A stretch of 63,730 nucleotides of DNA, the filler included, from Collodictyon triciliatum (lineage: Eukaryota), in NCBI GenBank assembly GCA_043381765.1. It is 17 parts of 17 records of this genome, joined end to end, with 100 filler letters (N's around TTAATTAATTAA, not from the genome) between each part and the next. Parts side by side here need not be neighbours in the genome. Positions count along the whole stretch, not along the records: positions 50,773 to 54,262 come from JBHJMP010007256.1; 16 more parts are not named here. One strand, written 5' to 3'. The translations under genes and the position numbers were made by a program. Positions 1 through 63,730 of this stretch are shown here, one piece after another; position 1 is the stretch's first letter, and each line of letters starts with the position of its first letter. A model generated the notes under the pieces. The model searched no databases and was not told the origin of the DNA. It saw only the letters and a program-made list of their open reading frames with translations.

Positions 1-513
1 CCACGGAGCCCCATAAAGAATAACCATTATAGAAACAGGAATAAATCCTAGTACCGAAGACTGATACAAAAGCCACATGAGAGCATTAAAACTATATTTG
101 ATCGATTTTTGAACGCCAAGTGAGTTTTCTGGCCGAATGAAAGAGTTCTTTTTCTGGATACTAGGTGACACAGTCATATTATTCTGCATCAGGGCATTAG
201 GTATCTTGTCTTTTTGAGATTTTTGTGGATTTTCATTACAAGATGTATTTTTCGTGTCTGGATTAGCACTTGCCTCACCATCCACAGACTGGGATGGCGC
301 ATCCGTTTTTTGAATAGCCTCGCCAGCAATAGTAACCTTAAACACAACGCTGCCACGACTCACTATATCCTCCTCATACTCGATCTCGTTCTTGGGTTTT
401 CTTGAGATCTCAGTCTGTTCTAGGTCCTCCAAAATGATCTCGACAACATCGCCAACCTCTTCAATCTCAACTTTCGAGGATGAGCCGTTTGGATGTCTGG
501 CTTCGCTCTCCAT
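1..513 (-). CDS. Unknown protein, 5' part (acidic/low-complexity N-terminus, then a hydrophobic segment); runs off the window start
   Basis: Open frame from ATG at 513 to base 1 with no stop (MESEARHPNGSSSKVEIEEVGDVVEIILEDLE...WLLYQSSVLGFIPVSIMVILYGAPW). Absent from the ORF track because it has no stop in the window. Confidence 0.55.
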   Translation of the reverse strand, partial: MESEARHPNGSSSKVEIEEVGDVVEIILEDLEQTEISRKPKNEIEYEEDIVSRGSVVFKVTIAGEAIQKTDAPSQSVDGEASANPDTKNTSCNENPQKSQKDKIPNALMQNNMTVSPSIQKKNSFIRPENSLGVQKSIKYSFNALMWLLYQSSVLGFIPVSIMVILYGAPW

Positions 514-1030
514 TATGTCCACCGCAGCTTCGAATGCTATGGAATACCACATATATTTGTAACGAAATATCAGGAAGAAGCGAAAGAACAGAGGGCGGGT
601 AAAGGTTTTGGGTTGCGTTGAGCGACTCCGAGTATAGTATTTTCGTTTTTTTTTTTCTTTTTTTTCTTTGTTTTTCTTTTTGTTGTGGGCAAGGATGATG
701 AAGAGAGCAACTGAGAACGAAAAGAGGAGTCAAAGATGAAGCGCATCTATCCAGTTTTGGTGTTTTTCAAAATAAAGATACATATATAGATGTATAGATT
801 ATGATTGTGTATTAGAAGACAAAAATAAGGCGATATGGCTAAAAATATTACAACATATAATTTCCGCAATTGTATATAATCCAGTTTTGAAAGTTCAGAG
901 AAATCCAGATTCGTGTGCTCCGCATCTTCAATTCCAGATCAGGCCGGCTCGATTCCAAACAACAATCACCTTTTATCCGAATCGAATCCCAACACGGAGC
1001 ATCTGTGACGTTCAAGATCAGACACAAGAC

Positions 1031-1268
1031 AATAACCCAATAACCCAATAACAATCAACCCAATAACACAAAAACAGCACAATAACCCAATAACCCAATA
1101 ACCCAATAACCCAATAACCCAATAACACAATAACACAATAACCCAATGACACAATAATCCGTAAACCCAATAACCCAATAACCCAATAACCCAATAACCC
1201 AATAACCCAATAACCCAATAACCCAATAACCCAATAACCCAATAACCCAATAACCCAATGACCCAATA
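1031..1268. repeat. (AATAACCC)n / (TTATTGGG)n octamer tandem array, telomere-like, interstitial
   Basis: Many perfect units plus variants (AATAACAC, AATGACCC, AATAGCCC) towards the edges. Confidence 0.95.
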
Positions 1269-1643
1269 GCCCGTAAACACGCAAACCTTGAGTTCCTTGC
1301 CACATATCACAGCTCAAAGAACACAAAGCACACTCACATTTCCAACCAAAACCAAGCACCCGCATGACCCAACGTTTCTCGGCTAACCCCTCGGCCGTCA
1401 CGGAGCTTCTGAGCGTAAGTTTCTTCGCACAAAATATTCTCCCTGTGATCTCTGCTTCCCTGCAAAGCAAAAGCCACCAGCATCTTCAGAGGCACCGTTT
1501 TACAGAAAACAACAAAACAAAACAAAAACAAAAAAAGAAGCAAAGCAATAAGTAGGCATAAAACAGAAAAAAAAAAACACCAAACATAAAACCCAAAACA
1601 TGTCTCAACGCCCGCCCGATCCAATCAGCCCGTCGCCCAAGTG

Positions 1644-2842
1644 ATGGCCTCGTACCGGATCACAAGCACATTCCGAAGCACCGAGGCCGGCCCAGTGCTT
1701 GAGTACCAGATGAGCCTTCTTGGGACAGAGTTCCAAGTCTCTGTGGGCGTTGCTTCGAGTGGGCAAGGAAATCAGCTGATCTTCACCTACTCGTATCCGT
1801 TCACAATCCACGAGACGCAGCTGGAAAAGGCCTCCGACCGCCTGCAGGAACTCAACAGGGCCATGCGAGTAGTCTACTTCCAGGTCGATCTGGAGACATA
1901 CCGAATCCAGTTGCTTGTGTACCTGCCTGTGGCGCAGAACTTGGCAGTTCCTTCGCTCGAGATGATCCGCTCGTGCCAAAGTGCTTCGTACAAGACGCTC
2001 ATGGAGCATCGCGAGTTGCTGAGGAGTTATTCGGCTCCGGAACCAATGGAGCGTGAGTAATTAATCTGAAGCTCATACCTGAAAATGGAGTATGTCTTCT
2101 TTGAATGTATCTACCTATATATGATTGTTTCTATTGCGGTTTTTCTATGTACGTATTTATGTGTTGTCGCAATATGTGCCATATCTATTGGAATATCCCA
2201 ATCATTGGAACCTCACTTGTCCACAGCAATACCAGGAACTATCTTCGCCTTCACGAAGCCTGGCACAAAAGTTTTATTCCGCAGCACTCCCGAGGTGGAA
2301 ACCTCTCTGAAGCTCACTCCTGGAGACCGTTTTGTCCTCAAATCTGTCGGGTCTGTCACATATGTTGGATGTTTGGAGAGGAGGCCATACATCGTACCTG
2401 ACCGAGAAATGTTTGCACGCCCCTGGGTTGATGATATGACACCCGTAGAGTATCTTCGGAAAATAGGCATGCTTCCAATATCTTATCATATATCGTATTA
2501 CAATGAATATACTTTGCTCTTTATTTTTCTTTCTCCTTCTTCTGTCAAACACTTCAGTCGTATTTTTGAACTCTCATTTCCTCGAAAAGGAGTGTCGACG
2601 CATACGAGGAAGTATACGTGCAAAGACGGAAGCCAGCGCGAGTTTAACATATCCCTCGCAGCTTCTTATGGCTTCAACCTTCTTGCTGGAGACCGCATTG
2701 TCAAAAAACAAAAGTACGGTAACGTCATCGGTGTTCTCAACCAATCGCTTTACATACATTACGATGGATCGATTGGTGCAGAATTAGAACGAGAATATCA
2801 CGACCTAAGCCTCGTGTGTCGCTATGGTATTAATTCTGTTTT

Positions 2843-2897
<55 letters not shown>

Positions 2898-3369
2898 TGT
2901 ATTTATGTATTTATGTATTTATGTATTTATGTATTTAAATTGACTTTCTATTCATCATCAGCATTCAAATATCCTGTTGGTGCACTTACTCCTTGCAGTA
3001 TCCCCTTTTATAAAAAATACGAAAATTGGAGAAAAATGAAACAGTATAAATTCAATGGATCATCACGATATAGGATTTCCATGCACTTCGGTTGTCAGGG
3101 TCGCAAACCAGTTGGCAGAGGTGGACGTTTCATCCCTTTCGACAGCGGAATACGGATTTGCACCAGGTGACTACGTGATGGTTCCGAACATTGGGAAGGG
3201 CATGATTATTGGACTGTGTGACGACCGCATTGTTGTTCAAACGCAAGACCGGCCGGATCCGGGAGCATGGCGTGTCACCATCGAAAAAGACCTTCATTCC
3301 GTCGGATTCCAACTCATCAGTCGTCCAGGTTTGAATCCTTATTATACCAACCCCCACATGCCCGCGTAA
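1644..3369 (+). CDS. 4-exon gene: YbjN/T3SS-chaperone-like N-terminal domain plus three G(F/L)xxGD beta-barrel-like repeats
   Basis: Phase-compatible exons 1644-2052, 2227-2466, 2590-2826, 3074-3369. Repeats: LKLTPGDRFVLKSVGSVTYVG, YGFNLLAGDRIVKKQKYGNVIG, YGFAPGDYVMVPNIGKGMIIG. Confidence 0.65.
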
Positions 3370-3498
3370 ATTTCACCTCTGGTCCTCTTTTTCTTTTTCT
3401 TTTTCTTTTTCTTTTTCTTTTTCTTTTTCTTTTTCTTTTTCTTTTTCTTTTTCTTTTTCTTTTTCTTTTTCTTTTTCTTTTTCTTTTTCTTTTTCTTT

Positions 3499-3598
3499 NN
3501 NNNNNNNNNNNNNNNNNNNNNNNNNNNNNNNNNNNNNNNNNNTTAATTAATTAANNNNNNNNNNNNNNNNNNNNNNNNNNNNNNNNNNNNNNNNNNNN
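3499..3598. other. Artificial contig linker N44-TTAATTAATTAA-N44 (stops in all six frames)
   Basis: The identical 100-nt linker recurs at 7097, 10694, 14290, 17942, 21535, 29121, 32712, 36304, 39898, 43490, 47081, 50673, 54263, 57854 and 61444. Confidence 0.98.
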
Positions 3599-3790
3599 CG
3601 TTGTTTGTTTCGTTGTTTGTTTCTTTGTTTGTTTCTTTGTTTGTTTCTTTGTTTGTTTCTTTGTTTGTTTCTTTGTTTGTTTCTTTGTTTGTTTCTTTGT
3701 TTGTTTCTTTGTTTGTTTCTTTGTTTCTTTGTTTCTTTGTTTCTTTGTTTCTTTGTTTCTTTGTTTCTTTGTTTCTTTGTTTCTTTGTTT
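3599..3790. repeat. (TTTGTTTGTTTC)n / (TTTGTTTC)n compound microsatellite at contig start
   Basis: Tandem units seen directly. Confidence 0.9.
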
Positions 3791-4059
3791 GTTTTTTCAT
3801 ATCCGTTCATAAGTCACAGAAGAACCCATATATATCTGTGTGTGTCAAACCCCTAGTAACCATTCAAGAAGCAATTAATATATTTAGCTTAAGAGAAAAA
3901 GAACTAATTTAAAGAGTAGTTTTACGTGACTGTGTCTTTTTCTTTGTTTTGCTTCTTTTACTTTTCTTCATTTATCCATTTATCCATTTATCCATTTATC
4001 CATTTATCCATTTATCCATTTATCCATTTATCCATTTTCCTCTCACTTTCGCTTTCAAG

Positions 4060-7016
4060 GAGGACGAATGTGGCATCACTTCGATTTACTTGCCCTCGAA
4101 TCAACTAAAGGGCATTTTACCATCTATTAAGGCGGAACTGGAGCAGTTTCCTATGATAAAAGCCATCAACTTTGATCAAAACTTGCTTGTTGGAGACTTG
4201 TCGGACCTTGCCGAACTAAACACCACCGGACTGGAAAGCCTGTCGCTGTCATCCAACAGCATCGATGGAAGCATTCCCGAATTCAAGTATCTGACGTCTC
4301 TATTCCTACTGGACCTCAAGTCCAACCTTCTCCAGGGGAACACACCTGCTTTCACGTACAGCCGTAACCTTGAGTCGATCGACCTATCGAACAATCGACT
4401 CAGTGGGACAATCACCCCCTTTTGCCATCTGCCGTATATCAGGGAATTCTTTGTGAGCCGAAATGCGTTGGTTGGCGAGGTCCCGGATCTTTCCACCTGC
4501 TCCAATCTAGTGATTGTGGACTTAAGCACCAATTTGTTGGAGTCCAACTCCATAAACCTGTCATTCCCGCCCCTCATCGAGACTATCAACTTGTATGGAA
4601 ATCGAATCTATGGCGAGTTGGATTTTTTCAGGAATCTCTCCTCCGTGAAGGTCCTGGATTTATCAAACAATTTCCTCAGAGGAAACTTGATGTACGACAC
4701 TCTCCCTACGGCGCTAGAGATTCTTTCAGCTTCCTACAACTACCTCGACTCGACACTTCCTGCGTTTATCCGAGGCCCTTCCATTCGCCAGATAAACATG
4801 GAAGACAACTACATCACGGGGGTGATTCCTTCATTTTTGGGCTCCCCGTATCTTACAAATCTCATTCTGTCGATCAACTGTTTAAACTTTACAATCTATG
4901 ATTTTGACAAAATGCCATCCATTCGTGTCTTGTCCCTGTATCAAAACATAATATCTGGTACTTTGCCCAACTTTTCTAGAATTCCTAACATCGTTGGTTT
5001 GTATCTCCATGGACTTCACTTGACCGGACATATTCCTACTTTCACAAGCATTCCCACCATCGAGATCTTCTCGGCATTCATGAACAGGCTCAGTGGCAGT
5101 GTCCCTAATTTTGAAAACTGCCTAAAGCTTCGAGAGCTGTATCTCTTTGGGAATGAACTGGAGGGCCCTCTTCCTGACTTCAGTCCTAACGTAAACCTTG
5201 TGAGACTTTCCCTCTTCATGAATAGATTATCTGGTCCACTGAAGGAAGAGCGACTTCCTAAATTCCTTCAAGTACTCCAACTTTTTCTCAATCACATGAA
5301 CGGTACCGTCCCCAAGTTTGAGAAACTGGTATACTTGCAATTCATTGGCATCAATGAAAATAAGTTTGCTGGGGAACTGCCTACTTTTGGGAACTTGGTC
5401 GATCTCCGCAATGTCTATTTGAACGGAAATTCGATTGTTGGAAAGCTCCCTACTTTCGAAAACAACTCTTACATTAGCGAAATCAACTTTTCCTCAATGA
5501 GTCTAACTGGGGGTATCCCGGAGTACATATTACCCAATATTATCAGCATCGATTTTTCCAACAATCAACTAACTGGAGAGATTCCTCATCTGACTGGCTG
5601 TCCAAAACTAAGTGTCCTGATGCTTTACAGAAATGGATTGTACGGAAAGTATCCAAAGCTCAACAGCACTTCCCTTACCCAGATAGATTTTAGCTTCAAC
5701 CACATCTACGGTGAAATCTCTACATTTCGAGGGACCCCAAAGTTGATTTCCATCGACATGTCACACAACAATATCCGAGGTCCTCTCCCATCGACTGAAG
5801 CTATTCCCAATTTAAAGATCATATCATTCTCCAATAACAAACTGACAGCGTTACCATCCTCCTTTTTTTCTACCGAGTCAAAACTGGATTCTATTGATTT
5901 GAGCTATAACCTGCTGTCATCTGATATCCATGCGCTGTGCTATCTCTTTACCAAAAACATTCCAACCTCTGCTTTTCCGGCAAGAGATATTAATCTAAGA
6001 AATAACTCTATAACAGGGGATGTGGATGGCATCATATACTTTTTCTTTTCAAAAGCTGCATCGGTCGATTTTGCAAATAATAAGCTATCAAACCTTGGTG
6101 ATCCTTCAGTCTCTGTTAATTGGGAATATCTCGATGTATCTGGAAACCCTATAGTTGGTCCTATCCCGGAGTCAATCTCCCAGCTCAAAAAGCTCACTAG
6201 CTTCAATGTTTTGTCAACAAATATGAAATCTCCAGATGGTCTTTCTCTCCCTACTAGCTTCCATGTGACAGATTCGTATCAATTATCGGATTTGAAAAGG
6301 AATTACTTTTGCCCTATCATAGTAGGGAATAATCAATCTGCTACAGTGCAACTGGAGCCAGCATACTACAATTATGAGTATTGTAATTGTATTCCTAACT
6401 ACTATGGCCCTCGAAATAAATGCATTTCATGTCCTGAGGAATGCAAGTGTTTGGGTGGAAAGAGAATCCAGAACTGCTACCCCATTGAAAAAGAGAACGA
6501 GATAGACATTGTTGTATGTCCTTTACGGGAAGCCTGCAATCCAGATTTCTATAATGATTTTGAATGTGCAGAAGGATTTGAAGATCGTCTTTGCTCTCGA
6601 TGTTCTTCTGGATACTTTATGAGAGATCGCCAATGTATCAAATGTGATGATTCGATTCGATATGTTTCCATTGCAGCTGTTGCAGTGTTTGTGTTTTTCC
6701 TCGTACAGTTTGTGATAAAGTTGTCATCTAATGGGTCGGGTATGTACTTGTTATACAGACATATATAATATAACAACATAAGTCTACACTTGTTTTAATT
6801 TTTCTCATTATTACGAAGAGAAAATACAGATGTTTCTAATTCATCCTAATAAAAAAAATTAAAACGAACATCTTATTTATAGGTATTTTGAGGATTCTCT
6901 CTCTCCACATACAGATGCTAGGTATGTTAACCTCTTCGATCATAACTACGGAATCATCTAGCCTTGGCAGTATTCGGTCTCTTTCAAAGGCTGCTCTTGT
7001 GGGGAATATCTTTGAT
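4060..7016 (+). CDS. Large extracellular LRR + Cys-rich + transmembrane receptor-like protein (partial at both ends)
   Basis: Exon 4060-6739 has ~25-30 plant-type LRRs (LxxLxLxxNxLsGxiP), a Cys-rich region (CPLREAC...CAEGFEDRLCSRCSSGYF...CIKC) and a TM helix. Phase-1 intron to exon 6883-7016 (GILRILSLHIQMLGML), typical of protist Cys-rich multi-TM receptors. Confidence 0.85.
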
Positions 7017-7202
7017 GTATGATAGAGTCCTCATGTTTTCCGTTTTTACTATACTCAAGATTATTCATTTTAATGAAAATTTCAAAAAAAAAAAAANNNN
7101 NNNNNNNNNNNNNNNNNNNNNNNNNNNNNNNNNNNNNNNNTTAATTAATTAANNNNNNNNNNNNNNNNNNNNNNNNNNNNNNNNNNNNNNNNNNNNTTGT
7201 AG

Positions 7203-9878
7203 AAAGTCTTATACGTATGGCTGACACGGTGGGCGTAAAAATTCAACTCAATACACCTGGGTTCTTCCACAATCTTAGACAGTTCCGAGCTGCAGGGTTT
7301 GCCATTCTGCACAGTGAGTGAATACTTCGATTATACGACTTTTTTTTCTCAACGTATATTCATATTGCAAACACAAGTCTGAAATATAAGCACATTTATT
7401 GAAACCAAACCAAACCAAACCAAACCAAACCAAACCAAACCAAACCAAACCAAACCAAACCAAACCAAACCAAACCAAACCAAACCAAACCAAACCAAAC
7501 CAAACCAAACCAAACCAACCAGGCGCACAGTTCCTTAACCAGTGCTGGAATAAGGCCAAGCGCGACAGAAAAGGTTTTTCTTTATTTTAATTTTCGAAGC
7601 AACAACTATCCAAATTTTATCAAATGCATGATACACATGATATCATCACCAAATTACCTTCTGCGTTCACATTTACGTAGCAAAAACAAACTTCCGTGAT
7701 GTCTTCGATTGTGCTGCAAGATGGAGGCGCTACTCTGAGGTTGATATTTTTACAGACTCACGCTTTTCAGGCATATACAAAGTCCGCTAGTATATCACGA
7801 AGATTAATTTTCACCTCACGATGACAATAACAAATATGATTCGTATTTGAATCAAAGAAAGAAAAATACCAGATGAGTTTAATAAAAAAAATACACAACC
7901 AGCCCAATGATAGCGTCTGGTGGGTAGATAAACTAAGTCAGGAAAATTTCAACCAAGGATGGGGCCCACAAACCCCTATGATTAATGGCCAAGTACTCAG
8001 TGCACTTATACATCACCATTTTCACATGTTCATTTTATCCTTAATTTTAATGACGACCATATTACTGCAAATATAATCCACTAAATTAGAAAAAAAATTG
8101 CCTCTGTTTAATCTGCGTGTAACTTGGTTGGTATTTTTCAATCTAAAATTCAAATTCTAATTTCTTTCCTATATCTCCTCCATTCCACAGCTGAATGTTA
8201 TTCGCTATTATCCTTACTACAAGAAAGCGTTCAAGCTTCTTGTTGAATTGACGCTCCTGCAATGCGCCACTGAAGAAACCAAGAGAATCGTGCAAAGTAC
8301 TTACACCTAACGATATCACAAACATAGTAGACGTCTAAATCCAATGTCTGCTCATGAATACATGTTCTTCTTTTCGGAATAATTTGTTCCTTTTTGAACC
8401 AAACCTTCTCAGACCCTCTCATCTCATGTTCGATCTATCTAACGCAATTGTACTTTGTGTTCAAATCTTGGTAGGGGTTCCTGATGTCAAAGAGCTCCGA
8501 AAGCTGGTCCAAAGAGACTTCTGGGTTACTAGCGAGTGCGACAGGTAATCACATGTATCCTAATTGAATACTCTAATTGAATATGACAATAACAAGCCAT
8601 ATACATGGTCAATTATACGCAATTCACAATTTTTGTGGGGATTAGTATTGTTCGCCCTGGTGGCAAAATGGAAGCAACACTCCTCACTGTGATTGTAAGT
8701 TTACTTTTCAAACCATGAAGTACAAATATGTGATGGGCTGTCTCCCTTAAATGCGATGTGAGAATGAGACTTTTATACGGTCATTTTGCGAAGACACATC
8801 AAATCTCAACTTCGTCAGATTTAATATTCTCAGTAACAATTGTCATTTACCGCCCACAAACTTGGTATTGTAGGAGCAAAATCCAGATGGTGTTGAGTTT
8901 TATATTCGAACTCCAGGGGCCAAGGGACGATGGGAAGTCTACGAAACTGTGCGTCTGAATTCATCATTTCATATCGCTATATTCGTCCCCTTCCAACTTC
9001 TACTTGTTCATATGCACCACCCATCGTATTCATGATACATTGCATTTCCCATGGAGCAGGTATACCGACATTCATATTATCTACCCTCTCTCAAAGTAAA
9101 ACATAACAAGAATAATAAATATTTAAAACGAAAACCACCACTCTCTTGTAGGAAATGGACGGACTATTCAAGCAACTCCAGGACCAAGCCACTCGTCCTC
9201 TGCTGAATCAAGACAAGTGCACATTTATTTTATTTTGCATTATATGTTTCTGCTGTCCCAATGATGGCATACCATATTCATGTTTGATTTTTTTTTTTTT
9301 TGGAAAGTCAATACTACCATACCAATAAATAAATATAAATATACAAAATAGCACATCATACCAAACTAATGAACAAGTATGCAGGATTATCGAACTTGTC
9401 GTGTTCATCGTCTACTACTGGTTTAATTTCCAACCGCTGACCCGCGGTTCGGCGGTCGTTGGGTACATCATGCTTCACGCTCTGTTCCTATCACTCGATC
9501 TTGAAATCACGGAACCCGTCCCTGATAATGTTCAGTTCGATTGGGAGGCCATTCTGACTCCAAACCCACGCGAGTACCTGCAGGTTTGCTCTTGTTCAAT
9601 ATCAACACACCATCCACTCGACATCTCTCATCGCTCTGTGCTCTGTGATAATCGACCGATACGCCCATCCTACATGGAAGCCCTGTTATCCAAACAATAC
9701 CTGCATATTGACACTTTTTTTGCGGGGCGCGCATTGCGCTGTGTAGATAATCTCTCCGTGGATCAAAAGATCCCTGAAGAAGACGAGCATTCTGAAGTCT
9801 GTCCCGTACAATATCAGCTCGACCTTCAACACCATTCGGAAGGTTCTTACCGCACTGCACCCCAATTCCCTCAACTAA
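7203..9878 (+). CDS. TTC13: TTC13/SRFR1-like TPR protein, C-terminal half (multi-exon)
   Basis: Spliced exons give ADTVGVKIQLNTPGFFHNLRQFRAAG, FRDVFDCAARWRRYSE-PNDSVWWVDKL..GWGPQTPMINGQ, NVIRYYPY, EFYIRTPG..GRW and YYWFNFQPLTRGSA...DWEAIL, matching the conserved SRFR1/TTC13 C-terminal blocks. Stop TAA 9876-9878. Confidence 0.85.
7402..7516. repeat. (AAACC)n intronic microsatellite
   Basis: Tandem pentamers inside a TTC13-like intron. Confidence 0.95.
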
Positions 9879-10237
9879 GACAGACATCACTTTCCTCATC
9901 TTTGCCTTTTGATTACTGACGATGGTGAACAAGGATGTGGAAGTGGCCATCATTATTACATCGCCTACCATTTTCCTTTTCTCTGTTTTGATTGATTTTA
10001 CACCGAGCATATCCCCCCTTCTTATTTTACACTGAGCAAAATACTAAGAAAGAAGAAGAAAGAAAACAAAAAGTGAAAAAACCACTACGGTGAGCCAGTT
10101 TTCTCACGACCGGATTCAGAATAAACGCACGACAAAAGCAAATCGACATAATAGACGTCAGGAACATCACTAATCTCAATTTCTGTAGAATATGTAGAAT
10201 AACTGCGAAATATATAAATACATAGATAAATAAATAC

Positions 10238-10693
10238 ATGAAAAGTCGAATAGCCCTGGAGAAGCAAACTCCAGCAACGACTCGTTCCATCTCTCACCAG
10301 CGTCCCAAGAGGCAGGGACTGCATCAGGAACACCCCAGAGCAGCATCAGCTTCACACCGCAATTCCCAACATTCGAGGGCGCTCCTAACAAAGCAAGCTA
10401 CCAGCATTCTGCAACACCCATGTATTGCTCGCACAAGCCCTAGCCCAAAAAGAACAAACAACGAGCTGACAGCCTCGCCGGAAAACACACAACTTCTCAC
10501 CGCAGAGGCAGTAGCGTCACCCGCACAACACACAAGGAAACTATCAGCGCCAAAATCCCGAAGGATGCATGCTAAGATACCAAGAATAACTTCCGAAACA
10601 AATACAACAACCATAGCCACAGAAACACTCACAACCACCACGACCGAGTCAACACAGATATCCGCAAACACAACTGAACACAACGAGAGCGCT
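10238..10693 (+). CDS. Hypothetical Thr/Ser-rich low-complexity protein, truncated by contig end
   Basis: ATG-initiated ORF of ~150 codons open to the linker; no recognisable domain. Confidence 0.35.
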
Positions 10694-10793
10694 NNNNNNN
10701 NNNNNNNNNNNNNNNNNNNNNNNNNNNNNNNNNNNNNTTAATTAATTAANNNNNNNNNNNNNNNNNNNNNNNNNNNNNNNNNNNNNNNNNNNN

Positions 10794-10888
<95 letters not shown>
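10794..10888. repeat. (ATCT)n microsatellite at contig start
   Basis: Tandem tetramers. Confidence 0.95.
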
Positions 10889-11077
10889 CTCTTTGATTAC
10901 TGTTTTACTAAATCACGATGAGGTGAAGATACGTGTGTAATACTTTGAAATAGTTTCTGTTTAAGTAAAGAAGAAAAATGGAGAGATTGTTAATGAATTA
11001 TAGTTAACATGTAAACAAGAGAATCCCAACTAATTCCTTCGCGTATTTGATTGTTCCTTTTACAGCATATAACGGAA

Positions 11078-12724
11078 ATGGATGAATATACTCTTTCCTC
11101 ATTTACTGTATCATGGAAGCAACTATCCGATATTTTGGACGAAAAAGATGAAAGCAAACTGAATGAATTGGGTGGATTGGGAGGGCTATCTCAATCTCTC
11201 AAAACGAACCTCAAAGATGGATTGCCCGATGAGGATGACAGTGTTCTAAGATGCAAATGGTTTGCTATAACTTTATTATCCATATCCCCCACTCCGGTGG
11301 ATAATTTCTGTAAATTTTTAACATCTAATATTCAAGTGACCAGCCCATGAAATAAGCGAAAAAAAACTTAAAATTATATAGTTTTGGGTCGAACACTGTT
11401 CCTGAACCACCACCAAAGACGTTTATGGAGATGTTTATTGAAGCCTTGGATGACACCACAATTAAAATACTCATAGTTGCTGGATTTTTGTCTCTCTTCC
11501 TCGAGCTTGTCCTTGCAAAAAGTAGTGAAGAAAGAAAGAAAGGCTGGATTGAGGGTACAGCCATCTTGATTGCTGTTTTAGTCGTTGGTCTAGTGACCGC
11601 ATGGAATAATTATTCTAAGGAACTTCAATTTCGTTCCTTAAACTCAGTCAAAAATAATCGCGTTATCAAAGTAATGAGGGCTGGAACTCAACAACAAGTA
11701 TCTATCTATCAAATCATGGTAGGGGATATAGTCTGTCTTGATACGGGTGACCACATACCTGCCGATGGCATTTTTATTCAAGGCCATGGTAATTAAAGTA
11801 ACGCGATATATACTCACATATAATATACCACAACTACTGTATATGCTCCCATTCCTTTCCCACAATTTTCTTAAACTACATGTTAGAGCGTTTCTTGTTG
11901 CTCACTTGTTTTGTATGATGATGTCTTTATTCTGTATTCTCTGATATTTTCTTCCATTCGACACACTTCAGGCGAAAGGATTTTTAGGGGAAAAAAACAC
12001 TAGATGTCAAACATGCAATTTCTATAGTTATTTGACTAAATCGATACCCTCATGTGTTTGATATAGTGATTTTAAATATACTACTTTACATTTCATACAA
12101 TCCATTAGGACTTGAGGTAGATGAGTCTAATATGACAGGAGAAAGCGAAGCAGTGAAGAAATCTGCAGAGAGCCCTTTTCTTTTGTCGGGTTGCCTGGTA
12201 TTTATGGATTTGATAGTCCAGATACATGATACCTTTACAACACCGAAACCCTAATTACTTTTTAACGTGATTCATACACTTACTACATTTCTTTTTATAC
12301 TTTATGTTGTTTAATATTTAGATTCTAATTCAGACAATTTGCTTAAATAGGTCACCCAAGGTATAGGAACGATGCTTGTGACTGGTGTAGGGCTTCATAC
12401 TCAATGGGGGAAGATTCTCTCAATGCTTAATGTGGAACAGGAAGATACACCCCTCCAACAAAAACTAGGAGATCTTGCCGAGCGTACGAGTCATATCTGA
12501 ACCTCTTGAATACATAATTTTCCCATTTGTTAATAGGCTCGATTTTCATTCTGCATAGCTTTCATGACTAATGCGGTCTAATTCCCATAAATTTTGTTTG
12601 CATATATTTATTAGAAATTGGTAAAGTTGGAACAGGATTTGCCATAGTTACATTTTTGGTTCTCCTTGTCAGATGGGTGTTTAAAGTTAATATCCTTAAT
12701 ATAGAATTCCACTGTCATTCAGAC

Positions 12725-12790
<66 letters not shown>

Positions 12791-14163
12791 CATGTATATA
12801 AATTTGCAGATTATTCCATATTTCCTTAACACTCGTACCTGACTCCTTCGAATTCTCTGACCTATCCATTCTCCTAGACTATTTTGTGATTGCAATCACA
12901 ATTGTAGTCGTTGCGGTCCCAGAGGGATTACCTTTGGCCGTAACTATATCTTTGGCGTATTCGATGAAGCAAATGCACCACGAAAACAACCTTGTTCGTT
13001 ATTTAGAGGCTTGTGAGACCATGGGTGGTGTCACAACCATATGCTCCGATAAAACTGGCACGCTAACAGAGAATCGAATGACTGTTGTCCAGGTATTTTT
13101 TTTTTGGTTATGTTTTTCTTGTACGAAAACTCCATCTCATTCTGTTTTGCGTTGTACCACCAAATGCATTAGTTACTTTAAATGTATATTTTAACTGTTT
13201 ATAACAATACATGTAATTCATGAAATAATAGATGTGGTATGGTGGAGAATACAAGCAGCTGATTCCCAAGAAGGAGGATATTTCAGCACAGTTTGTGAAG
13301 TTGTTCTCGAACGCTGTATCCATTAATTCGAATGCATACATCAACCTACTATCCAATGGAAAAATGGTCAGTGTGACTTAAAAAATAAAATTATTGTTAT
13401 CACTTTATACTTAGGATGCTATCATTCACTATATAACCTATTGGACCAAATCAACAGATATTCGCTATAATAGGAGTATATTGGGAATAAAACTGAGTGC
13501 GCACTGCTATTGCTCTGCCTTCAATGGAAGGTGGATTACAAACAACTTAGACAAAAAGCAAATATTAGCCAACTTTATACTTTTTCTTCTGATCGGAAAC
13601 GAATGAGTGTGTTGCTCGCACCCGATAATGGAACAAAAAGGTTTTGGACAAATCAAATATTGACATAAATATACCCAATTTAAGTACATAGATTATACCC
13701 ACCGATATATTTTAATTTGTCTCTCAGGTTATATACAAAAGGCGCGTCTGAAATTGTACTTGCATTGTGCACTACATATATATCTGAGACAGGCCAGGTT
13801 CTTCGATTGACACATGAAGTAAGAAGGTCAATTACACAAGTTATAGAAAAAATGGCCCAACAAGGTTCCTTTCATTTCAATGACATGCTTTATTTCCTGA
13901 AATAAAATAAGTGCCCGAAAATTGAAATATAAGAAGCAATACTTTACGATTTTCTCTATTTTTTCACTTGGCATTATAATTGCTATTTATTTTTTTTTGT
14001 CTGTGGTACTCGTCTTTTATTTATATAACATCTGAGTCATCAAAAAAAAAAAAAAGCACTGAGGACCTTGTGTATTGCCTACCGGGATATAACTGACCCG
14101 GACATAATTACAAGCGAACCACCAGAGGCTGAGTTGACATTAATTGCTGTCACTGGTATCCAG
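11078..14163 (+). CDS. ATP2B: P-type IIB (PMCA-type) Ca2+-transporting ATPase, 5' part, multi-exon
   Basis: Motifs [52 protein letters not shown] (phospho-Asp), [33 protein letters not shown]. Confidence 0.95.
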
Positions 14164-14389
14164 GTATAGTCCTGCTCTTAGATTCAAACACCTAAGTGTG
14201 TCAAAAGAAAAAAAAAAAGAAAAATACTCTAGAAATCACTCCTTATTTGCTTGTGCACGCAAAAAAAAAAAAAAAAAAAGGACCCACTTNNNNNNNNNNN
14301 NNNNNNNNNNNNNNNNNNNNNNNNNNNNNNNNNTTAATTAATTAANNNNNNNNNNNNNNNNNNNNNNNNNNNNNNNNNNNNNNNNNNNN

Positions 14390-14680
14390 AATGGTTGGAT
14401 TATATCCAAGGCAAGAAACAAGAGGTAAATAGATATCGCAGAAACCCATGCACCTCATTCGACAACCAAAGCTCTTTTGCTTTGTTCTATACCATGCCTT
14501 GTTTTCCCGAGAACCAACCACTCTACTAAATCCCCTTACCAACGCGCACAGATTCAGGAACTTGCCAGCATTCGGGCCGAGTATCATGGAAAGAAGGCAA
14601 CGACACAACTCATCGAGGTTGTGGAGGAAATCGAAGAGTTTGTTGACGAGAAGCGCGAAGTTTTGCCACCCAGCAAATAA
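14390..14680 (+). CDS. EIF3B: Probable eIF3b (PRT1) C-terminal exons
   Basis: WLDYIQGKKQE|IQELASIRAEYHG...IEVVEEIEEFVDEKREVL* resembles the eIF3b C-terminal helix and acidic tail. The match is short. Confidence 0.5.
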
Positions 14681-14998
14681 CCATAAACCAAATCGAGCCT
14701 TTTGACGAGCCCAGCGTTTGCGTCCCACCACGACTCCCACCAGCAGACCTCTATACTTTCCTAGTCTGGAAAACATATGATAAAGAAACTTGCTTCCATA
14801 GACGTTGAATTTTTCCCAGCCGATCCGCACCCGAGCATCGCGGCCCGTGGCGCTTTGAACTTCGTGAGCCCTTTGCGCAAAGTAACCAACCTCAACCGAC
14901 CGGCATAGGCCAAGCAGACAAGCAAGAGAGAGAGCAACCGAGAAAGCAAGAAAGAAAAAGAAAAAGAGAGAGAAAAGAGTCAGGCACAAAACGACAGC

Positions 14999-17941
14999 AT
15001 GGACGACTGGGTTTTCCTTGAGCAAAAGCAGACAGACTCTGAAAAGCTCTTTGCCTCCGATCCGATCGCACGACGCCCGGCTGTCTCTGGCTCGGCGCTG
15101 AACCCACCGAATCGGCGTCTCTCTGGGAAGATTCCTGGCCTGACACAAAGCCCGTCAACTCCGCGCGAGGATCAAACCGCCCCAAACCGGCCTGCTTTCC
15201 AGTCTCTTCCAAGCACGCCGTTCACACCACACAACTCCGGTGTGGCTTCAGAGTCTGCGTCTGGCTCCTATCCGCGGCTCATATCAGAGTCCAGCTTCGG
15301 TCCCCAAGGAATGGGTTCGAGTGAGACCTTGACAGATGGTTCGATCGGCTTGCTCCGTGTCTCTTCGAGCCATCAGCACTCCCAAAGGCTGCTCCAAGCA
15401 TGGAATCTTGTGAAGGAGGCGCGAGCAAGGACGTGTGCGCAGAGCCATGTATATCACCACGCCTGGGAAGCCGTCATCAGCGGCTATCAACGTAGATTCC
15501 CTAGATCTAGGAAGCTTCCCCATATGCTCAGGTCGACACTGGTCGAACACAAGACTGATGAGCGTGGCCGAACAGTTTCTTCCTTGCGTGAGATTTTGGT
15601 GGATCTACAGGCCCCTTCGTTTGTTTTTAATTTTTGATGCATTATTAATATCACAGCTGAATCGCTGGTAGCAATTATATGTTTGTTTGTTTGTTTTCTT
15701 TGTTTGTTTGTTTGTTTGTTTGTTTGTTTGTTTGTTTGTTTGTTTGTTTGTTTTCTCTATTCAATTCAAGGCGTGTTTGCCTTTTATAAAGCGATTTAAA
15801 TCCATCTTTATTTAGCTGGATGCACACTGTTTTGGCTCAGAAAACGGGTGTCTTTATTCACGAGTGTTCCTTCGACTACGAGTCCCAGAAGATGACAGTC
15901 ATGTGTACTAATCTGTCGTTTAGTAATTATGCTCATCTGTTCGAGAAATGTACATACCGGGCGCATCCAGATAATCCAAATTGGACCACATTTGAACAGA
16001 TGGCATACATGAAGCTTCCATCATTGCCACTGGTTTCATCGATTGAAAATGTTGTGTTTTCAACATTTGAGAGGCACGCCAAGAATGTAGGCTTTATTTT
16101 CTGGTGAATTATTATATATAAATCACACCTTCTTTTTCTTCTTTTCTCCTTTTTCTCCTTTTCTTCTCTTTCTTCTCTTTCTTCTCTTTCTTCTCTTTCT
16201 TCTCTTTCTTCTCTTTCTTCTCTTTCTTCTCTTTCTTCTCTTTCTTCTCTTTCTTCTTTTTCTTCTNNNNNNNNNNTTCTTTTTTTCTTTTCTTTTTTTC
16301 TTTTCTTTTTTTCTTTTCTTTTTTTCTTTTCTTTTCTTTTTTTCTTTTCTTTTCTTCTTTTCTTTTTTCTTTTCTTTTCTCTTTTCTTTTTTCTTTTCTC
16401 TTTCTCTTTCTCTTTCTCTTTCTCTTTCTCTTTCTCTTTCTCTTTCTCTTTCTCTTTCTCTTTCTCTTTCTTTTTGTATATACCAGAATGATACCATTTG
16501 TTTCAGGTTGCCTTTCATGATAACAAATTAAGTCAAACAAAACGTTCAAAAGGGTCGAATTATTGACGAAGAGCTTATCAGAGAATGTCTAAATGAAAGC
16601 AATACCGGCGACCGTTCAGCATTTGTTCGGGAGCCTGTGTTCTCTCAGTCCGGTGAAAATTTGTTTGGATCCCCCCAGACACAGCGGGTGGCAGAAAAAA
16701 ACGTACCTGCCCTCGAAACTCCTATCCTATCAGTGTCTGAGCCAACCCAAGGCAGTCAAGGCTTCATGTCCAATTACTCTTGGCTGTTCGACACCTTACA
16801 TTTATCGCCGATAATACAATCAATGAACGGCCTTCTTCAAATCATATCAAAATATTTTGACACTCAAGTCAGCATCTTCTACCAGATAATGTTGCTATTG
16901 CTTTTACTTTTAATCATCCTATCTTTTTTTGATTTCTATGCGTTTGTGGCTCTCACTTCAAGTATTGTTCTGATGGTTGTCCCTATCGTTTGGGCCTTTG
17001 GGGAATACAACAGCCCAATCACAGTTGCAAGTTCTCCGGCTGAAGCAGAAAATAATGTGAGTGGCGACCAGCACATTCCATCTGCATCGGATTTATCTAC
17101 TGACACTAGAGAAAATCTTAATTCAAAGGAGCCCGAAATTTTCAAACCTGAAAACGAATTGGATATGACAGACAAAGACACGGACTCGACCCATTTACAA
17201 TCGCAATTATCATTTGCGTCCTCAGCGCCTACCGATATCGACACTTCCTCAGTCTCAATCCAGGAAGCAGGATCTAAACCAAGTCACATGAGACATCATA
17301 GTTCCAGTGTTCACCCACTCCAAGATATGCGCCCTCCCTCCGTTGATATCGATACTACAGAACTAATGAATATTGGGCAAACCCTGCAGCCCATGCTTTA
17401 CCCTGCAGACCACACAGACTATTCGTCTGAGCTCACGGATACAGCAGTCGATTCAGAATATAGCAGTTATTCGACTCCATGTGTTTATGTCTCTAGAATT
17501 GAAGTATCTGCTGTTATTGATATAACCCGAGAAGGAAAGGGTCACTTCCTGTTTGTCATCGTAACAGAAGGCAACAAATTCAGTACAGATGATTCTCGCA
17601 TCGATTTAATGCCCATGGACGCAAATATGTCAAATGATGATTTTGATGATTCTCCGGCATCCATGAATATCGTCAGTTTAGAAGAACTCATTGCATTTGA
17701 TCGTGCGTGCGAGGATTTGTGGAAAACCTTTCGTTCAAAAAGCTCAACCAAAAATGAAGCCGTGTCTGTTTCTCGAATAAATCTAACAGATATCGGCTAT
17801 TTTAAGGAAAATCCAAACTCTTCGTACCAAGATTTGCTTGATTACTATACAGCGATTTCCTCATGTGACCACGCCATCAAGACCATCGAAACACATCTCC
17901 GTGCCACCTTACAAGACCCAGCCACAGCGCGCAATAGACTC
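14999..17941 (+). CDS. PRELI/MSF1-domain protein with two TM helices and a possible PX-like C-terminal domain (3' truncated)
   Basis: HVYHHAWEAVISGYQRRFP...TNLSFSNY...EKCTYRAHPDNPNWTTFEQ is the PRELI signature. Splices to GRIIDEELI and on into ORF 16637-17941, which has a hydrophobic hairpin (IMLLLLLLLIILSFFDFYAFVALTSSIVLMVVPIVWAF). Confidence 0.8.
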
Positions 17942-18041
17942 NNNNNNNNNNNNNNNNNNNNNNNNNNNNNNNNNNNNNNNNNNNNTTAATTAATTAANNN
18001 NNNNNNNNNNNNNNNNNNNNNNNNNNNNNNNNNNNNNNNNN

Positions 18042-18225
18042 AAAGAAAAGAAAAGAAAAGAAAAGAAAAGAAAAGAAAAGAAAAGAAAAGAAAAGAAAAG
18101 AAAAGAAAAGAAAAGAAAAGAAAAGGAAAGAAAAGAAAAGAAAAGAAAAGAAAAGAAAAGAAAAGAAAAGAAAAGAAAAGAAAAGAAAAGAAAAGAAAAG
18201 AAAAGAAAAGAAAAGAAAAGAGAAG
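18042..18225. repeat. (AAAAG)n microsatellite at contig start
   Basis: Tandem pentamers. Confidence 0.95.
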
Positions 18226-18239
18226 AGAAGAATGGGTCG

Positions 18240-21200
18240 CTTTTGATGCGCGTAGTAGATTTATGTTTGGATAAACCTTAAATAGCTTTTCCAAGAATTC
18301 AGAAAGAGCGTTTATGTGCTCTGAGCTCCTGGCTGAGGCTTGATTATATTATTGTTTTGTTTTTTGTTTTTTGTTTTTTTTTAAAAAAAAAGAGAAATAT
18401 ATATTTCAGTGCATATACTCCTTATCTTCATTCCTTTTCTTTTTTTTTTTAAAAAAAAAATTCTTTCAAATATTAGGAACTGAAAATATTTTCTCACCAG
18501 ATATAGCATCCAGAACAAATGTTTCAAGAGTTCTCAGAACTTCGTCTGTGGAAATCTCGTATATGATGGGATTAAGGTTTATAAAGACACATGGGTATAT
18601 TAAAATCATGCGAGAGCAAATAATATTTATAGAAAATAAAATCGTTTAGAAAGGTAAGTATTCTCTACTTTGACGTCACCGGACTTCCACTTGGGTTCGT
18701 CATATTTGATAATATAAGCCAATCCAGCCATAAAAAACTTTAATTGTCGCTCACGCCAGAGCTACATTAATATCAAACAATGTGGCTTAGAGAAGGTAAA
18801 GAAAAGAAGATAATTAAACCAGTCCTAGCCTATTATGATAAATCTTGATTGAAGCATTATAAGAAACCTTGTAATCTTCCTCTCTCTCAAAGGCAGATAG
18901 GTCCAGTGTCTATACAGTGATTTTCTCGCTTTATTAACAATCAATCCTGCATAATAATATGGTCATTAAATTACTGCATTATGTAAAAAAAAACCTTGAC
19001 GAGGTGAAAACGATAATATAGAAGCTCCGGACGGTATATAGGTTTAAAAGGTGCATAAGGAGCCTATTGCAGAAAAATTGCGTTGAGTAATATATCAATT
19101 ATGGGTTAAAAAAATAAACATCAAGCGTCCATCGAAATATGTTGATGATATTGCCTCCTCGTATGTATATATATAAAAGTAAAGTAAATATACTTTGAGC
19201 CAGCCAATAATCCTAGAGAATTGTTTCTTCGATATTTGAAAGTAAATCCTCATTTCTTGATGCAAGTCATCAGACTCATCCTAATATAAGGCTTTCGTTT
19301 GTGAATAAGTCGATCAAATATGTAAATAAATGCGGTCTTACCCATCTTTCCGGATGTTCAAACGGGTATTTATTTAGCAATAAATAGGACTCGTACGTAG
19401 CAAGCTGCGCATGTGAATAGTCAAAATAAAAAATTACCGGGTCACCATAGCTGGGGGTTTTCATTAAATCAAGTTTTGTTTATTTATTTATTATTATTAT
19501 TTGGAAAGATGAACAAACGGATAGCTGGTCCGGATCCAGATCGATGATATTCTCCTTTACACAGTGTACAATAATTCACAAATCAATAAATTTAATGTTA
19601 GTAAAGAGGAAAGAAGCTATTAATTACACGACTATATACAATGGTACAAATGCCTTACTATGGGAGGTGGTTGCTGTTTTTTGGGGGTATTCTCAATATC
19701 GATATGAAGACTCCTCAGCAATTCGTTATTTCTGGCATAATATAAATCAAGGGGAAATATGGACAATGTCATGCGAAACATTTTCTTCAATTTCCATAAC
19801 TGAACAAGTAGATAAAACTACGAAACAAAGTGATATGATGGATTTTCTGCAAATGAAACGAAGCAAACATTTCGTAAATTTGAGAGGCCTTGTGCTGGGC
19901 AACAGGTAAAACAGCTTTCAGGTTTGCATCCGGCTGAAATGAGGCATTGGACGAAGTTCTCATGTTGACTGACTGCAACAAAACAGATTCCTTTTGTGCA
20001 GGTTGTGAAACCTGAGAGTCAGTAATAGCACGAATCTCCGGAGATTTTAGGGAGATAGGAGGTGCGAATTGCTGCGGGGACATAGTCCAAAGGTTAAGTT
20101 TTGTAGGAATTTACGGATTTACTCTACTCTCATAAATCTAATCGGATTAGGCAAACGGCTAATCCCTTGATAAAAATTGTAAAATGAAAGGAAAGAAGAA
20201 AATATTAATGCAAAAAAAAAAAAAAAAGGGAGGAAAATCTAGCATACCACAATCTCGGGGAGCTTAAATTTATTGATAACATCCACCTTATCTTGTAAAA
20301 CGGCTATCATATGGATATTTTTTTTTGGATTGATTAATTAGTTGGTTGCAGATTAATGGAGAGCCTTCAAAAAAGGATACAATAGTTTGCTCACATGCCG
20401 TGTCTTTTTTTTTTTGATTTAATATTGTTTTCCCAGGAAACATTGACTCACCACTTTGTGATTTGTTAAATTCGGCAATAGTATTTATGGCTTTCAATTT
20501 GGAAGAGGTGTCCAGTGTAAATGAAGCACTCTACACCAGAGAAAAATCGAAGATTGGATTTTTTTCTTTTGTATCACTATTTATATTGGTTGCTCTGCCT
20601 TCTCCTTTTAACAAAATCATACACATTCAACATAAGATATATAATCCAACTATACCTGATATTCACTTCTGAATGACTCATATCTCTCTACTACAGAGCT
20701 GTAGTCAATCGTAGCCTAATTTTTATTAGCATTTTGTAACAAAAACAATAATAAGCTTGCCACATAATATAGTTCACTTTTGAAGCAAATATACTGCGAA
20801 TATAAAATTAAAATATGTGTTAACATGATATAAACGACATTTTGAGGCAAGGCAGGATAAATATTTGCAAGGTTGGTTAGTGGAGCACTAACAAGATTTT
20901 TTGAGCTGCGGTTGAATTTAGTCAGGGATTCATGTTCTCTACGAGACGCGACGTACTGAGCTCGAGCAGTCTTATATAGGAGTCGATTATTAAAAGGGAT
21001 ATGAGATAGAAAAATATTCTTACATGAATAAATAGGCACAGTAATATATATATATATATATATATTGCCATCATTTTAAGAATGTTAACAAAAAAAACAT
21101 AACATCAATTTGGTATAAGGTATATTGAGAATTAAAGGTAAGAGCGAGACTCAATTCATGGCCAATTAATCACATATGCGTAGTGCCACAAGTAATGTGT

Positions 21201-21478
21201 ACATCAAAAGAAAATTTAATGAAGGTTACATCAACAACTTTCACGTCCTTCTCGAGAATAGAAGATATGGGCTTCACGAACTCGGATTGAGTCAGCTCAA
21301 CCTAAACAGAAAATGAAATAGATACACCGCTGTTGTAGTGTGCATGAATTATAATTTCCTTTTTTTTTTCGAAACAATATTTGATGCTCCTGATAAGATG
21401 CTGCAAAAAAACAAACCATTTTTGCCTGTTTCTTGTTAATGTCAGATTGCAACTGAGACACCAATAGCAGAAGTTCCG
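18240..21478 (-). CDS. Multi-exon gene, DUF810/PATROL1 (Munc13-like) family, with an N-terminal BAR-like coiled region (partial)
   Basis: Spliced exons: TYESYLLL...LHQEMRIYFQISKKQFSRII...FHLVKTLDLSAFEREEDYKLWRERQLKFFMAGL, like PATROL1 'LLQQLKxSDFxDxxEYxxWxKRxLKxLEAGL'. Upstream: EFVKPISSILEKDVKVVDTARAQYVASRREHES. Confidence 0.55.
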
Positions 21479-21634
21479 CTAATAACACGTTGATAAACAG
21501 GATAGGTTAATACTTGTATTAGACTGTATCAGTANNNNNNNNNNNNNNNNNNNNNNNNNNNNNNNNNNNNNNNNNNNNTTAATTAATTAANNNNNNNNNN
21601 NNNNNNNNNNNNNNNNNNNNNNNNNNNNNNNNNN

Positions 21635-21750
21635 CAAATCAAATCAAATCAAATCAAATCAAATCAAATCAAATCAAATCAAATCAAATCAAATCAAATC
21701 AAATCAAATCAAATCAAATCAAATCAAATCAAATCAAATCAAATCAAATC
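21635..21750. repeat. (CAAAT)n microsatellite at contig start
   Basis: Tandem pentamers. Confidence 0.95.
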
Positions 21751-21858
21751 ATTAACACTATGTGTAATATATCGCCAATATGTCCATAGTATTACCAATC
21801 TTGAAATGACGGAATAACAACATATGTTTTATTATCTAAATCAGAATTAATAATTTAG

Positions 21859-23594
<1,736 letters not shown>

Positions 23595-23972
23595 TTAGAC
23601 CTTGTCATTCGCTTTGTATTAGGAAAAAGAGAGAGAGAGAGAGAGAAAAAAAAAAAAGAAAAAAGATTGCTATCTGCATCGCTCTGTTTTCTCACTGCTA
23701 GCTTCTCAACTTAAAATAGACAACACGGGAAAGAAAAAATTAGGAAAAATAACCGGAAACATCATCCGAAATATAAACTACGCACTATATGGATACTCGA
23801 CCTAGCAGAAATAATCATGAATTGCGATTGGACTTGAAACTGTTTTAATTCCTTCCTTTCTTCATATTCCCCCCAAAGAAATCAAAATGAATAAATCAAA
23901 ATATAAATCAAGTCTAGATACGCTGACGCAGAATCCCCACTAATTGGGGCGGTGATGGGAAACGAAAGACTT

Positions 23973-26900
23973 TTATAGCCTCTTAGCGATATTCAGGCGG
24001 GTTTCTGTCTCGTGGTCGGACCCGTCAGACTCGTTGGGGTAGTATCTACCAGAGTCCTCTGACTCATCTGATTCGTTGCGGCGAATCAAAGATTTCTTGA
24101 TGCGTTTATTTATTCGATTTATTATTTTTTTAGTTCGAAATCAATAATAATTTTAAAAAACTTTTTGCTCTTTCTCCTAGTTGGAGATATAGGCGTATAT
24201 CTGTCGTAAATTATATATATTCGGCTTGCTCACAGAAGAAAATAAACGAGTGGACGAAAGAAAGCAAATACTTCATGGCGCATGGTTTCTCTTCTCAGCT
24301 GGCCAATGTCCATCACATTTTCCTCCTTGCGGGATGATCTGTAGCTGTGCCCCTATCAATCATCATGCAAAAAACATCACATAAATATAGCAATTTCCCT
24401 ACTGAAATTCCATCTAAAATGATGACGTTTTAAGGAGGATTTCAATTCTGGTATTGCTTGATTTGATTCAAACCACTAATTCTTCCTCTGTCAAAACTGA
24501 ACCCTTTGACTTTTTCGTTGGCTTTGAAGTTGTCGTCTACAAAATTCAGCAATTATATAAAGGTTTCATTTTCCTATTTTTTTTTTTTTTTTACTTTCTT
24601 ATACATTTCCCCTTAGCGTTGACTTGTGAGCAATATAAACAAACTTATGTCATTTCATGTAAAATAATTGTAAAAAACAACAACCGTATTTGAAGTGTCA
24701 GTTTCGTCAACTCCATACAAAAGCTGTGCTCCTGCTTGTTTCGAGGATTTTGTGCGGTCCTCAAATGGTTTGTACTTGCGCTTGTTTGATTGTGAGGGGA
24801 TTGTGTATTTATTGTGTAATAGCCCCTAGAGATGGATGATTTCCTCTAATTTTAGTAATTGCTCATGGGCCCAACATATATCGAGAAATGTATGTATGTA
24901 TGTATGTATGTATGTATGCATGTATGTATGTATGTATGTATGTATGTATGTATGTATGTATGTATGTATGTATGTATGTATGTATGTATNNNNNNNNNNN
25001 NNNNNNNNNNNNNNNNNNNNNNNNNNNNNNNNNNNNNNNNNNNNNNNNNNNNNNNNNNNNNNNNNNNNNNNNNNNNNNNNNNNNNNNNNNNNNNNNNNNN
25101 NNNNNNNNNNNNNNNNNNNNNNNNNNNNNNNNNNNNNNNNNNNNNNNNNNNNNNNNNNNNNNNNNNNNNNNNNNNNNNNNNNNNNNNNNNNNNNNNNNNN
25201 NNNNNNNNNNNNNNNNNNNNNNNNNNNNNNNNNNNNNNNNNNNNNNNNNNNNNNNNNNNNNNNNNNNNNNNNNNNNNNNNNNNNNNNNNNNNNNNNNNNN
25301 NNNNNNNNNNNNNNNNNNNNNNNNNNNNNNNNNNNNNNNNNNNNNNNNNNNNNNNNNNNNNNNNNNNNNNNNNNNNNNNNNNNNNNNNNNNNNNNNNNNN
25401 NNNNNNNNNNNNNNNNNNNNNNNNNNNNNNNNNNNNNNNNNNNNNNNNNNNNNNNNNNNNNNNNNNNNNNNNNNNNNNNNNNNNNNNNNNNNNNNNNNNN
25501 NNNNNNNNNNNNNNNNNNNNNNNNNNNNNNNNNNNNNNNNNNNNNNNNNNNNNNNNNNNNNNNNNNNNNNNNNNNNNNNNNNNNNNNNNNNNNNNNNNNN
25601 NNNNNNNNNNNNNNNNNNNNNNNNNNNNGTATGTATGTATGTATGTATGTATGTATGTATGTATGTATGTATGTATGTATGTATGTATGTATGTATGTAT
25701 GTATGTATGTATGTATGTATGTATGTATGTATGTATGGACTTACTTGACACTGATATATATTGCGTTCATTCTTGACAAGAATTTGGTTTTGCGATTGTT
25801 GTAAATTTATTGACTTCAAACGAAAATATTCGTCACCGATAACCAAATGGCTTGTTCCATCCTTCCATTCAACAATCCTAGTATTGGATATTTTCTAATA
25901 GAATGCTAAACTTAGTAGCATAAATCGATGGCGTTGCCTAGTATTTTTCTTTTAAAATAGACATAACAACAACAAAAGTTCGAAATATAGGAATCACTAA
26001 ACTATTCTTTCTCCATTTTCGTCATAGTCGTCCCCAAAAGTCCATCGGATTTTAACCCTTGGCTAGAAAACAAAAGAAAAAATGTATCGCAATATCAATT
26101 GCACATACCCCTCTAAAATGAGCATGAAAGTAAATAGAAGGGCTCGATATACTGGTCAGGTAAAATATTATTAATTTTATAAGCTGGCTGAAATCCATTC
26201 TAAAGGTGGATGGCTCGCTGACAAACATGAGACAAATATACAATATTATATACTAACATCAGAAGGGTTGTCATCCTTATCAACAAGACTTTCGCTCCAT
26301 GGTCGCGGATCCTCGCAAATGAACCCCGGAATGACAAGGAGAGACAGCTAAGTATATATGTGTGTATGTATGAAGAAAAATTGTACGTAGATGAAATATA
26401 TAAATAAATAAATGAATGAAAAGAAGGTAACATTGCAAGATGTCGCATTCAAAGATTGCATATAGACAACTATATCCGATGAAACCTTCGATGCCAGTGG
26501 GAAAGGTGGAATATGGTGGATTTTAAAGCGCAGAGGCTCTTGTGACGAGCTTTCGGCTGTTTCCTGGGCCCCATCAGTTCCGTCCTGGGAAGAACGAAGA
26601 AAAAGTCTGTTATATTTTGGGCAATAATAATAACAACAATAACAATAATAAAACAATAATACCACTAACAATTATAATAATAGTAACTTTAATTTACAAG
26701 TATTTTAAAAAAGAATCGCCACCCTACTTTACATGCGAAAGAAATTGTAAGAGTGAGTCCTTTGAGGAAAAAAAGGAAGTAAAACCATACCTCAGAATAT
26801 CAAGGACTCAAAGATAAAAAAAAAAAAATAGCATGCCCTGGAAAAAACAAAACAAAAGCGAGTGTACAAGGGGTGTGCTCTCACCCTTAAGTAATCAGAA

Positions 26901-27093
26901 GTGTCTCTTTGATTCTGCGCTGGCGATACGGATCGGTCTGCTTCACTTTCCGACTTTTCAACTTTCAACTCTTCATCTTTACAGAGCAAATACATTCATA
27001 TAAAAGGACAAATACACCATATACACAAAAATAAATAAATGAAATAAATAAATAGGACAAAAAAAAGAAACAAAGAAATGACAAAAAAAAAAC

Positions 27094-27134
<41 letters not shown>

Positions 27135-27292
27135 AAAAAAAAAAAAAAAAAGAGACCAAGTAAAAACGATGCGAGAGAATAGACTAGAAGGCAACAAAGA
27201 AACCCACGGTGTGACTCCGAATGGATACCTTTCGATCCCGACACTTCAGAAACGGCCTCGTCGTCTGACAAGTCTCCAAAGAACTCTTCCAT
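23973..27292 (-). CDS. LEO1: LEO1, Paf1 complex subunit (multi-exon, apparently complete; scaffold gap in an intron)
   Basis: MEEFFGDLSDDE start; VIPGFICEDPRPW; KIRWTFG..DENGERI|KISNTRIVEWKDGTSHLVIGDEYF (Leo1 core SNxRIVxWxDG); acidic tail ending ETRLNIAKRL*. Confidence 0.85.
24889..25737. repeat. (GTAT)n microsatellite flanking scaffold gap 24990-25628
   Basis: Same tetramer on both sides of the N-run. Confidence 0.95.
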
Positions 27293-29220
27293 CGCAGTGT
27301 GTCAGCGGCCGTCTCTTTGGGCTCTGCCTCGCAACCTACGGAAAGCAGCCGAGTCCTCGCACAGATAAGCCAGAGTCAGGCTGCACAAAAACACACGTGT
27401 CTGAAAAGTCCACCTCCGAATCCTGCGAGTCGGAACACCGAAGCCTTCGCCGCGAGTTTTCTCGATCGAAGTTGCGCCCGAGTAATGACTCAAGTGTTTG
27501 TTTGGAACAAGAGACACGCTTGGGAATGGTTTTCCAGGCTGCAGACTTAATGTGGAATTGATAGGATTTCTCTTGGTGTGGCCATATAATAGCGCTTTTC
27601 CTCTATGTTTCAATTTTTTTTGTGTATCGATATGTGTATATGTTTCTTCAAGCTTTCAGATTTTGCAGCAGCGTGTGACCATAGTGGGCATCGCAATCAG
27701 GGTCGCGCAGTCAGACGTGATGCATTAAGAGGTGGTTCTCTATAATGATAAGTATTTTTTTTTATATTTATTTTGGATTAGCAGTAACGGGAGCCCCAGA
27801 TGTATGCCTGAGTTGAAGTAAGGGACGCCATTTGGATAGGAGAGTATATGTAATGGTGAGCAAAAGAAATCAATTGCACGGATTAAAATATTACAGTTGT
27901 GTTTTTCTTTTTCTGCTTTGTTGCCTTTCTTTGTGATTATATACCACGGACTTATATGTTCGAGAATGGATATATTGAAATTACAGAGAACCACCCATAT
28001 TTGATGGTACCTACGTGAATCGAGACAGACAACAGAAGCGCGATTAAGACAATCAGTATTTTGACGGTAATTGCATGAATGATTTCTCTTCGGTACCAGT
28101 CAGCCTAGAAATTATGCTGTTTATTTTTGCAATTTTTCTATCAAATAAATAGGTACATATATACGAGGCTTTCCAAATACATTACCCAAGACTGAAATAT
28201 CCTACCAAGTATATATCAAGAACTAGGTTATTAATCAGCACAACAGCCATGATGATATGCTGGTAGTGATCGATAAATCCGAAGGTAAACGCCAATCCAA
28301 TGGTTGCCTGTCGAAAATGAGGAATATGTTGCATTTTTTTTTTGAGAAGATATGTGGACACCAGAAAATAAATTTTTATTATTTTCCTGAATGCTATGAG
28401 AGCATCTTTCAATTTTGTGATAGTATGGCTGAACCGGGAACACAAACCAGGGCAAAACAAAGCAAGATGAAAACAAGACCCTTCACAGCCCACGATATCT
28501 TTTGTGAAAATTGGACACGTTTATTGAGTTAATTATCTTTCTCAGTGAAAGTCAATTGAATCATAAAGTTGAAGCTTTTAGACCAATCATCCTGCCATTT
28601 ATATACATATACATATACATTTACATATACATATACATCAAAATTGAGGATATAGTAAACCAGTCCAATATTACGCTTTATAATATGCGCTGATTATCAA
28701 CTGAGTTTGAATATTTATATAAGGCGATAGAGACGTATATTGTAGACTGAGGGTATTGTCAGGTCAATGTGGCATAACACAAACCTCTCTAGAAGTAAAG
28801 AAAGTGTAGATCTTGTCAAAAATATGTTGAAGGCCGTCGTCTTCCTCCACTGGCGTATTTACTGGCGCACCGATTGTTTGATACTCTGACATTTTTAGTC
28901 TCCGCAGCTTATGATCACGGAAGAGAGTGTGAATGCGTATTCAAAGAATTCCAGCAAGAGCAACTCCTTATGTTTCTTTTGACATTCTTTAGTGTTCTCT
29001 TTTGACCTTTTTCTTTCTGCCTTTATTATTTATTATTTATTATTTATTATTTATTATTTATTATTTATTATTTATTATTTATTATTTATTATTTATTATT
29101 TATTATTTATTATTTATTATNNNNNNNNNNNNNNNNNNNNNNNNNNNNNNNNNNNNNNNNNNNNTTAATTAATTAANNNNNNNNNNNNNNNNNNNNNNNN
29201 NNNNNNNNNNNNNNNNNNNN

Positions 29221-29572
29221 TTAATTGCTCGGACACTTCTTTGCTGGAATTTGCCAGCAGTGGAAAGGCCCACAGCTTTCGCGTGAATACATCGACACAA
29301 GTCAGAATATATTTTGCGTCTTTTGATTCCAGTCCGCTAACATCAATCGTGTCTTTCTGAATGTACCCTGGTTTGAATCGCATTATGGTTGCTTGTTTGC
29401 GTTCTGACTTTCTCGCTTGAAGAGTTTGATAGTCTGGTTGCTGTTTAAGAAAATCTTCGACAGTCTTTCTTTTAATTCCAAATTCTTTGACGAGCGCCCA
29501 GAGACCGGCAACTGAATTAGTGTGCTTGGGTGCATTATAATACTTTTCCAAGATTTTTATTTCTTTCTCCAT
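29221..29572 (-). CDS. Retroviral-type (rve) DDE integrase, N-terminal part, intronless
   Basis: LEKYYNAP...VEDFLKQQPDYQ...IQKDTIDVS...KYILTCVDVFTRKLWAFPL is the rve core start with the first catalytic Asp. The non-HHCC N-terminus resembles Polinton/Maverick integrases. Truncated by the linker. Confidence 0.88.
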
Positions 29573-29795
29573 AAAATAATCAAGATTTTATAATTCCACA
29601 TTTAAATGAGATTTCATCTCTGGTCAAATGCGGAATTTATAATCATTAAAATTACAAATGCGGATGGAATATTCTAGATTATTATATTACCAAATGCGGA
29701 ATTTAAAATAGTTAAATTCCAAATATGGATGTAGAATCTTCTAGAACCTTCCTTTCCAAATCTGGGATTCCATATTAGGAAGTATCGTATATACA
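29221..29795 (-). mobile_element. End of an rve-integrase DNA element (Polinton/virophage- or Ginger-like): integrase 5' part plus subterminal repeats
   Basis: Integrase ORF; five CAAATGCGGA-like motifs at 29625, 29655, 29691, 29720, 29757; candidate 5'-TGT terminus at 29795. Confidence 0.65.
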
Positions 29796-30076
29796 GATGA
29801 ACTGTTGAACCCAGATTATAGGCATCTGTAATTTGGGTTCAATATCCTCCTCGGTCAGGAAGGAGAAACTAAGCGCCAGTGGGCGGGGTTTCTCGATATA
29901 TCTGAATGAGTCTTCGATTGGCGTGCTTGTCTCCACATAAGCTATCAGTCTTTGTATGCTTCGACGTTGATGGAGCCAATACCAGAAGTGGCCGGGACAG
30001 CAATTGAGTAGCTGATGATGCCCTTGAGCTTGGCCTCGACCTGCTGAGAAGTGATGCGAGTCTCATAGTCTCTCTC

Positions 30077-31576
30077 TCAGCAATTGTGGATAAGAGCTGC
30101 GAGGTTAGAAGGACAGGTAGTTGGGAGGGGAAGCAGGTTACCGCTCAAGACCCTCGTACTGACATGGCCGTTGGTCACCTCATACGGATACTCGCCTCTC
30201 GGCATGGACCAGAGAACCACGCCGTGCGAGTAGACGTCACTGGGCAGTCCTACGCCCTTGCTGGTGTCAAAAACCTCGAGCGGCGACCGATTCTTTGAGC
30301 CGCCAAACTTGCTCTCCGAGCTGACCAAGACGCCGCTCTTTGCAAGGCCGAAGTCGGTCAGCTGGGCGTCACCGTTCACAAGCAGGAGATTCTCGGTCTT
30401 GAGGTCGCGGTGCTGAATCGGCTTTGGCCGGGTGTGCAGATAGACAAGACCTTGGATGATGTGCAGCCTGTACTTGAGGGTCAGGTCGGTGCCGAGAACC
30501 TTTTGCTTCTTGATGAGGGAGCAGAGCCCTCCGCCGTTTGCAAACTCTATGACAAAGAGCAGATCCTTGTTCCGGCACCGGAAGTCGTAGAGTGTCAGGA
30601 TGTTTGGGTGATGCAGCTCGGGCATCACGCTGCCGACCTTCTCGGGTCTGTACCGTCGGTAGCGGTGAGAGTTGCCTTTGCAATAAGCTTCACAACAAAG
30701 AGGCCTACCTTCAGCCGCCCTTGCCCAGGACGTTCCCTTTCTGCTCAAAATCTGTGGTCAGCAGGTCTGCGTATTTGCCGAGGGACAGGCGACTTTTTGG
30801 GACCTTCGTTGGTTGGTTATTGTGATATGTATCCTTGAGGTGAACCCAGGCAGTCGTATATGTTGAGTCTTTTTATTTACTCCATGATTAAGCTGTCTTG
30901 CGGGCTTCTGCTTTGCGGGCTTCTTCTTCCGCCAAACGGGGTTATTCGGCCTTGCGGGCTTCTTCGTCCTCGCGGGCCTCTGCCGCGGCGTCGACCTACA
31001 GTTCCGTCAGTTGTGTTCTATGTTGTGTGTATGTGGAGGTTGTGGGTGGAAGTGGGCTTACGGGGTCGTAGAGCTGCAGAGCGTGGATGTATCTGTCCTG
31101 CAAATAACTGTTTTTCCACAGTGGAAGGGCCGTGATGCCACGTGGTGCTCTCTTTATGTTAGTTCTTCCACCGCCCTCGATGTAGAGATACTTCAGATTC
31201 GTGAGCGCTGTGATTTCTGGTGGGAGCTCCTCCATCTGCATGTCTCGTTGTCAGCGACTTTATCGTTTCATCATAAATAAAAATAGTGAAAACAAATGAA
31301 TAATAATAATAAAAAAAAATAAAAAAAACACACCGGGTTGCCAATAACACCAAATGTACAGAGACCAGTCAAACATGATATTTGTGCAGGCAGTGACGAC
31401 AACTTATTGTAACCAAGTTGCAACACTTTCAGATCAGTCAACAAAAAAAGACCAGGCGGAACGGAAGTAAACTCTCTATCGGCTAGATCCAAAATCTCGG
31501 AGGTTTCTAAAGAGGCGATGTCATCATATCCGGCGATTTTTCGGACCTCTTCCAATAGCGCATTCCGGTCGGCCAT
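30077..31576 (-). pseudogene. LRR + tyrosine-kinase-like (TKL) protein kinase, disrupted
   Basis: LRR exons (LTDLKVLQLGYNKLSSLP; EELPPEITALTNLKYLYI); in-frame stops in the linker (e.g. TAG at 30996); frameshift after VLGKGG; HRDLKTENLL, DFGLAK, SDVYSHG; premature TGA at 'IHNC*' where W is expected. Confidence 0.8.
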
Positions 31577-33547
31577 CGAGACGGAAGTGAGGCGAAAGTG
31601 CTTTGGGTGGGTTCTGGGGGCTGTGTGGGCAAGTGGATTGAATTGTGTGTTAGTGCGGCGCGTAGTGTCGGTTTGTTTTGTGACTGCGACTGACGGGTCA
31701 CACACAACAAGAGTCGCACGGGCGAGGGCGGCATGGTTGTGCGCACTGAGAATACTACGCACGTTACGGATTCATGTCGTGGTAACGTAGCGCGATACAC
31801 AGGTTAGAAGGCATGATCATTATGAGTGGAAGCAGGCTAAATACCCCACATAGGCCGTCGAATTTTTTCTGTGTGAATTAACATGCGTCCATATCAATAT
31901 ATAGGTGGACGGATTGGGTTGTGTGTCGCGCGTGTGCAATGTGTGGCTCGTGTGGTGGTTGGGAAGGCATACCATTTTTGAGTGCTCCAGGTGTTTTATC
32001 TTACAATATTGCACTATTTGTGTTCTTGATGCTAAAATTCGGTATAAGTATTATACAGGATTAGAAATGCACCACAGAATTTGTATATACTGTAAATTCC
32101 ACATATTGAAAAATAACGGTGATAATTATACTGAATAGATTTCGATTTCCTTTCTTGGTTGTAAATTTTGTTTCTTCATGCTGTTAATGCCAATATTTAT
32201 TTTTGGCTTTTGTTTTTCTTGATGCGAGGGTGTTTCAAGCGTTGTACAAGCGATGAGCAAATCTCTGATCTTCGCTGCACTGAGTTCGTATTCTCCCATG
32301 TTCTTGTGAGTGAAGCAGACTACAACATATTCCGACATAGAGCAGTGGCTTTGCAGTTTTCCGGTCTCGTGGGTACAGGTGTGCTCGTGAGTCCGCTTCG
32401 TGCTGCTTGTGCGAGTGGTTGCATGCTACAGACATTTGCAGATTGACTAGGCTCGAGACTTGAGACTGGTTGGCGAGTGATCGACTGCTGCTGCTGCTGC
32501 TGCAAAAAAAAAAAAAAGGCTGTTAAATGAGAGCAAGGGTTTGCGAGATACATCAGAGTTGTTCTTATCGACAGTTTTGGTGCAGCTTTATCAATAACAC
32601 GTTTTTTCACCCTTTTTTTCTTTTGCTTCTTTCCACTGGAATGATGTATGCCCCTTTATCTCACTCACTACCTTTCATACCCTTGGTCTTTTGTTCTTTT
32701 CTTTTTCTTAANNNNNNNNNNNNNNNNNNNNNNNNNNNNNNNNNNNNNNNNNNNNTTAATTAATTAANNNNNNNNNNNNNNNNNNNNNNNNNNNNNNNNN
32801 NNNNNNNNNNNAAAAAGAAAGAGAAAGAGAAAGAGAAAGAGAAAGAGAAAGAGAAAGAGAAAGAGAAAGAGAAAGAGAAAGAGAAAGAGAAAGAGAAAGA
32901 GAAAGAGAAAGAGAAAGAGAAAGAGAAAGAGACAAAGAAAGAGAAGGCTTTAAACAGTCAACAATGATTGATCATCACTCGTCACAGATCAAACAAGACA
33001 TCCATGGTTCTCGATCACAGCAGCCGGGGCAGCGCCTCAACAACTAAGGCTGTAGCCCTCCAGACTCGTCTCCCCGTGCCTGATCGGCGCACACGACAAA
33101 CACCGTCTCTTACCCGGCTTTCTGATGGGCTGTTTGTGATCACCACCACGAACTCGATTCATACTAATCTGGAATTTATATCTACTTGCGATTTATTTTA
33201 GGTATGAACTACACGTTTGCGTGACATCAAACCGTGGCTGTGGCTGCGGCCGGATCTGTAGCAACCAAACATCAAACACAGGAAATCGTCCGCAAGGCCA
33301 AGTAGCTGCGAAGAGCGGAAAGAAACCAAGACAAAGAGCTTAATTACTCTACAAGGCTGCGCCTGTAGCTCCAATTTTTTCCTGTTATTTTTGGCTATAT
33401 ATATTTCATTCAAATAGCTAGCTCACGGGTTTTTTTATCTTCATCTTCGTGCTCTCTGTCTCTAAAAACTCTGCATCGCTAACCTTTGTCTAAAAGCCCG
33501 TTTCTATATTCATTTATTCATTTATTTTTTTGGAGGGGCACTACTAT

Positions 33548-35167
33548 ATGTCAAAGCTGTCGCAAAAATGCGAGGCCTCGCGCCATTCTGATGCAGAGGC
33601 GGTGGACAGAAAGCCGGCAAAGAAGGTGCGAAAGGAGCCTGATAGCAAGGGAGATCAGCCTCAGGCTGAAGCAGCTAAGAAGGCTCAGGAGCGTACAGTA
33701 AAGAAGAAACAGGAGCAGGAGCAGGAGAAGTATGACGAGTATGAGCAAGAAGAGGAAGGGGAGGAATGGGAAAGTGAGGCTGAAGAGGATGGCGAAGAAG
33801 ACGGTGGGCAAGACAACGAAGATAACGAGGAGGACGAGGAAGTTTGTTTTCTTTTTATTCTTTTATTCCATTGCTAGTTATTTGTTCTTCTCATGTTGTT
33901 AGTTTGCCTGTCTTTTTTACTCTCTTTTTTTTTTCTAGTCTCACATCGTTGTAGACTTTGACTTTGCGAATCCGCACCCCGATGATTTTCATCAAGTGAA
34001 ACAGTTTCTTCGAAACTATCTCGATCAGAAAGAATACAATGTAAATGAGCTGACGGATATCATTCTGGAGCAAGTGAAGGTTCATAATCTTTTCTTCTTT
34101 TTTTTCTGTTGCCTCGTTCTTTCTCATATCTACTACTTTTCACAAACTTATATTTTGCTATAGGTCGGAAGTATTTTGAAGTCAGGTGGTAGTGTCTTTG
34201 GCTTCATCTCTGCAATCAATTTACACAAACATAAGGTTTTCAACTAATATATTTGTATGTACCTGTTATTGTTGTGATGTCTTTTGATCTTTGAGCATTG
34301 CGTGAGCATTGTAGGTTTTTGAATCAGAATGATTTGCCTCATTATCAATATTTAAAAAAAAATTACATCTAAGCATTTCGATGTGTGCTATTAGAAATCG
34401 TCATTTGTCACAGAGTTTAAGAAGCATATCCTGGACAACTCTCCTAACGAATTCCTTCGAGCCAAGCTGAAGGCTCTTCTGGAGGTATTTTGAGATGTCT
34501 CATTGGTGACTCATTTCTTGTCTCTTTTTTTATTGTATTTTTATAGTATTTGATTACTTCGATGCAGACGATCTTTACTTCACTATTCATATGCATATAC
34601 CAAATTTTCAAGGATGAAAGCAAGCAGTTGGGTCTGATCATTTCAGAACGGGTCTTTAACTGTCCTCCACACTTATCACATCCCCTCATGCAAGGGTTGC
34701 TAGATGAAATTGAATGGGCTCAAGAAGATGAGGTATAGTTTGGCTTATATTTTCTCCTATTCGTATTGAGACATTTGGTCTTCATTTCATTTGTGTTTCA
34801 TGAAAATTTCCCCCTTCTTTCTCGTTGGTGCTATTTTTCTAATGTTATGTGTGGTTTTCCTACTGTAAGTGTATGCGTCGAAATCAGGAATAAGGAGTTG
34901 ATGTTTCCTTTTAATAAAACTGTCAGGAAACCGAGGAGCTTCGCAAATCCTTCAAATTCGATAACTATGTAATGTTGGGAACCTACCATGTCGAGCTTTC
35001 GGAACAACAGGGGCTTGACCAAATGTCCATTCCAGGTATCTTTATATCACCGTAGCCACCAAACAAAACAGACCAAAGACCAAAGAAAATGCTGGTCTTT
35101 TTCTTTTCCTTTCTCCTTTCCTTTTCCTTTTCCTTTTCCTTTTCCTTTTCCTTTTCCTTTTCCTTTT

Positions 35168-35254
<87 letters not shown>

Positions 35255-35807
35255 TTTTGCACAAAGATGAAACTCATGAGCAAATGTTTACACTAACACC
35301 TTTCGTAAAGGTCAAAATCAGCTCCTATGATAAATTAGCGTAACCTATTCCCTGCAACTTATAAAAGAATTCACCATTCAAAGGCTCAGATTCATCGTCA
35401 GGAAAAAAGAAAAAGAAGAAAGAAAAGGGAACCTCGTCAAAAGCACAAGAGCTTCGGTTTTGGCCCAAGCTGGAGGAGGAACTCTTATCAGAGGTACGAA
35501 AGGGTGATACTATGACATGGTGTAGATGGCAAAGGGGACAAAAAAAAAACTAAATAAGGACAATTTAATCCATCCCGCTATTTCATCAATGCCTTCTCAA
35601 AGTATTTCTTTGTGAAACCTGCAGCAAGCCGACCTCCACTTCAATTATCGCGTGAAGCAGTCCATGACAGACTTTGTCCCCACATTCGAGGGCTTTGCCA
35701 TCCCTTACCGCAGCTGCATGGTGATTTCTGCAGAGAAGGTAAAGCATGTCCTTCATCAGATTGGGGTTTTCGTCGGAAATAGTTCGGACGGTGCTGGGGG
35801 CTCATGA
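33548..35807 (+). CDS. BCCIP: BCCIP/BCP1 family protein (multi-exon, apparently complete)
   Basis: Acidic N-terminus; VDFDFANPHPDDFHQVKQFL; VGSILK..VFGFISAINL; LGLIISERVFNCPPHLSHPL; FWPKLEEELL; stop TGA 35805-35807. Confidence 0.92.
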
Positions 35808-36403
35808 TAAACAAATCCCCACTGCGCCCTGCAAAGGGCTTTCATCGCCGATAAAGCTAGTCACACAAGAGGCACGCTTGCAACACCAACTGATTTCTCT
35901 GTGCGACGTGTTAATGCTTCTTCTCGAGCCTTATCTATGTCTTCGAACGCGCTTATCTTTGTCTATGTCCTTGAAGGGTATTCGGCCCCAACGGGCTTGT
36001 GTTCTGGACAGCGGCGGCAAACGGCATATATCGCATTTTGAACAAAGTCTGGAGAACAGACACCCTCTGGGCTTTTAACTTCTCATCTTGATTTCTCTTC
36101 TTTTTTTTCTCTTTTTTTCCCTTTTTTCTCTTTGTTTCTCTTTTTTTCTCTTTTTTTCTCTTTTTTCTCTCTTGTTTCTCTCTTTTTTTTTCTCTTTTTT
36201 TCTCTTTTTTTCTCTTTTTTTTTCTCTTTTTTTTCTCTTTTTTTTCTCTTTTTTTTCTCTTTTTTTTCTCTTTTTTTTCTCTTTTTTTTCTCTTTTTTTT
36301 CTCNNNNNNNNNNNNNNNNNNNNNNNNNNNNNNNNNNNNNNNNNNNNTTAATTAATTAANNNNNNNNNNNNNNNNNNNNNNNNNNNNNNNNNNNNNNNNN
36401 NNN

Positions 36404-36535
36404 GTATTAGTATTAGTATTAGTATTAGTATTAGTATTAGTATTAGTATTAGTATTAGTATTAGTATTAGTATTAGTATTAGTATTAGTATTAGTATTAG
36501 TATTAGTATTTGTATTAGTATTAGTATTAGTATTA
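36404..36535. repeat. (GTATTA)n microsatellite at contig start
   Basis: Tandem hexamers. Confidence 0.95.
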
Positions 36536-36774
36536 TCGATCAAAGAGCGCTATATTGTTGCATAAATACCTTATTCGAGAAAATTGGATTATAGAGCAAA
36601 GAAAAAAACATTGTTCGTTATTTTTGTATGTTAATATACCACCACAATTTCTTGAGAATCATTTTTTTCAACTTAGAAATTATACCCCCGATGCACAAAC
36701 AAAAAGAGTGATACTAGGATTTCATCTTACTCGGGACACCTTTTAACGTTCACTTTCATATCTTACATCAAAAG

Positions 36775-37618
36775 AAGGCAGGCACATGGGAGGTTCACAC
36801 CCATCGCCGCAATTCGGAACTCGACCTCAGCTTGGCCACTGACACACAAATGTATCGAGTCGAGGATACACGACTCAAGGAAATGGGGATGATGACCGCG
36901 CTGACCATTGGAATCCACAACTTTCCTGAGGGGCTGGCGACATTTGTAGCAACTCTGGCGCATCCGCATCTCGGGATTGCAATGGCCGTTGCTGTCGCTC
37001 TCCACAACATCCCCGAGGGCGTCTGTGTCTCTCTTCCAATATTCTATGCCACTCGCAGTTATCGCAGTGCCTTGTGAGTTATTTTGATCTCTTTATATGT
37101 GATTATGTCTACAATTATATCGATGAAGACTAGGATGTCAGATTTCGATTAACTTTTTTATTATATGATTCATATCTAGCATTTATATTTTGCGACTCAT
37201 TTCTCATCTTATCAGTTTACCCTTCTTTTTTCTTTTTTTTTTTACATATCCAATTTATTCATTTAGTATCAATATTTCATTTAAAATGTATAAAAACTAT
37301 TATGGAATAGGCGCACCTGTAGATCTTAACTAACGACATTTAATTACCTTGCGTAGTGTATGGTCATTCATGTCTGGTATATCTGAGCCTATCGGAGCTC
37401 TTGTTGGTTGGATTGCACTTCGCAACGTTTTCAACAACACTGTTTATGGAATACTTTTTGGCTTTGTGTCTGGCATGATGGTTTACGTTTGTGTGAGCGA
37501 GCTTATTCCGACTGCCATCCGATACGACACAGAGAACAAAGGAATCACTGCTTACATGATTGGGGGAATGGCCATCATGGCCCTTTCCGTCTCCCTAGTC
37601 ACTTTGCCAAGTGATTAA
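36775..37618 (+). CDS. zupT: ZIP-family (ZupT/GufA-type) zinc transporter, 3' part
   Basis: [47 protein letters not shown]; one intron; stop TAA at 37618. Confidence 0.92.
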
Positions 37619-38047
37619 TCTCAAGTGAACGCGCACACAAAATACAACACATACACTATCTCTCTTTTTTTTTTAAACCAAACAAAAAGGGAGTGGCTGA
37701 AAAAAATTGATTTGCTAAGAGCATAACCCTAATAACTAAGCTTCTTGCATACGGTTTCTCTTTTTAGATTCGCCATAACTCGATTAAAAATAAATCATAC
37801 GACAAACCTGAGTCCAACAATGAAGAAAAAACCAACCTTAACATAATTGTAACATATTCTCAAGGATTTTTCACATGTTTTTACGCGCTGAGGCAAAAGT
37901 CTTAATGATATGACTGGAAAAAATAGCGAGAGAAGAGCGCGCATAGAACTAGCATCACGGTTCTCGAAATAACGAGTCCAATAATGGAAATAAATAACCG
38001 ATATCTTTTATAGATTCCACTCTCATGGAAGGAAGTGTGCCGACATA

Positions 38048-39210
38048 TCATAAACCTTTGTTGTACCAAACGTTAGTAATGGGAGCACCATTTTCGTCTT
38101 TGATATGGTGAAACTCTGGCTCCAAAAGCCTAACATCAACCCAGGCGGTTTGTCGGAACATGCCAAAGGTTAGAGGAACACAGACACCGATAGCCAAACC
38201 AACCATCCCGAGGAGAGCCGGTGTTTTTAGCAGTGGATACTTATGTGCCCAAGAGTATTTCTTTTCGATTTTTTCCATTAGAAACGGAGGGATAAGGAGA
38301 ATCGGAGCTGCTGCTGCCACACGACCCCCGATGCATGCGCTGACAGCCAAAAGCCCTGCGCGCTTACTCTTACCAATCATGTTTCCCTCCTTATCATACA
38401 GGTTGATTCCTTGAAGGAATTCATTTTGTCTCATACACGCGAGATTCACCACATCAGCTGCTGCGACAGCAAAGAATGGCGCTGATTTTACCAAGAAGGG
38501 AGACCACTTTGACACGGACCTTTCGGCATAATAATTCAGGCCCACAGCCGCAGAAACAGAGCTGATGACAGCGCCGATGTAGGACTGGGCTACTCGACTG
38601 AAAGAGGGTTGTGAGATGTTGAAAGTCTTTCATATAACTTCACTGTTAAAAAAAAAAAAAAAGAAAAAAGGATGAGAATATGCAGTAGACAAAGAAGATA
38701 AATAAAATCGCAAGAATGTAATCTTTCCTTTGCTGTTAGACAAAGTTTCCAGCCAAGATCATACCTTACTGGCTCATCATTACTAGCGTTTCTGTTAGCC
38801 CAATAATGCATAGCGTTATATGTCTGGTTCATCCACTGCGCAAATATTGTTGTCTGAAGAGTGCGTGCAGAAATCATGGCTGAATAATACAATCAGTTAT
38901 TTCGTGCTTGGCTTGCATTATTCAAGGCTTCATGTTCTCAGCAGCTTTCTTTTCAAACCATAGCAAATGGATTGATGCAAAAGAACAGTGAGATTGATTT
39001 AATGTATAGAAATGCATCCCCTCCCCCAAAGGAAAAGAAAAAAGCCTAACAAAATGAAGGCGCGTGATTTTTCACATACCTGCATCTAAAATCATATTTG
39101 CTGGTATTATAAATGATGCACGAAGAGGCAGGAATATCTTTTCGCCAGTATCCGGATGAAGCACAGATTCTTTAATTCTCAAAGCATGCGAAATATCTTC
39201 GTGTGTAACC
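38048..39210 (-). CDS. SFXN: Sideroflexin (mitochondrial SLC56 carrier), 3' exons
   Basis: LHPDTGEKIFLPLR, FAQWMNQTYNA..WANRNAS, PFFAVAAADVVNLACMRQNE, C-terminal YNKGL*. Further 5' exons probably extend to ~39660. Confidence 0.92.
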
Positions 39211-39685
39211 TACAATTTCACATGTAAATGATGAATCATCGATAAATAAAGCTATGCACCTTCCACCTGTCTCCCTTCTATCCTACAGTATTTTAAAAAG
39301 AGAAAGATAAAAGAAATAAACGCTACATCTTTGGCAGATGCCCTCATATAATGTAAATAACCAAATATTATGAAGTGAGAAAAAAACCGTTTTTAATTCC
39401 CCTTCGTTTCGCTCCTGCTTCGCAGTTTCGATGACCTTGTGTTAAACAGAAGCAGTTGGTATCAGGGCGAATATGGCAAAAGTTACAGGGTAGCCATTTG
39501 CGAGACAGGGCAAGGTGAAAGGAAACTGCCACGCTTTGAGGAAAATAATAGGATATATTTACATTTTATCAAGTCCTTTCTTTGCCAATAAGATTTGTTT
39601 TATATGTAAAGAGAGCAAAATGCACACTAAAGGCATGAGAATATGACGCTGATTCTTGCTTCTATAAAGCTTTTGAGCTAGACGC

Positions 39686-39799
<114 letters not shown>

Positions 39800-40275
39800 G
39801 ATTTGCCATCATCCAACCTATCCATCAAGCGAGAGACACATAAACCCAGACATTTTTTTTCAACCTCGGGCACATCTAACATAAACACCCAATTATGNNN
39901 NNNNNNNNNNNNNNNNNNNNNNNNNNNNNNNNNNNNNNNNNTTAATTAATTAANNNNNNNNNNNNNNNNNNNNNNNNNNNNNNNNNNNNNNNNNNNNGAA
40001 AAGAAAGAAAAGAAAGAAAAGAAAGAAAAGAAAGAAAAGAAAGAAAAGAAAGAAAAGAAAGAAAAGAAAGAAAAGAAAGAAAAGAAAGAAAAGAAGAGAA
40101 AGAAAAGAAAGAAGAGAAAGAAGAGAAAGAAAAGAAAGAAGAGAAAGAAGAGAAAGAAAAGAAAGAATGAAAAGTAAACCAAACCAAACCAAACCAAACC
40201 AAACCAAACCAAACCAGCTGTCTCGCCTGCACCATCCTCCTTTCCTCATACGCACCGCCATAAACAAACACAGGA

Positions 40276-43265
<2,990 letters not shown>

Positions 43266-43406
43266 GTATGTTTCTTTTTTTTTTTTTTTTCATGCATTCT
43301 TGATGCTTAAACATCTATATTTTTATAACTTCAACATAAATGTCCATGCAAACGATGGCTAGCAAACCAAAGCCAACATCTCCATCATCCTGCACAAAAT
43401 TGAAAA

Positions 43407-43489
<83 letters not shown>

Positions 43490-43592
43490 NNNNNNNNNNN
43501 NNNNNNNNNNNNNNNNNNNNNNNNNNNNNNNNNTTAATTAATTAANNNNNNNNNNNNNNNNNNNNNNNNNNNNNNNNNNNNNNNNNNNNTAT

Positions 43593-43687
<95 letters not shown>

Positions 43688-43793
43688 TACCGCTCATCAA
43701 ACTTAGCAACTAAAGATGAACAGCAAAATCTTACATCGGGTTAATTTTAAATTTCATCCTGTTGTTAATCAAACTCATGGAAAAATGATTCAG

Positions 43794-44455
43794 GTTCTTT
43801 TGCGTTGTTCTCAATGTCTGGTGGGTTTCGGTTGGTGATGTGGGCCCTAATCTCTTTTGCATGTTAGTTGGCCGACACATTATTTTTCTTTTTCTTTTCT
43901 CACGATAAGCAGCATAAAGCATTTGAAATAAATTTTGTTGATGATTCTTCTGGATGAGATTTAAATGGCAAATAAAAGAAGAAGATAAAACAACTGTCAT
44001 ATGAAATAGGTACTAACATCATTAATTTTTCTCTCTATTGCAAAGTTTGTGTCGCCCATGCAGGATGCAGAAAGCGCAACGTCTTAAACAAAGCGACTCG
44101 GGCTTGGAACTTTCTTACCGGGCATCGCACTGTCTCTGATGCAATCGCCGCAGAATTAGAAGTATTTTTCTTTCTTTCTTTTTTTTTTTTTTTTGTAATA
44201 AGAATATCTCAACATTTATAATATTTACTCATATTTTAATACTTGGTTAGTTTTTTTTTTCTCGTTTGCTCATCAGAGCGGGATATAAATGCAGTTTGAT
44301 GGCGCAATTTTCATTTTAAAGAAGCTCCACTTTATCCTTTCTTCTCCCACAACCAGGGCGAAGGCCAAGCTCGATATGGTGCGTCATCAGCATCAAACAG
44401 CCGCTATCACCAAGCCGCAGCCGAAATCCAGCGTAGATATCTCAAATCCGCATAA
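43794..44455 (+). CDS. PRA1-family (PRAF2/ARL6IP5-like) protein, 3' exons
   Basis: LVMWALISFAFCVAHAGCRKRNVLNK...T resembles the PRA1 HAxxRxRNxxNK motif. Probable last exon ends at TAA 44453-44455. Confidence 0.55.
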
Positions 44456-44922
44456 AGTTTATTCATTTTCTTGGAGAGAATGAAGGCTTTTTTTTTTTTT
44501 TTACTTTTGCTGCTCACTACTGCCAGTTGTTTTGTTTTCTTTCTTACTCATCCTTTCTTTTTCTCCCTGGATGATGATACACAAACGTGCATGGTGAAGC
44601 AGCCGAGACGAACGAAAAAAAACTGACACATAAAATAACCAATAAATAAAAGGAAGGAAGAGATATGCTCATATTAGCATATTGATTCTAAGTTTGATAA
44701 AAAAAAAATTATCTTCATATGCTTTATGAGTTTTACAGTAGAAATCTGAGATTTTTTTTAATAATCAGCTGAAATCGAGGGGAAATAAACAGAATCTGGA
44801 AGGTCGAGTGCAAAGAGCGATTGCTCGTGTTTTATTTGATTTGGTTTGGTTTTTTTTTTTTAAATGCAAAACTTGAGTATGGATTTCGAGGGAGAGCAAA
44901 AGACCGAAAAGAGGAAACGAAT

Positions 44923-46740
44923 TTATTTCTGCTGTTTTGTTGTCTTCTTGGTCTTTGGTGAAAAGAAATCAGCAACTTGTTTGGCGATGGGATCGTTCTG
45001 ATAAATAAATAAGAATAAAAAAAAGTGAGTTTCACACATACATTTATTTAGAATTCGATGGACAGTGACGCAAAAAGTGCATGAGAAAGAGCAAAAATCC
45101 ACAACTAATTTTTTTTTGGAACAAAAACATATAAATCCATTTGATTGTTTATTGCATGATGTGTTTATTTCTTAGCTCATCGAATTACTTACCTGGAAAA
45201 ACATGCTGAGACCAACCAGATACACAACAACAAATACCGCAAGAACAAGGTCGAATGACAGAGGCTTCACGCTGTTCGATACAGAATGAGTGACATGAGA
45301 AAGGCAAGTTCGGGGGCAAAAGAAGTCACAAAAGAATGATTTTGAAAGTGAAAGCAAAAAACAAAAAAAAAACAAGGCAATAATCAATCAACACTGCGTA
45401 CCGGAAAATCGTAACGGTAGACTTTGAGGGCCCATAGAAGACAAGTTCGTTGTCATAGCGAAGAGGAATACGCGTAACTTCATCTGTAAAGTCAGACATA
45501 ACCTTTTCTAAGCCTTCGATAAAGTCGCTCTTCTTCGGAATGTATTGCATCACACGGGGAGTGCGAGCAAAGACATCCATCCAAGAGGAGATGAAATCTT
45601 CGTTCACACGGGATGCACCAGCGAGAATCTAGACCGAAAAGTGATAGAGTTTGATATTTATACATTACACAAGACAACCTTGCGTATATAATATATTTGA
45701 GAGAGCAAAGCACCTCAGAGGAAGGGGCTGGGACGGAATATATGAAGTGGGCTATGCTTTCACCAACAAATTTGATATTGCGAGCGAGAATCTTGGTATC
45801 AATTCTGTTCCTAGAAATGTAACACATGAAAAAGTAATCGTCATCAGTATGTATAAATCCAAAGAATGTCTTGAAATTAGAAAGAAAGAAAAAAAGAAGG
45901 GATTATTCCTGCTTAAATGATGAGCAACTCACAAGGTATCAAAGACATTGCTTCTCTGAAGAAATTCGGGGGCTGTATCGCGGGATGAAAGGGTGGCGGA
46001 GACAAGACGCTTGCGGGAGAACTGCTCGTGTTCCCAAGCAACGTTGGGGTCACTGACATTAATCTTCTTGTGCACGATATTGAATGGAATATTCATGAAG
46101 CTTGCCGTAGCAACGAAGGACTGAATAAATCGTGGATTAGTTATCGGTGCCACACCGAGGGAAACGATTCGGAATAGATTAGATGTTCTCCAAGAAATAG
46201 AAAGAATCTGCTCGAGAGGTGGGCTACCTCGTATAAGGCCTCAGCGTTGGTGTCTGATGGTTTCTTTGAGACATGCAGATAGAGTTCATCCTTCGGGGTG
46301 GCGATGGTGTCCAAAGACAAAACAAAGTCGATGGACTCGAGAAGGCGGTGGTCAGCAACTTGCAGCCAATTGCGGGCGCTGACAAAATTGAATGAGCCTC
46401 CGGTAGTCAAAAGAAAGAGGATGTTATACCTGTAGCAGAACGTTAAATTATTGTATATTTTTGTATATCAGCTAATCGTAGTATAGCATATGAGCAGACA
46501 AATCCAGTTTATAAAGAATAGATCGTTACTTTTGGAAACCTTTTAATATTTACATATGTTAATTAAAATGTATGTGTCTTTGGATTTATGGGGTTCAGGT
46601 CTACATGTATGTCGGGCAAATGTTAGAAACTCATACTTGCTTGGAACTTGGGAGGCGCGATAAAGGGACTGAAAGATTCGAGCCAATTCCAAAATAGCAA
46701 CAGCACCACTTCCATTGCTATCCACACCAAAGGCGAGCTC
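44923..46740 (-). CDS. NCLN: Nicalin (NOMO/TMEM147 complex), 3' part, multi-exon
   Basis: GVDSNGSGAVAILELARIF, YNILFLLTTGGSFNF, LYLHVSK, VHKKINVS...WEHEQFS, VKPLSFDL followed by a TM helix. Confidence 0.93.
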
Positions 46741-46854
46741 CTATTGATAAGGGGAAAGAAGAAGTTACAATCATGAAGGAAAAAGTGTATGCACACATAA
46801 ATCTTGAACTCGTATCACATCTCCTTATAGAATTCACGAATCAGCCTGTGTGAA

Positions 46855-47080
46855 TAAAATGAAATAAAATAAAATGAAATAAAATAAAATAAATAAGATA
46901 GAATAAAATAAAATAGAATAAAATAAAATAGAATAAAATAAAATAGAATAAAATAAAATAAAATAGAATAAAATAGAATAAAATAAAATAGAATAAAATA
47001 GAATAAAATAGAATAAAATAGAATAAAATAGAATAAAATAGAATAAAATAGAATAAAATAGAATAAAATAGAATAAAATA
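46855..47080. repeat. (AATAAAATAG)n-type repeat at contig end
   Basis: Tandem penta/decamers. Confidence 0.9.
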
Positions 47081-47180
47081 NNNNNNNNNNNNNNNNNNNN
47101 NNNNNNNNNNNNNNNNNNNNNNNNTTAATTAATTAANNNNNNNNNNNNNNNNNNNNNNNNNNNNNNNNNNNNNNNNNNNN

Positions 47181-47287
47181 GAGGATGGGATGATGGGATG
47201 ATGGGATGATGGGATGATGGGATGATGGGATGATGGGATGATGGGATGATGGGATGATGGGATGATGGGATGATGGGATGATGGGAT
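47181..47287. repeat. (GGGATGAT)n octamer array in a PCNA intron
   Basis: Tandem units at contig start, next to the GT donor of PCNA exon 3. Confidence 0.95.
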
Positions 47288-47291
47288 ATAC

Positions 47292-48233
47292 CAGCGTCTC
47301 CAATTGTAGAGAGGTCACGGCAAATACGTTGGAATTCACCTGCAGGAAGACGTACAACCGACTATTGCCGGAATATGAATGGTTCGAGTGAATGTTCCAT
47401 TTGCGAGAGCAATAGCCGTTCGTCCGCGTTTCGACTCAGTTAAGAACACAGAGGGAGGAGATGTGCGTGCAAGCAGATTTATACGCAGACGCGGTGTTAT
47501 GGCCAAAGTCATGTGAATTGAAGAGTGAAAAATCTAGTGTAATCTAACCTTGTACTCCGTCTCTGGGATTCCAAGGTGCTCACTGTCGATGTCCATGAGC
47601 TTCACCTCAAAGTCTGAGGTGCGGTCACCGGCTACAGGACAAACGCACATGTATAAATATTTTTTAATATCTTCCCCAATAGCCCTCAAGGATACTGAAC
47701 CCAAGTATAAATGAAAAGCTGGCGATTTCAGAGAATATCAAGCGGTCGATGTGCAGAAGATGGATTCAGAAAGTCGAGACAGAGTAATGGGTATTGAAGG
47801 TTAGTTGTAGCATGTGACGCACAGGGATATGAGAAAATAAATAAATAAAAATAAAAAACAGATAAGGGGGCATGAAGAGCCTAGGGGTCAAGTGACCAAG
47901 AGCAGGCGGCTTACACTTGGTCTCAAAGACGAAGGTGACCGTGTCGCCCTGTTCGTCGGCACGGAGGGTGATTGTGTCGTCGTTTCCTGCGCACTTGAGA
48001 ACCTTGCTGACGGTGTTGAGATTGAGGCCGAGAGCCACAGGGCGGTCGCAACGGAAGTGATCGAAGCCCTCGCTGCGCAGGGACAGGGCAACCAGCGAGA
48101 CGTGGGACGAGTCCATGGCCTGCAGCGTTATCCCTGTGGCCTTGCACTCAAAGTTTGCGTCGTTGACGAGCTCCTTGATGGAGTCCAGGATCTTCTTGAA
48201 AAGGTTGCCTTGGACAAGTCGTGCTTCCAGCAT
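47292..48233 (-). CDS. PCNA: PCNA sliding clamp, first three exons
   Basis: [76 protein letters not shown]. Confidence 0.97.
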
Positions 48234-48972
48234 GGCGCGGGTAGGTTCGAGGATGGGGGGGGGGGGGGGGGGCTTGACTAGAGTTGAGGATTCTAGTGTG
48301 CAATAAGTTCTTTAGATACAGGGGTGCGTAATTAATAGGTGTGTGTGTACAACTCAACAACGCGGAGCATGCCTACCGAGAAGTGCTTGTGATATAGGTT
48401 GATGAAGCACAAAGCCAAAATAAATAGTGCGAGTGGGAAGAAGCTTCAGAGCAACAGTGTGCTATTTTTTGAATGTTTGAATGTTTGAATTTATTCTATA
48501 TCTGGATTTTATTTTATTTTATGTTTTCTATGGTAAAAATATTGATTATACTCTATAGTAATCTCTAAGTCATTTCACATTATGAAATAACGTATAATTT
48601 CAGAGAATTATACTTGAGAAATTTAATTACCATTGATGAACATACAAGGCAACACTTTATGACTATACCTGACGCATTGGTTCGTTTTGGCGGTGAATTC
48701 AGCCACAACGACAATCTCCTTAACTGGAAATTCAATTCGGGCGTGATTTTTTTGAAAAAAGCCACAAGTTCACCGAAGCCTCGATTGTGCAAATAACACG
48801 CCACATGTGGAATACGCGAGAGACTGAATCTGATTGGGTGCTATTAATATCCATTTACGACTCATTGGAATCCAGAGGAACGACAACAACAATAACAATA
48901 ACGACAACAAAACTCAACTCTAAGTCATTTGTTCCGCACCACATTTCCAGCCCCAATTTCATTATTACAACA

Positions 48973-49009
<37 letters not shown>

Positions 49010-49326
49010 AATTTCTATATTCCAACTGATATTTTCCTTTTACAAATATTTTCTTTTACACAACAGAGCCTTCTTGCCGATCAGCCACTCACCCGAGCAG
49101 CCTTTTAAGCAGACAGGGCACAGAGAGCGGCAACAACGCTATTCCCACCCAGGCCAGACAAAGCACTGAAAAGACCACCGCACACACAACGAATCAATCA
49201 GACCGAGACGCGATCAGAGCCACCCCTGTGGAAACGAGCGCCCTCCCCCATCAACACCTTCACCTTCACCTCCACCTCCACACGCCCATCCAGAGCAGAG
49301 CAGAGCAGCGCCTGCCCCTCCCAGCC

Positions 49327-50091
49327 ATGGCACACCGACACCGACACCGACACCGAGACCGACACCCGCGGGTCGCCCTCGCAAGCACCACCGCAGCCGT
49401 CACGCTGCTCCTGGCCGTCGCGGCCGCCCTGGCCTCCTCGCCCCAGCAGGCGGCGCCGTGGACGGGGCAGACGGTCCGGACGGGGGGCGACCGAGCGGGG
49501 CTGTCCTCGGCCGTGCGCGTGCAGCACACCCGCGCGACGCTCTTTGCGGTGGGCCTGCCCAACCTGCCCGCCCCCGCCCCCGCCCCCGCCCCCGCCTCCG
49601 CCCCGCTCGAGCGCCGCCTCAACGTCACGCTCTCGCTCCGCGCCGTGTTCCTGGCCGACGGCTGCGCCTCCCTCCGCATCGACGTCCCGCGCGCCCCTCC
49701 CGTCTCCGCCGTCTCGCTCTGCGGCCACCCCGCCGCCCCCGCCGCCGCCCCCCTCCGCTGGACGTTCGATCCGCTGCTGCCCTCCGCACTCACCGCGTCC
49801 GACGCGCTCACTGTCACTCTCCTCTCCGACACCGCCGACCTCGTCCTCCTGCCCGCGGCCTCCTTCGTCCTTGTCTCCCTCGCCGGTCTGCCCTTCTCTT
49901 CGCCGCTTTCTCCAGGCGTGTTGACATTCCCGCCCCAACCCACATCTTCACACGGCTCATATCCATCCCTTATAGACACGCAGCCCGATCTCCCTGAAGT
50001 GCTCCCCGTCCCCGTGGCCAAGGCCGATGCCCGACGTGTCCCTGGAGAGACTCCGTCCAACTCCCTGTCTGAGTCCAACCAAATCCCGACT

Positions 50092-50127
<36 letters not shown>

Positions 50128-50672
50128 CAGTCAATCACGAAGTCTCAGTCCCAGTCGCGCTCCTTCTCAGAGTCCAACCAAACGCCCTCTCAGTCTCAGT
50201 CACAGTCTCATTCCCAATCATTATCGCAATCTCAATCCCAGTCCCAATCCCAATCCCAATCCCAATCCCAATCCCAATCCCAATCTCAATCCCAGTCCCA
50301 ATCTCAATCTCAATCCCAGTCCCAATCTCAATCCCAGTCCCAATCTCCATCGCAATCGCAATCCCACTCCCAATCACAATCCCACTCCCAATCGCAATCC
50401 CAGTCCCAATCCCAGTCCCAATCTTCCATTCCAGAGCCCATCATCACATCGGTGTCCACGAACACCGGCCCTGCTGTTGGTGGAACCCCCTTCACTATTT
50501 ATGGCTCCGGATTTCTATCGTTTTTATCTTCTCCCCAAGTATTTATCGGCGAATTCGAGGCTATCGTTGGGTTCCACACTGGTACGTTGATATCTTGCAT
50601 CTCTCCTCCCGGTATAGGTCGAGACCTTCCCATCAAAGTCATAAGCGGGAGCTATGTTCTCGAGGCTACTTC
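49327..50672 (+). CDS. Secreted/surface protein: signal-like helix, unknown domain, long (SQ)n linker, IPT/TIG domain (3' truncated)
   Basis: AAVTLLLAVAAALASS signal-like segment; ~110-aa Ser-Gln repeat region; PIITSVSTNTGPAVGGTPFTIYGSGF..VFIG..ISCISPPGIG is IPT/TIG. Confidence 0.8.
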
Positions 50673-50772
50673 NNNNNNNNNNNNNNNNNNNNNNNNNNNN
50701 NNNNNNNNNNNNNNNNTTAATTAATTAANNNNNNNNNNNNNNNNNNNNNNNNNNNNNNNNNNNNNNNNNNNN

Positions 50773-50870
50773 ACTCTTTTCTACTCTTTTCTACTCTTTT
50801 CTACTCTTTTCTACTCTTTTCTACTCTTTTCTACTCTTTTCTACTCTTTTCTACTCTTTTCTACTCTTTT
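50773..50870. repeat. (CTACTCTTTT)n decamer repeat at contig start
   Basis: Tandem units. Confidence 0.95.
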
Positions 50871-50898
50871 CTGCTCTGCTGTGTGTATTGCGCAATCA

Positions 50899-51095
50899 TA
50901 TGGGGACAATTTGGGAAGAGATCGAAGCCTTTGCAAAAGAGTTTTATGGGCCCGCTGAAAGCCACAGTAAGCCAGCCACTTTGGTCGCTCTCCTGACCAA
51001 CTCATATTCGCTGGCTTAACCCCTCTAGCGGCCTAGCCTTATCGCGGGTAGGGCGAATTAGAAAAAGGAAAAACATTTTGTGTTCCCCATAAACC
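50899..51095 (-). ncRNA. Candidate Fanzor omegaRNA scaffold (multi-stem structured RNA)
   Basis: Nested inverted repeats 50943-50950/51086-51093, 50952-50961/51022-51031, 50968-50976/51010-51018, 50981-50986/50995-51000 and 51032-51038/51047-51052. Lies 3' of the Fanzor ORF on the same strand. Confidence 0.55.
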
Positions 51096-51269
51096 CTATT
51101 TTCTTTTCATGTGGATGTGTCTTAATATTTTCATCTTAGTCGCAACTGTTGGTAATAAAATAAACGAAAGGAGGAAAAGTGTAAATATATGCAACAAGCT
51201 TTAGCCTCTTTCCTTTCCTTTTTTTTTTTCAAAGTGCGGAATATTTCGTTGAGGCTTTATATAACATTA

Positions 51270-53293
51270 CTAGAAGGGATATAACATCTTTCGATTGGTA
51301 AACCTGGTGCCGAGTATCCAAGCTCTCAATCCACTTTTTTTACAAAGATTGTGTAGTGGAAGGTTGCATGGAAAGGCCCGACAGCCTGTTTTTTTAGGGG
51401 AAGGTGTGGGCATATTTTGAAGGATGAAAAGAACTTTGCTGAGTATATTATTAGTGCTGTTAAAGTCCCTTGTCAAGAATACAGTTTGTTCGCTTTCTGA
51501 GCGATTGCATTTTTTACATATGAGACATCTATACACCGTTTTTTTTGTATTTCCTTTCAGTTTCATATATTCCAGTTCTTTTTCGCAGTTGCAACACATC
51601 TTGGAGGTTCTAAATTCATCTACACTAACTGCTTCAAAACGTTTGGATAGTATTTTTCGTAATCATCTTCCTATTGTTGCCATAAAATGTTTCATCGGAC
51701 ATTTTCTGCTCCAGTCTCCATACGTCAGTGCAACATCCTTGCCAAATGTCTTTTCGATTCGGTCCATAAACAACGGTTCATTTCTTTTTATATTAACATA
51801 ATGTCTCCAATTCATCTTTCGAAAAGTTACTTGTTCATAAAATCTAGAAAATTCTATCTGGTATCTTGATTTCATAGATATATATATTCGATTTTTTTTT
51901 CATAATTGACCATGCATGAATTATGTTTACTCAGTTCTGTCTCTAATTCGATTAAAGATACTCTTGATGTCTCAAACTGCTAATTCTCTTCAAAAGTCCT
52001 GAGACCAAAAGAAACAACACTTTGTAAATCTGTTGTCATGCATATCCCTGAAGTATTGTACTTTTTCTTTTCTTGCGTAAGAGTATTTTGTGATTTTTAA
52101 GAGATTTACTATCATGTCTTCATTAGTGTGCCGTGTAACGTAATTTCTTGCCTATCTCATCCGCCATGTAAACCAAATTAAACTTGCCTGCGTCCACTCC
52201 AACTTTTTTTTTTTTCGCTAATTGAGATAACTGCCCTTCGGAAAGTTCATCTATATAAATGTATTCTCGGGGGTTTTTTTTTTATCATATTGAATTTTGA
52301 ATTTTAAATCCCTTTCTTTCGAACAATAATGACACCGCCAAGCCGTCTGTTTGTATCATGTATTTAAAATTGTAGTCTGTACGATTAAAATACCACTTTA
52401 CTTCATTTCAAAGAACTCATCCCATAGGGTCTCTTTGCATCCTGATATATTCTTCATTTATGATGTTTTTCCAGTTGATACTATTATATATCAAACATGC
52501 ATTATCTAGACTAATATGACATGGTGTATTGTTAGTTCTTATAGGGATTGGTTGAAACAGTTTGGTTCCAATGTCCTCAAAAATACGATTCATGTAAATC
52601 AGACATGGAATGTACTTATTTGGATTGACTTTGACGTCATATTCGATACCTTTTACAATATCGCTGGGAATGATATGATGCAAATGGAGTAGAGCCCATT
52701 CTTTATATTGTTCCGGTATTTCGAGTTTCTTGAAGATGGCTTTTTTTATTAAAAAAAAAAAACTTTGCCTTTTTAATAGCTCCCGTAATATCCTCATTTT
52801 TAGGAACTGTTTGATTTATAAAGCGCAGTGGCCTCTTTACAAAATGCTCCTTGATGTTATTATGATTAGCTGTTAACATTTGCTTCTCCAAGTACGGTAA
52901 TAGTGAGACAGTCCAACCAACGGAAAGCGGTCTTCTTGGGACAAAAGGAATCGAAAATCATTGAGATAAGAAGTCATCAAGTCTTTACTCATTTTTGGGT
53001 TTTTTTTAATCTTGCGTGTCTATCTTGTGAAGCTACTCCTTATGTCTTTAAAGCGTACAAAAAAAAAAAAAAACCATTTCATCGATTGTTAGGAGTTGTT
53101 GTGATTTCAATACGTAACATCTGGCAAACATTTAAGTGTCGGTAACCAAATTATGACACAATAAAACCGTATTGTTGATTTTGTATTTGTCACCCTCATT
53201 CTTTACAATCAAATTTAGAGATGTTTTCACATATCGATGGCCTAGCTTTACAGACTTAAGATTATCAGACTCGAGTCATTTTCTCTTCTTCAT
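51270..53293 (-). pseudogene. Fanzor1 (eukaryotic TnpB-like RuvC nuclease), decayed by stops and frameshifts
   Basis: YVKTSLNLIV; NNIKEHF..LRFIN; YDVKVNP..YMN..KLFQPIPIR; IQTDG; RuvC-I VGVDAGK (D 52192-52194); YGDWS; RuvC-II VDEFRTSKMCCNC (E 51615-51617); CKKC; RuvC-III TRDFNSTNNIL (D 51465-51467). Confidence 0.9.
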
Positions 53294-54166
53294 CTGAAAT
53301 TCTTTGTTTTACTTTTTTCTTTAGAAAACTACCGATTTTTCAATTTTAATAAAACTATAGCCAATCTGTCAATTTTATATAAAAATAAACTGCACAAAAT
53401 CAATTTAGGTAAAATTAAGCATCCACCGAGACCCTCAAAATGTGCGCTTTGTGGCAAACAGACTCGCCAAGTTTTTTTTTTTTTTAAAGTGATTTGAGAC
53501 AAAACGCTGAGAGCCGATTCGGCGAGTTTGAAAGGGCGGCCGCATAGCCATTGCGACTGAAAGTCAACATATTGGTCCCAAACAACATGATTACCGCCGC
53601 AAGTGTGGATAGTATGCTTTTTTGAAATGCATGTTTGGTGGCAGGTTTATAGGATGGGTTCTATCTGGATCAAGGCAAGGGCTTGTTTGTAATTTTTGAA
53701 TTTTTGTATTAATATTACATAAATGAACAATAAAATATAAATTGGTTACCTAAATAGAATGAGATTATTAAGTATTTTTAACCTTATATATACTAATTCT
53801 ACTATTATATTATTCAGGTTGTTTCTTGGATTCATCAAAGTTCATGCTTTTGTCAATTCAGATTTAATTCGATGGTTGTCATCGCATTAAACCGCTATCT
53901 ATCTGTGTACACTGTCGTTGTATAAAAAGTGGTGTGCCTTGAAAGGGATAAAACCGAGTTTGTCACAGCCTTTGTAATGAACTTTATCCATTTACAGGCT
54001 AAATGAGACCAAAGAAAAGAAAAAGGAAAAAGAAAGAAAGAAAGAAAAGGGGAAAATGGAAAAGATGAATGAATCAGAGCAACTAATAATGAGCATTATA
54101 TTCATAATTATATTGCTGCCTGTGAGTCGATGGCTTGAGCTCGATTGGTCTTTATTTATTCTCCTT

Positions 54167-54260
<94 letters not shown>

Positions 54261-54415
54261 TTNNNNNNNNNNNNNNNNNNNNNNNNNNNNNNNNNNNNNN
54301 NNNNNNTTAATTAATTAANNNNNNNNNNNNNNNNNNNNNNNNNNNNNNNNNNNNNNNNNNNNAGATATATGCTGTTCATTTGTTCCCTGAGTATATTACT
54401 TAATCTTAACAATTG

Positions 54416-54526
<111 letters not shown>

Positions 54527-54574
54527 TTGAAAAATTGTTATCTGTCTATGATACTGGTGCGTGGCCGTAATTAC

Positions 54575-54674
54575 CTCTGATCTGTCGGTCAAGTTGGCGC
54601 TCCTGTGCTCGTAACTCCTGTTTCCATTTCTTCGCCATTTCCTCGGGTGTTAATTGTCGGCCAAAGAGTCCCAT
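54575..54674 (-). CDS. CHMP3: CHMP3/VPS24 (ESCRT-III) first exon
   Basis: MGLFGRQLTPEEMAKKWKQELRAQERQLDRQIR followed by a GTAATT donor; matches the Vps24 N-terminus. Not in the ORF track. Confidence 0.85.
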
Positions 54675-54804
54675 TCCTTTGTTTATTTGTTGCTCGTGTT
54701 ACTTTTTTTATGTTTGGATGTTGCCTTGCTGTAGTTCCAGGAGCAAAGTTCTAATAAAAAGAAAGAAAGAAAGAAAGAAAGGCTGAATGTTTGATCAACA
54801 ACAA

Positions 54805-55437
54805 NNNNNNNNNNNNNNNNNNNNNNNNNNNNNNNNNNNNNNNNNNNNNNNNNNNNNNNNNNNNNNNNNNNNNNNNNNNNNNNNNNNNNNNNNNNNNNNN
54901 NNNNNNNNNNNNNNNNNNNNNNNNNNNNNNNNNNNNNNNNNNNNNNNNNNNNNNNNNNNNNNNNNNNNNNNNNNNNNNNNNNNNNNNNNNNNNNNNNNNN
55001 NNNNNNNNNNNNNNNNNNNNNNNNNNNNNNNNNNNNNNNNNNNNNNNNNNNNNNNNNNNNNNNNNNNNNNNNNNNNNNNNNNNNNNNNNNNNNNNNNNNN
55101 NNNNNNNNNNNNNNNNNNNNNNNNNNNNNNNNNNNNNNNNNNNNNNNNNNNNNNNNNNNNNNNNNNNNNNNNNNNNNNNNNNNNNNNNNNNNNNNNNNNN
55201 NNNNNNNNNNNNNNNNNNNNNNNNNNNNNNNNNNNNNNNNNNNNNNNNNNNNNNNNNNNNNNNNNNNNNNNNNNNNNNNNNNNNNNNNNNNNNNNNNNNN
55301 NNNNNNNNNNNNNNNNNNNNNNNNNNNNNNNNNNNNNNNNNNNNNNNNNNNNNNNNNNNNNNNNNNNNNNNNNNNNNNNNNNNNNNNNNNNNNNNNNNNN
55401 NNNNNNNNNNNNNNNNNNNNNNNNNNNNNNNNNNNNN
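54805..55437. other. Intra-scaffold assembly gap
   Basis: N-run without the TTAATTAATTAA linker. Confidence 0.95.
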
Positions 55438-55872
55438 GTCCAAGTTTCCAGATTTTCTATCCGCCTGCTTGGTTGGATCGATCGACGCGGGCTTCTTTCG
55501 TCCAGAGAACGCTGCTTCCTGATACCTAATTTTGACACTGCGCATGTGAAATGTGTGTTCGTGTGTAGCATACTCGCAGTCTTGAGGGAGCAAGCCCTTC
55601 CCTTGTTGCTTCGTGTCCTCCTGCAGCCCGAGATAAAATGTGATCGACGCAAGTCAAGAACAGAGCCGACACCGTCCACAACCGCAGCTGAGCGGCCGTG
55701 GGAGACAGTCAACATATAAGTGAAGAGATATAAACACGTTTAGAATCCCCATGATAACCTGATGGCTTCTCTGCCTCAGCATTCCCAAAACTACCTCTCT
55801 TCATTTCTTTTTTTTTCTTCTTTCATTTGTCTGGCATGGTAGCTTTGATTAGGGTTCATATATGCCTGGGCA

Positions 55873-57690
55873 CTACTGGGGAGGAAGAGCCACACGCAGG
55901 AAAGCGTCCAGGGTGTTTTGGAGAAGCATGGCCACCGTCATCGGGCCGACGCCGCCCGGGACGGGGGTTATGGCCGAGGCAACCTCTTTGACGCCCTTGT
56001 AGTCCACATCGCCCACAAGACGGTAGCCGTTCGGGGCTGTTGGGTCTGTGATGTCGTTGATGCCCACGTCGATGACAACCGCGCCTGGTTTAATCCACTC
56101 TTTCTTGACAAACTCAGCCTTTCCGAGGGCGGCAATCACAATGTCGGCCTGCGCTACTTCATGGGGCATATTTGCAGTCAGGGAGTGGCAGATGGTGACC
56201 TGCAATTGTGCATGCATCAGCTGTGCATGTCTGATGTGACCTGCTGTGATAGATTGGGTGCCATCATGGCTCTTGTGGAGGGAATGGTTATCGGAGGGCT
56301 CACGGTGGCGTCCGCCTTGAGTAACAGGAGGGAGATTGGGAGGCCAACGATGTTGCTGCGGCCGAGGATGACCGCCTTCTTTCCTGCCACTTCGATTCCA
56401 GAGCGCTTCAGAAGCTCCATGCAGCCCTTTGGGGTACACGGTGTGAAGAGAGCGTTTCTCCTTTGAATATCAAAATGTCATTCAGTACGTAACCATGAAG
56501 AATGGAACTGTGTTGCAATAATCTGGTTTTGTGTCCAGTTCTTTTTCTGTTTTTTTTCCCCTCTCTCTCGACGGGGTAGATAAAAGAATTAAAAAGACCG
56601 AAGTAAGCCACGGTATAATATAGGAAGAAATCAAAGATCGGGTGTATATAGGGAATCTCCAAGACAGAGGATGCCTCTGATAAATCATAATTGAATATAC
56701 TTTCTCATTCCGATTCGGCCAATGTTATCAGGGTGGAAGCCATCAACGTCTTTCTGAAGGCTAATTTTTCCCAGCACAGTCTCGTCGTTGATGTGGGAAG
56801 GAAGGGGCAGCTGCACAATGATCCCATGGACATTTTCATCATTGTTGAGACTCTCGACCTACAGAAAGAATGCACAATCAAGCATACTATAAACTGTAAA
56901 ATTTGCCATCTCGCAAGTCAGTAATTTACGACAAATTGTCCAAGCTTTTTTATTTGCTTATGATCATTTTTTTTCGGTTCATGACGCTCAAACACTAGGT
57001 TCTTTTTCTATTATTTTATTTTATCTTATTTTATCTTAGTTTATCTTCGTTTATTTTTTCGTTTATTTTTATTTTATTTTCTTATCTTTTTTTTCGGTGA
57101 ATTCGCATTACTTTGCAAATTTTACTTTCAATGCGCATACACAGTTTGTCAGCATAGTCGTAATTGTGTACCTCTTGCTCAAGGTCAGTCTGCGAGATAT
57201 TCTCTGCGAAGCGCTTCTCCACGAAGCGAATGCCACACTTTTCGGCTGCTCGTTTTTTCATGCGGACGTAGGTTTGAGAGTCCTTTCGTTCGCCAACAAG
57301 AACAACAGCCAGACCTGGTCGGTTTTCTACTGGGTAGGACTAATTTTATGCTTGTGAGAATTTTTTCCAAAATAATAAAAAAAAAAAAATCATTATGAAG
57401 GCAGCAAACTAGTAAATCATATGTAACATAGTAAACCCCTTTCTATTGAATACTTGCAGGATATATGTTATGGGTTGAATTCAAGGCTTTCATGCTTTTG
57501 TTTGTACCTTAAGTTTTTCAGCTATCTCGGACAGTACTTGCTCCGAGATGGCGCGTCCATCGATGTTTTTTGCCATTGTAGCCACAGAGTATGGTGTGCC
57601 TGACTTTACAAAACAAACTCTCGTATGAATCTTTGGGGGACATATTCCTACTATTCTGGTGAGACTGGTACGAAGAATGGACAGGATCAT
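55873..57690 (-). CDS. folD: Methylenetetrahydrofolate dehydrogenase/cyclohydrolase (FolD), multi-exon
   Basis: [99 protein letters not shown]. Confidence 0.95.
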
Positions 57691-57956
57691 CCGTTCCCGT
57701 TTTGTCGGAGTTGTTTATTTTGCTACGAAGTAAAATCATGTTCTTTTCTCTTTTCTCTTTCTTTTCTTTTTCTTTTTCTTTTTCTTTTTCTTTTTCTTTT
57801 TCTTTTTCTTTTTCTTTTTCTTTTTCTTTTTCTTTTTCTTTTTCTTTTTCTTTNNNNNNNNNNNNNNNNNNNNNNNNNNNNNNNNNNNNNNNNNNNNTTA
57901 ATTAATTAANNNNNNNNNNNNNNNNNNNNNNNNNNNNNNNNNNNNNNNNNNNNAAA

Positions 57957-57989
<33 letters not shown>

Positions 57990-58018
57990 AGAGACTCGCC
58001 ACTGTACATAACCCCACC

Positions 58019-58784
58019 ATGTCGCAAGCCCATCACACCGCTCGCAAAGCCACAGAAGCACGCCGCCCAGTCTACCAACCGTCTGTCCAGCCGAAGGGCC
58101 CAGACGGTTCAAAGGGCTTTCAACTAAACCGCACACTTCATCCACAGCCACCAACTGAAGAAACAGCCACTGTACCAACAACCCAACCTCCACCCCAAAC
58201 ATCATCACAAATATCATTCCAAACAACATCCCAAACATCTTTGCAATATCCACCCCAAGCGGGGAACCAAACAACATCCCAGCCAATATCGAACGCATCA
58301 ACCAAATCAATATCCCAACCAGCGGCCCTTCCCTTCCACGACCCGGCCATTCTGTCCTTTGCGCGCACATCACGCACACACGAATCTGCGAGTCAGGTGG
58401 CTGCGCATCAACCCTGGCCTTTCGCTCCTGCGCCAAGTGCGCCGGCCTCGTACGTCCCAGCCTATGCCACAAACACACACGCACACACACACGCACAGAC
58501 ACACACGCAAATGCCGATGCCGGTCTCATACAACGCCTCATCCCTCTGGACGTATCAATCAAACCCGGCCTCGCACGAGCCGCAGCCTTATTCTCCGGCC
58601 TACTCATCACACGCGTGGCCCACGCCCGGCACAAGCAAGCCCGCTGCACTCACAAACAGAGACTTTGAAGCGATGGTGCGCGTTTCGTCCCTGTCACATC
58701 AAAGCCTGTTTTTGTCCTTATCTAACCATCAACCACCCGACACCGTAGCTCTTTGGGCAGCCCGCCATCCCGCCTCGACGGTAA
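58019..58784 (+). CDS. Gln/Thr/Pro-rich low-complexity protein, probably the 3' end of a gene
   Basis: Long ORF; possible short final intron (GTGCGT..CCGTAG) giving ..RDFEAM|LFGQPAIPPRR*. Confidence 0.45.
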
Positions 58785-59002
58785 AGAAGCTGTTCGAGCC
58801 CTGTCTGGCGTAGACGCGGACTGTGCTGCATCCCTCCTCTCCTGTTACAAAATAAATGATGTCAAAGCAAAGCAATCACCCCATCCTTGCTGTGGGAAAA
58901 AGTCTTTTTTTTTTTTTTATTTTTAATATTGATATTGTTGTTTCTTGGGGCCAGATGCATCATGCAAGGTAATCCGATGTGCCCGGTTTTGAAAGCGGCG
59001 TC

Positions 59003-60013
59003 TTAGTGGCCTCCTGTCTGGCGCTGAACCAGCTGCGCGTAGAATCCACCCTGTGCGAGCAGTTCTTCGTGTCGGCCTTCCTCCACAACGCGGCCTTGGT
59101 GAAGCACTATGATTTTGTCTGCGTTGCGCACGGTTGACAGGCGATGTGCAATCACAATCGTTGTGCGGTTTTGCATCGCTCGCTCAAGAGCCGCTTGCAC
59201 CTGCGGAGGAGGAAAGCATTAGACACCGACAAACAAAGGGAAAGAAAGGGAAGAAGAAAACATGTCAAGGGGGATATATATATATATATATCAAGTCAGA
59301 TGCAAATAAGCCTCGTGAGGACTGATTGCATGGCAGGGTTGTGGACTGACAATGGCTTCGCTTTCTGTATCCAGCGCGCTTGTAGCTTCGTCTAACAGGA
59401 GAATCGGTGGATTCTTTAACACGGCGCGCGCGATGGCGATGCGCTGCTTCTGTCCGCCAGAAAGCTGAGTCCCGCGCTCACCCACATATGTGTCGAATCT
59501 GTAGCGTGAATCAACCGTATATTTAGGGGGCATGCTTCTAGAGTCGATGCGAACCAAAAGGAACAGAAGACAAAAAGGCAGTTGACCAGACTTACCTGTC
59601 AGGCAGGCGCGATATGAATTCGTATGCATTTGCTATGCGCGCTGCTTCCTGTGTTGGGATATGAGCTTACACCCAATTCACGAAAGAGAAAAGAGTGTGT
59701 GAAGAAAAAGAAGTCACCTCGATCTGGGCGTCTGTTGCTGATGTGACCCCATATGCAATGTTTTCTTTGATGCTGCAAGCAAACAGAACAGGTTCTTGAC
59801 TCACAAGGCCCAACTGCCTGCGGAGCCACTCCGTGTTGACTTTGCTGATGTCTGTGCCGTCCAATGTGATGGAACCTGAATGAGGGAGATAGAACCTTTC
59901 CAAAAGCGAAATCTGGAATATGGCGTTAGTCACTTAATAGCTGTGCTGTGCTCAAGTAGAACCATTACTTTTGTTAGTTACATCTAAACAGAACCATCTC
60001 TCATCGTCTTCAT

Positions 60014-60087
<74 letters not shown>

Positions 60088-60690
60088 AATGAAAATAAGT
60101 AACAATATAATAATTCATATCATTAACTTCTTCGAATTAATCTCTTACGACACTGCTTTTTCCGCTTCCGCTGCTGCCTACAAGCGCAACAGTCTTTCCA
60201 GCCGGAACCTGAAGTTTATTATATAGTTCTCAGATATGCCACACATATATTCTTATTTATAAACGCAGCGACTATGATAGCCAGAGGTCACAAATAAGCA
60301 CAGGTTTAAGACGGAGACATCAAATAGCAACGTCATAAGTAATACACGTACCGAAATGTTGACGCCGCTAAAGATGGGGATATCAGGTCGGGTCGGATAC
60401 GAAAAGCTGACATTGTGAAAGTTGACATTACCAACAACACTAGAGGGACTAAGTCCATCTGATGACATGGATTCAACCCTGGACTTTGTGTCTATTATCT
60501 TGAAGATTTCACGGGTGGCCATTTTGGTCTTCGCCAGGTCTGGTAGGGTGGACGACAGCTAGAAGTCGTGGGCATGGTGGAGTTTTTATTTTTATTATTT
60601 AAGTTACTTATTTGAAATTACATAAGAACTAATAAAGCTTATATTCACTCAACTTTGGAATATGTGCCATACCTTGATAAAGTTGGTGAA
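59003..60690 (-). CDS. ABCB (MDR/TAP) family transporter, end of TMD plus C-terminal NBD, multi-exon
   Basis: FSYPTRPD; Walker [10 protein letters not shown]-loop VSQEPVLF; signature [14 protein letters not shown]; Walker [14 protein letters not shown]-loop IAHRLST. Confidence 0.95.
60016..60085. repeat. (GA)n intronic microsatellite
   Basis: Tandem dinucleotides. Confidence 0.95.
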
Positions 60691-61598
60691 CTAAAAACAA
60701 ACAAAAAGANNNNNNNNNNNNNNNNNNAAAAAAAGAAGAAAAAAAGAAGAAAAAAAGAAGAAAAAAAGAAGAAAAAAAGAAGAACAAAAGAAGAACAAAA
60801 GAAGAACAAAAGAAGAAGAAAGAAGAAGAAAGAAGAAGAAAGAAGAAGAAGAAAGAAGAAGAAAGAAGAAGAAGAAAGAAGAAAAAAAAGAAAGAAGAAA
60901 GAAGAAAAAAGAAAAACGAAAAAAGAAAAAAGAAAGAAGAAAAAAGAAAAAAGAAAAAAGAAAAAAGAAAAAGAAAAAAGAAAAGAAAAAAGAAGAAAAG
61001 AAAAGAAGAAAAGAAAAAAGAAGAAAAGAAGAAAAGAAGAAAAGAAGAAAAGAAGAAAAGAAGAAAAGAAGAAAAGAAGAAAAGAAGAAAAGAAGAAAAG
61101 AAGAAGAAAAAGAAGAAAAAGAAGAAAAAGAAGAAAAAGAAGAAAAAAGACAGAGCAGAGCCTGAGTATCTCAGACACAGTCGTCCATCCAGAAGATCCG
61201 CAAAGCCGTGGCGATCATTCTCGCTAATAAGCTGAGACTCACCTTCCTCAACCACAAAATCGGTCCCTTGATCAACCTCTGCGGAAAAGGTGCCGCTTGT
61301 TGGGTCGCTCGGCTCGATGATAGCAGGCGTCTGGTCAGCCGGTTCTGCCGAAGTTGCGTCGCTCATGGAAGTGGGCTGTTTGGACGCAAAAAGCTGTGTG
61401 ACACAGAAGAAAAAAAGAAAAAAGAAAAAAGAAAAAAGAAAAANNNNNNNNNNNNNNNNNNNNNNNNNNNNNNNNNNNNNNNNNNNNTTAATTAATTAAN
61501 NNNNNNNNNNNNNNNNNNNNNNNNNNNNNNNNNNNNNNNNNNNTTTTTTTTTTTTTTTTTTTTTTTTGTTTGGGGGGGGGGGGGGGGGGGGGGGGGTC

Positions 61599-63216
61599 TC
61601 AGAGCTCCACTGAGCCCTTGGCTTTCCACTTTTTTGAGGAACGCTCGGCCGAACGATGACATATTTGATTTCCATATAATGTGACGACACTCCCAGAGAC
61701 CGGAAGTTTGAACTGGAAGTTGGAGTGTGCTTTGGGGATTGCTGTGGATTATTTAAAGAGGGATACCGCTTAAACTCCAGCTATGAAAAGGACATTTTCG
61801 ACAATGAAGAGAGGGGGAGCGTGCATTCGTATACGTATAAGCATTACGCATTATGTATTGTATGTGATATAAAAAAAAATCGTAAGATTTTTAAGGGTGG
61901 AAGCAAGTATGAGGGACAGGGTATGTGGATGGAAAAAAATAGGGAGGCTGGGCTAAATTTGAATTACTTAGAAGTTTGTTTTCTTTGCTGACAATTTTCA
62001 GTGTCCTTGCCGTTTCTTGTACAATTATTCCTTCAAGTCCAACGTATGAAGGGCACCTGGACTCCGATACTAATATATTGATTACTTTTTAAGAAAAAAT
62101 CCAAAAAAAAATCAGAACAAATCAAATCCTCGGCAATTACGTAGGAGGTATAAAGGGGATATCTCTTTCATGGTAGAAGGTCAGAAAATAGTAATGTTGA
62201 GCAGATGTAACAGGATATCTTTCATCCTCGTGTTATAGATATAGAAGTGGGCTTTTTTTTTTGAGCCTAGTTCGTACCCTGCATGATACAGCCATGATAA
62301 TCAAGCTTAGCTATCATAGGTTCCAGATTGGACATTTTGCTGTGAATATTAAATATTTGACAACATTTCCAAGGTATTTACGCACTATGCGTATCCCTGA
62401 TTCTGAGCACTTTCATATTATGTTTGATTTGATTTGATTTGATTTGATTTGATTTGATTTGATTTGATTTGATTTGATTTGATTTGATTTGATTTGCGAA
62501 GAACTTAAGGTGTTGATTTTGATTTTGATTTTGATTATGATTATGATTATGATTATGATTATGATTATGATTATGATTATGATTATGATTATGATTATGA
62601 TTATGATTATGATTATGATTATGATTATGATTTCCGGGTTATCAAGACGATTTTGTTTGAAATGGATACGATCCATGTGTCATGTGCAATATGCCTTAAA
62701 ATATAATATAGATTTTGACATACTTCACTCCCTGGGTGGCATTGGCGATATAATCGATCCAAAGAGCATTCAAAGGTAAAAAAGTTTCGTATCTTTGTTT
62801 TGATTGATGATGAAATAAAAATTAGATGAAATGACATGTGCTATAAATAATATCATGGTATTGTCTGAAAATATTCAAAATAGTTGTTTTTTTTTTCCTT
62901 TATTCGATTCAAAATACAGCGAGGTTATGCCATACAAAGAAATATTCGAAATGGTTAATAAAATCATGAATGAATTTGTTCTTTTTTTGAAACTGATTAT
63001 TTTTCACTCTCTTTAAATGCGATATATATAAAGCTGATGGCAGTTTAGATACAAGAACATGAAAAATAATATGTTGGCTTACTTGATGTTGCTTTTGTCT
63101 ATGTGAAAAGCTGCGTTTCGTTTGCGTTCTCTAACTGACATTATCCCCGATTTCTTGACGCGATTGGGTGTTCTAGCTCTTTTTTTCTTTAATGAATTAT
63201 GGAACCGGAATCCCCT
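61599..63216 (-). CDS. POP4: POP4/Rpp29 subunit of RNase P/MRP, multi-exon (5' end uncertain)
   Basis: YETFLPLNALWIDYI|..KLDYHGCIMQ|VSESRCPSYVGLEGIIVQET..|IPKAHSNF..LYGNQICHRSAERSSKKWKAKGSVEL*. Not captured by the ORF track. Confidence 0.9.
62422..62630. repeat. Compound (GATTT)n + (GATTAT)n intronic microsatellite
   Basis: Tandem units in a POP4 intron. Confidence 0.93.
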
Positions 63217-63618
63217 AGTAATTTTTTTTATGAAATTATATGTTAAAAAATAAGAAAACCAGATGATATTATCAATAGAATTTTATCCTGAATGTATATG
63301 CCCTTGTTTATGAAATTGTTCGACTTGATTCATATAGAATTGTATCTGCTTGAACATTATATTTGAATTTAAATTATAGTAAATTATTTTTCAAAGAGTC
63401 ATCTTTGAAATCCTATTGACCAACAACAACAAAAATGGTCCAACTTTAATTATTGCTTTATATCTTTCCGACACCTTATCATATTGTTGCTTTTTTTAAA
63501 AAATAATAATAATAATAATTATCAGATAATTTTAAATAATTTTCTTTTATGCCCGCTTATAAATTTAAAAAATTATACTCTTTTGGATAAGTACGTTTAT
63601 TTTTAAATATTGACACTT

Positions 63619-63730
63619 TTCTTTATCTTTATCTTTATCTTTATCTTTATCTTTATCTTTATCTTTATCTTTATCTTTATCTTTATCTTTATCTTTATCT
63701 TTATCTTTATCTTTATCTTTATCTTTATCT
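63619..63730. repeat. (TTTATC)n microsatellite
   Basis: Tandem hexamers running to the window end. Confidence 0.95.

What the first reader, a model, noticed from the sequence alone, without database searches (positions are those of the whole stretch)
51270..53293. Nuclear Fanzor1 RNA-guided nuclease relic with an intact RuvC triad
Seen: fragments across frames join into a Fanzor-length protein with RuvC-I (VGVDAGK), YGDWS, RuvC-II (VDEFRTSK), a CxxC...CxxC zinc finger and RuvC-III (TRDFNS). It is broken by stops (51663, 52120-52125) and by frameshifts, several at homopolymer runs. Established: Fanzors are eukaryotic TnpB homologues guided by an omegaRNA encoded at the element's 3' end. Inference: the N-terminal blocks (KTSL, NNIKEHF, YDVK..P..Y..YMN) resemble giant-virus-type Fanzor1, suggesting virus-to-host transfer. 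Intact copies elsewhere in this genome would be a new programmable nuclease. RuvC-I reads DAG rather than the usual DPG.
Basis: partly seen in the sequence, partly recalled or inferred. Interest (0 to 1): 0.85.

Follow-up and report, generated by a model that had tools for sequence, protein, structure and literature searches.

The report
Dead giant-virus-type Fanzor1 gene copy
This is a badly decayed, non-functional copy of a Fanzor1 RNA-guided nuclease gene of the kind common in giant viruses; such fossils are already known, and this one sits on a short isolated scaffold, so its place in the host genome is not shown.

Summary
Window 53293-51332 (minus strand) reads through as a full-length Fanzor1 homologue, 60% identical over 636 residues to an intact 648-aa metagenomic protein (P0002). 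That protein matches solved Fanzor1 structures by sequence (E 2e-28) and by fold (TM 0.72-0.78).

The D/E/D residues and the four zinc cysteines survive, but 10 of 54 family-invariant positions are lost. No guide-RNA (omegaRNA) scaffold or element end is detectable, although relatives have a strongly covarying one.

The subfamily (Pfam DUF8286) is dominated by giant viruses, so "giant-virus-type" is supported. A virus-to-host direction is not resolved (AU p 0.44).

"Nuclear" is not shown. The window is an artificial chain of about 3.5-kb scaffolds joined by N44-TTAATTAATTAA-N44 linkers. The relic lies alone on a 3,490-bp piece with no host gene. Its homopolymer load matches the other scaffolds, which favours a cellular origin.

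Verdict: an ordinary fossil of a known kind, of low interest.

The parts
51332..53293 (-). Decayed Fanzor1 coding region (read-through of 658 positions, 19 of them breaks)
   Evidence: Frameshift-aware alignment to P0002: 60% identity over 636 residues, 10 stops, 9 frameshifts. tblastn E 3e-78 and 3e-74.
52183..52203 (-). RuvC-I motif VGVDAGK (catalytic D kept; family-invariant P replaced by A)
   Evidence: D364 and P365 are invariant in alignment A1. P365A is listed among the lost invariant positions.
51600..51623 (-). RuvC-II motif VDEFRTSK (catalytic E kept)
   Evidence: E555 is invariant in A1.
51507..51596 (-). C4 zinc-finger (TNB) region, CxxC...CxxC
   Evidence: The cysteines align with invariant C562, C565, C587 and C590. 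The Pfam Cas12f1-like_TNB match is weak: E 0.0012, 19.4 bits, below the 26.3-bit cut-off.
51456..51473 (-). RuvC-III motif TRDFNS (catalytic D kept)
   Evidence: D604 is invariant in A1.
51237..51440 (-). Place where the omegaRNA scaffold and right end would lie; nothing recognisable found
   Evidence: The covariance model R1 gives only E 4.4-5.3 here. nhmmer profiles of the right end give no hit here. A by-eye resemblance at 51282-51319 is not statistically supported.
53294..53345 (-). 5' leader upstream of the ATG; weak likeness to the left-end leader of relatives (CT(T)AAAGA about 30 nt before the ATG)
   Evidence: Alignment, judged by eye only. The R1 hit at 53307-53530 has E 0.48 and is not significant.
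50773..54262 (.). The real scaffold carrying the relic (3,490 bp), bounded by artificial linkers at 50673-50772 and 54263-54362
   Evidence: linkers N44-TTAATTAATTAA-N44. 14 of 16 complete pieces are 3,490-3,498 bp.
50773..50877 (.). 10-mer microsatellite (ACTCTTTTCT x 10.5) at the scaffold's start
54151..54260 (.). TTTA and TTA microsatellites at the scaffold's end

Best explanation
The locus is a dead copy of a single-gene Fanzor1 element. It belongs to the DUF8286 subfamily, whose members are mostly found in giant viruses of aquatic protists.

In living relatives the unit is about 2 kb. It has a short leader, an ORF of about 600-650 aa for an RNA-guided RuvC nuclease, and an omegaRNA scaffold. 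The scaffold begins inside the last ~100 nt of the ORF and ends at an almost invariant terminus, GGTGTAA; the guide would be read from the DNA beyond it (inferred from solved Fanzor1/TnpB systems).

Here that unit entered the organism's DNA, lost function and then drifted neutrally. It picked up stops, frameshifts and the homopolymer runs typical of this assembly. It now makes no nuclease, and no recognisable guide RNA is encoded.

Shown: homology, the breaks, and the loss of invariant residues. Inferred: residence in the cellular genome, and the original mechanism.
For: Family:
- P0002 against solved structures: GtFz1 2.1e-28, PpFz1 2.7e-24, SpuFz1 3.7e-23.
- The window's own piece: PpFz1 3.8e-9.
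- AlphaFold model of P0002 (pLDDT 79.9): TM 0.72-0.78 to SpuFz1, against 0.23 to mimivirus Fanzor2 and 0.21 to TnpB.

Decay:
- 10 stops and 9 frameshifts.
- 44 of 54 invariant and 25 of 35 near-invariant positions kept.
- The window's tree branch is 0.47 against 0.25 for P0002 from their shared node.

Relatives' architecture:
- Blocks of about 2.0-2.4 kb are shared between different viral contigs.
- The right-end motif is found in 135 of 139 loci examined, and 117 of those 135 end in GGTGTAA.
- A 13-pair stem inside the ORF's 3' end has 86% of cells paired, against 41-53% when slid. All 13 pairs show double changes, and 0 of 500 shuffles reach the observed values.

Cellular residence:
- Homopolymers of 10 or more: 6 in the 3.49-kb relic scaffold, 2.04 per kb inside the relic ORF, and 0.77 per kb in the other 16 pieces.
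- The same measure is 0.06 per kb in 1.2 Mb of the 160 viral and metagenomic loci, and 0.011 per kb in their 139 intact Fanzor ORFs.
- Microsatellites lie at both scaffold ends, and the flank ORFs have no viral or other domain.
Against: - There is no physical link to any host gene. The relic's scaffold is 3,490 bp and stands alone.
- The subfamily is overwhelmingly viral, and the scaffold's GC (0.335) lies within the range of the viral loci (0.20-0.41, median 0.288). A decayed copy in viral or endogenised viral DNA therefore cannot be excluded.
- The homopolymer signature could partly reflect how this assembly was made.
- No TIR, target duplication or element end could be defined, so 'element' rests on relatives only.
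- The omegaRNA model was built from relatives only 38-47% identical in protein. An intact but diverged scaffold could be missed.
Confidence: 0.72

Rival explanations
1. The scaffold is not host chromosomal DNA. It comes from a giant virus, or a large endogenised viral region, that was sequenced together with the organism, and the pseudogene lies in viral DNA.
For: The subfamily is mostly viral: 253 IMG/VR relatives, NCLDV capsid genes on 2 of 2 records searched, and Atlas clusters that are 92-100% viral. The scaffold has no host gene and is unlinked. Its GC lies within the viral range. Fanzor fragments inside endogenous giant viruses of algae are described (passages of 10.1101/2024.09.03.611062).
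Against: 19 disabling lesions in 2 kb are unusual for replicating viral DNA. Long homopolymers are about 30 times denser here than in the viral and metagenomic loci and match the other scaffolds. Microsatellites lie at both ends. tblastx of the whole window against 160 loci with their viral flanks found no other viral-like gene on this scaffold.
Confidence: 0.2
2. The gene is intact or nearly so, and the breaks are sequencing or assembly errors in a fragmentary draft.
For: 2 of 9 frameshifts lie at long homopolymers. The assembly is highly fragmented.
Against: There are 10 in-frame stops of three kinds, and 7 frameshifts away from long homopolymers. 6 invariant residues are substituted apart from the breaks. 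Other scaffolds hold long open frames, for example 951 aa at 3913-6768, so the assembly is not generally error-ridden.
Confidence: 0.03
3. The frame is read through by an unusual genetic code, RNA editing or tiny introns, and still yields a protein.
For: None beyond the preserved catalytic residues.
Against: TAA, TGA and TAG all occur in frame. Host-like genes on other pieces are open under the standard code. Homology is continuous across the breaks, with no intron-sized inserts.
Confidence: 0.01

Closest known systems
Guillardia theta Fanzor1 (GtFz1, PDB 9cer) and Spizellomyces punctatus Fanzor1 (SpuFz1, PDB 8gkh), with Parasitella PpFz1 (9cf0)
   Same: Same family. The intact relative P0002 aligns over most of its length (E 2e-28 to 4e-23) and its model superposes at TM 0.63-0.78. 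It has the same D/E/D and C4 layout. In relatives the guide scaffold overlaps the ORF's 3' end, as described for SpuFz1 (passages of PMC10432273).
   Different: Only about 20% identity to these proteins. The window's copy is broken and has no detectable omegaRNA. No 30-nt inverted repeats like those of the Spu-1 element were found.
Giant-virus Fanzor1 elements (PGv-1 and relatives, Bao and Jurka 2013; Fanzor families A-C of the Chlamydomonas endogenous giant virus)
   Same: The same DUF8286-type protein is abundant on NCLDV contigs. Virus-host sharing of Fanzor fragments is already reported: a fragment on Chlamydomonas chromosome 17 is 80% identical to a viral copy (passages of 10.1101/2024.09.03.611062). 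The idea that viruses spread Fanzors dates from 2013 (passages of PMC3627910).
   Different: Those elements often carry a Tc1/mariner transposase, TIRs and TA duplications; none is seen here. The window plus P0002 form a separate long branch (stem 0.67), at most 47% identical to the viral copies.
Fanzor2 / IS607-type TnpB (e.g. mimivirus ApmFz2, PDB 9b0l)
   Same: RuvC plus zinc-finger core of the TnpB superfamily.
   Different: The fold match is poor (TM 0.23). There is no TnpA. The large N-terminal REC-like half is of Fanzor1 type.

Membership tests
Fanzor1 | Split RuvC domain with catalytic D, E, D | tested here: met
   D in VGVDAGK, E in VDEFRTSK and D in TRDFNS align with invariant D364, E555 and D604 of 16 relatives.
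Fanzor1 | C4 zinc finger between RuvC-II and RuvC-III | tested here: met
   Four cysteines align with invariant C562, C565, C587 and C590. The Pfam TNB match is only 19.4 bits, under the 26.3-bit cut-off.
Fanzor1 | Full-length homology and fold of solved Fanzor1, distinct from Fanzor2/TnpB | tested here: met
   Window piece against PpFz1: E 3.8e-9. The relative P0002 has TM 0.72-0.78 to SpuFz1, against 0.23 to Fanzor2 and 0.21 to TnpB. The fold was tested on the relative, not on the broken copy.
Fanzor1 | Open reading frame able to give the nuclease | tested here: not met
   10 in-frame stops and 9 frameshifts.
Fanzor1 | omegaRNA scaffold at the 3' end reaching the element's right end | tested here: inconclusive
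   Present with covariation in relatives. In the window there is no significant covariance-model or HMM match, but the models come from distant relatives.
Fanzor1 | Carried by a transposon with definable ends (TIR/TSD or subterminal structures) | tested here: inconclusive
   No convincing inverted repeat. An 18-nt T-run direct repeat flanks the locus (51219-51236 and 53474-53491), but it is low in complexity.
Endogenous giant-virus element (GEVE) | Neighbouring NCLDV hallmark genes on the same DNA | tested here: inconclusive
   None on the 3,490-bp scaffold, but the scaffold is too short to decide, and other pieces of the window are unlinked.
Nuclear (host-integrated) copy | Physical linkage to host genes or host-level coverage | not testable with these tools
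The only indirect support is the homopolymer and microsatellite signature.

The most novel reading that the evidence does not exclude
The window's relic and the intact 648-aa P0002 mark a separate, long-branched offshoot of the giant-virus Fanzor1 subfamily that has settled in cellular genomes of a freshwater protist lineage. In this offshoot the protein tail that overlaps the guide scaffold has changed: KKQAVGYSSTALTVT in place of the clade-wide EKVGQSVDFTVGKAT. Its omegaRNA core may therefore be re-tooled. Living members of this offshoot would be a distinct natural RNA-guided nuclease with an unfamiliar guide scaffold.
Probability: 0.15. Interest if true: 0.5.

Novelty: new member of a known kind. 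Interest (0 to 1): 0.2.

Why it matters
It matters little by itself. The locus adds one more fossil showing that Fanzor1 genes of the giant-virus type end up, and die, in DNA sequenced with protist genomes. That pattern has been proposed since 2013 and is documented in Chlamydomonas.

It has two practical uses. First, it flags that records built by chaining small scaffolds can mislead a reader about gene neighbourhood. Second, it points to an intact relative (P0002) on a long branch, whose guide-RNA end is unknown and could be examined if its DNA is retrieved.

Tried and rejected
- **Whole-genome search:** no genome is held.
- **Sequencing runs:** Copy number, linkage and expression are therefore untested.
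- **P0002 as a single query in IMG/VR:** 36 pattern matches, none confirmed.
- **Inverted and direct repeats around the locus:** only low-complexity pairs.
- **Covariance model R1:** its automatic structure held only 8 base pairs, and it gave no significant hit in 50000-54500.
- **nhmmer profiles of the last 45, 70 and 130 nt of relatives' right ends:** no hit at the expected place. I therefore withdraw my by-eye reading of a right-end remnant at 51282-51319.
- **RNAalifold on alignment A2:** it found only one stem. A second hairpin that shows swaps by eye is out of register in the MAFFT alignment and was not counted.
- **tblastx of the whole window against the loci:** hits at 7382-7516 are a tandem repeat. 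The hit at 47949-48233 is a eukaryote-type PCNA exon.
- **Rfam:** no match in the window.
- **Pfam on 7 flank ORFs:** nothing below E 0.2.
- **Earlier scan notes:** none for this genome or for P0002-like sequence.
- **Literature search 'Fanzor1' + 'pseudogene':** 0 papers.
- **Supplementary tables of PMC10432273 and PMC10530073:** these list Fanzor loci by species but could not be seen. They may already include this organism.

Full report
**What is there.** On the minus strand from 53293 to about 51332 the window holds a full-length homologue of a Fanzor1 nuclease gene. An intact 648-aa metagenomic protein, P0002, was found with the window's C-terminal 209-residue translation, with its one TGA read as X. 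By tblastn, P0002 hits only this place in the window, in four pieces over three frames (E 3e-78 and 3e-74). A frameshift-aware alignment that I scripted covers P0002 residues 1-646. It shows 382 of 636 aligned residues identical (60%), 10 in-frame stops (5 TAA, 4 TGA, 1 TAG) and 9 frameshifts. Only two frameshifts (near 53071 and 53006) lie at homopolymers of 8 or more bases.

**Family.** The local Pfam copy gives only a sub-threshold Cas12f1-like_TNB match (19.4 bits). The relatives carry precomputed PF26935, which the Atlas names DUF8286.
- P0002 matches solved Fanzor1 chains by sequence: Guillardia theta 2.1e-28, Parasitella parasitica 2.7e-24, Spizellomyces punctatus 3.7e-23.
- The window's own piece matches PpFz1 at 3.8e-9 and SpuFz1 at 1.3e-4.
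- An AlphaFold model of P0002 (16-row alignment, pLDDT 79.9) superposes on SpuFz1 at TM 0.72-0.78, on PpFz1 at 0.70 and on GtFz1 at 0.63. It reaches only 0.23 on mimivirus Fanzor2 and 0.21 on ISDra2 TnpB.
- The exhaustive HMMER search found 1,426 representatives at E up to 1e-3.

**State of the copy.** In an alignment of 16 intact relatives (A1), D364, E555, D604 and C562/C565/C587/C590 are invariant, and the window keeps all seven. However, only 44 of 54 invariant columns and 25 of 35 near-invariant ones are kept. Four invariant positions are lost to breaks. In the tree the window's end branch is 0.47 against 0.25 for P0002. From 10 stops in about 650 codons I infer very roughly a tenth of a substitution per site since inactivation. 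This is an inference, not a measurement.

**How living relatives are built.** 253 were confirmed and 80 kept. The metagenome scan gave 195 confirmed of 482, with 80 kept. Of five viral loci offered, only two records were held. Both carry Capsid_NCLDV genes above the cut-off, and the 14 control genomes gave none. Different viral contigs share blocks of about 2.0-2.4 kb around the gene.

Of the 160 loci, 139 had a complete ORF end with at least 140 nt beyond it; the other 21 were dropped. In 135 of those 139, a right-end motif (TTTAAAT, a few bases, GGTGTAA, up to 3 substitutions) lies 0-148 nt past the stop, most often 80-82 nt. 117 of the 135 end exactly in GGTGTAA, after which similarity stops.

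I aligned 37 of 50 non-redundant 162-nt ends (A2). The 13 I left out were the most divergent, or had a doubtful end call; I chose them by eye before counting. On A2, a two-part stem that I read off the alignment, lying inside the ORF's last ~100 nt, has these properties:
- 86% of 436 cells are paired, against 41-53% when the partner is slid.
- All 13 pairs show changes on both sides.
- 0 of 500 shuffles reach the observed values.

Because the structure came from these same sequences, the slide control is somewhat generous. Even so, this is the expected signature of a Fanzor omegaRNA scaffold overlapping the ORF's end. It also explains the conserved protein tail EKVGQSVDFTVGKAT.

**No guide end in the window.** The covariance model from A2, whose automatic structure held only 8 pairs, gives nothing significant in 50000-54500. 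At the expected place the matches have E 4.4-5.3. nhmmer profiles of the right end likewise find nothing there. A resemblance I saw by eye at 51282-51319 therefore does not stand. No convincing inverted repeats or target duplication flank the locus. The scaffold may be decayed, or diverged in this lineage: P0002's tail reads KKQAVGYSSTALTVT instead of the clade-wide motif. I could not obtain P0002's DNA to tell which.

**Where it lies.** The window is not one stretch of chromosome. It contains 16 linkers of the form N44-TTAATTAATTAA-N44, which cut it into 17 pieces. 14 of the 16 complete pieces are 3,490-3,498 bp. This is a chain of small unplaced scaffolds of similar size. The relic's piece is 50773-54262. 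PCNA (47766-48311), the TIG-domain gene, sideroflexin, a kinase and the LRR gene are on other pieces. They show only that the assembly is eukaryotic.

On the relic's own piece the flanks have no Pfam domain and no likeness to viral flanks. Indirect evidence still favours cellular DNA:
- Microsatellites lie at both ends.
- Homopolymers of 10 or more bases number 6 in 3.49 kb, and 2.04 per kb inside the dead ORF.
- The same measure is 0.77 per kb in the other pieces, 0.06 per kb in 1.2 Mb of the 160 loci, and 0.011 per kb in 139 intact Fanzor ORFs.

The copy has thus taken on the sequence habits of this assembly. Two NCBI-sourced fragments on contigs of 582 and 513 bp (P0019, 83% identical; P0047, 70%) also look decayed and may be sister copies. 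Their origin is unknown to me.

**Virus to host?** Of the 30 nearest Atlas clusters, 28 carry DUF8286. The four top clusters listed are 92-100% viral, mostly Nucleocytoviricota, and one cluster at rank 26 is mostly Chlorophyta.

I built a quick LG+G4 tree of 54 rows. The rows were the window read-through with X at breaks, 9 proteins, 13 of the 80 viral loci, 23 of the 80 metagenome loci and 8 distant representatives. In it the window and P0002 pair (SH-aLRT 100, stem 0.67) inside a 32-row group that holds all 13 viral rows, but with support of only 88. An AU test does not reject placing the pair outside that group (p 0.44). The kinship is clear; the direction of transfer is not.

**What is already known.**
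- Fanzor1 in giant viruses, and the suggestion that viruses spread Fanzors, appear in Bao and Jurka 2013 (passages read, PMC3627910) and in Saito et al. 2023 (passages, PMC10432273).
- Jiang et al. 2023 describe conserved 3' non-coding RNAs (passages, PMC10530073).
- A preprint on a Chlamydomonas endogenous giant virus reports a Fanzor fragment on a host chromosome 80% identical to a viral family (passages, 10.1101/2024.09.03.611062).
- Earlier notes of this scan describe similar giant-virus Fanzor elements in other genomes. I treated them as leads only.

**Verdict.** This is a real but dead Fanzor1 copy of a mostly viral subfamily, and a new instance of a known phenomenon. The claims 'nuclear' and 'virus-to-host' remain unproven.

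Noticed in passing
window 3499-3598, 7097-7196 ... 61444-61543 (16 sites): The window is an artificial chain of separate scaffolds joined by 100-nt linkers N44-TTAATTAATTAA-N44. 14 of 16 complete pieces are 3,490-3,498 bp. Gene neighbourhood across linkers is therefore meaningless.
   Followed up: yes
window 47766-48311 (-): First exon of a eukaryote-type PCNA gene (PCNA_N, E 1.8e-49). The best database match is 95% identical to a EukProt transcriptome protein; the next matches are about 70% to plants and green algae. It lies on a different scaffold from the relic.
   Followed up: partly
window 51219-51236 and 53474-53491: An 18-nt direct repeat (T11-12 followed by C/T-AAAGTG, 17 of 18 identical) brackets the relic 2,255 bp apart. 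It is low in complexity and possibly chance. I could not tie it to a target duplication.
   Followed up: partly
L001-L160, last ~160 nt of each Fanzor unit: Relatives share an omegaRNA-like scaffold that ends in GGTGTAA (117 of 135 loci with the motif). The commonest following bases start with AA. The conserved protein tail EKVGQSVDFTVGKAT seems to be held by the RNA rather than by the protein.
   Followed up: partly
P0019 (136 aa) and P0047 (84 aa), NCBI-sourced contigs of 582 and 513 bp: Fragments 83% and 70% identical to the window's C-terminal part that also look frameshifted or degenerate. They may be further dead copies in the same or a related assembly. P0019 has W (TGG) where the window has the TGA stop at 51663-51665.
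   Followed up: partly
P0016 cluster (JGI): A truncated member of this Fanzor family is named '6-pyruvoyl-tetrahydropterin synthase' by its source. This is probably a mis-annotation.
   Followed up: no
window 7382-7590: A 15-nt tandem repeat (reads GLVWF / TKPNQ in translation) gives spurious tblastx hits to many viral loci.
   Followed up: yes
whole window: Homopolymers of 10 or more bases are unusually dense (0.77 per kb outside the relic), and most scaffolds end in microsatellites or purine-rich repeats. The assembly evidently breaks at simple repeats.
   Followed up: partly
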